NCBI GenBank assembly: GCA_963666285.1 | Contig: OY762711.1 | DNA: 64,000 nt | Source of the DNA: Sedimentisphaerales bacterium | GTDB lineage: Bacteria; Planctomycetota; Phycisphaerae; Sedimentisphaerales; SM23-30 | Strand: one strand, 5' to 3' | In this document: positions 1 through 64,000 of the stretch, piece after piece | How positions within the stretch are numbered: position 1 is the first letter of the stretch | How the letters are laid out: every line of letters starts with the position of its first letter | Made by a program: the position numbers and the translations under genes | The notes under the pieces: generated by a model | Databases searched by the model: none | What the model was told of the DNA's origin: nothing | Seen by the model: only the letters and a program-made list of their open reading frames with translations

Positions 1-2138
1 AGTTTAAGAAATACAATCAGCTTGCGTTAGCAATGTCTATTTTGTGTGTAAAACAGCATCTGCCTGCGGATATCAGCTATCGAACTCCGATGCAGCTTAA
101 TATTTCCGGGGATCCTCGTAAGCCTGTTAATACCAAAGACACAAGTAGACAGCTTGATATGAATGACCATATCATAAACTTTTTGAATGACAACACAATT
201 GATGAAGAGGTTGTTATTGGATACGAGGAAGAACCGGATGAGATCAGGTATGACAGCAGAGGAATTGCGATTCCGGCACCTAAAAAGAAAGGCAAAACCC
301 CTGTGAAGCAAATACAGAGGCGGTCACTATATGCGGCGGATATTATTGCCAGCAGGGAACTTCAGGAAAAATTTAATCTTTATATGAGCTCCAAGGGTTA
401 CGATGTTAATATCAATTGCGGAGAAAAAATAATTCACTGGAATAGTCATGATATGGTCCGTGGTGAACAGTATAAGTCGATAAAGCAAGCATACGATTTG
501 TTTTTGAATGCTTATTATGAAAAGGGGCTGATACCCAAACGAGAGCCATTGGCAACACCGGCCGAGCGATGTTTATTCCTTATAAGGAATAATGAGTTTA
601 AGTTTCCTGCCGGTCTTCAGGAAAAACGCAACTGGCCGCGGTTTCCTTTGAATGCTCCATGGCCGATATTGATAATGCTGGCCGAGGATTCTCAGCCGCT
701 GCGAGAGCGACAGGAGCGTTGGGAGGCTTTTGTCAATGACGGAGTTTTTAAGACATATGGTGAATATATTGGCAGTGTTGCCCAGCAGTATGACATGCAG
801 TCTGCTCGTCGGATCAAGCCATATGATTTCCCTTATGGATCCATTCAGATGATGCTCAAGGACGGTGGAGTTTGTGGGACAATGGGTAATATTTCCGCTC
901 GGTCGCACAACACTCTTGGTATACCGTCATGTACAGCCGGCCAGCCGGGCCATTGTGCAGCGGTGCATTTTCGCTATGATCCAAAGACCAATACTTATGC
1001 CTGTAAGGGCAGCCAGTATGCAACCGGCGGCGATGATAAGACAACGCCTCATGTAGGTTGGTATTTTGGAGAAGTAGAAAAGCATATAAAAACTCATAAC
1101 GGAAAGCAGCAGGTATCTTATGATCGCAAGCCGATGGTGTATCAGCAAAGTATAGCCTGGGCAGTAAATTATGGAATGCCAGAATATATGGATTCTATGA
1201 AGGCTTTTTGGTTGTACAAGATGCTGCCGGATGATTTACGTGGTGGATATGGATTGAAGCTGCTAAGAAGTGGTGTTAATCTGAATCCTTACAATTATGT
1301 TGTTGTTGAACAGGTTTTGACAGATGCCGGTGCAATTGAAATTTTGCAGGCGTTTCTGGAACACTTTACAACTACAGTTACAGCAGTACAAAAGCAAGGC
1401 TGTCCGTCAGATGGTTTGTATAATACTACGGTTAAAGATCAGGTTTTTAGTAAGATAGTAAAGCTGCCTTTGCCGAATAATAAAAACGAGCTTCAATACC
1501 TGTATGAATACCTTTTGAAACAGGGCTGTCAAAAGCAGGATGTAATTGTTAAAGTTATGAATGAGATATATGGTCTGGATACATTGCAGCACATTACGTA
1601 CAAAAAATTTGTTCAGCATTTAAGATCACGCGATATCCCTTCGAATGAAGTGGATAAAGTCAGCCGACTTATGGCAGATCAAATCAAGGCGACCGCATCA
1701 TATATAAAAAATAAGGATGCGAAAAAAGCTTGGGGCCAGAGATTGTTAAAACGTGCATATAATAACGAGAAGTATTTCGATTCAAAATATCGACTGGTAA
1801 CTGATCCTTCAGTAGTGGAAGCTGCCAGATTAGCAGGGAAAAAGTTTGATGATGAACAGGCTTTGGTAAAACCGGTGCTATACAATTTGGCTGTGCAATT
1901 GGAGAATTCTGTGTGTGGAGTGCGAACAGCTAAAAGTTGTAAGGATTTGTCCCAAAAGATAAACGGGGCATTCAATGTGGCGACCAAAAACGATTCTGCT
2001 TACGCACAAGAATGGCTTATGCAAATGCAGAATATTATACAAGGAAAAGAATCTTATATACCGGCAGATGTGAAAAAAAGAGCTAAACAGCAGAGAGATC
2101 CATGTGCTGAGACGATTAAAAAATTATTGAAAAAATAA
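1..2138 (+). CDS. Hypothetical protein with transglutaminase-like Cys/His motifs; 5'-partial
   Basis: The 701-aa frame stays open upstream of ATG 33 to the window edge. Motifs GGVCG and GQPGHCA resemble a transglutaminase/papain-type Cys...His pair. Confidence 0.55.
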   Translation, partial: FKKYNQLALAMSILCVKQHLPADISYRTPMQLNISGDPRKPVNTKDTSRQLDMNDHIINFLNDNTIDEEVVIGYEEEPDEIRYDSRGIAIPAPKKKGKTPVKQIQRRSLYAADIIASRELQEKFNLYMSSKGYDVNINCGEKIIHWNSHDMVRGEQYKSIKQAYDLFLNAYYEKGLIPKREPLATPAERCLFLIRNNEFKFPAGLQEKRNWPRFPLNAPWPILIMLAEDSQPLRERQERWEAFVNDGVFKTYGEYIGSVAQQYDMQSARRIKPYDFPYGSIQMMLKDGGVCGTMGNISARSHNTLGIPSCTAGQPGHCAAVHFRYDPKTNTYACKGSQYATGGDDKTTPHVGWYFGEVEKHIKTHNGKQQVSYDRKPMVYQQSIAWAVNYGMPEYMDSMKAFWLYKMLPDDLRGGYGLKLLRSGVNLNPYNYVVVEQVLTDAGAIEILQAFLEHFTTTVTAVQKQGCPSDGLYNTTVKDQVFSKIVKLPLPNNKNELQYLYEYLLKQGCQKQDVIVKVMNEIYGLDTLQHITYKKFVQHLRSRDIPSNEVDKVSRLMADQIKATASYIKNKDAKKAWGQRLLKRAYNNEKYFDSKYRLVTDPSVVEAARLAGKKFDDEQALVKPVLYNLAVQLENSVCGVRTAKSCKDLSQKINGAFNVATKNDSAYAQEWLMQMQNIIQGKESYIPADVKKRAKQQRDPCAETIKKLLKK

Positions 2139-2172
2139 CTTGTGATATGTTTTATACGTATAATATATATAA

Positions 2173-2240
2173 GTTAATTTTCTCAGTTTTAAGCTGCAAA
2201 AAAATTACTCAAAAGGGTTTTCTGTATCACTTTGAATTTA
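2173..2240 (+). repeat. Degenerate left arm of MITE family 1
   Basis: gttaattttctcagttttaagctgcaaa...aaaaggg...cactttgaatttaa aligns by eye with the copy at 14212. Confidence 0.55.
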
Positions 2241-2358
2241 AACGAAGCATCTCCGCTATGAGTTTATTTCTTTATTTGCACATTAGAATGTTATTTTTTC
2301 TATTTACTTTTAGCTCTAATAGAAAACAATATTATTTGATATAGATAATTATGTATAA

Positions 2359-2595
2359 GTTTACTTTCGCATTTTTTAAGTTGCAATAACGAAGTGCCTC
2401 TGGTAAATTGCCTAAAAGGGCCTTCCTGCAACGCTTTAATATTAAACAAAACGTGAGACGATAGCGAATTATTCCTGATGTCAACGTACATCAGGACACC
2501 ATAATTTTTTATTTTTCACTATTCGTTTTTCACTTAATTGGCCCTGTTATGACCTTTGCGGATAACGTTGAACAGTCAAAAGTACGAAAGCGTAC
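2359..2595. mobile_element. MITE family 1, copy A, carrying a nested REP-like module
   Basis: Imperfect terminal inverted repeats (GTTTACTTTCGCA... / ...AGTACGAAAGCGTAC). Flanked by 5-bp direct repeat TATAA at 2354-2358 and 2596-2600. Confidence 0.85.
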
Positions 2596-2712
2596 TATAA
2601 AAGACGTGCTAATTAACATGTCTTTTTTTTTATTATATATACTTTGGTATTTACTGTATCATAATAATGTATTGAAATTGATTATGAACTTCTAATTAGT
2701 ATGCGCTAAATT

Positions 2713-3381
2713 ATGATAAAAGCTGTAGTATTTGATATGGATGATACCCTGTTTCCTGAGCTGGAATATGTTCAGAGCGGTTATCGTGCGGTAGCAGAGT
2801 ATCTGGCGGACCGCGATTATTCAGCAGAGTATCTGTACGAAAAGCTCTGGGGCATTTTTCAGACAGACCGTAAGGCTAAGGCTTTCAATGTACTTTTGGA
2901 GCAGATGGGTAGAGAGGTTATGCCCGGCCGGATAGATGAGCTGATTAAGCTGTATCGAGAGCATAGGCCGGACATCAAGCCGTTTGCCGGGACTGAAGAT
3001 GTACTGAAAAGGATAAGCTCAAATTATCGTACCGGGCTGATATCAGATGGTTTTATGCCTGGCCAGCAGTATAAGCTGGATGCATTGGGTTTAGAAAAGT
3101 ATTTTGAAAAAGTGATTTTTACCGAAACTCTCGGCCGTGAAAACTGGAAACCGTCTCCCTTGAGCTATGAGATCATGGCCGATAGCCTGGGAGTAGGGCA
3201 TGGCGAGTGTGTTTATGTTGCTGATAATCTGGGGAAAGATTTTGTCTCGCCTAATGCCTTGGGGTGGGTGACTGTTCATATTAAGATCGAAGGCCAGGTA
3301 TACTGGGAAAGGCAGATTGCCGAGGGGGGTGAGCCGCAAAAAAGGATATCTCAGCTTTCAGAATTGTTTGATATTTTATAA
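2713..3381 (+). CDS. HAD-superfamily hydrolase
   Basis: Motif I VFDMDDTL, KP motif and YVADNLGKD motif IV. Confidence 0.9.
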   Translation: MIKAVVFDMDDTLFPELEYVQSGYRAVAEYLADRDYSAEYLYEKLWGIFQTDRKAKAFNVLLEQMGREVMPGRIDELIKLYREHRPDIKPFAGTEDVLKRISSNYRTGLISDGFMPGQQYKLDALGLEKYFEKVIFTETLGRENWKPSPLSYEIMADSLGVGHGECVYVADNLGKDFVSPNALGWVTVHIKIEGQVYWERQIAEGGEPQKRISQLSELFDIL

Positions 3382-3428
3382 GTCATTGTCTGACGTGGGT
3401 TTATGCATTTGGTGCGTTATTTCAGCGC

Positions 3429-3506
3429 AAAAAAAAGGCCCAGATTCGGGGGGTCTTAAAAGAGTCTGTTCTCTCCCTTTTAAGAACTCTCAAATCGGCT
3501 GGGCTT
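3429..3506 (-). terminator. Long imperfect hairpin with U-tract downstream of prfA
   Basis: GCCCAG/CTGGGC and TCTTAAAAG/CTTTTAAGA arms form a stem of about 30 bp, followed by T8 on the minus strand. Confidence 0.65.
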
Positions 3507-3698
3507 GAGGCGCTATTTGATTTTCAGAGGGTCACAGCTTTTGGCGTGTCTCGCTCTTCAATTTAATAGTGGCCGCTTGTTGGTAAACCGTCCCGGAGAA
3601 AATAATAAAAAAAAGACTTATTTAGACGTTTCGCAATATAAGTCCTTTTATATCAATAATATAAAAAATAATAGTTATTTGTTATTTTCTTAGATTTA

Positions 3699-4802
3699 TT
3701 ATATATTAGCCAGTCTCTGCTGTTTGTCATAGTCTATCAAGGCTTCTACCATCTGGTCAATATCGCCCATCATAAATTTGTCCAGTGAATAAAGCGACAC
3801 GTTGATGCGATGGTCAGTAACACGGTTCTGCGGGAAATTATAGGTTCTTATCCTCTGGGAACGGTCACCTGAGCCGATCATGTCTTTACGAGCATCGGCA
3901 CGTTCAGCATTCTTTTCCTGCATAAACTTCTCATAAACTCGGCTTTTCAGGATACGCCATGCTTTGGCACGGTTCTTATGCTGACTTTTTTCGTCCTGCA
4001 TACTAACGGTAATGCCGGTTGGTACGTGTTCCAGCTTGATTGCTGAGTTGGTTTTATTTACGCTCTGGCCGCCCGGACCGCTTGAACGAGCTACGTGTTC
4101 AAGTACATCATCTTTTTTGATGTCAATTTCAACATCTTCCGGTTCAGGTAACACTGCTACTGTAGCAGCTGAAGTATGTATCCTGCCCTGGGACTCGGTT
4201 TCCGGCACTCGCTGTACGCGATGACCGCCGCCTTCATATCCCAGCGAAGCCCATACGCCATCACCTTTTACGCCAAAAATAACTTCCTTATAGCCACCCA
4301 TTGGAGAAGATGAAAATTCCATTTCTTCGACTTTCCATCCCATTTTCTCACAATAATACTTGTACATACTATACAGGTTGCCGGCAAACAGGGCGGCTTC
4401 ATCGCCACCGGTACCCGCTCTTATTTCGACGATAACAGAGCTGATAGAGGCGTCATCGCTCATAACCAGCTTCTCTTTGATCTTATCCAGGCTGCTGGTT
4501 AGCTGGTCAACCAGTTCATCAGCTTCTTCCCGTGCCATATCACGCATTTCAGTGTCCATATCCTTGTCGTTAGCCATTTCAACAGCTTCATCATATTGCT
4601 GCTGAAGTTTTGTGAACTCCAGGAAACTTTCCACCATCGGTCGCAATTTACCATGCTCTTTTGCCAGCCTGGTGATTTCTGAAGCATTGGCGGCAACGGC
4701 AGGGTCGTTCATTTCGCTTTCGATTTTACTAAACTGCTCTGCGACCTGGTCGAGTTTCTCCAGGATTTTTGTATCTGTTGTTGTAAGTTCAAAAGTGGCC
4801 AT
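3699..4802 (-). CDS. prfA: Peptide chain release factor 1
   Basis: EIRAGTGGDEA, HRVQRVPETE (PxT), GGQ motif and RTYNFPQNRVTDHRI. Confidence 0.97.
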   Translation of the reverse strand: MATFELTTTDTKILEKLDQVAEQFSKIESEMNDPAVAANASEITRLAKEHGKLRPMVESFLEFTKLQQQYDEAVEMANDKDMDTEMRDMAREEADELVDQLTSSLDKIKEKLVMSDDASISSVIVEIRAGTGGDEAALFAGNLYSMYKYYCEKMGWKVEEMEFSSSPMGGYKEVIFGVKGDGVWASLGYEGGGHRVQRVPETESQGRIHTSAATVAVLPEPEDVEIDIKKDDVLEHVARSSGPGGQSVNKTNSAIKLEHVPTGITVSMQDEKSQHKNRAKAWRILKSRVYEKFMQEKNAERADARKDMIGSGDRSQRIRTYNFPQNRVTDHRINVSLYSLDKFMMGDIDQMVEALIDYDKQQRLANI

Positions 4803-5012
4803 AAGATTATTCCCAAAATGTGTTTAGGTTATATTGGCAAAAGACTGCAAGGGCAAATGACTATTTCTATATTAGATATTTGCATGAAAAAAACGCTGGA
4901 TGATTACTGCTTGTATCTCTCAATGCGGATTGGTAGTACCAAAACACGTCGAAGTATCGGCTCTTGACTTAGCCGACAGTAATAATCCAGCGTTTTATAA
5001 TGAGCGGTAAAG

Positions 5013-5228
5013 CTACTTCTTGGCGAAGTAATTTCCACCGAATTTCTTTTTGAACTTGTCGATACGACCGGCGGTGTCAACAAACTTCTGCTTACCAGTA
5101 TAGAAAGGATGGCATGCAGAGCAGATTTCCACGTTCAGCTCTGAAACGGTAGCGCGAGTAGTAAACTCATTGCCACAACCGCACTTAGCTTTGCACTCTA
5201 CGTAATCAGGATGAATGCCTTGTTTCAC
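5013..5228 (-). CDS. rpmE: 50S ribosomal protein L31, Zn-binding type
   Basis: (M)[37 protein letters not shown] start at 5228 follows a GGAG SD. Confidence 0.96.
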
Positions 5229-5496
5229 TTTTATATCTCCATATATAGAGGTTAAAAAATCGCAAAATTTTAAGAATTCCAAATTATATAGTAAAAAATG
5301 GATTTGTAAAGAGTTTTTTTGGCTAAAATGCGTGAATTCGAGTTATAGGTCCTTGCGAATCCTTTTGCTGGAAGTATGTTATGGCAATTAGGGCAGAGTA
5401 TTAGTTTTATATATATTATCTAATGTTTTATTGGAGTTTGAAGGCGGTAGAGTCGAAATATACTCTAAAAAAGATAGCGCATTTTAACTATCGTTA

Positions 5497-5505
5497 TGTT
5501 ATAAT
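5497..5505 (+). promoter_or_regulatory. Extended -10 promoter element for yajC-secDF
   Basis: TG-T-TATAAT about 80 bp upstream of the yajC start. Confidence 0.5.
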
Positions 5506-5586
5506 ACCGAATTCTTGAATGGATTAGTATTATAAGTATGGATATTAGTTAAGATATAAGATATTGTATCGAAAGGACTTATTGAA

Positions 5587-5979
5587 ATGTTAGAGGATTT
5601 TATCCTGGCTGACGCAACGCCTCCCAAGTTGTTAGATGATGCTGTAACCAGTACAGCCCAAGATGGTTCTGCCCCGGCGGCTGATACAACACCTGATGGT
5701 GCCCCGCCTAGAGCAGGGAGCATATGGGATATGTTACCGTTTCTGCTGTTGCTGGCCGGTATGTTTATTTTTATGACTATGGGTAGTCGTAAAAAAGATA
5801 AGGAACGCAAGAGGATGCTCAGCGAGATGAAGAAGAACGACAAAGTTCGTACCATTGGCGGCATCATAGGAACCATAGTTGAAGTTCGCGATAAGGAAGT
5901 GCTTGTAAAGATAGATGAATCAAACAATACTCGCGTTAAATTTGTTCGCGATGCTATTGCAGAAATTATTAATGAATAG
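5587..5979 (+). CDS. yajC: Preprotein translocase subunit YajC
   Basis: One TM helix then KKNDKVRTIGGIIGTIVEV; lies upstream of secDF. Confidence 0.93.
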   Translation: MLEDFILADATPPKLLDDAVTSTAQDGSAPAADTTPDGAPPRAGSIWDMLPFLLLLAGMFIFMTMGSRKKDKERKRMLSEMKKNDKVRTIGGIIGTIVEVRDKEVLVKIDESNNTRVKFVRDAIAEIINE

Positions 5980-6109
5980 TCCAAAGCCGTTTCGGCTTAA
6001 GTTAATGTAATTTAGTTAAGCAGTTTTATTTATTGTTATGGCAGAGCAATCCGGATAGTAGTTCGGTAAGCAGTCAATAATAACAGAGGTAAAGAAAGCG
6101 TATTTTAGT

Positions 6110-9100
6110 ATGAATAAGGAATTAAAGTGGAAGTCTTTTCTGGTAGTATTATTGGTATTATTCTTTGGTCTAAGCATATGGATGAATGGCCTGAAGCCCG
6201 GTATCGATCTGGCCGGCGGTTCAAGCTTGCTCTATGAGATAGACACAACAGGTATGCCTGAATCTGAGCGTCGTGGAATATGCGAAGATATGATCCGTAT
6301 TCTTCGTCAGCGAATCGACCCTAGTAATCAGCTTGGTATTATCTGGCGTCCGCATGGTGTCGATAAAATCGAAATCCAGGTTCCGCTGGCTACCGAAGAA
6401 ACTCGTAAACTTATGGAATCTTATAAGCTGCTTTTGGCTGAGCTTGAAGATACCGGTATTAACATGATTTCAGTCAAGCAGGCCCTTGTTCATCCTGAAG
6501 GAAAAACTCGTGAAGAATATGTTGCCGGCCGGTCTGAACAATTTGCCGCTCTTGCACAAGATGACAGTAATCGTCAGGCGATTCTTGACCAGTTGGCAGA
6601 AGCGTATGATAGCAAAGAAGCTGCTATGGCAGAACAAATTGCTGCTATGGAAAATGTCGAAAACATTTCCAAGATAGTCAAGGATGCTGAAGTAAGCGAA
6701 TACCAGTTATCAAGTCTTGTCAGGGTATGGGATACCCTTGATGAGCCTAACCAGGTAGACAGGGTCGCTAAAATTGCCAAGCCTGATGCCGGTTTATCTG
6801 ACGAGTTGGTGCGTAAATATATTTCAGAGACAAAGAAAATATCACAGTATCGTCAGAAGCTTAACGGTGATGACGGCCTGATTGCACAGGTTAATGATAT
6901 TTTGAGGGATCTGGAAAGATCAAATATAAATATTGACCGCTTTGAAAAATATCTTGCTGCTGAGCCTAAACGCCGTGCAGTAGAGATGGAAAACCTGATT
7001 CAGGCTCATCCGAATCAGGGAACTTTAATAAAGCAGATAGAGGAAGCATACGATAAGTATGCAGGTGTTGCCGGAAGATTGGATGACCCTGAAGATCTGA
7101 AACGTATGCTGCGTGGTAGTGGTGTTTTAGAATTCCGTATTCTACCGACAGCCAGTTCACCTGATTTAGTTGTGAGTGACTATAAAAATAAGCTTGCAGA
7201 TTTTGGACCGGTTAAGGCCAGTACAGATAAATATGTATGGCGTCCGATACGAGATATCAAAGCTTTTAACTGTCCGACAGCTATTATTGCCCAGTATGTA
7301 GATGAATCTTATGTGCTTTGTTCCAATCAGAAAGGTGAGACTTTAACCGGAAGTGGTGAAAGTACCTGGAAACTGGCGGCCGCCCGTCCGGATCAGGACC
7401 GTTTTGGCTCGCCTGCTGTATCATTTGAGTTTAATACGGCTGGTGCCGGGTTGTTTTATGATCTGACAAAAAATAATACGGAACGCCCGTTGTGTATTCT
7501 GCTGGATGATCAAGCAATTTCCGCTCCTAATATCAATAGTGCTATTAATGGCAGCGGTATTATTTCCGGTTCATTTACTTATAAAGAAGTAGTAGAGCTG
7601 GCAGATAAGCTGAAGGCTGGATCATTGCCTGCCCGTTTGAGTGATGAGCCGATTTCAGAAAATAATATTGGTCCTACTCTTGGTAAAGATAACCTTGCAG
7701 CTGGTATGAAAGCCGGTATTATCGGTTTGGTAACAGTTCTGATCTTTATGGTTATTTACTATACTCTTTCCGGTGTCTTGGCTGACCTTGCCCTGGTATT
7801 GAATATGCTGTTTATTGTTGGTGTCATGGCATTTTCCAAGGCTACCTTCACTATGCCGGGTATTGCTGCTTTGATCCTGACTGTTGGTATGGCGGTAGAT
7901 GCAAATGTGCTGATTTTCGAACGTGTTCGTGAAGAAATGAAAGCCGGAAGCTCACTTAAGATTGCTATTAAGAATGGTTATGATCGTGCGTTCTGGACAA
8001 TTTTCGATGCTAACTTGACAACTTTCATCGTAGCTTTAATCCTCTGGGTAATGGCCTCAGAAGAAATCAAGGGATTTGCCCTGGCTCTGATGATTGGTAT
8101 TGTAAGTTCGATGTTCACCGCATTGTTTGTTACCAGGTTTATCTTTGAATCGCTGCTGGAATCAGATAAGCTGCATGATAAGTTGAGCATGATGCACCTG
8201 ATGGACCATCCTAGTGTAAACTGGATGAAGTTGAAACCAATATTCTGGTCTGTTTCTGCCGTGCTGGTACTGAGTGGCTGGTTCTTCACTTTTAATCGAA
8301 CTAATGACAGCAACAGCCTGTATTCAATCGAGTTTACCGGTGGTACCAGTGCCCAGGTTCGTTTGAATGTTGATAAAGCCAATGAATTGCTCTCTGCTGA
8401 AGAGAAGGTAATGGACGCTGAAGACAGGGGACTGATACTTCGCGGTAAAATTGAAAAGATGATCAGCAGCAATACAGAAGATCCTGAAATCGCTGCTTGT
8501 CGTGTTCAACAGGTAGGAGCACCGGAAAATTATGAATATGAAATTGTTACTACCGCTACTAACCTTGTCAGTACAACAATAACTCCGGGTGAAGGTGATC
8601 CTTCAACTGCAGCTGAGATTGAAGCTAAATTCAAGCAGGTTGCTACTAAACTGGGTGACAAGCGTTTGGAGAACACCAAGTTTAAGCAGGATGGAGATGC
8701 CTTTACCCTGGAAACACATCAGACTAGTATTAATGTAGTTAAGAAGGCACTTGCTGAAGCGTATCCGAACTCAACATATTCCGAACCTGTTGTTAACAAC
8801 CTTGTTGGTAATACTATTATTGCCGCCGTGGGTGACTATCTGAATGTTATCAGGAATCTTGAGCCTGCAAATGTCATTGCTCAGCCGATTACAGATGAAC
8901 TTATCAGTAAGAAGCCTTATCTGGGTGCATATAGTGGCGGGCTAGTGCTGACAGCTGACTTTGCTCCTGGCAAAAATGAGACTCTGGCAGCAATCAAAAG
9001 CAGATTCGAACGTACACAGTTCCGTGCTGATTTCGAGTCTTATGATTATTATGACAGCCTGTTCTTTGCCCCTGATAACAGTGGCTCAGACCAGCCGCTG

Positions 9101-9847
9101 GGTAGTGTTGAAATGGTTACAAAACTAGATAATGTTGTCTTTGGTGTTAGTGAAGATGATGAATGGAATGCTTTTGTTGCTAACGAACAAGGGCGTTTTG
9201 TTGATGCGTTGAAACTTCAGACTTCGTTTACACGACTGACCCAGATAGATCCGTCTGTTGGTAGTAAGTCTATGACAGATGCTGTGATTTCTGTTGTTGT
9301 TTCACTGCTGGCGATTGTAGCGTATATCTGGTTCAGATTTGGTAATATTAGATTTGGTCTTGCTGCTGTTACTGCTCTTGTACATGACGTGAGTATTTCA
9401 CTTGGCCTGGTTGCTTTGACAGCCGCTATTAGTAATACAGCCCTTGGCCGTATGCTGCTGATAAGTGATTTCAAGATTGACCTTCCTGTAATCGCCGCGT
9501 TCCTGACGGTTATCGGTTATTCGCTCAATGATACGATTGTTGTGTTTGACCGAATTCGTGAAAACCGCGGTAAGAAGACTGTTCTTACAGGCGAGATGAT
9601 CAGTTCCAGTATCAACCAGACATTGAGCCGTACTGTTCTGACTTCATTTACAACTTTGATCGTTCTGGTTGTTATGTACATTTGGGGCGGTTCTGGTTTG
9701 AGAGGTTTCAACTTTGTATTGATCATAGGTGTTATCGTTGGTACCTATTCTTCTATCGCTATTGCTTCGCCTCTACTTCAGGGTGCTGTTGATATCGAAC
9801 CGGAAGAAGAGACCGGACCTGTTTCTGAAGGTGTGGCGATGAACTAA
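6110..9847 (+). CDS. secDF: Fused protein translocase subunit SecDF with large periplasmic insertions
   Basis: GIDLAGG, GMAVDANVLIFERVREE (SecD), IEFTGG and GYSLNDTIVVFDRIREN (SecF). Confidence 0.96.
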   Translation: MNKELKWKSFLVVLLVLFFGLSIWMNGLKPGIDLAGGSSLLYEIDTTGMPESERRGICEDMIRILRQRIDPSNQLGIIWRPHGVDKIEIQVPLATEETRKLMESYKLLLAELEDTGINMISVKQALVHPEGKTREEYVAGRSEQFAALAQDDSNRQAILDQLAEAYDSKEAAMAEQIAAMENVENISKIVKDAEVSEYQLSSLVRVWDTLDEPNQVDRVAKIAKPDAGLSDELVRKYISETKKISQYRQKLNGDDGLIAQVNDILRDLERSNINIDRFEKYLAAEPKRRAVEMENLIQAHPNQGTLIKQIEEAYDKYAGVAGRLDDPEDLKRMLRGSGVLEFRILPTASSPDLVVSDYKNKLADFGPVKASTDKYVWRPIRDIKAFNCPTAIIAQYVDESYVLCSNQKGETLTGSGESTWKLAAARPDQDRFGSPAVSFEFNTAGAGLFYDLTKNNTERPLCILLDDQAISAPNINSAINGSGIISGSFTYKEVVELADKLKAGSLPARLSDEPISENNIGPTLGKDNLAAGMKAGIIGLVTVLIFMVIYYTLSGVLADLALVLNMLFIVGVMAFSKATFTMPGIAALILTVGMAVDANVLIFERVREEMKAGSSLKIAIKNGYDRAFWTIFDANLTTFIVALILWVMASEEIKGFALALMIGIVSSMFTALFVTRFIFESLLESDKLHDKLSMMHLMDHPSVNWMKLKPIFWSVSAVLVLSGWFFTFNRTNDSNSLYSIEFTGGTSAQVRLNVDKANELLSAEEKVMDAEDRGLILRGKIEKMISSNTEDPEIAACRVQQVGAPENYEYEIVTTATNLVSTTITPGEGDPSTAAEIEAKFKQVATKLGDKRLENTKFKQDGDAFTLETHQTSINVVKKALAEAYPNSTYSEPVVNNLVGNTIIAAVGDYLNVIRNLEPANVIAQPITDELISKKPYLGAYSGGLVLTADFAPGKNETLAAIKSRFERTQFRADFESYDYYDSLFFAPDNSGSDQPLGSVEMVTKLDNVVFGVSEDDEWNAFVANEQGRFVDALKLQTSFTRLTQIDPSVGSKSMTDAVISVVVSLLAIVAYIWFRFGNIRFGLAAVTALVHDVSISLGLVALTAAISNTALGRMLLISDFKIDLPVIAAFLTVIGYSLNDTIVVFDRIRENRGKKTVLTGEMISSSINQTLSRTVLTSFTTLIVLVVMYIWGGSGLRGFNFVLIIGVIVGTYSSIAIASPLLQGAVDIEPEEETGPVSEGVAMN

Positions 9848-9900
9848 GATCAGTTAAAATCTATCTTTGATTATTAGCTTATTGTTAATATGATATATCC

Positions 9901-9932
9901 AAAGCCGGTGGGTAAAACCATCGGCTTTTTTT
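9901..9932 (+). terminator. Rho-independent terminator
   Basis: AAAGCCGGTGG...CCATCGGCTTT stem with T-tract after secDF. Confidence 0.8.
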
Positions 9933-10158
9933 ATGTATATGGTAAATTTCGTATGTCCGACAAATGCGTTAATGGCCGGTGAATCTTATAATATTAAAAA
10001 TGTGTTACAGCTTTTTTTCTTTTAATTTCAGCTTTTTTGGTGTATTTTCAAGTTATCAGTCAATTTTTTCGACATTGTTTCAGACTAGTTGTGTATTATT
10101 AATATCAAATTAAAGTGCTTTTATTAAAATTTGTTCTATTTACGTAAGGAGTAATTAT

Positions 10159-10755
10159 ATGGCTAAAACAGCTAAACCACGATTAAGCGGCAGTCAAACC
10201 GAAAAGAATCTGCTAACTGCATTCTGCGGCGAATCTCAGGCACGCAACAAGTATACGTATTTTGCATCTATAGCCAAGAAGGAAGGTTATGTACAAATCG
10301 CTGCTATTTTTGAAGAAACTGCCAACCAGGAAAAGGAACATGCCAAACGCTTGTTCAAGTTCATGACAAGTGGCAAGGAAGTTGAAATTACTGCGGCATT
10401 TCCCGCCGGGGCTCTTTCAACCAAGACCGAAAAGAACCTGGAAGAAGCTGCGATGGGCGAAAAATATGAATATACTACTATGTATCCGGAGTTTGCCAAG
10501 GTTGCTGCTGCTGAAGGATTTAAGGATATTGCCGGCGTAATGAAAGCTATCGCAGTTGCCGAAAAACGCCATCACGATCGCTACATTAAACTGCGTAATA
10601 ATATCCTGGCAAAGGAAGTGTTCGAAAAGAAACGCAAAGTTACTTGGATATGCCGAAATTGTGGATATGTTCATGTTGGAACAAAAGCTCCTAAACTTTG
10701 TGCTGCATGTGCACATCCTACCGCACATTTTGAACTGGAAAGCAAGAATTACTAA
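10159..10755 (+). CDS. rbr: Rubrerythrin
   Basis: GESQARNKY, EKEHA, EKRH and a C-terminal rubredoxin domain CRNCG...CAAC. Confidence 0.95.
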   Translation: MAKTAKPRLSGSQTEKNLLTAFCGESQARNKYTYFASIAKKEGYVQIAAIFEETANQEKEHAKRLFKFMTSGKEVEITAAFPAGALSTKTEKNLEEAAMGEKYEYTTMYPEFAKVAAAEGFKDIAGVMKAIAVAEKRHHDRYIKLRNNILAKEVFEKKRKVTWICRNCGYVHVGTKAPKLCAACAHPTAHFELESKNY

Positions 10756-10795
10756 GAATCTTGATATGGCTTAGGGTTTTTGATTTTTAGATATT

Positions 10796-10823
10796 AAACG
10801 CAGGTTTCGGCCTGCGTTTTTTT
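10796..10823 (+). terminator. Rho-independent terminator
   Basis: AAACGCAGG-TTTCGG-CCTGCGTTT stem plus T-tract. Confidence 0.8.
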
Positions 10824-10840
10824 GTATATTATGGGAGATT

Positions 10841-11209
10841 GTGAAGTTGAATATAACTAACAAGATGTTGGCAATATTGATTTGGTTTATTGTTGTTATT
10901 ATGCTGGCAACTAAGACAGATTCCTTTGGAGGGGGGTTGTTTTTTATCCCTTTTGTTATGTGGCCTCATTTAATCTCCCATATAATGATTTATAGAAGAA
11001 AAATCCTATTCAGTCAGCTGATTTTAATGATAGCTCAAGTGGGTTATTTCATATGGTTTTGCTATGTTTATAATGACATATTCTATAAGAATCTTGATCC
11101 TCAGAGTTCTATAGGGCTTATTTTTGTTGGTTTTTATGCCGCGAAAATATTAATATTTTTCTGGCTAATTGCCTGGCAGATATCTGGAAAGAAACCTATT
11201 GTTGAGTGA
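10841..11209 (+). CDS. Hypothetical membrane protein
   Basis: 122 aa with about 4 hydrophobic segments; GGGAG SD before GTG start. Confidence 0.65.
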   Translation: MKLNITNKMLAILIWFIVVIMLATKTDSFGGGLFFIPFVMWPHLISHIMIYRRKILFSQLILMIAQVGYFIWFCYVYNDIFYKNLDPQSSIGLIFVGFYAAKILIFFWLIAWQISGKKPIVE

Positions 11210-11380
11210 AAATATAGATTGATTGCAGAGTGTTTGATAGTCATATCTTTCCTATTTTAACAGTTGCTGTCTCATATTTTTCATCAAACGCACCATTCCG
11301 CTTGAATTGGAAGTCTCTATTTGTTAAGCTAGTTTAAACAGTTTAGAGAGTTAAATACATTGGAAAGAGATGGTGATTAA

Positions 11381-12115
11381 ATGAGAATATTATCGGTCTT
11401 ATTGTTAATTGTCTTGTTGGGAAGTTATGCTTGTGCTCAAATATCTCATAATGATATTATTATTACTGAAATATTTGCCAATGCTGATGGTGCTGATGAC
11501 AATAAAGAATGGTTTGAGTTGTATAATACTACAGATTCACAGATATCGTTACTTAACCTGCAAATTGTCGATAATGATGATGATAGTCATACAATTACTA
11601 CCGGTTTAGCAATCCAGCCGCATGGCTACCTGGTGCTGGGTCAAAGTACAGATTCATCATTGAATGGTGGTGCTCCTGTTGATTATCCATATGGCACAGA
11701 TATTACCCTTGGTAACAATGATGATGAGATAATTCTCCTTTTCAATGGAATTGTAATATATTCTGTGGCCTGGGGTGATTATAAAACATCGCCTTATTCT
11801 ATTGATATGGACCTGCCATCCAGTGAGCCCTCTAAAGGTGAGAGTGTTGGTATGAATAAGACATACTATTATGGACCGGTAGACAGCTGGAAGAAGCAGG
11901 ATACAGAATTTGGAACTAATGGTGATAAAGGTAATCCTGGTGAGGACAACGAACGTGCTTTTGAGCCTGATATGAAAGATTTTGCTGATTTGGCTGCCTT
12001 CTGGTTACAGAGTGATTGCAGTGTCGATAATGATTGGTGTGATTTTTCTGATATTAACCAGGACGGCACAGCTAATATTGAAGACATGCATGAAATTGCT
12101 AAATACTGGCTGTAG
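11381..12115 (+). CDS. Secreted lamin-tail-domain protein with C-terminal dockerin-like module
   Basis: Signal peptide; IIITEIFAN...EWFELYN and GNPG (LTD); DFADLAAFWL and DINQDGTANIED...YWL. Confidence 0.8.
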   Translation: MRILSVLLLIVLLGSYACAQISHNDIIITEIFANADGADDNKEWFELYNTTDSQISLLNLQIVDNDDDSHTITTGLAIQPHGYLVLGQSTDSSLNGGAPVDYPYGTDITLGNNDDEIILLFNGIVIYSVAWGDYKTSPYSIDMDLPSSEPSKGESVGMNKTYYYGPVDSWKKQDTEFGTNGDKGNPGEDNERAFEPDMKDFADLAAFWLQSDCSVDNDWCDFSDINQDGTANIEDMHEIAKYWL

Positions 12116-12167
12116 CACTAATTCTGCAATTGCAGAATTATGATGTGTTTTTTGAAAGATATACTGT

Positions 12168-12202
12168 AAAGGCGATCTCAAACTTGAGGTTGCCTTTTTT
12201 TT
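12168..12202 (+). terminator. Rho-independent terminator
   Basis: AAAGGCGATCTCA...TGAGGTTGCCTTT stem plus T-tract. Confidence 0.75.
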
Positions 12203-12463
12203 ATCCTATTGCTGAAAAGCATTTTACACCACAGTGGGCCTACCATATATCAAATCGAACATAAGTGATGTAAAAACATAAATATTGTTGATGTGAAATT
12301 TTTTTATGTTTATCTTCGCTAAGTTCTTGGAATGTCTGTATTTTGGGATAAAATTGATAAATTAGGTGACAATAAAAAATTATAACGCTATAATTCAAAG
12401 CTGTTTGTATTTATTTACTTGGGGCTGCAATAACAGCGTGAACTATTGTTTTGAGGTGTTTTT

Positions 12464-12943
12464 ATGTCAAACTCATTGAGTTTATCAGAGGTTTTTCTGC
12501 TGGCAGAAAATATAGAAAAGCAGGGCCGTGAGTTTTATCTCGGAGCTGCGGCGAAGTCCGATGATCCTGTTGTCAAAGAAGTAATGACTTTTTTGGCTGA
12601 TGAGGAAACCCGGCATGAAAAGATATTTTCTGACCTGAGGCAGAAATATTTTGGTAGCCATGATATATATATGGATAACGATGATGATGAGGCTGCCAAA
12701 TATATCACGGGGCTGGTCGGTTCCCATGTTTTTAATGTTAGTAAGGATGTAGCAGAACTGCTTGGGTCTATACAAACCCCGAGGAGTGCTGTTGAAATGG
12801 CGATTAACTTTGAAAATGATACTATCAAATGCTTTACCGCGTTTAAAGGTATTGTAAAAGATGAAACAAAACTAATTGACAGGCTTATTGAAGAAGAAAA
12901 TAAGCACAAAGATAAGCTGGAGAAAGTGTTAGAACAGTTGTAA
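12464..12943 (+). CDS. Ferritin-like (rubrerythrin diiron domain) protein
   Basis: E..G..FY, LADEETRH and LIEEENKH diiron ExxH pairs. Confidence 0.88.
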   Translation: MSNSLSLSEVFLLAENIEKQGREFYLGAAAKSDDPVVKEVMTFLADEETRHEKIFSDLRQKYFGSHDIYMDNDDDEAAKYITGLVGSHVFNVSKDVAELLGSIQTPRSAVEMAINFENDTIKCFTAFKGIVKDETKLIDRLIEEENKHKDKLEKVLEQL

Positions 12944-12994
12944 TGTTTGCGGCCTTGTTTTAGATGAAATGGCCGCGTAGATAGAAAGGGCATA

Positions 12995-14188
12995 ATGAAA
13001 AGCGTTGAGATAAAACCGGGAATATACTGGGTTGGTTATGTGGATTGGAATATTAGGAATTTCCATGGATATCAGACTCACAGAGGCACCACTTATAACG
13101 CATATCTTGTCGTTGATGAAAAGATAGCTTTGATTGATTCTGTTAAGAAAGGGTATGGAGCTAACCTTTTAGAAAAAGTTGCTGAGATTATTGATCCAAC
13201 TAAAATTGATTACATTATCTCTAACCATACCGAGCCTGATCATAGCAGTGAGTTGCTTAAGATATCTGAAATTGCAGTAAATGCTAAAGTGATTGCTACC
13301 AAAAAAGGGGCGGCCGGCCTGAAGAAGTATTTTAAGTCTGACTGGGATATTACTGAGGTAAAGACTGGTGACAGTATATCTTTGGGTAAGAGAACTCTTG
13401 AGTTTATTAGTACTCCGATGCTGCACTGGCCTGATTCAATGTTTACTTATATGCCGGAAGAAAAACTTCTCTTTTCGATGGATGCGTTTGGTCAGCACCT
13501 GGCGACCAGCTTCAGGTTTAACGATGAAGTTGATGAAAATGTGATAATGGAAGAGGCTAAAGTTTATTATGCCAATATTATTATGCACCTTGGTTCTATT
13601 GTCAAAAAGACCCTGAAAGCTGCCGAGGGTATGGCTATCGAAATGATTGCACCCAGTCATGGTGTTATCTTCCGTAAGGATCTTGGTAAAATTATCAGCA
13701 GATACCAGGAATGGGCTGTTTTCAAACCGAAACCCAAATTACTGGTCATTTATGATACCATGTGGCAGAGTACCGAGTTGATAGCTAACGAAATAGCCCT
13801 CGGCGCGATTGAGCAGGGTATAGAGGTTAAAAAACTGTCTGTTCAGTCAAATGATATTACACATCTGGCGACTGAAATGCTGGATGCTGCTGCGGTTGCA
13901 ATTGGTTCACCAACATTGAATAATGGTCTGCTGCCAACTGTTGCCGAATTTTTGACATATATCAAAGGCTTGCGTCCCGGCAATAAGCTCGGTTTTGCCT
14001 TTGGCTCTCATGGTTGGGCCGGTGGTGCGGTTGAGCTGGTTGAGGAAGTCTTGAAAGATATTGGGACAGAGCTGACCAGTGAGGGAATCAGGGTCCAGTA
14101 TCGCCCTACAGCTGAAGAGCTGGCAGTATGCCGTCAGGCCGGGGTAGATTTAGCTAAAAAGGCATTAGAGAAAGTTAAAGCTTTCTAA
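12995..14188 (+). CDS. fprA: Flavodiiron protein (A-type flavoprotein, O2/NO reductase)
   Basis: GTTYNAYL, NHTEPDHS, HWPDSM, DAFGQH and PSHG, followed by a flavodoxin domain. Confidence 0.95.
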   Translation: MKSVEIKPGIYWVGYVDWNIRNFHGYQTHRGTTYNAYLVVDEKIALIDSVKKGYGANLLEKVAEIIDPTKIDYIISNHTEPDHSSELLKISEIAVNAKVIATKKGAAGLKKYFKSDWDITEVKTGDSISLGKRTLEFISTPMLHWPDSMFTYMPEEKLLFSMDAFGQHLATSFRFNDEVDENVIMEEAKVYYANIIMHLGSIVKKTLKAAEGMAIEMIAPSHGVIFRKDLGKIISRYQEWAVFKPKPKLLVIYDTMWQSTELIANEIALGAIEQGIEVKKLSVQSNDITHLATEMLDAAAVAIGSPTLNNGLLPTVAEFLTYIKGLRPGNKLGFAFGSHGWAGGAVELVEEVLKDIGTELTSEGIRVQYRPTAEELAVCRQAGVDLAKKALEKVKAF

Positions 14189-14211
14189 GGTTGTTTTCCG
14201 ATTAAGTGTTT

Positions 14212-14393
14212 GTTTGCTTTCGAAGTTTTTAAGTTGTAAAAATCGCCTTAAAGGGCCTTCCTGCAACACTTTGAATTTAATACACTTTAGAAAATTAGCT
14301 TGAAAACACAATTAAATATAATGTTTTTCATTCACAAGGCCCTGTTCCGGCCTTTGCGTGTAATGTTGAATAGTCAAAAGTGCGAAGTCGCAC
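14212..14393. mobile_element. MITE family 1, copy B
   Basis: Same sequence as copies D and E; flanks TGTTT / TGTTA match 4 of 5. Confidence 0.85.
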
Positions 14394-14529
14394 TGTTAGT
14401 AGATGAATACAATATGTCTGGATGTTGGAAATATGAAATTTCCACATCCAGGCGTATAGAAAATATATATAGCTTAAAATTTGTTTTATTAGTTTTGTTG
14501 ATTCCGATTTGATCGGAAGGGGGCTTTGG

Positions 14530-16035
14530 ATGGATTACCCGGTATTTTCTATACCTCTTCTGGGCGCTTCAATGCTTATTGCCATTGTTGCTATCGTTCA
14601 CGTTTATATCGCACATTTTGCCGTTGGGGCCGGTATTTTTAATGCAATATCTGAAACCTGGGCTCTAAAAAATGGCAGTCCGGCACTGCATAAGTTTCTC
14701 AAGGATAACAGCAAGTTTATTATTCTGCTGCCTTTTATTGGTGGGGCGGTAACCGGAGTAGGAATCTGGTTTACTATAGCCCTGTCAAGTCCTGAGACTG
14801 TTAATGCTTTGATCCATTTGTTTGTCTGGGGTTGGGCTATCGAATGGACTTTCTTTGTAGTTGAGATTATTTCCGGCTATATCTATTATTTCGGCTGGGA
14901 CCGAATGAGTAAAAAGGCTCATTGTTTCGTGGGCTGGATGTATGCAATATCCGCATTTTTGTCACTGGTCGTAATCAATGGTATCTTGACATTTATGCTT
15001 ACACCTGGTAATGCACTTGATAGCTCGGTGAGTCCGATGCAGTTTGACTTCTGGGCCGGTGTTTTTAATCCTTCATATTGGCCGCAACTGATTATTCGTT
15101 CGATAGGAGCACTTTCTCTGGCTGCTATGTTCTCCATGCTGCTGGTTAATCTTGGCAATCGATACAGCCAGGAAGAAAAAGATGAAGTGACAGTTTATGC
15201 CGGCAAATTCTTCATTCCATTTATTCTGCTGCTGCCGGCTGGATTATGGTTCTACTTGGCTTGTCCGGCCCTCGCTCAGCATTATCTGCAAGGCGGTTCG
15301 GTTATTATGCTGATGTTCTTTACCATGTGTGCCGGGGCAATCAGTTTGATCGGGGTATACGGCTATTGGGCGGTAGTAATTAACAAAAAGCCGGTTAGTC
15401 TGGAGATGTCAGTTTTGCTTTTGCTGCTGGCTGTTGGTGCAGCAGGCGGAGGTGAGTTTGTCCGTGAAGGCATAAGAAAGCCATATCTGATATACAATCA
15501 TATATATAGTAACGGCTTTAAGGTTGCAGATGTTGAATCTATCCAGGAAAAATGTGACAAAAGAGAGCTTGATACGATCTTGAGACTGTCACCATGGTGT
15601 GTGCAGCCGAACGATGCTGATATGTCAGATGAAGAGTTTTATGCGATGGATATTGGCGAGATGGGCAAAGAGCTGCGAGACTATCATAGCAAAATAATCA
15701 AAGGCAATTGGGTATATGATCAGCAGTGTTTGAGATGTCATAGCCTGGATGGCTATAATTCAATGAAGGCCTTGACAAAAGGCTGGTCGAAAGAAGCTAT
15801 AAGTGAGGTTACTACCAAACTCGACGAAATAAAGTTATTTATGCCTCCGTTTGTCGGAACGATACGAGACAGAGATTGTCTTAATTTTTATATCCATAGT
15901 TTGAATGGTGATTGTTCCAAATGTCATGTAAATCTGGATGAGGGCGGATTGGTTATCGATGAATCTATCAGCTATAAGGATGACGGAAAACTACGTGATG
16001 ATTATGTTCCATTTGGAAAGGAGGCAGTGAAATGA
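14530..16035 (+). CDS. Cytochrome bd-like oxidase subunit I homologue with C-terminal c-type heme motifs
   Basis: HVYIAHFAVGAG, GAVTGVGIWF, WAIEWTFF and EFVREGIRKPY; CLRCH and CSKCH. ATG 14530 follows a purine-rich SD. Confidence 0.8.
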   Translation: MDYPVFSIPLLGASMLIAIVAIVHVYIAHFAVGAGIFNAISETWALKNGSPALHKFLKDNSKFIILLPFIGGAVTGVGIWFTIALSSPETVNALIHLFVWGWAIEWTFFVVEIISGYIYYFGWDRMSKKAHCFVGWMYAISAFLSLVVINGILTFMLTPGNALDSSVSPMQFDFWAGVFNPSYWPQLIIRSIGALSLAAMFSMLLVNLGNRYSQEEKDEVTVYAGKFFIPFILLLPAGLWFYLACPALAQHYLQGGSVIMLMFFTMCAGAISLIGVYGYWAVVINKKPVSLEMSVLLLLLAVGAAGGGEFVREGIRKPYLIYNHIYSNGFKVADVESIQEKCDKRELDTILRLSPWCVQPNDADMSDEEFYAMDIGEMGKELRDYHSKIIKGNWVYDQQCLRCHSLDGYNSMKALTKGWSKEAISEVTTKLDEIKLFMPPFVGTIRDRDCLNFYIHSLNGDCSKCHVNLDEGGLVIDESISYKDDGKLRDDYVPFGKEAVK

Positions 16036-17162
16036 TTTTAGCTCAGACTGTTCCTACTCCGGGTTACGATTGGTTAACTCTTCCTGCTCCGGCATCTTTG
16101 TTGGAAGGTTTGTTTTTATTGACATTCTGGATCCACATGATCTTTGTCGGACTCTCGCTCGGCGGCTCGCTTATTCTCGCTGGCCGAAGCTTTTTGTTTC
16201 TGGCCAAACGCGATACAATCGAGACTCTTGACCGAAAGATGGTACGTGCAATTCCACCGATATTATCTGTTACAATTACAACCGGTATTGCTCCGCTGTT
16301 ATTTGTCCAGACCTTGTACGGCCATTTCTCATATTCCTCAAATATATTTTTGGGATATTTCTGGCTGGGTTCACTGGTATTGCTTCTGGCAGGCTTTATC
16401 TGTCTCTACCTTGCCGGCTGGCTCTGGGACTGGCAGATATCTCTTCCGGCCCTGGCGGCATTGCCGGTTTGCTTTCTCGGCATCTTGTATATTTTTACCA
16501 ACAATGCTCTCCTGACAATTCAGCCGGATCACTGGTTGGAGTTTCATCGTCATACGAGTATTATTCACGTTAAAGATGCGATTACTATTCCGCGATTACT
16601 TCACAATATTGCTTATCCGATTATGTTTGGCGGGTTATTCCTTGCATGGACCGCGAAAATATGCCGAAAAGATGATAAAACAGGCACCGAACGTGACAAT
16701 TCCGGCACAATATCTTTTGCGATGGGCTGGTTTGCCATGGGGGCAGCTGCCATTATCCTGTTTAATGGCTGGTATTATTATTCCATGCCTGAAGCATTAA
16801 AAGAAGCTCTGATTGCTGGTTTTACCGGCAAACTGATATATCTCTGGATGGCAATTACGGTTTTGACCGTTATTTGCGGCGGACTTGGCGTTATCCAGCC
16901 GGCTAAAAACCTATGGCCGTTTGCAGGTTCGGTTTTAAGCCTGGTTATACTTATTGGAATGGTTCTGGTTCGGGAGTTTATCCGTAAATGGTATCTGGCC
17001 CGCGATGTTGCCGGCAGTTTTACCATTGATAATTGGAATGTCGCTAACCAATGGTCGGCGATATTGGTATTCCTGGCCTGCCTTGTCGCGGCATTAGCTG
17101 TTGTTGGTATAATGATCGTTATGATCCTTCGCGGTAAACCAGAAGAAACATGTGAAGCTTAA
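16032..17162 (+). CDS. Polytopic membrane protein, probable partner subunit of the bd-like oxidase
   Basis: ATGA overlap with the upstream gene; FWIHMIF, GIAPLLFVQ, PRLLH and VREFIR motifs. Confidence 0.7.
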   Translation: MILAQTVPTPGYDWLTLPAPASLLEGLFLLTFWIHMIFVGLSLGGSLILAGRSFLFLAKRDTIETLDRKMVRAIPPILSVTITTGIAPLLFVQTLYGHFSYSSNIFLGYFWLGSLVLLLAGFICLYLAGWLWDWQISLPALAALPVCFLGILYIFTNNALLTIQPDHWLEFHRHTSIIHVKDAITIPRLLHNIAYPIMFGGLFLAWTAKICRKDDKTGTERDNSGTISFAMGWFAMGAAAIILFNGWYYYSMPEALKEALIAGFTGKLIYLWMAITVLTVICGGLGVIQPAKNLWPFAGSVLSLVILIGMVLVREFIRKWYLARDVAGSFTIDNWNVANQWSAILVFLACLVAALAVVGIMIVMILRGKPEETCEA

Positions 17163-17164
17163 TT

Positions 17165-17974
17165 ATGCTTGAAGATTTAATTCATTTGATATTAACGCTG
17201 CTGGCAACTTCGGCAGCGTTTCTTTTTGGTATCTTTATATCAAAGAAAAAGCGATCTATATGGCTTACCTGGTATGTTTTTGCGTTGGCTGTGCTGGTAA
17301 CGGTAAATTTACCAAATTTTGTAGTGTCACTGTCTTATATCGAACCGTTTGATACTCTGCATTATGGCTTTATCCGTTTTGCCGCGATAGGATTTGCTAT
17401 TGCCGGTTTGTTCAGTCCGTTACTCAGGCATATTCCAGAGAAGCGATCCCGCGTACTGATTGTTATTATGGTCTGGATTTTCCAGGTTCGATACGTTCTG
17501 CTGCCGGTGGCAAGCCCCGTATTCTATCGCAGTCAGGTCGCCATGCTGCATACTAAATTTCAAGGTAATGTTTGTATGCAGACGACCGATTATACCTGTG
17601 GTCCGGCCTCGGCGGTAACGGCGCTCTGTGCGATTGGTATAACGGCAAGCGAAGCTGATATTGCGGTTGCCGCAGATACTACACCGCTGCTTGGTACTAA
17701 CGAACGTCTGCTGGCCGATGCGATTGATCAGCTTTACGGTGTGAAGTGTGAGTGCTGCTATTTTGAAGATATCGATAGTCTGAAAGGCCGGTGTCCGGTA
17801 TTAGCGGTAATAGAATACAGCTTCTGGTTTGACCATTTTGTAGCTGTTCTTGATGTTACTGATGAATATGTTCTTGTTGGCGACCCACTTAACGGTCCCT
17901 GGAAATTGAAACGGGAAGATTTCGCCGCTAAATGGCGCAAGATAGGAGTTGTCTTTATCGGTGGTGTGCTCTAA
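17165..17974 (+). CDS. Membrane-anchored C39-family cysteine peptidase
   Basis: N-terminal TM helices; QTTDYTCGPA, DHFVAV and VGDP catalytic motifs. Confidence 0.85.
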   Translation: MLEDLIHLILTLLATSAAFLFGIFISKKKRSIWLTWYVFALAVLVTVNLPNFVVSLSYIEPFDTLHYGFIRFAAIGFAIAGLFSPLLRHIPEKRSRVLIVIMVWIFQVRYVLLPVASPVFYRSQVAMLHTKFQGNVCMQTTDYTCGPASAVTALCAIGITASEADIAVAADTTPLLGTNERLLADAIDQLYGVKCECCYFEDIDSLKGRCPVLAVIEYSFWFDHFVAVLDVTDEYVLVGDPLNGPWKLKREDFAAKWRKIGVVFIGGVL

Positions 17975-18534
17975 TACTCTATCCCTTTTCTCGCCTGTAT
18001 CCCATTTGCATATGGGTGTTTGACCTCTTTCATTTCTGTTACAAGGTCGGCCAGCTCTATTATCTTCTCATCTGCACCTCTTCCTGTCATTACCAGTTCG
18101 GTGTGGGCAGCTTTGAGTTTGGTAAGAGATTTGATAGTGTCATAATCTACCAGCTTCATACTGTAACAAACGATAATCTCATCAAGGATTATTAGGTCAT
18201 ACAATCCACTCTTAAGTAGCTTTTTAGTTTTTTCAATTGCTTCGTGGATACGAACTGCGGCCATTTTTTTCTGGTCCGGGTCATCTGCCTTTGCCATATT
18301 CCAATGATAATCTGCCCTGTCATGGCAGAAACGATTGGTTATATCGTTACCGATTATTTCTGATAGAGCAGATTCGCCGGTTACCATATCAGCCGGCTTT
18401 AGAAACTGACAGATATAAACGCTGCCGCCGCGACCCAGCATCCGCCAGCATAGCCCGAAAGCAGCTGTCGTTTTGCCCTTGCCTGATCCTGTATAAACCT
18501 GGATAAGCCCTTTATCTAATATTTTCTTATTCAT
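17971..18534 (-). CDS. cobO: Cob(I)yrinic acid a,c-diamide adenosyltransferase
   Basis: QVYTGSGKGKTTAAFG, ILDEI, TGR, ADLVTEM..VKHPY..G and ARKGIEY. Confidence 0.95.
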   Translation of the reverse strand: MNKKILDKGLIQVYTGSGKGKTTAAFGLCWRMLGRGGSVYICQFLKPADMVTGESALSEIIGNDITNRFCHDRADYHWNMAKADDPDQKKMAAVRIHEAIEKTKKLLKSGLYDLIILDEIIVCYSMKLVDYDTIKSLTKLKAAHTELVMTGRGADEKIIELADLVTEMKEVKHPYANGIQARKGIEY

Positions 18535-18953
18535 TATCTATAATGGTAATGAATAACTCATAATGTGTAAAGTAAGTATTTCCTTAAGTCTTATAATATA
18601 TGATCTTGTGAAACAGTATGTTAAACCGTGCTTGAATATTGTAGTTTATAACGATTGTCTGGTCTGGTAGCCTGTAATTTTGAGTTTCTTTTCTATAATT
18701 ATGGCCAGGTTCGTGGATTTTGTCTGATTAAGATTATACTTTTTAATTAGAAAACCATATCCATATGAGGAATGTGCCTGTAAGTTATACCCCTTGCTTG
18801 TTTATTTGTTTTGCGATTGGTGTTTGTACGTCTATCGCAAATAGGAGCCTGGGGTACGGGAAAAGGTATGTCACGGATGAGGTATCAGTACGAACGGTCA
18901 TGGAAGATCCATATTATGAGATAAAGCATGTATTGCATATAAAGGAGAGTTCT

Positions 18954-19772
18954 ATGGCTAAAATGACATGCAGGAAAGGGTTTACCCTTATTGAGTTGCT
19001 GGTTGTGGTGTGTGTGATTGGCTTACTTGCCGCGATCCTGACACCGACTTTCACCATGGCTCGTGACAGTGCGATGACTGCATATTGCAAGTCTAAACTT
19101 GGGCATCTGGGCCAGGCATATAGTACATACCTGGACGACAATAACGGGAGATTTCAAAAAGGATATTGCCTCGATAATTGCACCAATGATAGTGTAGTAA
19201 GCAAAAAAGATGTCTGGTTTGGGGCTCTGGAAAATTACTACGATGACAAAAGCTACCTCTTATGTCCTCAGGCTGAACTAACTGAGCTGGAAGGTGGGCA
19301 TTATCCGGATATGGCCTGGCAAATTCGTAACTCCGGTAAGTTTCGCGAGCTGGTAGATAATGATCTGGATAAGGGCAGCTACTGTTTGAACTGGTGGGTA
19401 AACAGTAATAGTGGCAACAACGTAAACTGCCGGTATAAGTGGGAAATGATTCCTTCTGAAAATTGTTCTAATATTCCGGTGTTGGCTGATGGTGGTGATT
19501 TTACCGCGGCAGTCAGAAGTGACTACAGCCATATACCTTATAAGAATCCGATTGACAGTTCTTTGACTGAAAGGGATTTTAAGAATAATTGCTTTGGTAT
19601 AAATAAGTTTCTTATGAAGCGTCATGGCGGCGGGGTTAACGTACTGTTTATGGACTGGTCTGTAAGGACAATTACTTTAATGGACTTATATTCATTAAAC
19701 TGGCATAAAGAATATAAACCGGTAAGCCAATGTGATGCTACCTGGCAATGGCCGGATTGGATTGATGATTAG
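18954..19772 (+). CDS. Prepilin-type N-terminal cleavage/methylation protein with H-X9-DG-like C-terminus
   Basis: GFTLIELLVVV and RHGGGVNVLFMDWSV; ATG 18954 follows AAGGAG. Confidence 0.88.
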   Translation: MAKMTCRKGFTLIELLVVVCVIGLLAAILTPTFTMARDSAMTAYCKSKLGHLGQAYSTYLDDNNGRFQKGYCLDNCTNDSVVSKKDVWFGALENYYDDKSYLLCPQAELTELEGGHYPDMAWQIRNSGKFRELVDNDLDKGSYCLNWWVNSNSGNNVNCRYKWEMIPSENCSNIPVLADGGDFTAAVRSDYSHIPYKNPIDSSLTERDFKNNCFGINKFLMKRHGGGVNVLFMDWSVRTITLMDLYSLNWHKEYKPVSQCDATWQWPDWIDD

Positions 19773-19799
19773 TGAAAATATAATGTAGAATGTATTATA

Positions 19800-19953
19800 G
19801 TTAACTTTCGCAGTGTTTTAGTTGCAATAACGAAGTGCCTGTGGTAAATCGCTTAAAAGGGCCTTCCGGTAATACTTTTAATTTTAAACAAAGCGTCAGA
19901 AGACCTGTCCTGTGCTAGTCGAAGGATAGCCGAACACCTTAATTTTTCACTTT
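19800..19953. mobile_element. MITE family 1, copy C (left arm plus nested REP-like module; right arm missing)
   Basis: GTTAACTTTCGCAG...AAAAGGGCCTTCC matches the other copies. Confidence 0.75.
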
Positions 19954-20805
19954 TTACGGTCCGAAGATCAGAAAGTCTATCAGTGAACCTGAAGTGATCA
20001 GTACAACAGAAATATAGATCAGTGTTATGGCTTGTCTGGGCTGTTGTTTGTTGGATTGGCCTACACATACAAAGGCTGCAAATGCTGACACTGTGTATAC
20101 TATCTGGCCCATGTGCAGCACCCCCGGAATAAGAGCAAAGGCTGCTCCGGTTATGAGCAGCCCCCGGGCCAGTTTGAGATATCTGCGGGTGTTTTTTATT
20201 GTAGAGCCATTTGGATAGGCGATTTTGTCGCCCGGCATGTCTCGCAAATCTTTCAACATTTCATACCCGATTGCGGTGAATAATAGCCAGAAGGGATGAA
20301 TTAGGAGCATTGCTAATCTTGGTTTATAAATCGGTAGACTAAACGGGTGCGAAACCGTTAAAGAGGCCGGGTATAGCGAAGCCAGCAGGATGCCAATTAT
20401 TATAACCTTGAATATTCCCATTTTCTTGGAATACATATCGTAGAATATCAGCAGCAGGGCGGTAGCTGTAATGACAAGCCCAAATCTCAATGTACAACAG
20501 AACGCCTGGCCGATACCGGCGGCAAATAGAATATATGCCAACCTGGCGGCATGAACTGGTTTTACCTGGCCGCTGGGTAGCGGCCGTTCCGGACTGTTTA
20601 TTCGATCGGTTTCTATGTCAAAATAATCATTCAGGATATACCCGGCTGAGATAATGCAAAAATATGAACCGAACGACAAAATCGCTTTGCCCGGTATCAT
20701 ATCAATATATCCACAGGTGAGATATGTGAGGATTACGATAAATCCTAAAGAGAAAGGCAGTGAATAGTAAAGCCTCATCAATTTGACCAGTGGTATTATT
20801 TTCAA
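19954..20805 (-). CDS. UbiA-family prenyltransferase (DGGGP-synthase-like)
   Basis: NDYFDIETDRINSPERPLPSG and EMLKDLRDMPGD Asp-rich motifs; multiple TM segments. Confidence 0.88.
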   Translation of the reverse strand: MKIIPLVKLMRLYYSLPFSLGFIVILTYLTCGYIDMIPGKAILSFGSYFCIISAGYILNDYFDIETDRINSPERPLPSGQVKPVHAARLAYILFAAGIGQAFCCTLRFGLVITATALLLIFYDMYSKKMGIFKVIIIGILLASLYPASLTVSHPFSLPIYKPRLAMLLIHPFWLLFTAIGYEMLKDLRDMPGDKIAYPNGSTIKNTRRYLKLARGLLITGAAFALIPGVLHMGQIVYTVSAFAAFVCVGQSNKQQPRQAITLIYISVVLITSGSLIDFLIFGP

Positions 20806-20810
20806 GTTAT

Positions 20811-21692
20811 TTAATTTCCCTGTTTTTGTGCAATTGCTGTTAAGTATCTGTGGATAACTTCTATTTTGCCTTCTTTAAGATACTTCTGTTCGATTATTTC
20901 TGCAAAGCGGTCAAATATATCGTCAGAATCTTTCTCGTCAGCCGCATATTCAAATCCGGCCGCCGCACCGGTCGAACGCAGCCGGTTGATCGCTTCCATA
21001 CCTGAGTTCACAAAGTAACTTTTACTGCCATTTTCTTTATACTCTGTTTTCAATCTCGCCAGCCGATACATTGATGTTAATGTATTGCAGCCGGGCAGAA
21101 ACTTGAATCGCATGAGATTGTGCAGCTTTTGCGGTTGTTCGGCAAATGTCAGAAAAGAACAGTATAATATCTCCTTTAGCGAAAACAGGCTGTTGTCAAT
21201 TATCCCAAGTTGACCGCCCGGCTTGAGAATACGCCTGATTTGTTTGATAACCGTAAATGGCTTGCTGTAGCCCAGTCCCCAGCAGCATGTAATAATATCA
21301 AAACTGTTATCCGGCTGGCTTTTGAGATATTCGATAATATCTGCTACCGTAAAATCACATATTTCGCCGTGATTTGATCTTGCCTGTTCTATCATTCCCT
21401 GGCTGCGGTCCACACCCATAGGCTTAATACCGGTTCTGCCTGCCAGCAGGCTGGTAGCGTACCCCGTTCCGCAGGTAAGATCCATGCTCTTATCTCCCTG
21501 CGAGATATCCAGACGATTAATCATCGCCTCAGTCAGGTTTCGCATATGGTTGGTCCATACCTGGTCATACTGGTTACTGATCCGGTTATAGCTTTGTGAT
21601 ACCAGGCTGTCACAATCTGCCTTGTTGATAAAGTACAAATTGAACAGACGACCGGCCATTTTAATATAATGTTTTTTATGTTTCTCAGCCAT
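20811..21692 (-). CDS. Class I SAM-dependent methyltransferase
   Basis: MDLTCGTG, GVDRSQGM, FDIITC and RILKPGG. Confidence 0.9.
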   Translation of the reverse strand: MAEKHKKHYIKMAGRLFNLYFINKADCDSLVSQSYNRISNQYDQVWTNHMRNLTEAMINRLDISQGDKSMDLTCGTGYATSLLAGRTGIKPMGVDRSQGMIEQARSNHGEICDFTVADIIEYLKSQPDNSFDIITCCWGLGYSKPFTVIKQIRRILKPGGQLGIIDNSLFSLKEILYCSFLTFAEQPQKLHNLMRFKFLPGCNTLTSMYRLARLKTEYKENGSKSYFVNSGMEAINRLRSTGAAAGFEYAADEKDSDDIFDRFAEIIEQKYLKEGKIEVIHRYLTAIAQKQGN

Positions 21693-21706
21693 AATTCTGT
21701 GCCTGG

Positions 21707-22090
21707 CTATTTCGATAAAACTCCGGATGCCAAAGCTTTTTGGATGCAGCTGATTTCAGAACCTCTTTTCAGCTCTTTTATGATTGGTTCCGAAGAGCTG
21801 GATATCCATATCTTCATCTCTGAATCCAGGTCGAAATGGCCCGCGGTTTCAACGGCAAAATGCGTTATACTGCGATATGGTATCGAATGATATTCAGTCT
21901 TTCTGCCGGTAACGCCTTGTTTGTCGATTAGTATTAGCCTGTGGTTGGTAAAGATATACATATCTCGTACCAGCTTAAATGCACTTTTGATTGATTCACC
22001 ATCAACCAGCAGGTGTTCCAGGTTGCGTTCCACCGAGTCGAGGTCTTTTACTTCCGATGCGTTTCCGATTATTCCGCTAAGTAATCCCAT
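21707..22090 (-). CDS. Bacterial PH-domain protein (bPH_1/DUF1696-like)
   Basis: RDMYIFTNHRLILIDKQGVTGRKTEY.SIPY and ETAGHFDLDSE. Confidence 0.88.
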   Translation of the reverse strand: MGLLSGIIGNASEVKDLDSVERNLEHLLVDGESIKSAFKLVRDMYIFTNHRLILIDKQGVTGRKTEYHSIPYRSITHFAVETAGHFDLDSEMKIWISSSSEPIIKELKRGSEISCIQKALASGVLSK

Positions 22091-22105
22091 TTATATATCC
22101 TCAAT

Positions 22106-22966
22106 TTATGAATTAATATATTTTTGTTCAATCAGCCAGTTTGTCAGATTATCGTTCCAGTTATTAAAGCTTATTTTTCCTTTTTCAAAGGTTGCTTCTA
22201 CGCTGTGATCGCCAGATTTGTAGATATGCAGTTCCGCGTCTACATTATTTGCGACAAGAGCCTTGTAATACATTATCGAATTTTCAAACGATACATGATG
22301 GTCGTTGCTCGTATGTGCGATAAAGCCGGGTGGGGTATCCGGCGTTACCTGCTTTTCGCAGCTGTATTTCGCTATAAGATCATCAGGTGCGTTCGGTCCA
22401 AGCAGGTTGTCTCTGGTTTCGCTGTGGGTGTTCGGGCCCATGGTCAAAACAGATATCATAAAAATCGAAAAGTCCGGTCTGGCGTTAATAGCACTATCGT
22501 TATCCAGTTCGTATGTCTGTTCGTTATACAGCGTCGAAGCTGATGCCGCCAGGTGACCGCCCGCAGAAAAGCCGATAACGCCGACCTTGTCGGGATCGAT
22601 TTTATATTGCCCGCTATTTTTACGGACCAGTCTGATTGCTCGCTGCAGGTCTGCCAGCGGCCATGGGTGGCCGTATTCCTTCAGCCGATTTTTCAGGACA
22701 AATGCGTGCATCCCTCGCTGATTGAACCATTGGGCCACTCGTGTGCCGGAGTTCAAAAATGACAGCAGGCTATAGCCGCCGCCCGGGCAGATAATTACCG
22801 CAGCATCAGAGGTCTGGTCTGTCGGCGGATAATGATGTATCTGCGGCACAGATACACCAGTTATATAATTACCGGCATCGACTTTTTCCTCGAAGTCAAC
22901 TGGTATGGCTCCGGGCATTTTGCCATCTGGCCATAGGTTGATAATTGTTGGTTTGCTTCTTGCCAT
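22106..22966 (-). CDS. Alpha/beta hydrolase (esterase), cytoplasmic paralogue
   Basis: PGGGY, GFSAGGHLA and RPDF; no signal peptide. Confidence 0.9.
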   Translation of the reverse strand: MARSKPTIINLWPDGKMPGAIPVDFEEKVDAGNYITGVSVPQIHHYPPTDQTSDAAVIICPGGGYSLLSFLNSGTRVAQWFNQRGMHAFVLKNRLKEYGHPWPLADLQRAIRLVRKNSGQYKIDPDKVGVIGFSAGGHLAASASTLYNEQTYELDNDSAINARPDFSIFMISVLTMGPNTHSETRDNLLGPNAPDDLIAKYSCEKQVTPDTPPGFIAHTSNDHHVSFENSIMYYKALVANNVDAELHIYKSGDHSVEATFEKGKISFNNWNDNLTNWLIEQKYINS

Positions 22967-23020
22967 TTTTATTTTTTTAGGATTAACACCCGCCTGCCTG
23001 AACTCGGCCGGGTAGATGGC

Positions 23021-23953
23021 TTAAAATCCAGGATTTGCTTTAGGCAGTGTATATTTTCTTTCTGCCAGCCACTTTGCCAGGTTTTCCTGCCAGTATTGTA
23101 CGGTACCGGATTTCTTCCTCATGCCGTAACCGTGGCCGCCGGTATTATATATATGCATCTCGGCATCTACCTTATTGGCTATCAGCGACTGATAATAAAG
23201 TATCGGGTTTGCAACCGGTACAACACCATCGTCACTGCTGTGAATCAAAATTGCTGGTGGTGTATTTTTGTCAATCTGCTTTTCGGTGCAGTATTTATCG
23301 ATCAGATCCTGTGACGGATTTTTCCCTATAAGATTCTCACGCGAGCCCCAATGTGTTTCCTGGCCCATAGTGATTACAGGGTACACCAGTACCGAAAAAT
23401 CCGGTCTGGCACTTATTTCTCTGTCATCTTCCATTTCATAGGCTTTCTCATTGTACAGGACTGAGGCACTTGCCGCCAGGTGACCGCCCGCGGAAAATCC
23501 CATTACACCGATTTTGTTTGGGTTGATATTATACTGATCGCTGTTTTTGCGGACCAGCCTTATTGCACGCTGAACGTCTGCCAGTGGGTATGGCTGACCA
23601 TATTCTTTCAGGCGGTTTTTCACCACAAAAGCATTCATGCCTTGCGAGTTAAACCACTTTGCTATTTCGATACCTTCTTTTTCAAATGAAAGAACAGCAT
23701 AGCCGCCGCCCGGACAGATTACTATTGTTGCATCTGAGGTCTGTTTTTCTGCCGGGTAATAATGCAGCTCAGGCACTGATATACCTGATATATGTCCGCC
23801 GGAGTCAACTTTCTCCTCAAAATTAACCTCTTTAGCTCCAGGCATACCACCGTCCGGCCAGAGATTGCACACTTCCGGATTGGCCTCTGCCATAACTGAG
23901 CCGGAAACAAGCATAATAATCGAAAATGCCAGTACTAGTGTTAGCATACGCAT
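23021..23953 (-). CDS. Alpha/beta hydrolase (esterase), secreted paralogue
   Basis: Signal peptide; PGGGY, GFSAGGHLA, DDGVV and GGHGYG. Confidence 0.9.
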   Translation of the reverse strand: MRMLTLVLAFSIIMLVSGSVMAEANPEVCNLWPDGGMPGAKEVNFEEKVDSGGHISGISVPELHYYPAEKQTSDATIVICPGGGYAVLSFEKEGIEIAKWFNSQGMNAFVVKNRLKEYGQPYPLADVQRAIRLVRKNSDQYNINPNKIGVMGFSAGGHLAASASVLYNEKAYEMEDDREISARPDFSVLVYPVITMGQETHWGSRENLIGKNPSQDLIDKYCTEKQIDKNTPPAILIHSSDDGVVPVANPILYYQSLIANKVDAEMHIYNTGGHGYGMRKKSGTVQYWQENLAKWLAERKYTLPKANPGF

Positions 23954-24123
23954 GATAACTCCTTTTCTCTATAAATAGTAACGTCAATTTTATAAACAAT
24001 TTATGGCATTATTTTAACCTGATGTTACCATCCGTGCAAGGATAATAGATTTGACTTTGACTGACCGGTTTGTAGAATGGAGTGTGAATTTTGATGTATA
24101 TAATATTGTTGCAGGGAGTTATT

Positions 24124-24798
24124 ATGGCTAAATTTGCAGGTGACAAAAAAGTTGGTCAGTCTATACTCGGCCCCATCGAAACAAAATTCAAAAATGCGGT
24201 TGTTCCGCTTATTCCAGGTTGTATCGAAACATACCATCTCACGATGACAACGGTACTCTGGTCTATTGGTATGGTGCTCTGCGGCTATCTTTGCCGCGAT
24301 CATCCCGCCTGGACCTTTGGCATGTCCGCGATGATGGTCTTGCAGTATATTACCGACCTGTTCGACGGCGCCGTTGGCCGCTATCGCAATACCGGCCTGA
24401 TAAAATGGGGGTTCTTTATGGACCATTTCCTTGATTTTATCTTCGCCTGCTCGATTGTCGCGGCCTATGCCATGATGTCACCAGACGAATACGATCTCGG
24501 CTGGTATTTCTACGGGCTTATGGCATGTTCCGGCGGCCTTATGGTCAATTCATTCCTCAAATTCGCATCAACTAACGAGTTCGAGATCTTCTTCTACGGC
24601 ATAGGCCCAACCGAAATTCGACTCGGATATATCATTATCAACACCATAATTTTCTTCTGGGGTTTTGCCATCTTCAAGTTCTGGGTGCCGTTCCTGCTGC
24701 TCGCTAATATATGCACTCTCACATACATGGTCTGGAACACACACCGCCAGCTCTGGAAGATCGATATGGATGCCAAAGCAGCGGTGGAAAAACCATAA
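24124..24798 (+). CDS. CDP-alcohol phosphatidyltransferase family protein
   Basis: DLFDGAVGR...GFFMDHFLD signature; ATG 24124 follows GGGAG. Confidence 0.9.
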   Translation: MAKFAGDKKVGQSILGPIETKFKNAVVPLIPGCIETYHLTMTTVLWSIGMVLCGYLCRDHPAWTFGMSAMMVLQYITDLFDGAVGRYRNTGLIKWGFFMDHFLDFIFACSIVAAYAMMSPDEYDLGWYFYGLMACSGGLMVNSFLKFASTNEFEIFFYGIGPTEIRLGYIIINTIIFFWGFAIFKFWVPFLLLANICTLTYMVWNTHRQLWKIDMDAKAAVEKP

Positions 24799-24968
24799 AT
24801 TAAACCGGCAATATAGCTTTTGGTAAGATGTTGAGTATTGTTGGAATTATGAATAACTTCTTTCTTTTGTCTATTTGTTATCGAATATACACACTTGTCA
24901 AATACTAGTACAACAGCTACGAAGCTATATGTAAGGCCAAAAAGTGAAATGAACTGGCCTGCTGAGGT

Positions 24969-26792
24969 CTAGTCCAGACCAGGTCTGGCTCTTTTTGTTA
25001 GCTGTACCATCAGTACCGTTATATCAGCCGGCGTTATCCCCGTAATCCGCGCCGCCTGACCCAGTGTCAGCGGTCGTATATCGGCCAGTCGCTGGCGGGC
25101 CTCGTTTCGCAGCGAACTGATAGTTTCATAATCCATATCATCCGGTATCTTGATCTTATCGATCTTGGCCGTTTTCTCTACCAGCTTCAGTTGCTTTTCG
25201 ATATAACCGGCATAGCGGATATCATTTACCGTTGTATGGATTACTTCATGGATATAGTTCTTATCCAGCACATCCGGCTTCACTTCAGCCAGCCAGCTCT
25301 CATCCCGCCCCAGCTGGCATAGCTGACGGTCAAGCTTCTTACCCTCGTAATTGGTAGTCGTCAAAAACTCCTTCAGTTCGGCTATCTGCCGCCGCTTTTC
25401 CTGGTATCGCTCCCATCTGTCATCCGTTACCGTTCCCCATTCACGCCCAAGCGGCGTGAGTCTTTCATCGGCATTGTCATATCTCAGCAGCAGCCGATAT
25501 TCCGCTCGCGAGGTAAACATACGATACGGCTCATCCACTCCCTTGGTCACAAGGTCGTCTATCAGCACCCCGATATACGCCTGGTCACGCCGCAGTACTA
25601 CTGGCTCCAGACCCTTTATCTTCCTTGCGGCATTAACACCTGCCATCAGTCCCTGTCCGGCGGCTTCCTCGTAGCCGCTGGTGCCGTTGATCTGACCCGC
25701 AAAGTACAGCCCCTTGATATGCTTGCTCTCCAGCGTCGCCTGCATCTGAGTCGGCGGAATATAGTCATAATCTATCGCATAAGCGTATCGATGTATCCTG
25801 CAATTCTCCAGCCCCGGGATACTCGCCAGCAGCTCATCCTGCACATCTCTTGGCAGCGCGTTACTTATCCCGTTGCAGTATATCCAGTCGGTATCCAGTC
25901 CTTCCGGCTCCAGGAATACCTGGTGACGGTCCTTATCCGCAAACCGCACGATCTTCGTCTCGATACTCGGGCAATATCTCGGCCCGGTACTCTTTATCTG
26001 TCCTGTATAGAGCGGCGCCTGGTGCAGATTATCGCGGATAATTTTATGCGTTGTCTCATTTGTCCACGTTATCCAGCAGCTTATCTGCTCCTGTTCAACC
26101 TTATCGTTCATATAGCTGAACGGCAGCGGCACCTCGTCGCCCGGCTGCTCCTGCACCTTGCTGTAGTCTATCGAATCCGCCGCCAGTCGCGCAGGTGTAC
26201 CGGTCTTCAGCCGGTCCAGCTCGATCCCATGTGCCTCCAGCGATTCTGATATCTTATTCGCCGCCGGTTCGCCGATCCGACCGCCTTCGATTATCTCTGT
26301 GCCGATATGTATCAGCCCCCGCATAAACGTACCCGTTGTCAGTATCGCCGCTTTACAGCCCAGCTCTATGCCGGATTCGCATTTTAGCCCGATTATTCTA
26401 CCGCATTCGGTAATAATATCAGAGACCGTATCTTCAATTATCGTAAGGTTATCAACCTTTGCCAGCGTCTCCTGTGCGATCCTGGCATACATATCACGGT
26501 CTGCCTGTGCCCGCGGCGCCCAAACGGCAGGCCCTTTACGCAGGTTCAGCATACGAAACTGGATTCCCGCCTTATCGATCAGCTGCCCCATAAGTCCGCC
26601 CAGTGCATCGATTTCACGCACCATCTGACCCTTGGCCAGGCCGCCGATCGCAGGGTTACAGCTCATCTGGCCGATTGTATCTATCCGGATCGACAGCAGG
26701 GCGGTATTCAGCCCCATCACCGCCGCGGCATTAGCCGCCTCGATGCCGCCGTGGCCGCCGCCTACTACTATTATGTCATAATTATCTTGCAT
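24969..26792 (-). CDS. mnmG: tRNA uridine 5-carboxymethylaminomethyl modification enzyme MnmG (GidA)
   Basis: GGGHGG, MSCNPAIGG, GPRYCPSIE, GQINGTSGYEEAA and YRMFTSRAEYRL. Start placed at MQDNYD. Confidence 0.97.
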   Translation of the reverse strand: MQDNYDIIVVGGGHGGIEAANAAAVMGLNTALLSIRIDTIGQMSCNPAIGGLAKGQMVREIDALGGLMGQLIDKAGIQFRMLNLRKGPAVWAPRAQADRDMYARIAQETLAKVDNLTIIEDTVSDIITECGRIIGLKCESGIELGCKAAILTTGTFMRGLIHIGTEIIEGGRIGEPAANKISESLEAHGIELDRLKTGTPARLAADSIDYSKVQEQPGDEVPLPFSYMNDKVEQEQISCWITWTNETTHKIIRDNLHQAPLYTGQIKSTGPRYCPSIETKIVRFADKDRHQVFLEPEGLDTDWIYCNGISNALPRDVQDELLASIPGLENCRIHRYAYAIDYDYIPPTQMQATLESKHIKGLYFAGQINGTSGYEEAAGQGLMAGVNAARKIKGLEPVVLRRDQAYIGVLIDDLVTKGVDEPYRMFTSRAEYRLLLRYDNADERLTPLGREWGTVTDDRWERYQEKRRQIAELKEFLTTTNYEGKKLDRQLCQLGRDESWLAEVKPDVLDKNYIHEVIHTTVNDIRYAGYIEKQLKLVEKTAKIDKIKIPDDMDYETISSLRNEARQRLADIRPLTLGQAARITGITPADITVLMVQLTKRARPGLD

Positions 26793-26863
26793 AAGACCGT
26801 ATATTATATAATGATATGAGCTATATGGCAAGAAATGTGAATTGTGATAGATGATAAAATAAT

Positions 26864-26892
26864 TTGACAACTATATCACTTAGTGCCATACT
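26864..26892 (+). promoter_or_regulatory. Sigma70 promoter of the toxin-antitoxin operon with a palindrome in the spacer
   Basis: TTGACA-17 bp-CATACT; the spacer contains CACT-T-AGTG. Confidence 0.7.
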
Positions 26893-26927
26893 TTAGTAGT
26901 GTATGTATTAGTAAATTAGGTTATCTT

Positions 26928-27293
26928 ATGAGAGTGTTTAAACTTAGAGCGTTTTCCCGTTGGGCGCAAGGCCAGAAAATTTCAAATGAATCACTTATGA
27001 ATGCAGTTATTGAAATGGTAAATGGTTGAATTGATGCTAATTTAGGTGGTGGTGTTTGTAAAAAACGAATTGCTGTTGCTGGCAAAGGCAAAAGTGGAGG
27101 AGTCAGGACAATTGTAGGTTTTAAAACAAATAATCATACCTATTTCATTTATGGTTTTAATAAAAACGAGAAAGAGAATATTGATAAGGTTGAATTAAAG
27201 GCGTTAAAGCAATATGCTAAACAGCTGTTTGCTTTGAAAGATGCAGAAATAGACTCATTATTGGCTAATGGAAGCCTTATCGAGGTGAGATAA
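26928..27293 (+). pseudogene. RelE/ParE-superfamily type II toxin with in-frame TGA at codon 34
   Basis: Manual translation MRVFKLRAFSRWA...EMVNG*IDANLGGGVCKKRIAVAGKGKSGGVRTI...LIEVR; TGA at 27027-27029. Confidence 0.85.
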
Positions 27294-27294
27294 A

Positions 27295-27609
27295 ATGGCA
27301 AATAAAAGATTAAGGCAACAACTTGTTGAAGGTATGGAGGCATTGTCCGAAATAGGCGTTGTAAATGGGGCAACTATGCGTGAATTTCGTGAAGACTTGC
27401 TGACTCCGCCCCCGACTTATTCTCCTGAAAAAATTCGTGAGATCAGGGAATCTTATGGTGTAAGCCAATCTGTCTTTGCCGCTTTGTTGAATGTTAGCGT
27501 TTCGACTATCCAGAAATGGGAGCAGGGCCGGAAAGCACCAAGTGCACCCGCGTACAAACTGCTTGACATTGTGAAACGTAAGGGCTTGGGTATTTTAATA
27601 CCTGAATAA
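27295..27609 (+). CDS. HTH (Xre/Cro-type) antitoxin or transcriptional regulator
   Basis: IREIRESYGVSQSVFAALLNVSVSTIQKWEQGRKAPS; starts 1 bp after the toxin stop. Confidence 0.9.
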   Translation: MANKRLRQQLVEGMEALSEIGVVNGATMREFREDLLTPPPTYSPEKIREIRESYGVSQSVFAALLNVSVSTIQKWEQGRKAPSAPAYKLLDIVKRKGLGILIPE

Positions 27610-27687
27610 TTGATTTGGCGATATTACACTCTGTTATATTAAGCTTGCCGTCTGCCTGAGTTCATCGAAGCTCCGTGGCATTCCAGC

Positions 27688-27742
27688 CCTTATGCCTTAT
27701 CCCTGATCTCTTATGCCTTTCAAACTGACTGGCAGTCAGTTT
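27688..27742. repeat. Heptamer tandem repeat (CCTTATS) plus AAACTGAC/GTCAGTTT hairpin
   Basis: ccttatg ccttatc cctgatc tcttatg; related copies at about 28564, 41404, 52398 and 53783. Confidence 0.75.
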
Positions 27743-27749
27743 GATCTTT

Positions 27750-28433
27750 CTATTCAAACGTCCCCACATATTTCCCGTTTTTCAGCCTCACCCGAATAAC
27801 CAGCCCGCTGCGTTCAGCAGTGTCGTACCATGTTTCTGTAGGCAGAGGGAAATGCTTTTCCCACATTTTTTCCTCATCGAATTTCGGCCCGATACTGAAC
27901 ACCGCCCAGGTCACCGGAGATTGTCTGGGGTCACTGAAATATTGTCCTTTTTCATCATCAACCGACGAGATAAACGGAAAACCGTCAGGTACCCATAATT
28001 GAGCCTTGTTGAGCTTGTCTATGAAATTCCGGTCGCTTATCTTCTGACCGACAGACATATATTTATAGGTATGGCCCCGGTTAAACCTGTCTTCCATAAC
28101 CGTCGATTCCGGCGAGCTGGAGCTACTCTTTTCCGGCAGATATCTGCCCGCCAGCTGCGTCGGCATCTGGTAAAGATGGTCTCTAACCGAACCGCCCTGG
28201 CAGTCTTCAAATGACGGAGGATGCGGTTGATCTGCACCGCTGTTATCCTCCATATACATTTCCAGTGCCATCGCTATATGATACAGCTCAAAGTTCACAG
28301 CTGTCACCCTGGCCGATTCGCGTGCCTTCGACAGCGCAGGCAGCATAATCGCAACCAGTAGTGCGATAATACTGATAACTACCAGCAGCTCTATCAAGGT
28401 AAAAGCTTTATTTTGTGAAAGTCTAAATGGCAA
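27750..28433 (-). CDS. Prepilin-type N-terminal cleavage/methylation (pseudopilin-like) protein
   Basis: AFTLIELLVVISIIALLVAIMLPALSKARESAR; C-terminal FSIGP. Confidence 0.88.
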   Translation of the reverse strand: MPFRLSQNKAFTLIELLVVISIIALLVAIMLPALSKARESARVTAVNFELYHIAMALEMYMEDNSGADQPHPPSFEDCQGGSVRDHLYQMPTQLAGRYLPEKSSSSSPESTVMEDRFNRGHTYKYMSVGQKISDRNFIDKLNKAQLWVPDGFPFISSVDDEKGQYFSDPRQSPVTWAVFSIGPKFDEEKMWEKHFPLPTETWYDTAERSGLVIRVRLKNGKYVGTFE

Positions 28434-28611
28434 TTTCCAGCTTCTCTAGTATTTCCTTATGCGTCAGCGTTAAAACAAGGTCCGCCGTTAGGCGGACACC
28501 TCAACTTTTCACTCTCTGTTTTTTATAATAAGCTTGCCGCTTTGCGGCAATCGGCTTTCCTCCCCTTATGCCTTATCCCTTATCTCTTATGCCTCTCAAA
28601 CTGACCATTGG

Positions 28612-29628
28612 TCAGTTTGAGCTATTCAGCCAGTTCTCCGCCAGCCTGCCGAAATCTGCCAGGTCTACATCGCCGTCCATGTCTATGTCACCGTCAATAT
28701 GATTCTTAAACTTACCGAAATCGGTCAGAACCTGGCCGTTCCCATCATAATTACAGAGATAAAGCCTGTACCCGTCTGTGCAGACCGCATAGTTCGTTGC
28801 CTCCTGGTCCATAATGCCGATAATATCAATATTACCTGTTGGACATTCATACGCGGTTATCCCGTAGCCATGTCCTAGAATTACCGGAAATGTTCTGCCT
28901 GTATCATCTGTTATTGTAATGGTATTATCCGGCCCCCAGTTCTCCGGGTTCACTACTGTCACATTGTTAATCCTGACAATACAGCCCTGGTAATATTCAC
29001 AGCCGCTATCGCGTGCCGCATCAAAAATATATTTATCTGAAGCATCTTTTAATTCTGACAAGGCTGCCACATCAGGCAATGGCATGCCGACACGCGGTTC
29101 AATTAGTTCAATGTCAAAGTCATATTTGGGATCAACTTGATGAATTTCGTTAATATTCATTTTCCCCTTATAAAATTTATACGCTCCGGTAACTTTAACC
29201 TTATCGCCCGCACGAAACATATAGGCTGTATTGGGATCATGGTTTATACGGTAAACTTCTGATTGATATTCCTGCTCCGAATATGTGCCTGTTCCAACCC
29301 CGACATAATCCTGGCCGAACCAGATACATGTTCCCGCATGGTCCTCTGCGTCATCCGACTGAAAAAATATCTGCCATTGACCGCCGCGTACTGATGGCGC
29401 TCCTGACCGGCTGTCCAGCATTTCTTCCGGGTTATTCAGGATTATCCCTTCCAGGGTAACTTTTTCCGTAGTAGTAGAATATGGCAGTAGAGTTGCAACT
29501 CCGTTGCTGTCTGAATTCTGAAATTCTCTGTGTGTCATCGTGGTTGCACCATAGCAATTAACTATATTAATGACAGATAATGCTAGTATAATATTGGTCA
29601 ATAATTGTTTTTTGTTTCGGCGGTACAT
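28612..29628 (-). CDS. Secreted protein with OB-fold-like repeats and C-terminal dockerin-like module
   Basis: Signal peptide; GDKVKVTG and IVRINNVTV; GDIDMDGDVDLADFGRLAENWL. Confidence 0.7.
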   Translation of the reverse strand: MYRRNKKQLLTNIILALSVINIVNCYGATTMTHREFQNSDSNGVATLLPYSTTTEKVTLEGIILNNPEEMLDSRSGAPSVRGGQWQIFFQSDDAEDHAGTCIWFGQDYVGVGTGTYSEQEYQSEVYRINHDPNTAYMFRAGDKVKVTGAYKFYKGKMNINEIHQVDPKYDFDIELIEPRVGMPLPDVAALSELKDASDKYIFDAARDSGCEYYQGCIVRINNVTVVNPENWGPDNTITITDDTGRTFPVILGHGYGITAYECPTGNIDIIGIMDQEATNYAVCTDGYRLYLCNYDGNGQVLTDFGKFKNHIDGDIDMDGDVDLADFGRLAENWLNSSN

Positions 29629-29883
29629 AGCTTTTTCTCCTTTTTTTGTAGATTATAGTACAATTCTGGTTGTTTTTTTTACTATTTCAAAACACACTTC
29701 TTATCATCAAAAGCAATACTACAATGAAAAGGAAATTATTAAAAGTATTTTTTTGCAATTTGACAATTTTGTATATTTATAGCAATTATATGTTAGGTTA
29801 AGCCAATTAATGTTTTGCATGTACTATTATTGGTTCAGGTGTTATAATTTAGAAAAATTTACGAATATATCAGGGATATTATT

Positions 29884-30678
29884 ATGACAAATGAAGAATA
29901 TAACACCGAGCAGGAAACAGATTTTGAAACAATTGAAGTTGGCGAAACCGGCAGCAAAAAGGTTGCTAAAGTTATCATCAGTTTATTCTTTCTGATTTTA
30001 ATTGCCCTCATCACTGTTGGATTGGTTTACAGCTTTATTGCAGAATTCAATAAACCTAAATTTAATAATAAAGCTGAAGGTTATACATACTATTTAAGTA
30101 AAGCTCCCATCCCAAGTGAAGCTGAAATAGAACAATGGGTAGTTTATTATACTGAATATATGAGCATAGATCCGGAAGCTATCAATAGTTTTTGTACGAT
30201 ATTTAATGAGTGGTTTGGATCTTTAGATTTTGAAAAACCTGATATTAATATTGATGTCTGTGTTGATAATTTATTCAATGAATTAGAAAAAGAAAATTTT
30301 TTAGATGCCGATGGAGTCATTAAAACTTTGTTTTTTGACAATATGGGGAAAGAACACATCAAGGATATGGTTGCACGGGATACAGAAAAAACTGAATTGT
30401 ATATGATGACAAAAAGTTTTGAAAAACAGATGCTTGAAAATCCTGCAAATCTGTTTCGCGACCAGGCTATAATGTCACTTAAGATTAAAAAGATTGTAAT
30501 TGATAAATATGGCGAAAATGCGATTGCGCCAACAGAACTGGACCTCAAAGTTGCTAATGAGCGGTGTTCTGTACAAAATGTTAGCGATGCTGCTGTTATG
30601 CAATGGGCCACTGACGAAAAAGCTAAGGCGAAGTTTAGTGATCTGATCGCTGATAATTATAATTGGGCTGGTAAATAA
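29884..30678 (+). CDS. Hypothetical membrane-anchored protein
   Basis: 264-aa ORF with a single N-terminal TM helix. Confidence 0.7.
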   Translation: MTNEEYNTEQETDFETIEVGETGSKKVAKVIISLFFLILIALITVGLVYSFIAEFNKPKFNNKAEGYTYYLSKAPIPSEAEIEQWVVYYTEYMSIDPEAINSFCTIFNEWFGSLDFEKPDINIDVCVDNLFNELEKENFLDADGVIKTLFFDNMGKEHIKDMVARDTEKTELYMMTKSFEKQMLENPANLFRDQAIMSLKIKKIVIDKYGENAIAPTELDLKVANERCSVQNVSDAAVMQWATDEKAKAKFSDLIADNYNWAGK

Positions 30679-30696
30679 GTGCGTTAAGGAGTTAAC

Positions 30697-31794
30697 TTGA
30701 AACTCAATAAAAGAAAAATATGGATTCTCTTTCTTTTATGTTTACTGATTATGTTGGCTGTATTTATCCCCGCATACTCGGGCGATATCGATCTGCCCAA
30801 AGATGATGAGATTGTTATCTGTTTTACTACCGCCGCCGGTTACGATCCGGCTACTGATATATGGTCTGTCCCTGTCAAAGGCAGAATTTTCGAACCGGAA
30901 CAGGACGACATCTTAAGAAATATACTTATCGATGCGATCAAAAAAACCGGTGACTTCGATGAATCTGATCTTGCCGCCGATCTGTTCACCGAACGGGTAA
31001 GAGATTTTCTTGCTGATAATGAAGGCTGGAAAAGACTTGACGCTGTCTTTGGCAAAATACCATACACGCTCGCCAAAACCCATCAGGACGGCATATTCAG
31101 CTCTGTTATGCTGCTCACAAATGACCAGCTTGCAGGCTTCGAAAATAACGGTTGGATAAACTATTCCATCCAAACTCGCGAAGATGACAACCGCAACTTT
31201 TCCGGCCGTATCAAAGTTGTCCGCCCCGGCACAACCTGTGTCATTTCCGATATTGACGATACTATCAAGATAACCGGCGTTACAGACAGAAGTCAGCTTA
31301 TGAAAAATATTTTCGCCCGGCCGTATCAGCCAACCGATGGCATGGTAGAATATTATCAGCAGATGGAAAATGATGGCTGCTGTTTCTTTTATGTCTCTGC
31401 CTCGCCGATCCAGCTCTATCGCCCCTTATCTGAATGGATGCTTCAGGTCGGCTACCCGGCAGGCGAGATCAACCTGCGAGATTTCTATATCGCTGACAGC
31501 AGGGCGTTCAATATGTTAAAACAGTCCGGTAATGTCAAACAGCCTGTTATCCGGCAGATCATCGAAAGGTATCCCGACTGTAATTTTATTCTTATTGGTG
31601 ATGCCGGTGAGCAGGATGCTCTTATCTATGGCGAGCTGGCACGGAAATTCCCTAATCAAATCGAAAAGATTCAGATCAGGGCCTTGACATCTCCCGACAA
31701 GGCAGAAGTTGACAGGCTTCGCCTGATGGCAGGGATCATCCCTGACCGATGCATATTTGAGGTACTTTGGCAAGGCAAACCGTCTCATTTTTAG
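30697..31794 (+). CDS. App1-family phosphatidate phosphatase (DUF2183)
   Basis: VISDIDDTIKIT, FFYVSASP and FILIGDAGEQD..IY; N-terminal signal or anchor. Confidence 0.85.
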   Translation: MKLNKRKIWILFLLCLLIMLAVFIPAYSGDIDLPKDDEIVICFTTAAGYDPATDIWSVPVKGRIFEPEQDDILRNILIDAIKKTGDFDESDLAADLFTERVRDFLADNEGWKRLDAVFGKIPYTLAKTHQDGIFSSVMLLTNDQLAGFENNGWINYSIQTREDDNRNFSGRIKVVRPGTTCVISDIDDTIKITGVTDRSQLMKNIFARPYQPTDGMVEYYQQMENDGCCFFYVSASPIQLYRPLSEWMLQVGYPAGEINLRDFYIADSRAFNMLKQSGNVKQPVIRQIIERYPDCNFILIGDAGEQDALIYGELARKFPNQIEKIQIRALTSPDKAEVDRLRLMAGIIPDRCIFEVLWQGKPSHF

Positions 31795-31803
31795 GAATTC
31801 TTA

Positions 31804-33993
31804 ATGGGTAATAATACGGCAAATCATAAGAAATTCGGTACTTTTGGCGGTGTTTTTACGCCTTGCACCTTAACGATTCTCGGCGTTATTATGTTCCTGC
31901 GTTTCGGCGTAGTGATCGGCAACGCAGGTATTTTCCACGGTATACTCATTGTCCTCATGGCCAAGGTGATTACCACTCTCACAACTATGTCGCTCTCGGC
32001 TATTGCCACCAATACCATGGTCAAAGGCGGCGGGGCATATTTCCTTATCAGCCGTTCGCTCGGCGTTGAATTTGGTGGTGCTATTGGTATAGTATTCTTC
32101 TTATCGCAGGCTATCTCTGTGGCATTATATGTTATGGGTTTTACCGAAACCCTTGCCGCCGTAAGCTCGACCGTAAGTGATAATTATTTGCTTACCGCGT
32201 CTATCGTGAATGCTGTCGTATTTTTATGCGTATATATCGGTGCCGCCTGGACAATAAAAGTTCAGTATTTTATTCTGGCAATTCTTGCCGCTGCCATTGC
32301 ATCTTTCGTGATTGGCGGCATAGGAAAATTCGATATCAATATAATGCAGGACAATATGTCCTCGGATTATACTCCCGGCAATAACCTCTGGACTATGTTT
32401 GCCCTGTTTTTTCCTGCTGCTACCGGTGTCATGGCAGGTGCCAATATGTCCGGCGATCTTGCCAATCCCGGCAGGGCCATCCCCCGTGGAACTTTCAGCT
32501 CAATTTTCGTTACTGCTATTGTCTATCTGGTATTCGCCGTTATACTCGGTTGTGCCTGCCCGAGAGAAGCATTATTACATAACGCGATGATTGTTTCAGA
32601 AACGGCCCTCTCTTCTAAATTGATTGTCGCTGGTATTTTCGCCGCTACAATATCCTCTGCTCTGGGTAGTATGATGGGTGCTCCCCGCATTTTGCAGGCT
32701 CTTGCCAAGGACCGCATTTTCGGCGTTCTTAACTTATTCATCCATGGCAGTAACAAATCCGGCGAGCCGCGCAGAGCCATTATTATGACATTCCTCATTG
32801 CTGAGTTTGGTATCCTGCTTGGTAACCTGGATATGATTGCCCCTGTAATTACCATGTTCTTTATGATTACCTACGGCGTGCTCAATTTCGCCGCCTTCAA
32901 GGAATATGTCAGCGGCAATCCAAGCTATCGCCCAACTTTCAAAATCAGGCACTGGAGTATCTCGCTTGCCGGTGCGATTCTTTGCCTGATGGTTATGACC
33001 CTGATCGATCCGCTTTGGGCGGTGGTCTCGATTGTTATCATGGCGGCTATCTATTATTATCTTGCCAAACGCGAGATAGAGTCCAACTGGGGCAATCTAA
33101 ACAGCGGCTCGGCTATCGAACGCGTACGTCGCGACCTGCTTCGGCTCGAACTGGAAAAATATCATCCCAAAAACTGGCGGCCCACCATTCTCGCCTTTGA
33201 AATGCATCGTGACGAAGATCTCGCTGCTGCTGTTATGGCCAGAAACCTGGCTGGCCGAAACGGGCTCCTTATTCTCGGTCAGGTGATAACAACCGATAAT
33301 GACGCTGTCCTGGACAGGCATACCCGGGTTCATCGCATGCTGCGAAAGAAAATTGCCGAAAATCAGCTCGACGCTTTCCCCGCCGTTACTATCGCCGATA
33401 CCACCGAAGATGGCATCTCCTCCCTGGTCCAATGCTGCGGGATAGGCGCTGTCAGGCCAAATCTGATTATGTTCAATTGGCCCGCAGACGAGGTTGAAAC
33501 TAAGGAGATTACTAACTCGATTAGAAATGTCAATAGCCTCGGTCGAAGTGTTGCCATCTTGAAGATCAAAGATCAACCGCATGATCCTTGGTATGTTCCC
33601 CGTGGTACTATCGATGTCTGGTGGCTCGGCCAGAGTAACGGAACCCTTATGATTTTGATTGCCCATCTGCTCAGAAATAATAACCTGTGGCGCGATCATA
33701 AGATCAGGCTGATTAGAACTATCAAGGATCCGGCCGGTATTGCTACGACCAGGCAGTATCTGAATGAATTGGCAGCTTCTGCCCGGATCGATGTCAAACC
33801 CACCGTTTTTGTCTCGGATAATTTTATGCAGTGCCTGCAAACGGAAAGTGCCCGTTCGTCGCTGTGTATTCTCGGGCTGGCCAATCCTGCCGAAATGCCA
33901 GATGATATCTTTGACCGGCTTACCGAAATGACTGGAGATTTACCCAGGGTACTGTTTGTCAATAGCTTTGGCGATATGTCAATTGAGGCATAA
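31804..33993 (+). CDS. Cation-chloride cotransporter (SLC12-like) family permease
   Basis: FGTFGGVFTP, ILGVIMFLR, GGGAYFLISRSLG.EFGG, FFPAATG, KNWRP and IDVWW. Confidence 0.9.
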   Translation: MGNNTANHKKFGTFGGVFTPCTLTILGVIMFLRFGVVIGNAGIFHGILIVLMAKVITTLTTMSLSAIATNTMVKGGGAYFLISRSLGVEFGGAIGIVFFLSQAISVALYVMGFTETLAAVSSTVSDNYLLTASIVNAVVFLCVYIGAAWTIKVQYFILAILAAAIASFVIGGIGKFDINIMQDNMSSDYTPGNNLWTMFALFFPAATGVMAGANMSGDLANPGRAIPRGTFSSIFVTAIVYLVFAVILGCACPREALLHNAMIVSETALSSKLIVAGIFAATISSALGSMMGAPRILQALAKDRIFGVLNLFIHGSNKSGEPRRAIIMTFLIAEFGILLGNLDMIAPVITMFFMITYGVLNFAAFKEYVSGNPSYRPTFKIRHWSISLAGAILCLMVMTLIDPLWAVVSIVIMAAIYYYLAKREIESNWGNLNSGSAIERVRRDLLRLELEKYHPKNWRPTILAFEMHRDEDLAAAVMARNLAGRNGLLILGQVITTDNDAVLDRHTRVHRMLRKKIAENQLDAFPAVTIADTTEDGISSLVQCCGIGAVRPNLIMFNWPADEVETKEITNSIRNVNSLGRSVAILKIKDQPHDPWYVPRGTIDVWWLGQSNGTLMILIAHLLRNNNLWRDHKIRLIRTIKDPAGIATTRQYLNELAASARIDVKPTVFVSDNFMQCLQTESARSSLCILGLANPAEMPDDIFDRLTEMTGDLPRVLFVNSFGDMSIEA

Positions 33994-34030
33994 TTTTTTA
34001 CCGGGTTTAATGTTAAGGATTTAGGTAAAA

Positions 34031-34342
34031 ATGAAAAAAACAATTCTGATTTGTTCTATGTTTCTGGTATGCGTGATTAGTATTACCCTGAGCTTTTTTG
34101 CTGCCGCAGTCTTTGGAGTTGGTGTATACGATTATAACTTTTCTCTTTTTCATGAAAGTTCGACTAAATTAACGCCAGAAGAAATTCATGCTTTATTTGA
34201 ATCTATTCATCATTTAGTTGCTTTCTTTCCATGGGTTCTTACCGCGACTATTCTGGTAAATGCTGTTTTAATGGTATTATTAATCAGGCAATTCAATAAA
34301 GAAAAAAAAGCTATTATCAAGAGCTTCGAAGATGAGTCCTGA
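34031..34342 (+). CDS. Hypothetical membrane protein
   Basis: 103 aa with two hydrophobic helices. Confidence 0.6.
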   Translation: MKKTILICSMFLVCVISITLSFFAAAVFGVGVYDYNFSLFHESSTKLTPEEIHALFESIHHLVAFFPWVLTATILVNAVLMVLLIRQFNKEKKAIIKSFEDES

Positions 34343-34389
34343 TAATCATTTCAGTATGAAATATAATGTACTAAGTTGCTGGTTTAATA

Positions 34390-35652
34390 TTATTTCGGCT
34401 GCTTGGTTATCTCCCTTAGCAGGCTTGTCGCAAAACTGCCTGCGGGTAATATAAATTCCAGCTGGATATATTCTCCGTCCCGATCACTTCCACCTTCGCA
34501 TTTCAACTCACGCGGAATTGCTGTTAGTGACCTTCGGCTGGTGCGGGCATAATATTTCTTCAAAGACTGGTTTACGGCATCATCTACCTGGTTTTCCTGG
34601 AGTATTCGATTTTCTATTTCGCCGGCTGCTCCTGTCAGCATCGATAGTCGCAGGCCGGGTAGCGGGCCGGTAGGGCTTATCTTGCGGGCATCACAGCGGA
34701 TCTGTTCGGCCGCAATATCCTCCACCCGAAAAACCGAACCGTTCGCATGGCAATAGGCCATATCTCCTTCCATTATTGTGTCGATTGTCGATATTCTGGC
34801 TGCCAAAACTTGGTTAAAAATATACGATTGCCATGCTGAAACATAGAGATTCTTCAATTTACTTTTTATCAGGAACGCAACTTTATGTTTTTTGCCGCCG
34901 TTTTTCACCAGGAGCTGCAAAGCCTTTCTCTGGTCGGCATAAGGATAAGGCCATAACTTACGGGCTTTACCGTATTCCCCCTTATCGTACATCTCTCTGG
35001 CCTGTTCTATTTTCCCGACATCAAAACTATTCGGTCTGCCAAGCATAAGATCGGCAAATTCCGTCAGATTATTCTGTACCAGGGCAAGTCCTAGTAGATG
35101 GCTGTCTAGCCTGTTACCGAATCGCTGCGGGCCAAAGTAATTTGGAAAACCTTTGTCTGCCAGGATCTCACAGGTTCTATTCGCCATTGCAAGAGCTTCT
35201 TCAAGCGGGCAATTCAATTGTCGCAGGCGGATAATAAATCGATTCCCTTTGAGATGGCCCAGATTTAAGATATTATCATGACGGGTTATTTCCAGTATGC
35301 GTAAACCATGTATTTTTATACGGTCCAGCGATATGGGGTCGATATTTTCTATCGATATCCATTGAGTGGTTATTGCATGGGCGTCTTTCATCCCGGCATA
35401 GCCAAATCGATATCTCGGGATATTGAGATAATCAGCTATCAGGGCTATTGCTTCTGGAGTACCCAGACCATTTTTTTCAAGTTTGATTATAGTATGATCG
35501 CCACTGCCGCTAAAGGGATATAATGGCAGCTCTTCCACTCGGAAATCTTCTGGCTTGAAGCGAATGATACCGCCTGTCCCGGGGGTGTCATTTGTTAAAT
35601 ACGGAAGGGCGGTAAATAGTGAATTACCGCTTAAAGTTTCTGTTTTGTTCAT
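34390..35652 (-). CDS. truD: tRNA pseudouridine(13) synthase
   Basis: PEDFRVEE, YAGMKDAHAITTQ, GNRF, PNYFGPQRFG and LPAGSFATSLLRE. Confidence 0.95.
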   Translation of the reverse strand: MNKTETLSGNSLFTALPYLTNDTPGTGGIIRFKPEDFRVEELPLYPFSGSGDHTIIKLEKNGLGTPEAIALIADYLNIPRYRFGYAGMKDAHAITTQWISIENIDPISLDRIKIHGLRILEITRHDNILNLGHLKGNRFIIRLRQLNCPLEEALAMANRTCEILADKGFPNYFGPQRFGNRLDSHLLGLALVQNNLTEFADLMLGRPNSFDVGKIEQAREMYDKGEYGKARKLWPYPYADQRKALQLLVKNGGKKHKVAFLIKSKLKNLYVSAWQSYIFNQVLAARISTIDTIMEGDMAYCHANGSVFRVEDIAAEQIRCDARKISPTGPLPGLRLSMLTGAAGEIENRILQENQVDDAVNQSLKKYYARTSRRSLTAIPRELKCEGGSDRDGEYIQLEFILPAGSFATSLLREITKQPK

Positions 35653-35918
35653 TCAGGTTTCTACACAAGGTATATGGTACAGGACTCAACTCATATGAGC
35701 CCAAAGATCGAATATATAATCTACAAACGATGCTTTGTCCATCGAATACTGATAATGTTAATTATATTTTTTATTACAAACCGGGTATTTGCATATTCGG
35801 CCAATATACGAGGGATGTGCATAATCGATGTATTATTTCTGCCAATTTGGCATGGTTTTATGTCTGGTTATCGGCCTCTATTTTTTTAAGTTTCTATTTA
35901 GCAGGAGTTTATGTTTTG

Positions 35919-35934
35919 TGGCACAAGCCTTGCA
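35919..35934 (+). promoter_or_regulatory. Sigma54 (-24/-12) promoter upstream of clpB
   Basis: TGGCAC-AAGCC-TTGCA is an exact match to TGGCAC-N5-TTGCW, 60 bp upstream of the ATG. Confidence 0.8.
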
Positions 35935-35994
35935 TATAGTATTCCGTTGGTTATTTTTATTACAACCGGATAGAAGAGGAGTTAATATTAAATT

Positions 35995-38589
<2,595 letters not shown>

Positions 38590-38637
38590 AACTATAACTG
38601 GCTGAACACACTTAACACCCTTAACCTCCTTTTTCAT

Positions 38638-38689
38638 TATGCCGCAGTGGTAAAGATAAACCCTTTACTATCGCGGCATATTTTATTTT
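38638..38689 (+). terminator. Rho-independent terminator
   Basis: TATGCCGC..TGGTAAAG / CTTTACTA..GCGGCATA stem with T-rich tail. Confidence 0.7.
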
Positions 38690-38778
38690 GTATCATAACT
38701 GATTTGTTTGATCTAAACATGAAGTTAGTATAATTGCTATAATGATTAAAACAAAAGACTAATATAAAAAATGGACAA

Positions 38779-39207
38779 TTATGTTTCATTATTAGGCCTT
38801 ATTTTTTGTATTTTTTGTACATCTTTATTTTTTAACTGATGTTCGATTTCACAAATAATAACATTGATTTCTGTTGCAACTTCTTGCTGCCACCTAATGC
38901 AACTTTCTGGTGCATTTTGGGGTAATCGACCTACGCTTTCATGTCTAAAAATTTTAAGTGAAATAAGATAGTATTCTTTATATTCTAGTAGGAGCCATAA
39001 GGAAGCTATTTGAACTGAATATGGAATAATTTCATCTTTACTGTCTTTTCCTCCAAATATTGTTTTTACTAGTTTAACGTAATTGTTATACCTATTGTCT
39101 GATATGCTTTGCTTGTAAGAGACATACCATCTTATAAAAGCACTGTATGTGGCTATGAATGCAGCAATAAATGTTAAGATTGGTCCTAAATATTTAAAAT
39201 ATTCCAT
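38779..39207 (-). CDS. Hypothetical protein, AT-rich, with N-terminal TM helix
   Basis: 142-aa ORF with an SD-like sequence upstream. Confidence 0.6.
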   Translation of the reverse strand: MEYFKYLGPILTFIAAFIATYSAFIRWYVSYKQSISDNRYNNYVKLVKTIFGGKDSKDEIIPYSVQIASLWLLLEYKEYYLISLKIFRHESVGRLPQNAPESCIRWQQEVATEINVIICEIEHQLKNKDVQKIQKIRPNNET

Positions 39208-39301
39208 TACGCAGCCTTTCCTTAATTCTTAATATAGTTTATGCTGCTTTTTCAGCAAAATTAGCATCTTAGCCGCTCAGCTTTATAAAGATGTATTTAT
39301 T

Positions 39302-39380
39302 ATTTGTCCAGCTTTGTTGTCGCTTTATCCGCCACCAGTATTTTCATTTGTTCAATTGCTATCTTATTTACCCTGTATTT
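39302..39380. repeat. 80-bp direct repeat, copy 1
   Basis: atttgtccagctttgttgtcg...ccaccagtattttcatttg...cctgtattta recurs at 41167-41246. Confidence 0.85.
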
Positions 39381-39494
39381 ATGACGATTTCGCCATAAAT
39401 AAAATCTAATAGATTGTTTTCCTTAACCATTTGAAGACCAATTGTTTAACGGCATTGTTCTTTTGAGATATTTGTTTTGTTTGGTTGATTTCGA

Positions 39495-40571
39495 TTATTT
39501 TATTTTGCCTTCACTTTTTTGAGTTGCTTCAATTTGCTTAATAATCTTATCAAAATCGCTTTCAAAAATCCTATCCTGAACAATGCGGTATTTTTCAAAT
39601 TCACTTTCGGCATGAGCCCTGGCAATTTCAGCTGTAACCTTACCCGCATCCTGAAGTATCTCTCGGTCAGTTGCCTCGATGAATCTGTTCAAGCGAGTTT
39701 CCCAGTCCTGCATGGACATCGGAATCTTACGCATCGCCATATCTTCTGCTACATCCAGATAGGCCGAAACCAGCCTCTGTAATTGTACCATTTCATTTTC
39801 AGTCAGATAGTTTTTAGCCACACTTACATCGAACTTTTGTATTTTTCCATCCGGCGCGTCCTTCCATGTGGTCAAACCCATGTTTTGCTTTTGATGATCT
39901 GCTCTATCTACAATCACTTCCGCTGCTGTTTGTCCATGAATGGCCCAATGCAGCTTATTTTGAACCGTCGCAAAAAAACGTTTGGTAGCTTGAGCTGTCA
40001 CATCATAGTCGATGGCTGTTGAATAAATATCGGTGATTTTCTGATAGAATTTACGCTCACTCAGACGTATTTCCCTTATACGCTCCAATTGCTCTTCAAA
40101 ATACTGCTCAGTCAGGATGGAGCCGCCATTTTTTATGCGTTCATCATCCATCACATAGGCTTTGATTGTATACTCCTTAATAATGGTGGTTGCCCATTTA
40201 CGAAACTGCACGGCTCGCTCTGAGTTTACTTTATAACCAACAGCAATAATTGCCGAGAGATTGTAGTGCTTTGTGTTGTAGCTTTTGCCGTCAGTGGCAG
40301 TTATCCGAAAATTTTGGATAACTGAATCTTCCTGCAACTCGCTGTCACTAAATATCTTCTTTAAATGATAGTTAATTGTTCTTACATCAACATCATAGAG
40401 CGTTGCCATCATTTTCTGGGTCAGCCAAATATTCTCATTTGCATACACAGCTTCAACGCCGCCATCACCGCTGGCTGCAACAAATGTCAGGTATTCCGCA
40501 GCTGATGAACGAATGATAGCCCTCTCGTTTTTGTCAGGTTTATTTTCCGTTTTATTTGTATTGTTTTTCAT
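39495..40571 (-). CDS. rhuM: RhuM-family virulence/DNA-binding protein
   Basis: IWLTQKMMATLY, YNLSAIIAVGYKVNS.RA.QFRKWA, IREIRLSERKFYQKITDIY and VAKNYL. Confidence 0.9.
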   Translation of the reverse strand: MKNNTNKTENKPDKNERAIIRSSAAEYLTFVAASGDGGVEAVYANENIWLTQKMMATLYDVDVRTINYHLKKIFSDSELQEDSVIQNFRITATDGKSYNTKHYNLSAIIAVGYKVNSERAVQFRKWATTIIKEYTIKAYVMDDERIKNGGSILTEQYFEEQLERIREIRLSERKFYQKITDIYSTAIDYDVTAQATKRFFATVQNKLHWAIHGQTAAEVIVDRADHQKQNMGLTTWKDAPDGKIQKFDVSVAKNYLTENEMVQLQRLVSAYLDVAEDMAMRKIPMSMQDWETRLNRFIEATDREILQDAGKVTAEIARAHAESEFEKYRIVQDRIFESDFDKIIKQIEATQKSEGKIK

Positions 40572-40754
40572 AACCAATTTAATAACAGTTAATTAACGAC
40601 ACCTTCTATACTCTTGTCTTTTGCACTTTACACTAATGACTATACCATTGCCCAACCCAAAACTCAACAGGAAATATTAACGTAAAGTAATAACTTTAAA
40701 TTAGGACTTGATAACTTTTTAAATCCAAATGTATATCTTTATTATGACATATAT

Positions 40755-41168
40755 TTAATCTTCTTCGGCAATATCCTGTTTCCATTCATACCATTTAGAG
40801 TAATCATGACCATAGTCTTTGCCGGAATATCTTTCAAGTTCAGATACTATATGATCAAGTGTGTTATTGATTTTTTTGTTAGCTTCTGATATTTGGTCAT
40901 TTAGCTCTGGATTAATTGGAAATATTTGTATCTCGATTATTTTATTAACAAAATTAATAGCATCTTGCTTGTTGTTGATTTTTGGGTTTTCAATTTGCCA
41001 GTTATTGATTTTTTTAGCTAAATCAATACACATCGGTGTGTATTTGTATTTTATAAACCAGTATTTGGCAATAACAACTATTATTATAAATGTAATTATT
41101 GCTGACAGGACAGTAATCGCTAATTTTTTTAATTTGCTATACATTATACCGGCTATCGCACCTCTCAT
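40755..41168 (-). CDS. Hypothetical protein, AT-rich, with N-terminal TM helix
   Basis: ORF ends SGKDYGHDYSKWYEW; true start may be MYSKLKK. Confidence 0.6.
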   Translation of the reverse strand: MRGAIAGIMYSKLKKLAITVLSAIITFIIIVVIAKYWFIKYKYTPMCIDLAKKINNWQIENPKINNKQDAINFVNKIIEIQIFPINPELNDQISEANKKINNTLDHIVSELERYSGKDYGHDYSKWYEWKQDIAEED

Positions 41169-41246
41169 TTGTCCAGCTTTGTTGTCGGCTTATCTGCCAC
41201 CAGTATTTTCATTTGCTCAATCGCTATTTTATTTAGCCTGTATTTA
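41167..41246. repeat. 80-bp direct repeat, copy 2
   Basis: Near-identical to 39302-39380. Confidence 0.85.
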
Positions 41247-41440
41247 ATCCCTTCAAATTCGACGGAATTAAAATAATATATCTTATTTCACCCTCCGGCA
41301 CAATTACCAATTGCCACTTAAGTTGCTGTGGATACCGGCGTTAGCTTTTAAACACGTTCGCGACTGAAAATAATAAATTAGCCTCGGCGTAGCCGACACC
41401 TTCCCTTATGCCTTATCCCATATCCCTTATGCCTTTCTTC

Positions 41441-42349
41441 TCACCAAAACATCATCCCCGTCCCCACAACTGCGATAATCGCCCCGATTATCTCCCGCAA
41501 ATTGACCTTTTCCTTGAACATGAAAATCGAAAACGGGATAATCGTCACCGGTATTATTGACATAATGGTACACGCGATGCCGGTCTCCGTCTTTTGTATC
41601 GCCAATAATGACAGGGATACCCCGATAAAAGTACCAAAAAATGTGCTGAACAGCACAAGTGCCATCAATTTCGGCTTGGTTACCAGCTCTCTCATCTGTC
41701 TCCACGGCCTTATATATATGGCTACCAGCGTAAACCCTGTCATGCCGGCAATTATTCTTATATGGGTTGCCGCTAATGCACTGTATTCCTCGCCCATCCC
41801 GTATTTGCTCAATATCAGACCTATTGCCTGGCCCAGCATGCCGATCGTCGCATATACTACCCCCTTAATCGGATGCTTAAACTTCTTTGTCCCGTTTTCG
41901 CGGGTCAATATTACCGCCGACACCCCGGAAGTTGTCATTATCATCCCGAAGATATGACGCATCGCCAGGGTCTCATCCAAAAGGAAATACCCGATAACTG
42001 CCGCGACCGGCGGCACAAGCGAGTATATCAGCATCGATGTTCTCGATCCGATTATCGAAAATGCCTTTAGCAGGAACAGATCGCCTATCACAAAACCGAT
42101 CAGCCCGGAAGCGAATAGCCAGAACCAGCATGAACCTGACGCATCTGTCGGAATTGCCAGCCCGCGGATAAAAAATGAAGAAACAGTGAAGAATATGAAC
42201 GCCAGGTACATCCTGAATATGTTTATCGCCAGCGTACTGGCTCTTTTAGATATATATTCCGAACATAAACATGTAATTGTCCAGAGTATTACCGTTACCA
42301 ATGCGGCTATCTCGCCCGTTTTACTCGTTATTGTTTCAGATATTTCCAT
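41441..42349 (-). CDS. DMT/EamA-family transporter
   Basis: About 10 TM helices in two repeats; SGLIGFVIGD, LLDETL and FKEKVNLREIIGA. Confidence 0.9.
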   Translation of the reverse strand: MEISETITSKTGEIAALVTVILWTITCLCSEYISKRASTLAINIFRMYLAFIFFTVSSFFIRGLAIPTDASGSCWFWLFASGLIGFVIGDLFLLKAFSIIGSRTSMLIYSLVPPVAAVIGYFLLDETLAMRHIFGMIMTTSGVSAVILTRENGTKKFKHPIKGVVYATIGMLGQAIGLILSKYGMGEEYSALAATHIRIIAGMTGFTLVAIYIRPWRQMRELVTKPKLMALVLFSTFFGTFIGVSLSLLAIQKTETGIACTIMSIIPVTIIPFSIFMFKEKVNLREIIGAIIAVVGTGMMFW

Positions 42350-42442
42350 ATAGACTGTTTTTGGGGTAAATGGTTGCTGACTAGTGTCTTTATCTGCAAT
42401 TCGGCATTATACCTTATCGTTGTATAAATAATGAAGAATATT

Positions 42443-42624
42443 TTAGAGCACTTTAATATCTTCTGTTCCGATTTATGCCTCTGTGAGGACGAGGCTGACG
42501 AAGAAGAAAACACAGAAATATTGATATATTACGAGTATTTCTGATGAAGTCAGCCGAAGCCGCAACAGGCAAAAAGCGAACACGCCACAAAGTGATGCGA
42601 AGCATAATAATTAAATTGCTCTAA
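42443..42624. mobile_element. MITE family 2, copy 1
   Basis: Terminal inverted repeats TTAGAGCACTTTAAT / ATTAAATTGCTCTAA; internal sequence shared with 55505-55659. Confidence 0.8.
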
Positions 42625-42625
42625 T

Positions 42626-42659
42626 AGAAAAGGCTATGAAGCAGTCAGCTTCATAGCCT
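42626..42659 (-). terminator. Rho-independent terminator after the SEC-C gene
   Basis: Perfect 12-bp stem AGGCTATGAAGC/GCTTCATAGCCT followed by T residues on the minus strand. Confidence 0.8.
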
Positions 42660-42666
42660 GTATTAG

Positions 42667-42909
42667 TTAACGTGAATATTCATGGCGGTTTACGCCGTCA
42701 AAATCTGCCGGTCTTCAGACAGCATTTCTTGAAATAACCTCCCGCTGCCACATGGGCACAAGTCATTTCTACCGAGCTTTTCTTCCAGCAGCTTCTCGCC
42801 GTGAACGACTCTGGTTCCCTTTTTAACTTTTGTCTCTGATGGATATCCTCTGCGACGTTTGCTCATTGGCTGGTTAAAAGCAGTCCTTTTGATAATTATT
42901 TCTGGCCAT
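42667..42909 (-). CDS. Small SEC-C motif zinc-binding protein encoded across three +1 frame transitions
   Basis: GGAGG-6nt-ATG at 42909. Segments read [11 protein letters not shown] | [48 protein letters not shown] | [10 protein letters not shown] | [10 protein letters not shown]. Confidence 0.75.
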
Positions 42910-43161
42910 GATACACCTCCGTAAAAAAGAGTATTCTTTCCATCCGGACACTTATCCGGATTTGCATGTATTGTATATGATTACTGCTGTATTGGAATAG
43001 AAAACTCCAATTATAACTGTTTTTTTAGAATATTACTCTATTGTTAAGCATAATGGATTAAATAATCTTCGTAATATCCTGTTTCGCAATACAAAATAAA
43101 TTTTTAGCTAGCCGCCTGCCCTGAGTTCATCGAAGGGCCGCGGTATTTCTTCCCTAATATT

Positions 43162-43201
43162 AAAAAAAAGCCGCGAATGCTTCTTCACATCCACGGCTTT
43201 T
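43162..43201 (-). terminator. Terminator after gpmI
   Basis: AAAAGCCG...CGGCTTTT stem; the A-run on plus is a U-tract on minus. Confidence 0.65.
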
Positions 43202-43266
43202 ATGTATTTTGAAAATAGTTGTCGCGTTAGCGACACCGCAATTTTTCACTTTTCATTATTCGCTTT

Positions 43267-44832
43267 TCACTTCAAAAGGCTTTCACCGGTCATCTCTTCC
43301 GGCTTCTCCAGTCCCATAAGATCCAGGCACGTTGGTACAACATCAGCCAGTCTGCCGCCTTCACGCAGCTTGCTGTTCTTGTGCTCTTCATCCACAATGA
43401 TCAGCGGCACAGGGAAAGTCGTATGAGCGGTATATGGCCCGTTTGTACTCTCATCCCACATCAGCTCCAGGTTGCCGTGGTCCGCTGTTATCAACGCAGA
43501 GCCGCCGAGTGCCTTAACCTTATCGATTACCTTGCCAACACATTCATCAACCACTTCAGCTGCCTTAACCGCTGCATCCATTACGCCTGTATGCCCGACC
43601 ATGTCCGGGTTAGCGAAGTTTACGATAAATACATCGTATTCCTTACTGTCCAGTTTCTCAAGAACGGTATCGCACACCTCATAGGCCGACATCTCAGGTT
43701 TCAGGTCATATGTTTCCACCTTTGGCGATGGTACCAGTATCCTGTCTTCCAGTTCAAATGGATCTTCCTTATTATCATTGAAGAAGAAGGTCACATGAGC
43801 ATATTTTTCTGTCTCGGCACATCTGAACTGTTTCAGCCCATCAACACTTAGCAGTTCACCGGCTATGTTTTTCATCTTCGGCGGCTTGGGAAACGCCACT
43901 TTCGCCGGAATTGTCTTGTCATATTCTGTCATACAGATAAAGTCAACTTCAGGCTTGCTGCCGCGATCGAAACCGTCAAAGTCGGCATCAACAAACGCAC
44001 GTGTCAGTTCGCGAGGCCTGTCACCGCGGAAATTAAAGAATATTACCGCGTCACCATCATCAATTGTGGCGATTGGCTTACCGTCGGCTCCGACAATATT
44101 GGCCGGCTCGATAAATTCATCTGTCTTGCCGTCATCATAACTTGCCTGCATATATTCAATTGCATCTGTTGCAGTGGCACCTTTACCATGACGTATACAG
44201 CTGAACGCTCTTTCTACACGCTCCCATCTCTTGTCACGGTCCATCCCGTAGAATCTGCCGCCGACGGATGCTATTTTTCCGCAGCCGATCTCATCCAGTT
44301 TCGCCTGGATAGCGGTCAAATATCCTTTACCGCTGGTCGGAGGACTGTCGCGACCGTCCATCAGCGGATGAAGATATACTTCTTCCAGCCCGTTATCTTT
44401 ACACATCTGAACGAATGCATACAGGTGACCCAGCAGAGAATGCACTCCGATATCACTGGCAAGCCCGGTCAGATGGAGTTTGCTGCCATTTTTCTTACAA
44501 TTTGCGATCGCATCAAGCACAATCTGGTTCTTCTGGAACTCGCCGTCACGAATTGCCTTGGTCAGACGCACTGATTCCTGGTAAACTACCCGGCCGGCAC
44601 CTATATTCTGATGACCTACTTCACTGTTGCCCATGGTTCCATCTGGCAAACCAACGTCTTCACCGCTGGTCGCGATTAGAACATTTGGGTATTCTGCTCT
44701 AAGTTTGTCATCATAAGGCGTATTTGCTTTACGGGTTGCATCATATTTATACCATTCAGGGTTTGGGTTATGGCCCCAGCCGTCACGGATAATTAGTACA
44801 AAAGGTTTTGTTCTGAGTTTTATTTCTGTCAT
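43267..44832 (-). CDS. gpmI: 2,3-bisphosphoglycerate-independent phosphoglycerate mutase
   Basis: IRDGWG, MGNSEVGH, MDRDKRW, AETEKYAHVTFFFN, NPDMVGH and TADHGN. Confidence 0.96.
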   Translation of the reverse strand: MTEIKLRTKPFVLIIRDGWGHNPNPEWYKYDATRKANTPYDDKLRAEYPNVLIATSGEDVGLPDGTMGNSEVGHQNIGAGRVVYQESVRLTKAIRDGEFQKNQIVLDAIANCKKNGSKLHLTGLASDIGVHSLLGHLYAFVQMCKDNGLEEVYLHPLMDGRDSPPTSGKGYLTAIQAKLDEIGCGKIASVGGRFYGMDRDKRWERVERAFSCIRHGKGATATDAIEYMQASYDDGKTDEFIEPANIVGADGKPIATIDDGDAVIFFNFRGDRPRELTRAFVDADFDGFDRGSKPEVDFICMTEYDKTIPAKVAFPKPPKMKNIAGELLSVDGLKQFRCAETEKYAHVTFFFNDNKEDPFELEDRILVPSPKVETYDLKPEMSAYEVCDTVLEKLDSKEYDVFIVNFANPDMVGHTGVMDAAVKAAEVVDECVGKVIDKVKALGGSALITADHGNLELMWDESTNGPYTAHTTFPVPLIIVDEEHKNSKLREGGRLADVVPTCLDLMGLEKPEEMTGESLLK

Positions 44833-44925
44833 ATTATGTTCCTCGTTTCTACTTTCTTCATTTACCCACAATGTTGGTACGTCTTTTATATCGTATGGTG
44901 CTTATTTTCCTGCTATTTACTCTTA

Positions 44926-45125
44926 GTTTACTTTAGCAGTTTTTAAGTTGCAATAACGAAGTGCCTCTGGTAAATCGCCTAAAAGGGCCTTCCCGCAACG
45001 CTTTGAATTAAATGTACTTTCGAGAATTAGCTCGGAAATACATTTAAATATAAAGTTTTTCATTCAAAAGGCCCTGTTCCGGCCTTTGCGTGTAATGTTG
45101 AACAGTCAAAAGTGCGAATCCGCAC
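44926..45125. mobile_element. MITE family 1, copy D (full length, 200 bp)
   Basis: Imperfect palindrome along its whole length; 5-bp target duplication TCTTA on both sides. Confidence 0.9.
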
Positions 45126-45582
45126 TCTTATTTCAAAAGGTTCAAAATTGTTACTTGTTATATCATATTGTCTTTTCAGAACATACAAACCACGTTAAAA
45201 AAGGTAGTTTGTATTATTTATATTATTTATGGGGTGCCCTCGGGGCAATTTCCCCATATTTTACTGCTCTACAGGACTATTGTCCCTTAGGATTATAGCA
45301 CAAACATTGTATAATAATAGTCGAACGGAAGTTTAAAGTAAAGTATGAGAAAAGTTTGCTAAACAATGGGTATATTTGTACTGATCAGCAGAGGATTATT
45401 ACTTTTAAGTAAGTAAATAACTTTTCCTCACCTAAATATTTGTGAAATCGACAAACATCAATAGCAATTTTCAGAGGTTGCTATAAGTTTTTAACAGCAA
45501 ATGTGTTTTATTTTTGCTCTGATGTTAGAGATTTTCACTGCTGTTTGGTTATAAATTCAAAGGCAAAAGAGAGCAAGAGAGA

Positions 45583-47193
45583 ATGAGAAGTAAAAGATCA
45601 CGGAATCTTTTTAAATGTTATTGGGCTTTGGGGATAATCTTCGTCACTTTATCTCTTATGCCGGTTGTATTCTGCGCGATTGCATCAGCAAATGATATCA
45701 ATTCTGTTAGTGATAATTATATATCATATAACTTTTCTTCCGATTTTAACCTTTATACTGATATTCAACTCGCAAATTCGATATCAAACGATGATATTTC
45801 AAATAATATCTGGCAGCAGGCGCAAACTGCCGTGCAAAATCGTTATCGAACTCATGATATTTTCAGTTTTGTTGACAATATGGATGTCGAACAGTCTTTC
45901 GATTTGCTTTTACAACTGTGGAAACTTGTAACTTATTATTACTATCACGATATCGATCAGTCAACTATGGTAAAAAATGCTTTGGTTGAACTGCAAATTG
46001 CAGCTGAAAGTGATGTGATTAAGCAAAGATATCATCTCTCTGAAGATAATTCTTCTTATCTTGTCTCTGAAATTCAAATCCTTATCGATAAATTGAAAAA
46101 TAAAGATGAAATTGATTACGCATGGCTTAAAATCGAACTGGAAAAAATTTCTAATTGCTGTAAAAAAATAGGTTTAGAAAATTCATGGCCGGTTTTGGAA
46201 ATTATTTTCGGTATCTGTGATAATCTTGATATTTATAGTAATTATCTTTTGCCGCAACGCTATTTTGATATGCTTGACGCGCTCAACGGCAGTTATAAAG
46301 GTATCGGAGTTGATATTATTTTCAGAGATGATAACTATCCGCTTGTTTTTGATGTTGTTGATAACAGTCCGGCGGCAAAAGCTGGTATAAAACCTGGCGA
46401 TTTACTTATCGAACTCGATAATAATTCACTAAAAAACATTGCTGAATACCAATATGACAACTGTTATTTACTGGCTGACGATGATAATTTCTCGATGAAG
46501 ATCAAACGTGACGATAAAACGTTCGAATTTGCTTTGAAAAAAGATAATGTAACGGCGCTGGATGTTAGAAATGTTCAAACATTAATTAACGCAACTACTG
46601 GTTTTATAAGAATTAGCAGTTTTGGTAGAAATACTGCCTCGCAAGTTGATAATGCTTTGAAACAACTTATCGAACAAGGTGCCGAAAGTGTTATTATTGA
46701 TCTTAGAAATAACGGCGGCGGCATGGTTTCTTCTGCTATTGAAACTGCTGATCTGTTTATTAAAGAAGGTAAAATCGTATCACTGAAATCTTATTCCGGC
46801 ATAAAAACTTATATCGCCGGTACCGATAACAAGCAAACTGAAGATATGTCTGTTGTTATCTTGGTTAATAAAGATACTGCTAGCGCTGCTGAGATATTTA
46901 CCGCCGCGCTTAAACAACATAATCGCGCGATTGTTATTGGTAAAACTACTTACGGCAAGGCTGTTGTGCAGACTGTTTATGATTTAGAACATAATGCAGG
47001 CGCTTTAGTATTAACTACTGCTGAATATTTCCCGCCTTCTGGTGAAAGTTTTAATAAAACAGGGATTAAACCTAATATTGAAGTTGTTAATACTGAAAAT
47101 GCGGATATTAATGAGCAAAATCAATCTATTACTGATAGAATTTCTGAGAGTAATCTCGATATTCGCACGGCGCTGAAGTGTTTGAGTAATTAA
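45583..47193 (+). CDS. S41-family C-terminal processing peptidase with PDZ domain
   Basis: YKGIGV, SPAAKAGIKPGD, IIDLRNNGGG, TASAAEI and TYGKAVVQ. Confidence 0.92.
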   Translation: MRSKRSRNLFKCYWALGIIFVTLSLMPVVFCAIASANDINSVSDNYISYNFSSDFNLYTDIQLANSISNDDISNNIWQQAQTAVQNRYRTHDIFSFVDNMDVEQSFDLLLQLWKLVTYYYYHDIDQSTMVKNALVELQIAAESDVIKQRYHLSEDNSSYLVSEIQILIDKLKNKDEIDYAWLKIELEKISNCCKKIGLENSWPVLEIIFGICDNLDIYSNYLLPQRYFDMLDALNGSYKGIGVDIIFRDDNYPLVFDVVDNSPAAKAGIKPGDLLIELDNNSLKNIAEYQYDNCYLLADDDNFSMKIKRDDKTFEFALKKDNVTALDVRNVQTLINATTGFIRISSFGRNTASQVDNALKQLIEQGAESVIIDLRNNGGGMVSSAIETADLFIKEGKIVSLKSYSGIKTYIAGTDNKQTEDMSVVILVNKDTASAAEIFTAALKQHNRAIVIGKTTYGKAVVQTVYDLEHNAGALVLTTAEYFPPSGESFNKTGIKPNIEVVNTENADINEQNQSITDRISESNLDIRTALKCLSN

Positions 47194-47639
47194 TTCTTCA
47201 TACTTATTATCTCACGTTTGTTTTTCTTTTTTTAATCTTTAGTTTTTATCTTTTTTCATCTCTTCATTTTAAATTTTAAGAGTATTTTTCTTTGTTGCTT
47301 TCTCTTTTTACTTTTAGTTTTTAATTTTTTTATCAATAAAATTGTTATTTCACTAAAAGTTTTTAAACAAAAAGAAGTTTTTTTTTAAGTTTTTTATAAA
47401 AAATGACAATAAAGGTATTGTGAAAGAAAAACGTAGGGAAAGTATGTTTTCATTTACGTTTTGTTGAAGGGGATGAAATTAAGAAGTGTGTTATTTTGAA
47501 AAATGAATATGTTTTATCGTAATTATTGTGATATTTCTTTTTGACATAATAATTATTGATAATTAGTATTAGTGTTTATAGTGATTATTATGTTTTTTTT
47601 ATTACACGTTTACCGTTGCCGGAAGGAGGTAACTCAACC

Positions 47640-47987
47640 ATGGCAGTAAAGAAAAAAGTTAAAAAAGTAGCTAAGAAAGCTGCAAAGAAAGCAGTTAAAA
47701 AGGTAGCTAAGAAAAAGGTAGCTAAGAAAAAGGTAGCTAAGAAAAAGGTAGCTAAGAAACCTGCGGCTAAGAAAGTTGCTAAGAAAAAAGTAGCTAAGAA
47801 GGCTGTAAAGAAAGCAACTAAGAAAGTTGCTAAGAAAAAGGTAGCTAAGAAACCTGCGGCTAAGAAAGTTGCTAAGAAAAAAGTAGCTAAGAAAGCTGTA
47901 AAGAAAGCAACTAAGAAAGTAGCTAAAAAAGCTGTTAAAAAAGTTGCTAAGAAAAAAGTAGCTAAAAAAGCTGCTAAGAAAAAATAA
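47640..47987 (+). CDS. Histone H1-like Lys/Ala-rich protein
   Basis: ATG 47640 follows GGAGG; 115 aa made almost entirely of KKVAK/KKAVK/KPAAK repeats. Confidence 0.88.
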   Translation: MAVKKKVKKVAKKAAKKAVKKVAKKKVAKKKVAKKKVAKKPAAKKVAKKKVAKKAVKKATKKVAKKKVAKKPAAKKVAKKKVAKKAVKKATKKVAKKAVKKVAKKKVAKKAAKKK

Positions 47988-48074
47988 TATCAGTTAATCT
48001 GATATAGGATCTTATGGTTTTTGCCGTATTATCCGTTTTAGAAAGCTTGTTCTTTCTAAATTGTAGAGAAATAT

Positions 48075-48118
48075 TAACGGGGTTTCCCATTATGAGTGGG
48101 GGACCCCGTTACTTTTTT
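48075..48118 (+). terminator. Rho-independent terminator
   Basis: TAACGGGGT...ACCCCGTTA stem plus T-tract. Confidence 0.75.
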
Positions 48119-48330
48119 AAACCATTGCTGTTAAAAATGTTGTGGTGCTATTGTTGTCAGCCATAACATCTTTGATATGTGCAATATGGTTGACATTAGC
48201 TGCTGATAGGGTGTATATTCATAAGAGATATATTGTGAAGCTTGTTTGTATGGTTTTCACTGTATTTTTGATGGCAATTGATGCGAAATTTTTATTATAT
48301 TCGTTTTGATTTGTTTATTTTTACCCTTTA

Positions 48331-48511
48331 GTTAACTATCGCAGTTTTTAAGTTGCATAAATCGCCTAAAAGGGCATTACTGCAACAAAATAAATTAATT
48401 TACTTTCGAGGATTAGATCGGAAATGCAATTAAATGTAAAGTTTTTCATTCACAAGGCCCTGTTTAGACCTTTGCGTGTAATGTTGAACAGTCAAAAGTG
48501 CGAAGTCGCAC
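48331..48511. mobile_element. MITE family 1, copy E
   Basis: Same sequence as B and D; 5-bp target duplication CTTTA. Confidence 0.9.
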
Positions 48512-48566
48512 CTTTACTATCTATAGATAATTTTTTTTTTAATACTTGCTGTTTTAGGAATATATA

Positions 48567-49805
48567 ATGACAAAACAAAGTACGCCTAAGGGAATGCGGC
48601 TGCATATTGGCTTATTTGGCAGGCGAAATGTTGGAAAAAGTTCTCTTTTAAACGCTATTGTCCGTCAATCTGTGTCAATTGTCTCCGATGTTGCCGGCAC
48701 AACTACCGATCCGATCGAAAAACCGATGGAATTATTACCTATCGGACCTGTTCTTTTCGTCGATACCGCCGGGGTTGATGATGTTGGCGACCTCGGAGAG
48801 ATGAGAGTTGAAAAAACTCGTGCTATTTTCAGGCGTACCGAACTTGCTATTATTGTTACTGACGGTCTTTGGGGTACATATGAACGGCAGCTTACTGAGG
48901 AATTGAGTCATTTCAATGTTCCGGTTGTCGCTGTTTTTAATAAAAATGATCTCGCCGTTCCCAATGAAGACGTAATAAATCAGGTCAACGACCAAAAAAT
49001 CGATTTTGTTATCACTTCCGCTCTCAATAACGACGGCATCGACAACCTTCGACAGCTTTTAGTCAAAAAAACTCCTAATGAGTTCCTGAATAACCCTACT
49101 ATTATGGGTGATCTTGTGCCCGCCGGTGAAATGGCAGTGCTTGTTGTACCAATTGACAAGGAAGCGCCCAAAGGCAGACTTATTCTTCCGCAAGTCAACT
49201 GTATTCGGGACCTGCTTGATAATGATGCCTATTGTATGGTGGTAAAAGAACGTGAACTGAGAGAATCTCTCGAACGACTTGCCAAACCGCCCGCAATTGT
49301 TGTCACTGACAGCCAGGCATTCCTCAAAGTTGATGCTGATACTCCGACTGACATCCCGATGACTTCGTTTTCCATTCTTTTTGCGCGTTTTAAAGGAGAT
49401 TTGAATGAATTTGTTGCCGGTGCTGTCAAAATCGACTCACTTAAACCTGGCGATAGAATATTAATTGCCGAAGCTTGTTCTCATCATCCTTCATGCGAAG
49501 ATATTGGCCGGGTTAAAATACCTCGATGGCTCAGGCAGTATGTTGGCGGTGATCTACAGGTTGATGTCATTCAGGGCCATGATTTCCCCGCAGACCTTGC
49601 CGAATATAAACTTATGATCCATTGCGGCGGGTGCATGTTCAATCGCCGTGAAGTACTCAGCAGGATTATGCTGTGCAAACAGGCTGGCATACCCGTTACT
49701 AACTACGGCTTGGCTATCGCCTATTCGCTCGGCATATTCAAGCGAGCACTAAAACCATTCCCCGGCGCTTATGAAATATATCAGCAGCTATTGAAACAAA
49801 ATTAG
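48567..49805 (+). CDS. hydF: [FeFe]-hydrogenase maturation GTPase HydF
   Basis: GRRNVGKSSL, DTAG, NKND, APKGRLILPQV, EACSHH and HCGGCM. Confidence 0.96.
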   Translation: MTKQSTPKGMRLHIGLFGRRNVGKSSLLNAIVRQSVSIVSDVAGTTTDPIEKPMELLPIGPVLFVDTAGVDDVGDLGEMRVEKTRAIFRRTELAIIVTDGLWGTYERQLTEELSHFNVPVVAVFNKNDLAVPNEDVINQVNDQKIDFVITSALNNDGIDNLRQLLVKKTPNEFLNNPTIMGDLVPAGEMAVLVVPIDKEAPKGRLILPQVNCIRDLLDNDAYCMVVKERELRESLERLAKPPAIVVTDSQAFLKVDADTPTDIPMTSFSILFARFKGDLNEFVAGAVKIDSLKPGDRILIAEACSHHPSCEDIGRVKIPRWLRQYVGGDLQVDVIQGHDFPADLAEYKLMIHCGGCMFNRREVLSRIMLCKQAGIPVTNYGLAIAYSLGIFKRALKPFPGAYEIYQQLLKQN

Positions 49806-49864
49806 TGTTTGTAACTGATATCTCAATACTAATTCTATTCTAGCTGGCCGCCGGTATATTTGTA

Positions 49865-52318
49865 TTATTCGCACTCAAGCCCTAGTGTCGCTGCCGGCAG
49901 CCCGTCTGCCTCTGCCCTAACTGTCACTTTTCCAGCTTGTCGAGTACTTCGCAAAACTATCATGCACTTTCCGTTTCGGGTTGTTTTCTGCTTGCCAACC
50001 CAGGGCTCATCACTGAATATATCACTATTTGCCACTCCTCCCAGCTCTGCATCTCCTTCGACCTCAAAGCGAACCTGCCTGTCAGCATCCGGCACTACAA
50101 CACCGTATTTATCGACTATGCACACATCAATATAACCCAGGTCCAGTCCATTCGCCTTCAAACTCTTTACATCTGGTGTCAATTGTATGGCAGCCGGTTC
50201 TCCTGCCGTTGTCAAATTATGTTCTGCTACTATAATACCATTCCTGCGAGCTACTGCCTTCAGCACACCGGCTTCAAATGGCACCGTCCAATCAGTATAA
50301 GGGTTTTCTCCTATTATATACTCTTTCAAGCCAAGCGATCTGCCGTTCAAAAATAGTTCAACCTCATCGGCATTACTCATAATCTGCACCTCTACATTGC
50401 CATTTCCCCAGTTCCAGTGATCGCTCATAGGGTACCAGCTCCATCTCTTATTCCCGGTATTATTGAAATGCTCCACCAGTTGCCCTTTGCTCTCTTTCAC
50501 CCAGATATGCACCACAGGGTCATCATCATAAAAACACTGGTACAGCGTACCGATAGGAGTTATTTTATCGGTAATATCATAAAATGCTCGTCCCCAGACC
50601 TTTGTCGGCCATACCGATTCACCCAGGTAGTCGGTTGCCGTCCAGTAATAGTGACCAATTACTTTTTCCAGATCAAGCTCCAGCCATGAAATCTTACGTG
50701 TACCAAAGTCAAGATTCGTACTCGTTTCTGAAGCGATAAACATCAACTGCGGAAACCTTTCATAATCTTTGGCAAACATATTACCTGTATAGTTCCAGCT
50801 TACTACATCACTGTAAAATGCCATCTCTGCTGGATTGGAATTGACGAATTTTTCATATTCATCCCAGCAATTCCATTCCATCATACAATTTTCCCTCGCC
50901 GGAAACAGTCCGACCGTTACCTTCCGCGTCGGGTCGAGAGTATGTGTCAGTTCGGTCATTTTCTTGAGTATGCCGACTCCCCGGTCACGGGCGTCTTTAC
51001 GGCTCTCAAATTTCTCATCAAAATTTCCCAACTGCTTCAAAACCTCATTTCCCATACTCCATATATATACCGAGGGATGGTTGCGGTCTCGTTTTATAAA
51101 TTCTGTCAGATCACTTTGCCAGTAGTCACCAAATGGCGCTGCCCCGCCATAATACTGAGATGTCCACTTATCGTATGCCTCATCAAATACCAGAAATCCC
51201 AGCCTGTCCGCCGCATCTAAAAGCACCGGGGCATGCGGGTTATGACTCAATCTAACCGAGTTGCACCCCATTTCCTTTAACAGCAGTAGTTTACGCTCGT
51301 ATCCTTTTGCCAGTGCCGCACTTCCCAGACAGCCAAGGTCATGGTGCATATTGCCGCCTTTAGCTATCACTTTTTTTCCGTTCAGCAGCATCCCCTTATC
51401 CGGCATCATCCGTATCTCGCGAATTCCAATGACTGTTTCGTAAGCATCGACTGGCACAGCGTCTTTATATACCTTCGATTTGACAGTATAAAGATTCGGC
51501 TGATCGCACGACCATAATTGCGGATTGGCAATCTCTATTTCCTGGATAAATTTAATATTTTCACTCCCTCCAAGTGGCCCCGCGGCTGTTGCCTCGGCCG
51601 CTTTTTTACCATTCATATCATATATCTCTGTTACCAGTCTGACATTTTTTTTTACATGGTAGCTATTGTTTACTTCTGTCTCTATCCTTACCAGTGATAA
51701 ATCATTACGAACTATCGGAGTTGTGATATAAGTTCCATATTGTGGGATATATAGCTTGTCAGTAACGACCAGCCGTACATCGCGATAGATTCCTTCACCT
51801 GTATACCATCGCGAGGTATCTTTTGTTGTATTATCATATTTAACGACAATCGTGTTATCTTCGCCATATTTCAATGTGTGAGAAATTTCATATTCGAACC
51901 CCAGGTATCCGTTATTATGATTGCCTAGATAAACGCCATTAACAAAAACATCAGCCGAACGATATACCCCGTCAAACTGGACAAAGACTTTTTTCTCCTT
52001 TGCACCGGCATCAACAAAGAAATGCTTTTTATAACAGCCCTGGCCAAAAGGCAGCCAGCCGTTTGCACTAGTCGATTCTTCCTTACTGAATTTTCCACTT
52101 ATAGCCCCGTCATGCGGCAGCTGAACTTCCTGCCATCTGCTTTCATCTATATTGTCCAATTGTTCCAGATTTGGAGTGCCTTTGGTAAACTTCCAGTCAA
52201 AATTGAAATTCGTTATTTCCCGTCCTTCGGCATTCGCAGTTAAGCTAAGAAATGTAAATATAAGATAGAAAACTGGTAATATGCTGTTTTTTTTGCCGGA
52301 TGATACAGTTTTTTTCAT
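49865..52318 (-). CDS. Glycoside hydrolase family 2 (beta-galactosidase-like), secreted
   Basis: Signal peptide; SRWYTGEGIYRDV, HHDLGCLG, RLSHNP and RDRNHPSVYIWSMGNE. Confidence 0.92.
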   Translation of the reverse strand: MKKTVSSGKKNSILPVFYLIFTFLSLTANAEGREITNFNFDWKFTKGTPNLEQLDNIDESRWQEVQLPHDGAISGKFSKEESTSANGWLPFGQGCYKKHFFVDAGAKEKKVFVQFDGVYRSADVFVNGVYLGNHNNGYLGFEYEISHTLKYGEDNTIVVKYDNTTKDTSRWYTGEGIYRDVRLVVTDKLYIPQYGTYITTPIVRNDLSLVRIETEVNNSYHVKKNVRLVTEIYDMNGKKAAEATAAGPLGGSENIKFIQEIEIANPQLWSCDQPNLYTVKSKVYKDAVPVDAYETVIGIREIRMMPDKGMLLNGKKVIAKGGNMHHDLGCLGSAALAKGYERKLLLLKEMGCNSVRLSHNPHAPVLLDAADRLGFLVFDEAYDKWTSQYYGGAAPFGDYWQSDLTEFIKRDRNHPSVYIWSMGNEVLKQLGNFDEKFESRKDARDRGVGILKKMTELTHTLDPTRKVTVGLFPARENCMMEWNCWDEYEKFVNSNPAEMAFYSDVVSWNYTGNMFAKDYERFPQLMFIASETSTNLDFGTRKISWLELDLEKVIGHYYWTATDYLGESVWPTKVWGRAFYDITDKITPIGTLYQCFYDDDPVVHIWVKESKGQLVEHFNNTGNKRWSWYPMSDHWNWGNGNVEVQIMSNADEVELFLNGRSLGLKEYIIGENPYTDWTVPFEAGVLKAVARRNGIIVAEHNLTTAGEPAAIQLTPDVKSLKANGLDLGYIDVCIVDKYGVVVPDADRQVRFEVEGDAELGGVANSDIFSDEPWVGKQKTTRNGKCMIVLRSTRQAGKVTVRAEADGLPAATLGLECE

Positions 52319-52434
52319 TACGAACCTCCTATTGTTAAAAAATGAAAAAAATGATATGTTGCTATTCTAAGTAAACTTCACCACTTATCAAGATAATCCC
52401 TTATCTCTTTTAAACTGGCAATCGGCCGGTTTGA

Positions 52435-53438
52435 CTAAAGATATTTCTGTAGTTGACTGGGAAACTGCTCATAATTAAACAGACTGTCATATTCCACAAG
52501 CCCCGAAAGTGCCCGCGAAAATATTCGATGTTCCTGCTCTTCCAGTATTGCGATTGGGTTCAATCCGCCCACTATCAATGCACCCGATCTGCCCGGCGAT
52601 ACCGGGATATCCAGTACCGACTGGCTTGCCAGGCCTATTTCCATTATTCCGCCCAGGCCCACTTCGACCAGCCGTTCGTTGATATTGATTATACGTTGCC
52701 TGCTCTCGCCCGGTACCTCACGAAAACTCGCCCCTATCAAACCGTTACCGTCATGTATCGCGCCGTGATAATCCGTCATACCGCTTCGGATAAATACCTC
52801 CAGCGGATCTATACTGGTCCCGTCATAATGGATTACCTCCATAAATCGAATTGGCTTGCCATTCTGTAGTTTCAATAATCCGCCGAACCGGGATGCCATC
52901 GGAATCCCGTGTTTCAGCAAAATACCATTAATCGTTATCGAACATACCGTACAAAATCCTACTTTATCTGGTGGTATCGTTATCTCGCCCACTTTCTCGC
53001 CCGGCCCAAACAGTGTCATAAGCCTGCCCATGCCGTAACCCTTTTCAAATACCTTGCATATCTTATGCACGCAGCTCTCCAGCTGATAAGGGTTCACCAG
53101 CGACGTATTCACCACAACGGTACCGCTTCTCATCGGCAGGTCAAGTTCATCCGGTATATCATCTGGTCTATTTTCGCCGAAAGATAACCAGGCTTCTGCA
53201 CTACTTTCGCAGCCTGCAGCTCTGCCAGGCCGTCCTGCGTTATCATTCGGCCTTTCTTTCCGTTCGGCGTCGTCAGGCCTTCTTCATCCAGCTCCTTCAG
53301 ATACAGCCGGACTGTTCGCTCGCTTATATCCGCGCCGCCTATCGCCAGCAGTCTGGTAATCTTTCCCGAACTTACATAATCATTCTGTTCCTTGATAACG
53401 TTTAGAATTGCCAGTTTTTTTTCGCATTTTTTTTGCAT
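52435..53438 (-). pseudogene. nrpR: NrpR-family nitrogen regulator (wHTH plus NRD/DUF128) split by a 1-bp frameshift
   Basis: 5' ORF carries ISERTVRLYLKELDEEGLT; 3' ORF carries TVCSITING, IDPLEVF, ASFRE and GGLNPIA. The frames join if AAC TT GAC is read as AAC TTT GAC (N-F-D). Confidence 0.75.
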
Positions 53439-53457
53439 TTTTTCTCACTTTTTCAAT

Positions 53458-53648
53458 TGGCAAATTAGCCGATCATACCTGCTTGACCATGTTTCTTGCC
53501 GCATGTTTGCCAAAAAGGTCGGCAAAATAGGTGCTGAATTTGCCGATATTAAATTTTTTACGGCAATTTTGCCGTATTTGCTCAGGGTAAAATCGTTTGA
53601 CAGTGCTAATATTATATGTTTTATTCATATTTCAGGCAATAGTTTGCC
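53458..53648. promoter_or_regulatory. Cluster of GGCA/TGCC inverted repeats, candidate NrpR operators
   Basis: TTTGCC-N9-GGCAAA at 53506-53526, TACGGCAATTTTGCCGTA at 53559-53576 and GGCA-N6-TGCC at 53635-53648. Confidence 0.55.
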
Positions 53649-53867
53649 GTAAAAATTCTCTCATGCTCTATTGTCATTTGAAACATTGTTATTTCATATT
53701 TACGGGTATTTTGGTATTTGTTGCCCTTATGGTTAAAGTTTTGTGATACGCTGCCTTTAAGTTATGGTCGCGTTATAAATTCCCCTTATACCTGATACCC
53801 AATACTTTTTACCTCTCAAATTGGCCTTAGGTCGCTTTGAGTATATTTAATGAAGGAGTTGGCTATT

Positions 53868-55508
53868 ATGATTGATTGGCGAAAGAAAAATGATGCTTTA
53901 GGAACGGTTAATCGTGGCGATGCCTGCGAGTCAGGGTTGTGTACCTTATGTCTTTCCGACTGCAAGGGCAAATGTGAAACCTGGACGTCATGTCTCGTAG
54001 GACGCAAGCTGCTGTATCCGCGTGAGTTCAGTAAATCTACCTCCGGCTCCGGCAATATCTCAGCTCTTGGCACCGGCTATCATGCGCTGCGTATCCAGGG
54101 CTATGCCTATGGTGCTCACGGTCTCTCGGCAAATATGACAAACGATCCCGACGATTGTGTGTTCCCAAATGTCAATATCGAGACAACGTTCGGCGGCGAA
54201 ATCCAGACCAAATGCCGCGTACCTATTATGACCGGTGCGCTTGGCTCTACCTTTATCGCTGCGAAATACTGGGATTCGTTCGCCGTTGGTGCTGCTCTTT
54301 GTGGCTTCCCTATCGTTGTCGGCGAAAATGTCGTTGGTGTTGACCGCGAATCTGTTATGGACAAGGGCAAAATATCGTCTGCTCCCGAACTTGACCGTCG
54401 TGTCGATACTTTCCTGCGCTATTACGATGGCTACGGCGCTATTATCGTCCAGATGAACGTCGAAGATACCCGCAATGGTGTTGCTGACTATCTTGCACAA
54501 AAATACGGCGACAAGATCATCCTCGAGCTTAAATGGGGACAGGGTGCCAAGGATATCGGCGGCGAGATACAGGTTAATACTCTCGAATATGCCAGATTCC
54601 TCAAAGACCGCGGTTATGTCGTCGATCCGAACCCTTATGACCCGGTTGTTGAAGCTGCATTCAAAGATGGCAGCTTGAAATCTTTCGCACGACATAGTCG
54701 TCTGGGCGGTACTAACCTCGATACCGCTGAGCAGGTTCGTGAAAACTTCATGGCTGCTGTCGCCGAGCTGCGTAAGAAAGGCTTCAAGAGAATCTCGCTA
54801 AAGACTGGTGCCTACGGCATGGAAGCGCTCGCCATGGCGATCAGATTCGCTGCTGATGCCGGGCTCGACCTGCTCACTATCGACGGTGCTGGCGGCGGTA
54901 CCGGCATGAGCCCGTGGAATATGATGGAACATTGGGGGGTGCCTTCTCTGGAACTACATGCCAAGACATACGAATATTGCAAAATTCTTGACGAGCAGGG
55001 CATCAAGGTTCCCGATATCTCGCTCGCCGGTGGATTTGCACGCGAAGACCATATCTTCAAGGCGATCGCGCTCGACGCTCCTTATACCAAACTCGTTTGT
55101 ATGGGACGTGCTCCGATGATTCCGGGTTATCTCGGTTCCAATATTCAGGGTGTATTCCAGCCTGACACCAAACATCAGCTTAACGGATGCTGGGACGAAC
55201 TGCCCGCTTCTGTCAAAGAGTACGGCAACACTCCTGAAGAAATCTTCGCATGCTGGGAACAGGTCAAGGACAAGGTCGGTGCCGATGAAATGAAGAATAT
55301 TCCGTTCGGTGCTATCGCTATGTACGGCTACGCCGATAAGCTCGCCTGCGGACTGCAGCAGTTTATGGCTGGTGCTCGTAAGTTCAAACTTTCTGAAATA
55401 TCTCGCTGCGACCTTATGGCCGCCAACAGGGAAACCGCTTCCGTCACCGGCATTCCATACATGTGCGATGCCCTCGACGAATCTGCCAAAGCTATACTTA
55501 AAGCTTAG
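53868..55508 (+). CDS. FMN-binding glutamate synthase family protein (stand-alone GltB FMN domain)
   Basis: N-terminal Cys cluster CESGLCTLC..C..C; ELKWGQGAKDIGGE, IDGAGGGTGMSP and LAGGF; ATG follows AAGGAG. Confidence 0.9.
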   Translation: MIDWRKKNDALGTVNRGDACESGLCTLCLSDCKGKCETWTSCLVGRKLLYPREFSKSTSGSGNISALGTGYHALRIQGYAYGAHGLSANMTNDPDDCVFPNVNIETTFGGEIQTKCRVPIMTGALGSTFIAAKYWDSFAVGAALCGFPIVVGENVVGVDRESVMDKGKISSAPELDRRVDTFLRYYDGYGAIIVQMNVEDTRNGVADYLAQKYGDKIILELKWGQGAKDIGGEIQVNTLEYARFLKDRGYVVDPNPYDPVVEAAFKDGSLKSFARHSRLGGTNLDTAEQVRENFMAAVAELRKKGFKRISLKTGAYGMEALAMAIRFAADAGLDLLTIDGAGGGTGMSPWNMMEHWGVPSLELHAKTYEYCKILDEQGIKVPDISLAGGFAREDHIFKAIALDAPYTKLVCMGRAPMIPGYLGSNIQGVFQPDTKHQLNGCWDELPASVKEYGNTPEEIFACWEQVKDKVGADEMKNIPFGAIAMYGYADKLACGLQQFMAGARKFKLSEISRCDLMAANRETASVTGIPYMCDALDESAKAILKA

Positions 55509-55659
55509 AGTAATATTTCCTGTTCCGATTAATGCCTTTGTGAGGGCGAGGCTGACAAAGAAGAAAACACAGTAATATTCATATATTACGTGTATTTCTG
55601 TTGAAGTCAGCCGAAACCGCAACAGGCAAAAAACGAACATGAAAATTAAATTGCTCTAA
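55505..55659. mobile_element. MITE family 2, copy 2; its left end coincides with the TAG stop of the upstream gene
   Basis: CTTAGAG...CTCTAAG termini; internal sequence matches 42443-42624. Confidence 0.8.
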
Positions 55660-55731
55660 GCCCTTGGTGCTTGCGCTGATATTACTTTTTTGCATAACGA
55701 TTTTTCAGAGTTCCTCTGAACTATTATGAGG

Positions 55732-55768
55732 AAAGGGGCCGGCTGATGTTTAGCCGAGCCCTTTTTTT
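55732..55768 (+). terminator. Rho-independent terminator
   Basis: AAAGGG..CGGCT...AGCCG..CCCTTT stem plus T-tract. Confidence 0.65.
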
Positions 55769-55905
55769 CAAGACAGATATTCTTTACGTTTTTATATTTT
55801 CATATTATAATTGATTTTATCAAAGTCACTGTTTTACGCTTTGTTTTGCTGTAACTCTTTTTAAGTGACTTCTGGAAATTGCTTTTGTTACGATAGTTTA
55901 AGATT

Positions 55906-56730
55906 TTGGTTGCTGACAAGGAACATAAGATCGTGTATATTGGACCATATGCTCTGTTTTATGTGACGCATGTCGGCAGGCAAAAGAAGAACTGGTCGAT
56001 CAAAATGAATTTTCAGAGGTGCTTTAATCATTATATGTGCGGATCGGAAATTGAAAAACTCAAAAAGCCTTTATCGTCAAAGCGTCGTAAGTGGCTGCTT
56101 ATATTGCTTTTGTTCATCGTTTTCGGTCTCTTATCTCTTATTGCATTAGATTTCTATGTTTCATCCTGTTCTAAAGGTATGATTTATCATTCCATTGATG
56201 ATCTTCCTCACAAAAATGCTGCGCTTGTGCTCGGATGCAGCAGGACAACCAATGGCCGGATAAATTTATATTATCAGTATCGTATTGACGCCGCTGCGGA
56301 GCTTTGGGAAAAAGGGAAAATTGATGCAATTGTCGTTTCTGGTGATAACAGTCGCAAAGATTATGATGAGCCGACCGGGATGAAGGCCGATCTGGTCCAA
56401 AAAGGTATTCCCGCTGAATTTATTACTATCGACTATGCAGGTTTCAGTACTCTCGATTCGGTTATCAGGGCCGAAAAGATCTTTGGGCTCAAAGACTATA
56501 CTATTGTTTCCCAGCCATTCCATTGTAGCAGGGCAGTTTACCTGGCCGGTCAGCATGGCCAGTCTGCTATTGGATATAGTGCCAGAGATATTTCCGGGGC
56601 CTCGGGAATAAAAATAAGACTGAGAGAAATACTGGCCAGAACCAAAGCCGTTTGCGATATCCTTACTTCACGATCACCTGAATTCTTAGGCCGGTCCGAA
56701 CAGGTCAATTATCGCGAGAGGATTAAATAG
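55906..56730 (+). CDS. sanA: SanA/ElyC/YdcF (DUF218) family protein; true start probably near 56035
   Basis: ALVLG, VSGDN...YDEP, DYAGFSTLDS, SQPFHCSRA and REILARTKA. Confidence 0.88.
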   Translation: MVADKEHKIVYIGPYALFYVTHVGRQKKNWSIKMNFQRCFNHYMCGSEIEKLKKPLSSKRRKWLLILLLFIVFGLLSLIALDFYVSSCSKGMIYHSIDDLPHKNAALVLGCSRTTNGRINLYYQYRIDAAAELWEKGKIDAIVVSGDNSRKDYDEPTGMKADLVQKGIPAEFITIDYAGFSTLDSVIRAEKIFGLKDYTIVSQPFHCSRAVYLAGQHGQSAIGYSARDISGASGIKIRLREILARTKAVCDILTSRSPEFLGRSEQVNYRERIK

Positions 56731-57008
56731 AAGTTTACCGAAATCTTTAGGGTATCTCTGGAAATTGCTTTCGCTAAAAATGAATTTTTAGGTGGCCTTT
56801 ATTCTTTACTTTGGCTGTCAGCCATTCAATAGCAGTATTCTTTTTTATATTTGTTTCAGTATTCCTTTTTGCTATAATATTTGAAATATCATTTAGTTGT
56901 TCAATCTGACACTAAATATCGCTTGTTTCAAAGGATTTTTCGCATTTGTTGCCTAATGCATGACTTATTATTGCGAAAATTAATTAAAATGGAGAAAATG
57001 GAGATATA

Positions 57009-57929
57009 ATGAGGAATACACTGATTATTCGGAATGTTGTGGGCATTTTTTTATCGTTAGTATATTTCTGTTCGGCCTCTACAGATATCAACTCTGATTG
57101 CAATATTGATATAGCAGATCTTCAAACAATGGCCGAACAATGGCTTTCTTCTCCGGTCGATACCCTGAACGATGGACTTACCGCATACTGGAACTTCGAC
57201 GAAGGGCAGGGCACAACCGCCTACGACCAGTCTGGCAGCGGCCACAATGCAACAATATATGGCGCTGTTTATACCGACGATGCTGTCTCCGGAAACGCCT
57301 TGAGTTTTGACGGCGTTAATGACTACGTCAACACCTTCCTCGATGTCAGCTGGTCAAATCAGCTTAGTTCTACAATTTCGCTCTGGATCAACCCGCAGTC
57401 CTCGACCCAGTATCAGGGAATTCTGGGCAAAGGCGAAGCTGGCGGCTACGGAGCTATGAATTGGGAATGGGCTATTACCCAATTTGAGGATAAATCATTT
57501 GGATTTACTTATCACAATATTTATGCTATTGGAGAGATTTCATGCGGTGTTCCAATTACCTCTCTTGACCAGTGGCACAATTTCATTGTAACTTACGATG
57601 CCTCTTCTCATATGGCAAAGTTCTATTTTAATGGGGAATATGTTATTTCTGATACTAACAATGACCCTTTAAAGGATCGATCTACTCCGATGCTGATCGG
57701 CCATGCCTATAGAACCCAGGGCAACAACTATTACTTTAACGGCTTGATTGATGAGGTGCGAGTTTATAACCGTTCGTTATCTGATGCCGAGGTTCGCTCT
57801 CTTTTCCTCCAGCCTTCCGGCACTGGCAAACAGATCGCCGACTTGAATGATGACTCAGAAGTCAACATCTTCGATCTCGGAATCCTCGCCAAACAATGGC
57901 TCTCAACTCCAACCGGCTGCGAAGAATAA
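57009..57929 (+). CDS. Secreted LamG-like jellyroll protein bracketed by dockerin-like half-repeats
   Basis: AYWNFDEGQG, ALSFDGVNDYV and FNGLIDEVRVYNRSLS; DINSDCNIDIADL..W and DLNDDSEVNIFDL..W. Confidence 0.88.
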   Translation: MRNTLIIRNVVGIFLSLVYFCSASTDINSDCNIDIADLQTMAEQWLSSPVDTLNDGLTAYWNFDEGQGTTAYDQSGSGHNATIYGAVYTDDAVSGNALSFDGVNDYVNTFLDVSWSNQLSSTISLWINPQSSTQYQGILGKGEAGGYGAMNWEWAITQFEDKSFGFTYHNIYAIGEISCGVPITSLDQWHNFIVTYDASSHMAKFYFNGEYVISDTNNDPLKDRSTPMLIGHAYRTQGNNYYFNGLIDEVRVYNRSLSDAEVRSLFLQPSGTGKQIADLNDDSEVNIFDLGILAKQWLSTPTGCEE

Positions 57930-58113
57930 TATTGTAGCTGTACCGCAAGTTTGAGATCGTATATATTTCACACAACTTCATTACCACACGCCCGTCAGGA
58001 AGCGGTATATTACCACCTCCCATACGGCTTGCATTTCCCATCTAAACTCAACCCCGCATTCGTCAACCATACATACTGACTGCATCAACTTGATCTTTAC
58101 AAATTGTTTCTTA

Positions 58114-58544
58114 TCACTCTTTCGCACCATATTCCAGCAATAATTCAACTATATCATTGTGTCCCATATATTTTGCACTGAATATTGCTGTTTTTCCATA
58201 TTTACTTGGCAAATTTGGGTCAGCTCCATTTATTAACATTGCTTTAACACCTTCAAACCAACCTTCATAGGCAGCAAGAACAAGTGGAGTATTCTCAAAT
58301 TGGCTATTAATGGTATAATCAACCTTACCTTTAAGTATTTCACTTGCGATATCAATCATATCATAATCCATTGCCATTAGCAAAGCTGTACCATGCACAC
58401 CATCGTCTATTGTGTCAGCAAAACCATACTTTACAAGTAATTTTACCACTTCGATATTTCCTGCTTTAACGGCAAGGTGCATACAGCTCATATTATCAAG
58501 CTCATCTGGTTCCTTGGCACCATTTTCCAATAGAAATTTTACTA
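58114..58544 (-). pseudogene. Ankyrin-repeat protein, 5'-truncated by IS30
   Basis: Reads VKFLLENGA mid-repeat directly from the IS end; further repeats LAVKAGNIEVVKLLV and TPLVLAA. Confidence 0.85.
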
Positions 58545-59642
58545 CCCCGATTTTTTTCTGAAGTGCAACAAATGTTTTATTTGTAAAACACTTCAGTCGG
58601 TGTCCGATATCCCAGACACTTTCTGGGACGATTATTGAGTTTATTGACTACTTTGTCAATTTCTTTCTGGCTGACAAGGTTAAAATCTGTCCCTTTAGGG
58701 AAGTATTGCCTTAACAGTCCGTTAGTATTTTCATTTGTACCTCTTTCGCAAGAACTATATGGGTGGGCAAAATACACCCTGGTCTTAAGTTCTTTCTCCA
58801 GAGTCTTAAACTCAGCAAATTCTTTACCATTATCAACTGTCATTGTCTTGATCATTTCTAATGGTATTTCACGAAGCTTACTTATAGAAGCTTTGTTGTA
58901 ATCAGCTGCTGACTTACTGTCAAGTTTGACAGCTACCAGATACCTGCTTTTTCTTTCAACATGGGTAGCAATATAGCTCTTATGGTTTCTGCCAACCATA
59001 GAATCTGACTCCCAATGCCCAAGGGTACTTCGTTTATCTACATAGTCTGGGCGATCATCAATCATGCGTTTATCCGGTATCTGACCACGTTTATCGCTAC
59101 TACCATACTTTTTACGCTTCTTCTTCAAGCCACGCCTTAACTTCATGTATAGCACACCGCCATCAGATCTGTCATTACGAACATAGCGATAAATTGTGCC
59201 GGCACAAATACTCATATTACTACCATCTGTCAATAGTCTGCCGCTGATCTGCTCAGGTGACCACTCCTGGTTAAGTTTAGCAAGAACATGATCTAGAAGT
59301 TGCTTATCCTGAAGTTTATATGGTTGTTTTGAGTTCTCACGCCTCTTCAAATAGTATTTCTGGGCGAGATGAGCCTTATATTCTCCTGTCGAAGAAACAT
59401 TACGGCAAAGCTCTCTGTAGATAGTTGACCGGGATCTACCAAGTTTTTCAGCAATTTCTTCCATTGTTTTAGAATTTTCTCGCATTTTTAGTATCACTTC
59501 TCGCTCGTCAATGCTAAGATGTTTGTAGCCCATTACACCTCCGTCCTTTGGCTAGAGTCTTTGTTCGATATAAACTCTATCGGACGTTAAGTGTAGTGGG
59601 TTTTGTTACTTACATTTGTTGCACTTCAGAAAAAAATCCGGG
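58545..59642 (-). mobile_element. IS30-family insertion sequence
   Basis: 31-bp terminal inverted repeats CCC(C/G)GATTTTTTTCTGAAGTGCAACAAATGT with one mismatch, enclosing a transposase. Confidence 0.93.
58577..59533 (-). CDS. IS30-family DDE transposase
   Basis: HTH LGRSRSTIYREL, WSPEQIS, GHWESD, DNGKEF, ERGTNENTNGLLRQY and LNNRPRKCLG. Confidence 0.96.
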   Translation of the reverse strand: MGYKHLSIDEREVILKMRENSKTMEEIAEKLGRSRSTIYRELCRNVSSTGEYKAHLAQKYYLKRRENSKQPYKLQDKQLLDHVLAKLNQEWSPEQISGRLLTDGSNMSICAGTIYRYVRNDRSDGGVLYMKLRRGLKKKRKKYGSSDKRGQIPDKRMIDDRPDYVDKRSTLGHWESDSMVGRNHKSYIATHVERKSRYLVAVKLDSKSAADYNKASISKLREIPLEMIKTMTVDNGKEFAEFKTLEKELKTRVYFAHPYSSCERGTNENTNGLLRQYFPKGTDFNLVSQKEIDKVVNKLNNRPRKCLGYRTPTEVFYK

Positions 59643-60224
59643 AAAGTGACTCCCAAATTCAATTGCATCACTATACTTGCTTTTTTCCCTGGAAAGCTCT
59701 GCTACATTTCCCCTGAGGTCATATATTCCAAGTCTGTTTACTTCTCCGCTTCCTACTTCACAGGTTTTCAATAATCTGGACTCGAATGGACCTCGAAAAT
59801 TATATTTGCCTCTCATTGTTATAGAATCTTCTAGGCTTGCGTCGGACAAATATTCTTTCCATTCAGCAAAACTTGGCAAACGATAAGAATATCCTTCTGG
59901 CAGTAAACCCATTACTTTTTCATATTCAGTAAGTTTTGTACAAAATATCTCAGCTTCTTTTTTTGTTACACTCTCAACAGGTAGCTTATTCTCTCCAAAG
60001 TGTGACGAAGGATTATAACCCATTATTTTTATAAATTGCTCTTGGGTAGTTTCATATTTACTTACCCAGTAGCCTTTTGACAACTTGATCATTTTCATGC
60101 TTAACTGATTGGTGAAGTCTTCCTGAGGGACAGGTATTACTGACTTATCATCCTTATGGTCAGTACTGCACCCAGATATAAAACTTAAACATGTCAAAAA
60201 TAATATTACTAATATTTGTTTCAT
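59643..60224 (-). pseudogene. FGE/SUMF1-domain lipoprotein, 3'-truncated by IS30
   Basis: Lipobox FISGC; KYETTQEQF, LPVESV, YRLPS.AEW and GIYDLRGNVAE. The frame runs into the IS inverted repeat before the usual GGS...GFR end. Confidence 0.82.
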
Positions 60225-60502
60225 TATGGTATTTTCCGAGTAAGAATATGTATTATTTCCATAAATTTTCATCCGCCAAATCAGATCCAGGCCGCATTAT
60301 ACCAAATCTCTCCCATCTATACAACCACTCCAATTCCTCTCAATTTCCAACAAATCTTGCATCGCATGGAACTGGGTGGGTAAATTCCGTAGCGACATTC
60401 AGGGAGCGAAGTAGTACCCACGCGGTTCTTCTATTAATTTATCACGAACGAAGCAAGTCCACCTTATAATTATTGGTACTTATCTGTGCCTTTGGATTTT
60501 TT

Positions 60503-61245
60503 TGTCAGGTACAGGTTCAAGATATAGGTACCCATGTCCTGAACGAACTCTTCCCCTTTCTTCTCGCTTCTTCCTTCTAACTTTTCACATCCTTGAGGTG
60601 TCGCAATTTTGATATAAACTCTACATATGCGTAAGCTTTAAACAAGACGTGAGCGACAGCGAATTATTCCTGATGTCAACGTACATCAGGACACCTCAAT
60701 TCTTCACTCTTAACTTTTCGTTCTTCACTTGTCGCACAGCGACATCTGGTCCGCCCACAGACTAATTTTTTTACTCACAACAGCCAAAGTATCAATCTGT
60801 CCGACTCACCCAACCCTCATTTAAGCGGGATAAACAAACATTTTTGCCTGTTTTTTATCATTTTTTATCATCAATTTCCTATCCCAAACTTCATACCAAT
60901 CCGTTACCCGCCTTTACCCCGTTTCGACCGTCCGTACCACCTCCGTAACCCGCCGCTTATGGTCCGTTCCCATCCATTCGCCGCCGCTGCTGGCCGTTGT
61001 CCGTTGCCCCCCGCGTGGCCGCCGCATACCTTCATTAGCCCGTCGCGTCATCGCCGTTATCCGCCGCTAGCCGCCGCTAGCCCGCTGCGCATGTTCGCAC
61101 CGTTTTTTACTCCCAAAACTAATATCCCCAAAACCATCGATACTTAAACATCTTACACTATTATTTTACGTGTACTTTTCACTATTGGATTATATTTAGC
61201 ATATGTCCTGATACTCAACCGTTACCCATGTCCTGAACTCACACA
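60503..61245. mobile_element. Possible non-autonomous element with IS481-like ends
   Basis: Right end reads TGTGTGAGTTCAGGACATGGGTAAC on minus. Left end holds palindrome GTTCAAGATATAGGTACCCATGTCCTGAAC. No transposase inside. Confidence 0.45.
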
Positions 61246-61281
61246 ACTTTTTTCCATCATTCTTACATCTTACTTTTCCCT

Positions 61282-63105
61282 TTAAAACATCATCTTATCT
61301 GCGTATAGCATCTGAAATTCCGCTCGCCCGGCAAGCTCGACATATTCCATTAATTCTGCCAGGTCACCCGCATAATGACGTAACGTCTTATTGGTAAGCA
61401 TCATAACCGCACCCATTCCCGCGGCATTACCGATAGAGACTATCTTCTCCACCGCTACCGCCGGAAACAAACCAACCCGCAGCGCACTCGCCGGATGCAG
61501 GTAGTTACCAAAAGCGCCTGCCATATATACTCTGTCAACATCCTCCATTTTCAGCCCGGCATTAGCCAGCAGCGTCTCAATCCCCGCCGCTATAGCCGCC
61601 TTACCCAGCTGGGTCTCACGTATGTCACGCTGTGTCAGCACGATATCGCTCCCGCAGCTGCTTTCACTTTCAGGCACAAGCAGAAACGCCGGCTGGTTAT
61701 TATATTCCGTTACCCGTCCTGCCAGCTCCGCAGGAACTTCTTCCGACAACTCTTCACCTGTCGGCATACGTCCGGTCTCGTCAACCAGCCCGTTTTCCAG
61801 CAGACACGAAATTATATCTACTAAACCGCTGCCGCAGATACCTTTAGCTTTGCAATCTCCGATAATGCCGAGTTCAACTTTACCGTTCTCGAAACTGAAT
61901 TTCTCGATTGCTCCGTTGGCCGCTCTCATACCGTACTGGATTTTTGCTCCCTCAAAGGCCGGTCCGGCCGCGGTACTGCAGCAATATATCTGCCCGTCAT
62001 GTGCCAGTACTATCTCGCCGTTTGTTCCAATATCAACCGCCAGCGACACGCCCGTATCATATTCCATCTCTGCTGCCAGCACCACTGCTATTGTATCACC
62101 GCCTATATGACCGGCCACCGCCGGGGCTATCATCATATAGCCGCCCGGATTGATATTCAGACCCGCAAGTGACGCATTTAACTTGACCGCATCGTTAAAC
62201 GCTGCTACATACGGTGCCTGGCCTATCTGGCCAACCGGCACATCCGCCAGTATATGCTGCATCGTTGCATTTCCAACAACAGTTACTTCATAGATATCTG
62301 CCAGATCTATCTGATAATTCTTTGCCAGCTCTCCCGCCAGGTCGTTTATCGCCTTTATTGCCAGGCCGTTAAGTATCTCCAGCCCGTTATTATGCTCGCA
62401 GGTATAATTGATCCTGCTGATTACATCATCGCCATGGGCTGATTGAGGGTTACCCATCGAACTGCGGCCCAGTACTTCTCCTGTTTCCAGGTCTGCCAGT
62501 GCCGCTACAATTGTGGTAGTTCCAAAATCTATGCCCAGACCGTATATGCGTGACCCCGGCTCAACAGGCTTAAGTCCAATAACTTCATTTTTGCTGTTAA
62601 TTATTACAATTGCGTTTTCTTTATCACGGCTGTCATAAATGCCGTTTCGCAGGATAGTCGGCAGCTGCTTGAGCAGATCATTTGTCAGGGTTGATTCTCC
62701 GCCTGCCATGTCCAGAATATCGTCAACCGCGTCTATAATCCGCTGGGCATCGCTGCGAAGGTCGCTTAGCTCCGGGGCGGTAAGCTTCAATCTGAGCTGG
62801 CGTAGTTCGGGTAATACTTTTTGGCTGCAATTCAGGTTAAAACCGTGCGACATAACCTTCATTGCACTGTGACGACTCGTATCTGGTATGGTAACGCTCA
62901 TATCGCAGTCTGGTATATACTGACAGGCCCGTACCGGCACATCGCTTCCCGATGGCATTACCAGGCATTTATCGCAGTTGCCCACGCCGCCGCAGGATGA
63001 AATTATCGCTATCCCGCATTTTTGGGCGGCTTCCAGTATTGTTTGGCCTTCTTCAATCGAAACACTTATTTCGTCCGGTAAAAAATGTATTATATGTTCT
63101 TTCAT
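61282..63105 (-). CDS. ASKHA-domain corrinoid reductive activator (RACo/DUF4445) with N-terminal 2Fe-2S domain
   Basis: CGGVGNCDKC...RAC, IDFGTTT, VDIGTNGE, STAAGPAFEG, GICGSG and AGAFG. Confidence 0.93.
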   Translation of the reverse strand: MKEHIIHFLPDEISVSIEEGQTILEAAQKCGIAIISSCGGVGNCDKCLVMPSGSDVPVRACQYIPDCDMSVTIPDTSRHSAMKVMSHGFNLNCSQKVLPELRQLRLKLTAPELSDLRSDAQRIIDAVDDILDMAGGESTLTNDLLKQLPTILRNGIYDSRDKENAIVIINSKNEVIGLKPVEPGSRIYGLGIDFGTTTIVAALADLETGEVLGRSSMGNPQSAHGDDVISRINYTCEHNNGLEILNGLAIKAINDLAGELAKNYQIDLADIYEVTVVGNATMQHILADVPVGQIGQAPYVAAFNDAVKLNASLAGLNINPGGYMMIAPAVAGHIGGDTIAVVLAAEMEYDTGVSLAVDIGTNGEIVLAHDGQIYCCSTAAGPAFEGAKIQYGMRAANGAIEKFSFENGKVELGIIGDCKAKGICGSGLVDIISCLLENGLVDETGRMPTGEELSEEVPAELAGRVTEYNNQPAFLLVPESESSCGSDIVLTQRDIRETQLGKAAIAAGIETLLANAGLKMEDVDRVYMAGAFGNYLHPASALRVGLFPAVAVEKIVSIGNAAGMGAVMMLTNKTLRHYAGDLAELMEYVELAGRAEFQMLYADKMMF

Positions 63106-63329
63106 TTGCAGTAATTATAACATCATTTTTGCACATCTTGTATTAAAAAGTCTGTCCGTTTAAGTGCTTAAATGGTTAATTCTAAAAAATTTAACACCAT
63201 TTAGTTGATAAAAATTGTGATAAATATCGAATTTTATTGAATTTACAATTCTCTCAATTCATGCTTGTTATATGTCGATATATAGCCATGTGTTGCTAAA
63301 CAGACTTAAACGAGCGAGAGAATAGAAAA

Positions 63330-64000
63330 ATGATTGAAGTATTGGATAATTGCGTGTTGGATTATAAGGAAATATTACAGGCTATAGATGCTCCAATAGC
63401 GATAGTTAACGAAAATAATATTATTTGCTATTGGAACAAAAGCATCGAAAGACTTACCGGTTTCAAGGCTGAAGAGGTGCTTGGCCAGCCATACAACACT
63501 TCACAGTTTCTGCCAGAACCAGAAAGTCATTCCCAAAAGCAGAGTTACGGGATAAATACCGTTCTGCGAGATGGCATACCTGCAACCTGGAAAGGTTTTA
63601 TCGTTAGAAAAAACGGTCAGCGGGTACCGGTAGAGTCCAGGATATCACCTATCAGGGAAAAGCAATCTGGTACCATTATTGGTGCAATAGGCATACTCCA
63701 TGACATCTCGGTTCTTGCCTCTATGGAACAGACCATGAAGGATATGCTCGTTACCTCTAGGCTGGACCATCTCACAGGCATTAACAACCGACATTCAATA
63801 GGTTCTATTCTCGAAAGTGAAATGGAACGCTCACAACGTTATAACCAGCCCCTGGCAGTCATTATGCTCGATCTGGATAATTTCAAAGGGGTAAATGATA
63901 CCTATGGCCATGAAACCGGTGACCTGGTGCTTCGTGAAACCGGCAGTATGCTTAGTTTCAACCTGCGAATGCCCGACTCGGTAGGGCGATGGGGTGGCGA
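63330..64000 (+). CDS. PAS-GGDEF diguanylate cyclase, 3'-partial (not in ORF track)
   Basis: Manual translation: WNKSIERLTGFKAEEVLGQ (PAS), DHLTGINNR, DLDNFKGVNDTYGHETGD and RMPDSVGRWGG at the window edge. Confidence 0.92.
   Translation, partial: MIEVLDNCVLDYKEILQAIDAPIAIVNENNIICYWNKSIERLTGFKAEEVLGQPYNTSQFLPEPESHSQKQSYGINTVLRDGIPATWKGFIVRKNGQRVPVESRISPIREKQSGTIIGAIGILHDISVLASMEQTMKDMLVTSRLDHLTGINNRHSIGSILESEMERSQRYNQPLAVIMLDLDNFKGVNDTYGHETGDLVLRETGSMLSFNLRMPDSVGRWGG

Follow-up and report, generated by a model that had tools for sequence, protein, structure and literature searches.

As far as our literature search reached, known bacterial programmed frameshifts use one site per gene, and multi-shift genes were previously known from mitochondria and ciliates. 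The available text of PMC5009743 names retroviruses, Euplotes and mitochondria as holders of genes with several shifts, and describes UUU_Ynn as +1-prone in bacteria. In prfB the +1 slip takes place in the P site at one fixed CUU_UGA_C site. For FseA of the Mesorhizobium ICE, a single UUUC site shifts 4-13%, and function requires the full product, as given in the accessible part of PMC4755241. A shortage of charged Gln-tRNA makes tRNA-Phe slip +1 at a UUU-CAA site, as found by peptide sequencing (PMC3617221, available part).

We analysed a 64,000-nt stretch of DNA from a Sedimentisphaerales bacterium (assembly GCA_963666285.1, contig OY762711.1), here called the window. A first-pass annotation of its letters had claimed, on the minus strand, a hidden SEC-C zinc-finger gene that needs three +1 frameshifts, one at each of its Phe codons. 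The coordinates and motifs given there are all exact (GGAGG-ATG, TTT-TAA, TTT-C, TTT-TGA-C, the final TAA, the words resembling a Shine-Dalgarno (SD) sequence, and the hairpin), and the parts of the locus, in window positions, are as follows.

42942..42961, no strand: inverted repeat of 7 bp, 5' of the SD, the sole match to its pattern on contig C1
42916..42920, minus strand: SD GGAGG of the true start, anti-SD pairing -10.8 kcal/mol
42909, minus strand: start ATG, spaced 6 nt after GGAGG (42920-42916)
42877..42909, minus strand: segment 1, 11 codons, from ATG to Phe11
42874..42879, minus strand: slip site 1, TTT then in-frame TAA
42732..42875, minus strand: segment 2, basic core and first half of the SEC-C knuckle, including the internal ATG at 42866 without an SD
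42738..42743, minus strand: SD-like GGGAGG, 3 nt 5' of site 2 in prfB geometry, particular to the window copy
42716..42770, minus strand: SEC-C metal-binding knuckle (predicted), residues 47-64, complete only after slip 2
42731..42734, minus strand: slip site 2, TTT-C with CAA in the A site, within the SEC-C motif
42697..42703, minus strand: slip site 3, TTT-TGA-C
42690..42692, minus strand: stop met when slip 2 fails, 31 nt before the first G-C pair of the hairpin
42667..42699, minus strand: segment 4, conserved tail and final TAA (ends at 42667)
42631..42659, minus strand: intrinsic-terminator-like hairpin with a T tail, 7-8 nt past the final stop
41441..42349, minus strand: EamA/DMT transporter gene, the next co-oriented gene downstream

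When each TTTY is read as a single four-base step, the gene yields the predicted product of 79 residues, whose only Phe residues, 11, 59 and 69, fall at the three junctions. Apart from the three slip sites, no TTT-Y word occurs in any frame of the 243-nt gene, and the rough chance of three random breaks all falling at in-frame TTT-Y words is ~1e-5. At all three sites the P-site word is UUU-U or UUU-C, able to re-pair at +1; the A site holds a stop codon at sites 1 and 3 and CAA at site 2. The knuckle had been said to be complete only after shift 2, and the Pfam SEC-C model (PF02810, cut-off 20.4 bits) bears this out, with 38.8 bits and 18/19 positions for the shifted product versus 28.8 bits and 14/19 positions for the unshifted internal ORF. 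An Rfam scan of 42400-43300 shows no structured RNA family at gathering score, and a sigma-70 scan finds 0 promoter-like sites.

Multi-copy genomic repeats lie on either side of the gene (window 42461-42626 and 43104-43159), marked by depth spikes and many contigs. Elsewhere in the window, an 80-nt direct repeat (39302-39381 and 41167-41246; 91% identical, 1865 nt apart) flanks a 360-aa gene, each copy lying at the start of a small minus-strand ORF or 5' of it; the pattern resembles that of a cassette insertion or a duplication. A 143-aa Lys/Ala-rich repeat protein, which we take to be histone H1-like, is encoded at 47556-47987.

The breaks are present in read-derived contigs, which are gap-free across the gene. 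Contigs of two runs from one sample, possibly the source (X1 and X2, depth 46.5 and 29.3), cover 42578-43140 without a single differing letter or gap. A second-study contig (X4, depth 2.2) covers 42720-42986, is gap-free inside the gene and bridges site 1, reaching only ~11 letters past site 2. Contigs rather than raw reads were compared, so rare variants would escape notice. The assembly's miaA (G000:C1:2456113-2456960, L215) is split, and the base it lacks is present in contigs from three runs; the split is therefore a one-base assembly error, and the same runs are able to reveal assembly indels, which makes miaA a positive control. Given this error, any further frameshift that the assembly seems to show should be verified. 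A broken miaA is likewise ruled out as a cause of high slipping.

Of 1250 database candidates, 1243 are relatives of the shifted product, and most of the listed relatives end at the residue equivalent to site 3, with an out-of-frame SD and start upstream. An alignment of the 41-residue core gives an estimated ~3000 matching genome stretches and ~5600 metagenome stretches. The best 80 of 584 confirmed genome matches and the best 80 of 587 metagenome matches were kept for analysis, and the kept loci are the closest matches, not a random sample. Full-product searches retrieved 29 loci and the others were found by the core alone (one via a core DNA pattern), a retrieval that makes no selection on frame outside the core and selects against shifts inside it. 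Duplicates (L002, L114, L118, L205), a secA gene (L003), knuckle-only matches (L206-L212) and the anchorless L102 were left out; removal of 5 identical anchors reduced 200 to 195, and removal of one spurious anchor left 194 loci, the window locus included. The 76 named loci span 10 phyla, and 53 of them belong to Planctomycetota. Cultured carriers are Stieleria magnilauensis TBK1r, Brevifollis gellanilyticus NBRC 108608 and Lacipirellula parvula. Occurrence is patchy: the gene is carried by 28/401 genomes of the window's phylum, by 4/151 and 5/301 in two other groups, and by 0/24 genomes of the window's own family. IMG/VR yields 3 full-core matches among 10 loci, and a plasmid collection yields no match at E 1e-8. 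A literature search covering listings and abstract starts, with most subscription papers outside its coverage, found no description of a multi-frameshift SEC-C family. These loci form a real multi-frameshift gene family, apparently undescribed as far as that coverage reached.

The frame of the core-to-tail region was examined at the 194 loci by a symmetric frameshift-aware alignment with equal penalties for +1 and -1. The results show 200 frame events, 199 of which are +1, and exactly one event in 177/194 loci. A conserved in-frame UUU-Y word, the hallmark of the UUU-Y class, stands at the junction in 187 of the 199 +1 events; 5 fall at CTT-Y, 3 at AAA-A and 4 at none of these. Starts for the frame test were picked by SD strength with frame ignored (176 loci). 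Start and core lie in different frames in 161/176 loci, and the TTT-Y rule reaches the core in 170/176. Core, last ligands and tail are joined in one reading in 143/176 loci by the TTT-Y rule and in 0/176 by the standard code, and the next-best four-base word restores only 12/176. At site 2, TTT-Y is found in 85/86 shifted loci versus 1/107 unshifted loci; at site 3 it is found in 96/103 versus 0/80. A further last site, two codons before the end and absent from the window copy, is shifted in 153/177 loci. Homologues thus keep the extra bases at matching sites, which supports a real gene needing serial +1 shifts at UUU-Y.

Among 162 fully resolved loci, two slips are needed in 26, three in 108 and four in 27; the remaining row, a zero count (L204), is a misparse with three slips on inspection, and no uninterrupted member is found. 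Likewise, 0/352 database proteins are in frame from the knuckle through the terminal R-E/D. TTT is depleted where a slip would harm, at the GF-P motif (11 seen versus 37.9 expected in 88 loci), and TTT-Y is read normally across the rest of the window genome. The positions of the slips are not fixed as the first-pass annotation had them, because the site combination of the window copy occurs in just 7/162 loci and most members use the last site that it lacks. Its proposal of a shift at every Phe codon applies to the window copy; homologues have many unshifted Phe codons, including an in-frame TTT-C without a shift at a GF-P motif in 13/184 loci, and a few last-site TTT-T words are unshifted too. 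Taken together, these data make programmed serial +1 decoding in this family highly probable.

The A-site codons at the slips are mixed (TGA/TAA, CAA, CGA, TTT). TTT-type shifts at site 3 abut TGA in 88/96 cases, and those at site 2 have CAA in the A site in 62/85 and a stop codon in 19/85. In L028, L029 and L030, which lie in tRNA arrays, the internal Phe slips are replaced by +1 at AAA-A (Lys), with three slips overall still. Three slips are reached through many site combinations, which suggests selection on slip number. A tree test of site compensation gave 4 and 7 independent pairs on supported branches, which is not significant on a poorly resolved gene tree, and the constant slip number could reflect descent.

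The shifted frames remain conserved at the protein level. The synonymous share of single-base codon differences reaches 0.90 in the core; past shifted sites 2 and 3 it is 0.70-0.73, and the other frames give 0.08-0.29. In the N-terminal segment it is 0.19, with no coding-selection signal; across the family this segment has 7-21 codons, mostly 10-14, and is weakly conserved and acidic. The prfB-like SD holds for site 2 of the window copy, where anti-SD pairing is -10.9, and fails as a family feature, with pairing of -5 kcal/mol or stronger at 22/86 shifted site-2 positions and 10/158 site-1 positions (mean at site 2, -3.95 shifted versus -2.27 unshifted). Conserved SD stimulators were rejected because few family sites pair with the anti-SD.

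The core is 71-85% identical between distant loci, and the terminal Arg is kept via both AGR and CGN codons. The four knuckle ligands form a predicted metal site. In a structure model of the homologue P0020 (mean pLDDT 63; knuckle part 75-83), a low-confidence basic N-terminal half is followed by a short hairpin and a confident knuckle, an arrangement compatible with RNA or ribosome binding. The NCBIfam models of SecA, YecA and YchJ score 11-33 bits against cut-offs of 68-267, matching the knuckle only, and membership in these families was rejected since their specific domains before the knuckle are missing. Nor is any fusion to other domains evident; the 10 long matches inspected of 120 listed read as out-of-frame or tRNA-derived extensions. 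ESM Atlas contains unnamed SEC-C clusters only and no usable match to the basic core alone, and a search of solved structures gives knuckle matches only, with bL32 at E 0.2 not counted as evidence; neither resource offers a relative of known function beyond the knuckle. Pfam and NCBIfam show no similarity of the product to release factors.

The link to translation stress that the first-pass annotation had proposed is supported by the neighbouring genes, whose frequencies are raw counts within the family. RNA-repair genes lie within ~3 kb in 50/194 loci, at least three tRNA genes in 22/194 and either in 67/194; the other 127/194, the window's included, have neither repair gene nor tRNA array in the available DNA, many of these stretches being short. 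The repair genes counted are HD/AAA_33 kinase, RNA ligase, Hen1, RlaP, Thg1, Ro60/TROVE, Pnkp and Band 7, the last presumably slipin-type; 4/50 loci depend on Band 7 alone. Among the further neighbours are EF-Tu, EF-G, RsgA, ABC-F-type ATPase, GNAT, APH and DinB/DnaE-type genes. In L066 (Acidobacteriota), L135, L137 and L161 the gene directly precedes a DinB/ImuB-type gene, which in L066 is followed by a DnaE-type gene. In L203 (IMGVR_UViG_3300020195_000410) it lies between an EF-Tu gene and a 21-tRNA array (Leu, Ser, Phe, Tyr only) with three tRNA-Phe genes. An upstream GAAC[C/T]-N15/16-[G/T]GTC motif, which we take to resemble an ECF-sigma promoter, is present in 59/175 loci (27/45 repair loci) versus 3/165 and 0/162 in controls.

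The window copy lacks this motif and precedes an EamA gene. Elsewhere in the window genome, rtcB and a Band 7 gene stand together with a tRNA cluster (G000:C1:5223474-5229866); a TGGCAC-N5-TTG motif upstream resembles a sigma-54 promoter. RtcB was uninformative as a co-occurrence marker, being also present in 4 same-family relatives without the gene. In Anabaena, ribosome-targeting antibiotics induce not only long tRNA arrays, by 100-1000-fold, but rtcB as well (PMC8421152, available portion).

We somewhat favour a reading of these sequences in which a serial UUU-Y +1 gate is opened by translation damage, with the basic SEC-C knuckle protein as its main output. Peptidyl-tRNA-Phe would re-pair from UUU to UUY while the A site awaits a slow ligand, which would be release factor at sites 1 and 3 and Gln-tRNA at site 2. 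For a slip chance p per site the yield would be ~p cubed, or ~0.006-0.2% at the 4-13% of FseA by our own arithmetic, and since serial sites multiply, the gene would be nearly silent until slipping rises. Loss or cleavage of tRNAs, stalling at termination and damage to the ribosome could each raise the slip chance, and the mixed A-site codons (stops, CAA, CGA, TTT) point to general damage more than to a single ligand. Because the protein is conserved, it is likely the main output, a predicted extended basic chain with a metal knuckle that may bind RNA or the ribosome. A point against a damage gate is that, under heavy slipping, yield would be lost at those in-frame TTT-Y words where the frame has to be kept.

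Where the terminator is close, the gene may have a second output, read-through into downstream genes. By a strict test, a T-tailed hairpin follows the gene in 45/173 loci, and it starts 0-12 nt past the final stop in 29/45 of these (median 11 nt), compared with 4/15 neighbouring ORFs and 18/253 long ORFs of the window genome (median 31 nt), the genome control being one organism and long genes only. When a slip fails, the stop that is met lies farther from the hairpin, with family medians of 47 nt for site 2, 44 nt for site 3 and 16 nt for the last site; in the window copy the failure stops are 31 and 39 nt away versus 8 nt for the final stop. As in an attenuator, the stop of a short ORF thus falls within ribosome reach of a terminator, at 7-8 nt in the window copy. 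In E. coli, a ribosome stopping 5 nt before a terminator lowers termination from ~90% to <10%, and a ribosome halting a few bases ahead of a terminator represses it (PMC4824070, accessible text). Since only a ribosome that has made every slip would stop on top of the hairpin, the terminator spacing suggests a second output in cis, which would explain a last slip that adds two residues.

The same spacing could mean that the gene is mainly a cis-acting leader, a frameshift-counting attenuator. The all-slip ribosome would stop at most ~12 nt from the terminator and block it, downstream RNA-repair or stress genes would then be transcribed, and the peptide would act for the most part while still nascent. 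This is an unlikely reading, and yet the strongest of the rivals: it would account for a last slip kept in 153/177 loci though it adds just two residues, and a T-tailed hairpin follows the gene in 16/48 repair loci. However, a core of such identity with a complete knuckle exceeds the needs of a leader, and the terminal Arg is held through both codon families. A co-oriented ORF lies within 400 nt in only 23/45 terminator loci in the available DNA (repair genes in some, EamA in the window), and 7/40 terminator loci break the geometry, since a ribosome that fails the last slip still reaches the hairpin or goes beyond it. The downstream genes are of a wide variety, and 0/12 hairpins in tRNA arrays have a T tail.

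Somewhat less probable again is a fixed damper rather than a sensor, in which constant low slipping keeps a potent or toxic protein scarce and regulation takes place at the promoter. FseA is a precedent, since noise dampening was proposed for its UUUC slip (PMC4755241, in the part available). The shared promoter-like motif in 59/175 loci suggests transcriptional control, and the lack of an uninterrupted member among the 162 loci and 352 database proteins fits as well. Three slips at a basal rate, however, would give near-zero yield, which is hard to select unless rates can rise, and both the ligand-dependent A-site codons and the damage-response neighbours speak for a sensor.

A sensor with a single input, as the first-pass annotation in part proposed, either tRNA-Phe modification (ms2i6A37, or the G37 variants of the arrays) or release-factor shortage alone, is improbable. 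In its favour, lack of the ms2/io6 groups at A37 induces +1 P-site slippage according to the accessible part of PMC3617221, tRNA-Phe is used in 187/199 of the +1 events, and TGA abuts 88/96 of the TTT-type site-3 shifts. The tRNA-Phe(GAA) genes of arrays near the gene have G37 instead of A37 in 7/9 cases (L071, L085, L091, L149, L157, L187, L203), and would therefore escape MiaA modification and might slip more easily. On the other side, CTT-Y (5) and AAA-A (3) replace Phe sites in some members, and 62/85 of the TTT-type site-2 shifts have CAA and no stop codon. The window genome has miaA, miaB, a canonical prfB located elsewhere and one tRNA-Phe with A37, and miaA, miaB and prf genes are absent among the identified neighbours.

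It is very improbable that no ribosomal slip is involved, the frame being restored by transcriptional slippage or a four-base-reading tRNA, or the protein starting at the internal ATG. The sites are short T runs, and Met is present at the position of that ATG (42866) in 113/184 loci. But 66/86 site-2 shifts are TTT-C words and site 2 of the window copy has just three T's, too short a run for polymerase slippage. Quadruplet decoding by a frameshift-suppressor tRNA-Phe was rejected, as an 8-nt anticodon loop is found in 0/9 neighbouring tRNA-Phe genes and 0/1 in the window genome. The internal ATG is unusable as a start, as first supposed: Met is replaced in 71/184 loci, an SD precedes it in 0/108, and an internal start leaves the later slips in place. 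Finally, sequencing error or a decayed pseudogene is refuted, for although the assembly does hold single-base errors such as that in miaA, read-derived contigs are gap-free across the gene, the same sites recur in ~190 separate loci from many assemblies with 199/200 events +1, and coding selection persists 3' of the shifts.

The damage-opened gate with a protein output can be extended, with less than even confidence, to a horizontally spread translation-fidelity meter. Slip number would be held near three while positions move, which would give a roughly cubic response to ribosome or tRNA damage. The completing ribosome would release a ribosome- or tRNA-binding knuckle protein and block the terminator before RNA-repair genes, and frame loss itself would be the stress signal. 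If true, an obligatory series of 2-4 slips would show that cells can use reading-frame loss as a thresholded signal. The gene is a ready natural reporter for the causes of +1 slipping in vivo. The family accounts for thousands of fragments wrongly annotated as 'SEC-C / YecA / YchJ', and it draws attention to a small, unstudied protein of RNA-repair operons and tRNA arrays.

Compared with known SEC-C proteins (the SecA C-terminus, YecA and YchJ), the family has a complete PF02810 knuckle and none of their other domains. The 'Preprotein translocase subunit SecA' frameshift cluster of Antonov et al. 2013 is also distinct; in the accessible text of PMC3711429, the tested inserts resemble secA 3' ends that enter the next gene, and those inserts do not contain the basic core of the family.

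Among recoding systems, Perkinsus mitochondria and Euplotes likewise make several frame changes per gene (PMC5009743, available text), but these are organellar or eukaryotic and code-like, whereas here the series is confined to one small gene. The ermCL leader, described in the same available text, is alike in that a frameshift in a short ORF moves the end point of the ribosome and hence alters downstream expression (PMC5009743). It differs in using one ketolide-induced shift that controls initiation, whereas the family has several +1 slips, a conserved domain and a predicted effect in cis. The E. coli argI error and Yersinia YopN-TyeA use the same UUU_Ynn word, which works without a stop codon (PMC5009743, accessible portion), but their use is incidental or single-site and includes no obligatory series. 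The Mesorhizobium ICE msi172-msi171 frameshift (FseA) shares the UUUC word and the re-pairing of tRNA-Phe from UUU to UUC (PMC4755241, part available). FseA, however, has a single site, fused single-ORF variants exist, and its product is a transcription activator, whereas the family has serial sites and no uninterrupted member was found, its slips being read from sequence alone. With prfB the family shares a +1 P-site slip at a Y-UU-U word, often before a stop codon, and expression that is conditional on the slip, and the window copy further has its SD 3 nt before site 2. In contrast to the fixed tRNA-Leu site of prfB, the family has 2-4 movable sites with tRNA-Phe, its SD is not conserved, many of its A-site codons are sense codons, and its product is not the sensed factor. 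The family would use a +1 slip as a gate in the manner of prfB and FseA, but it is not a prfB-type member.
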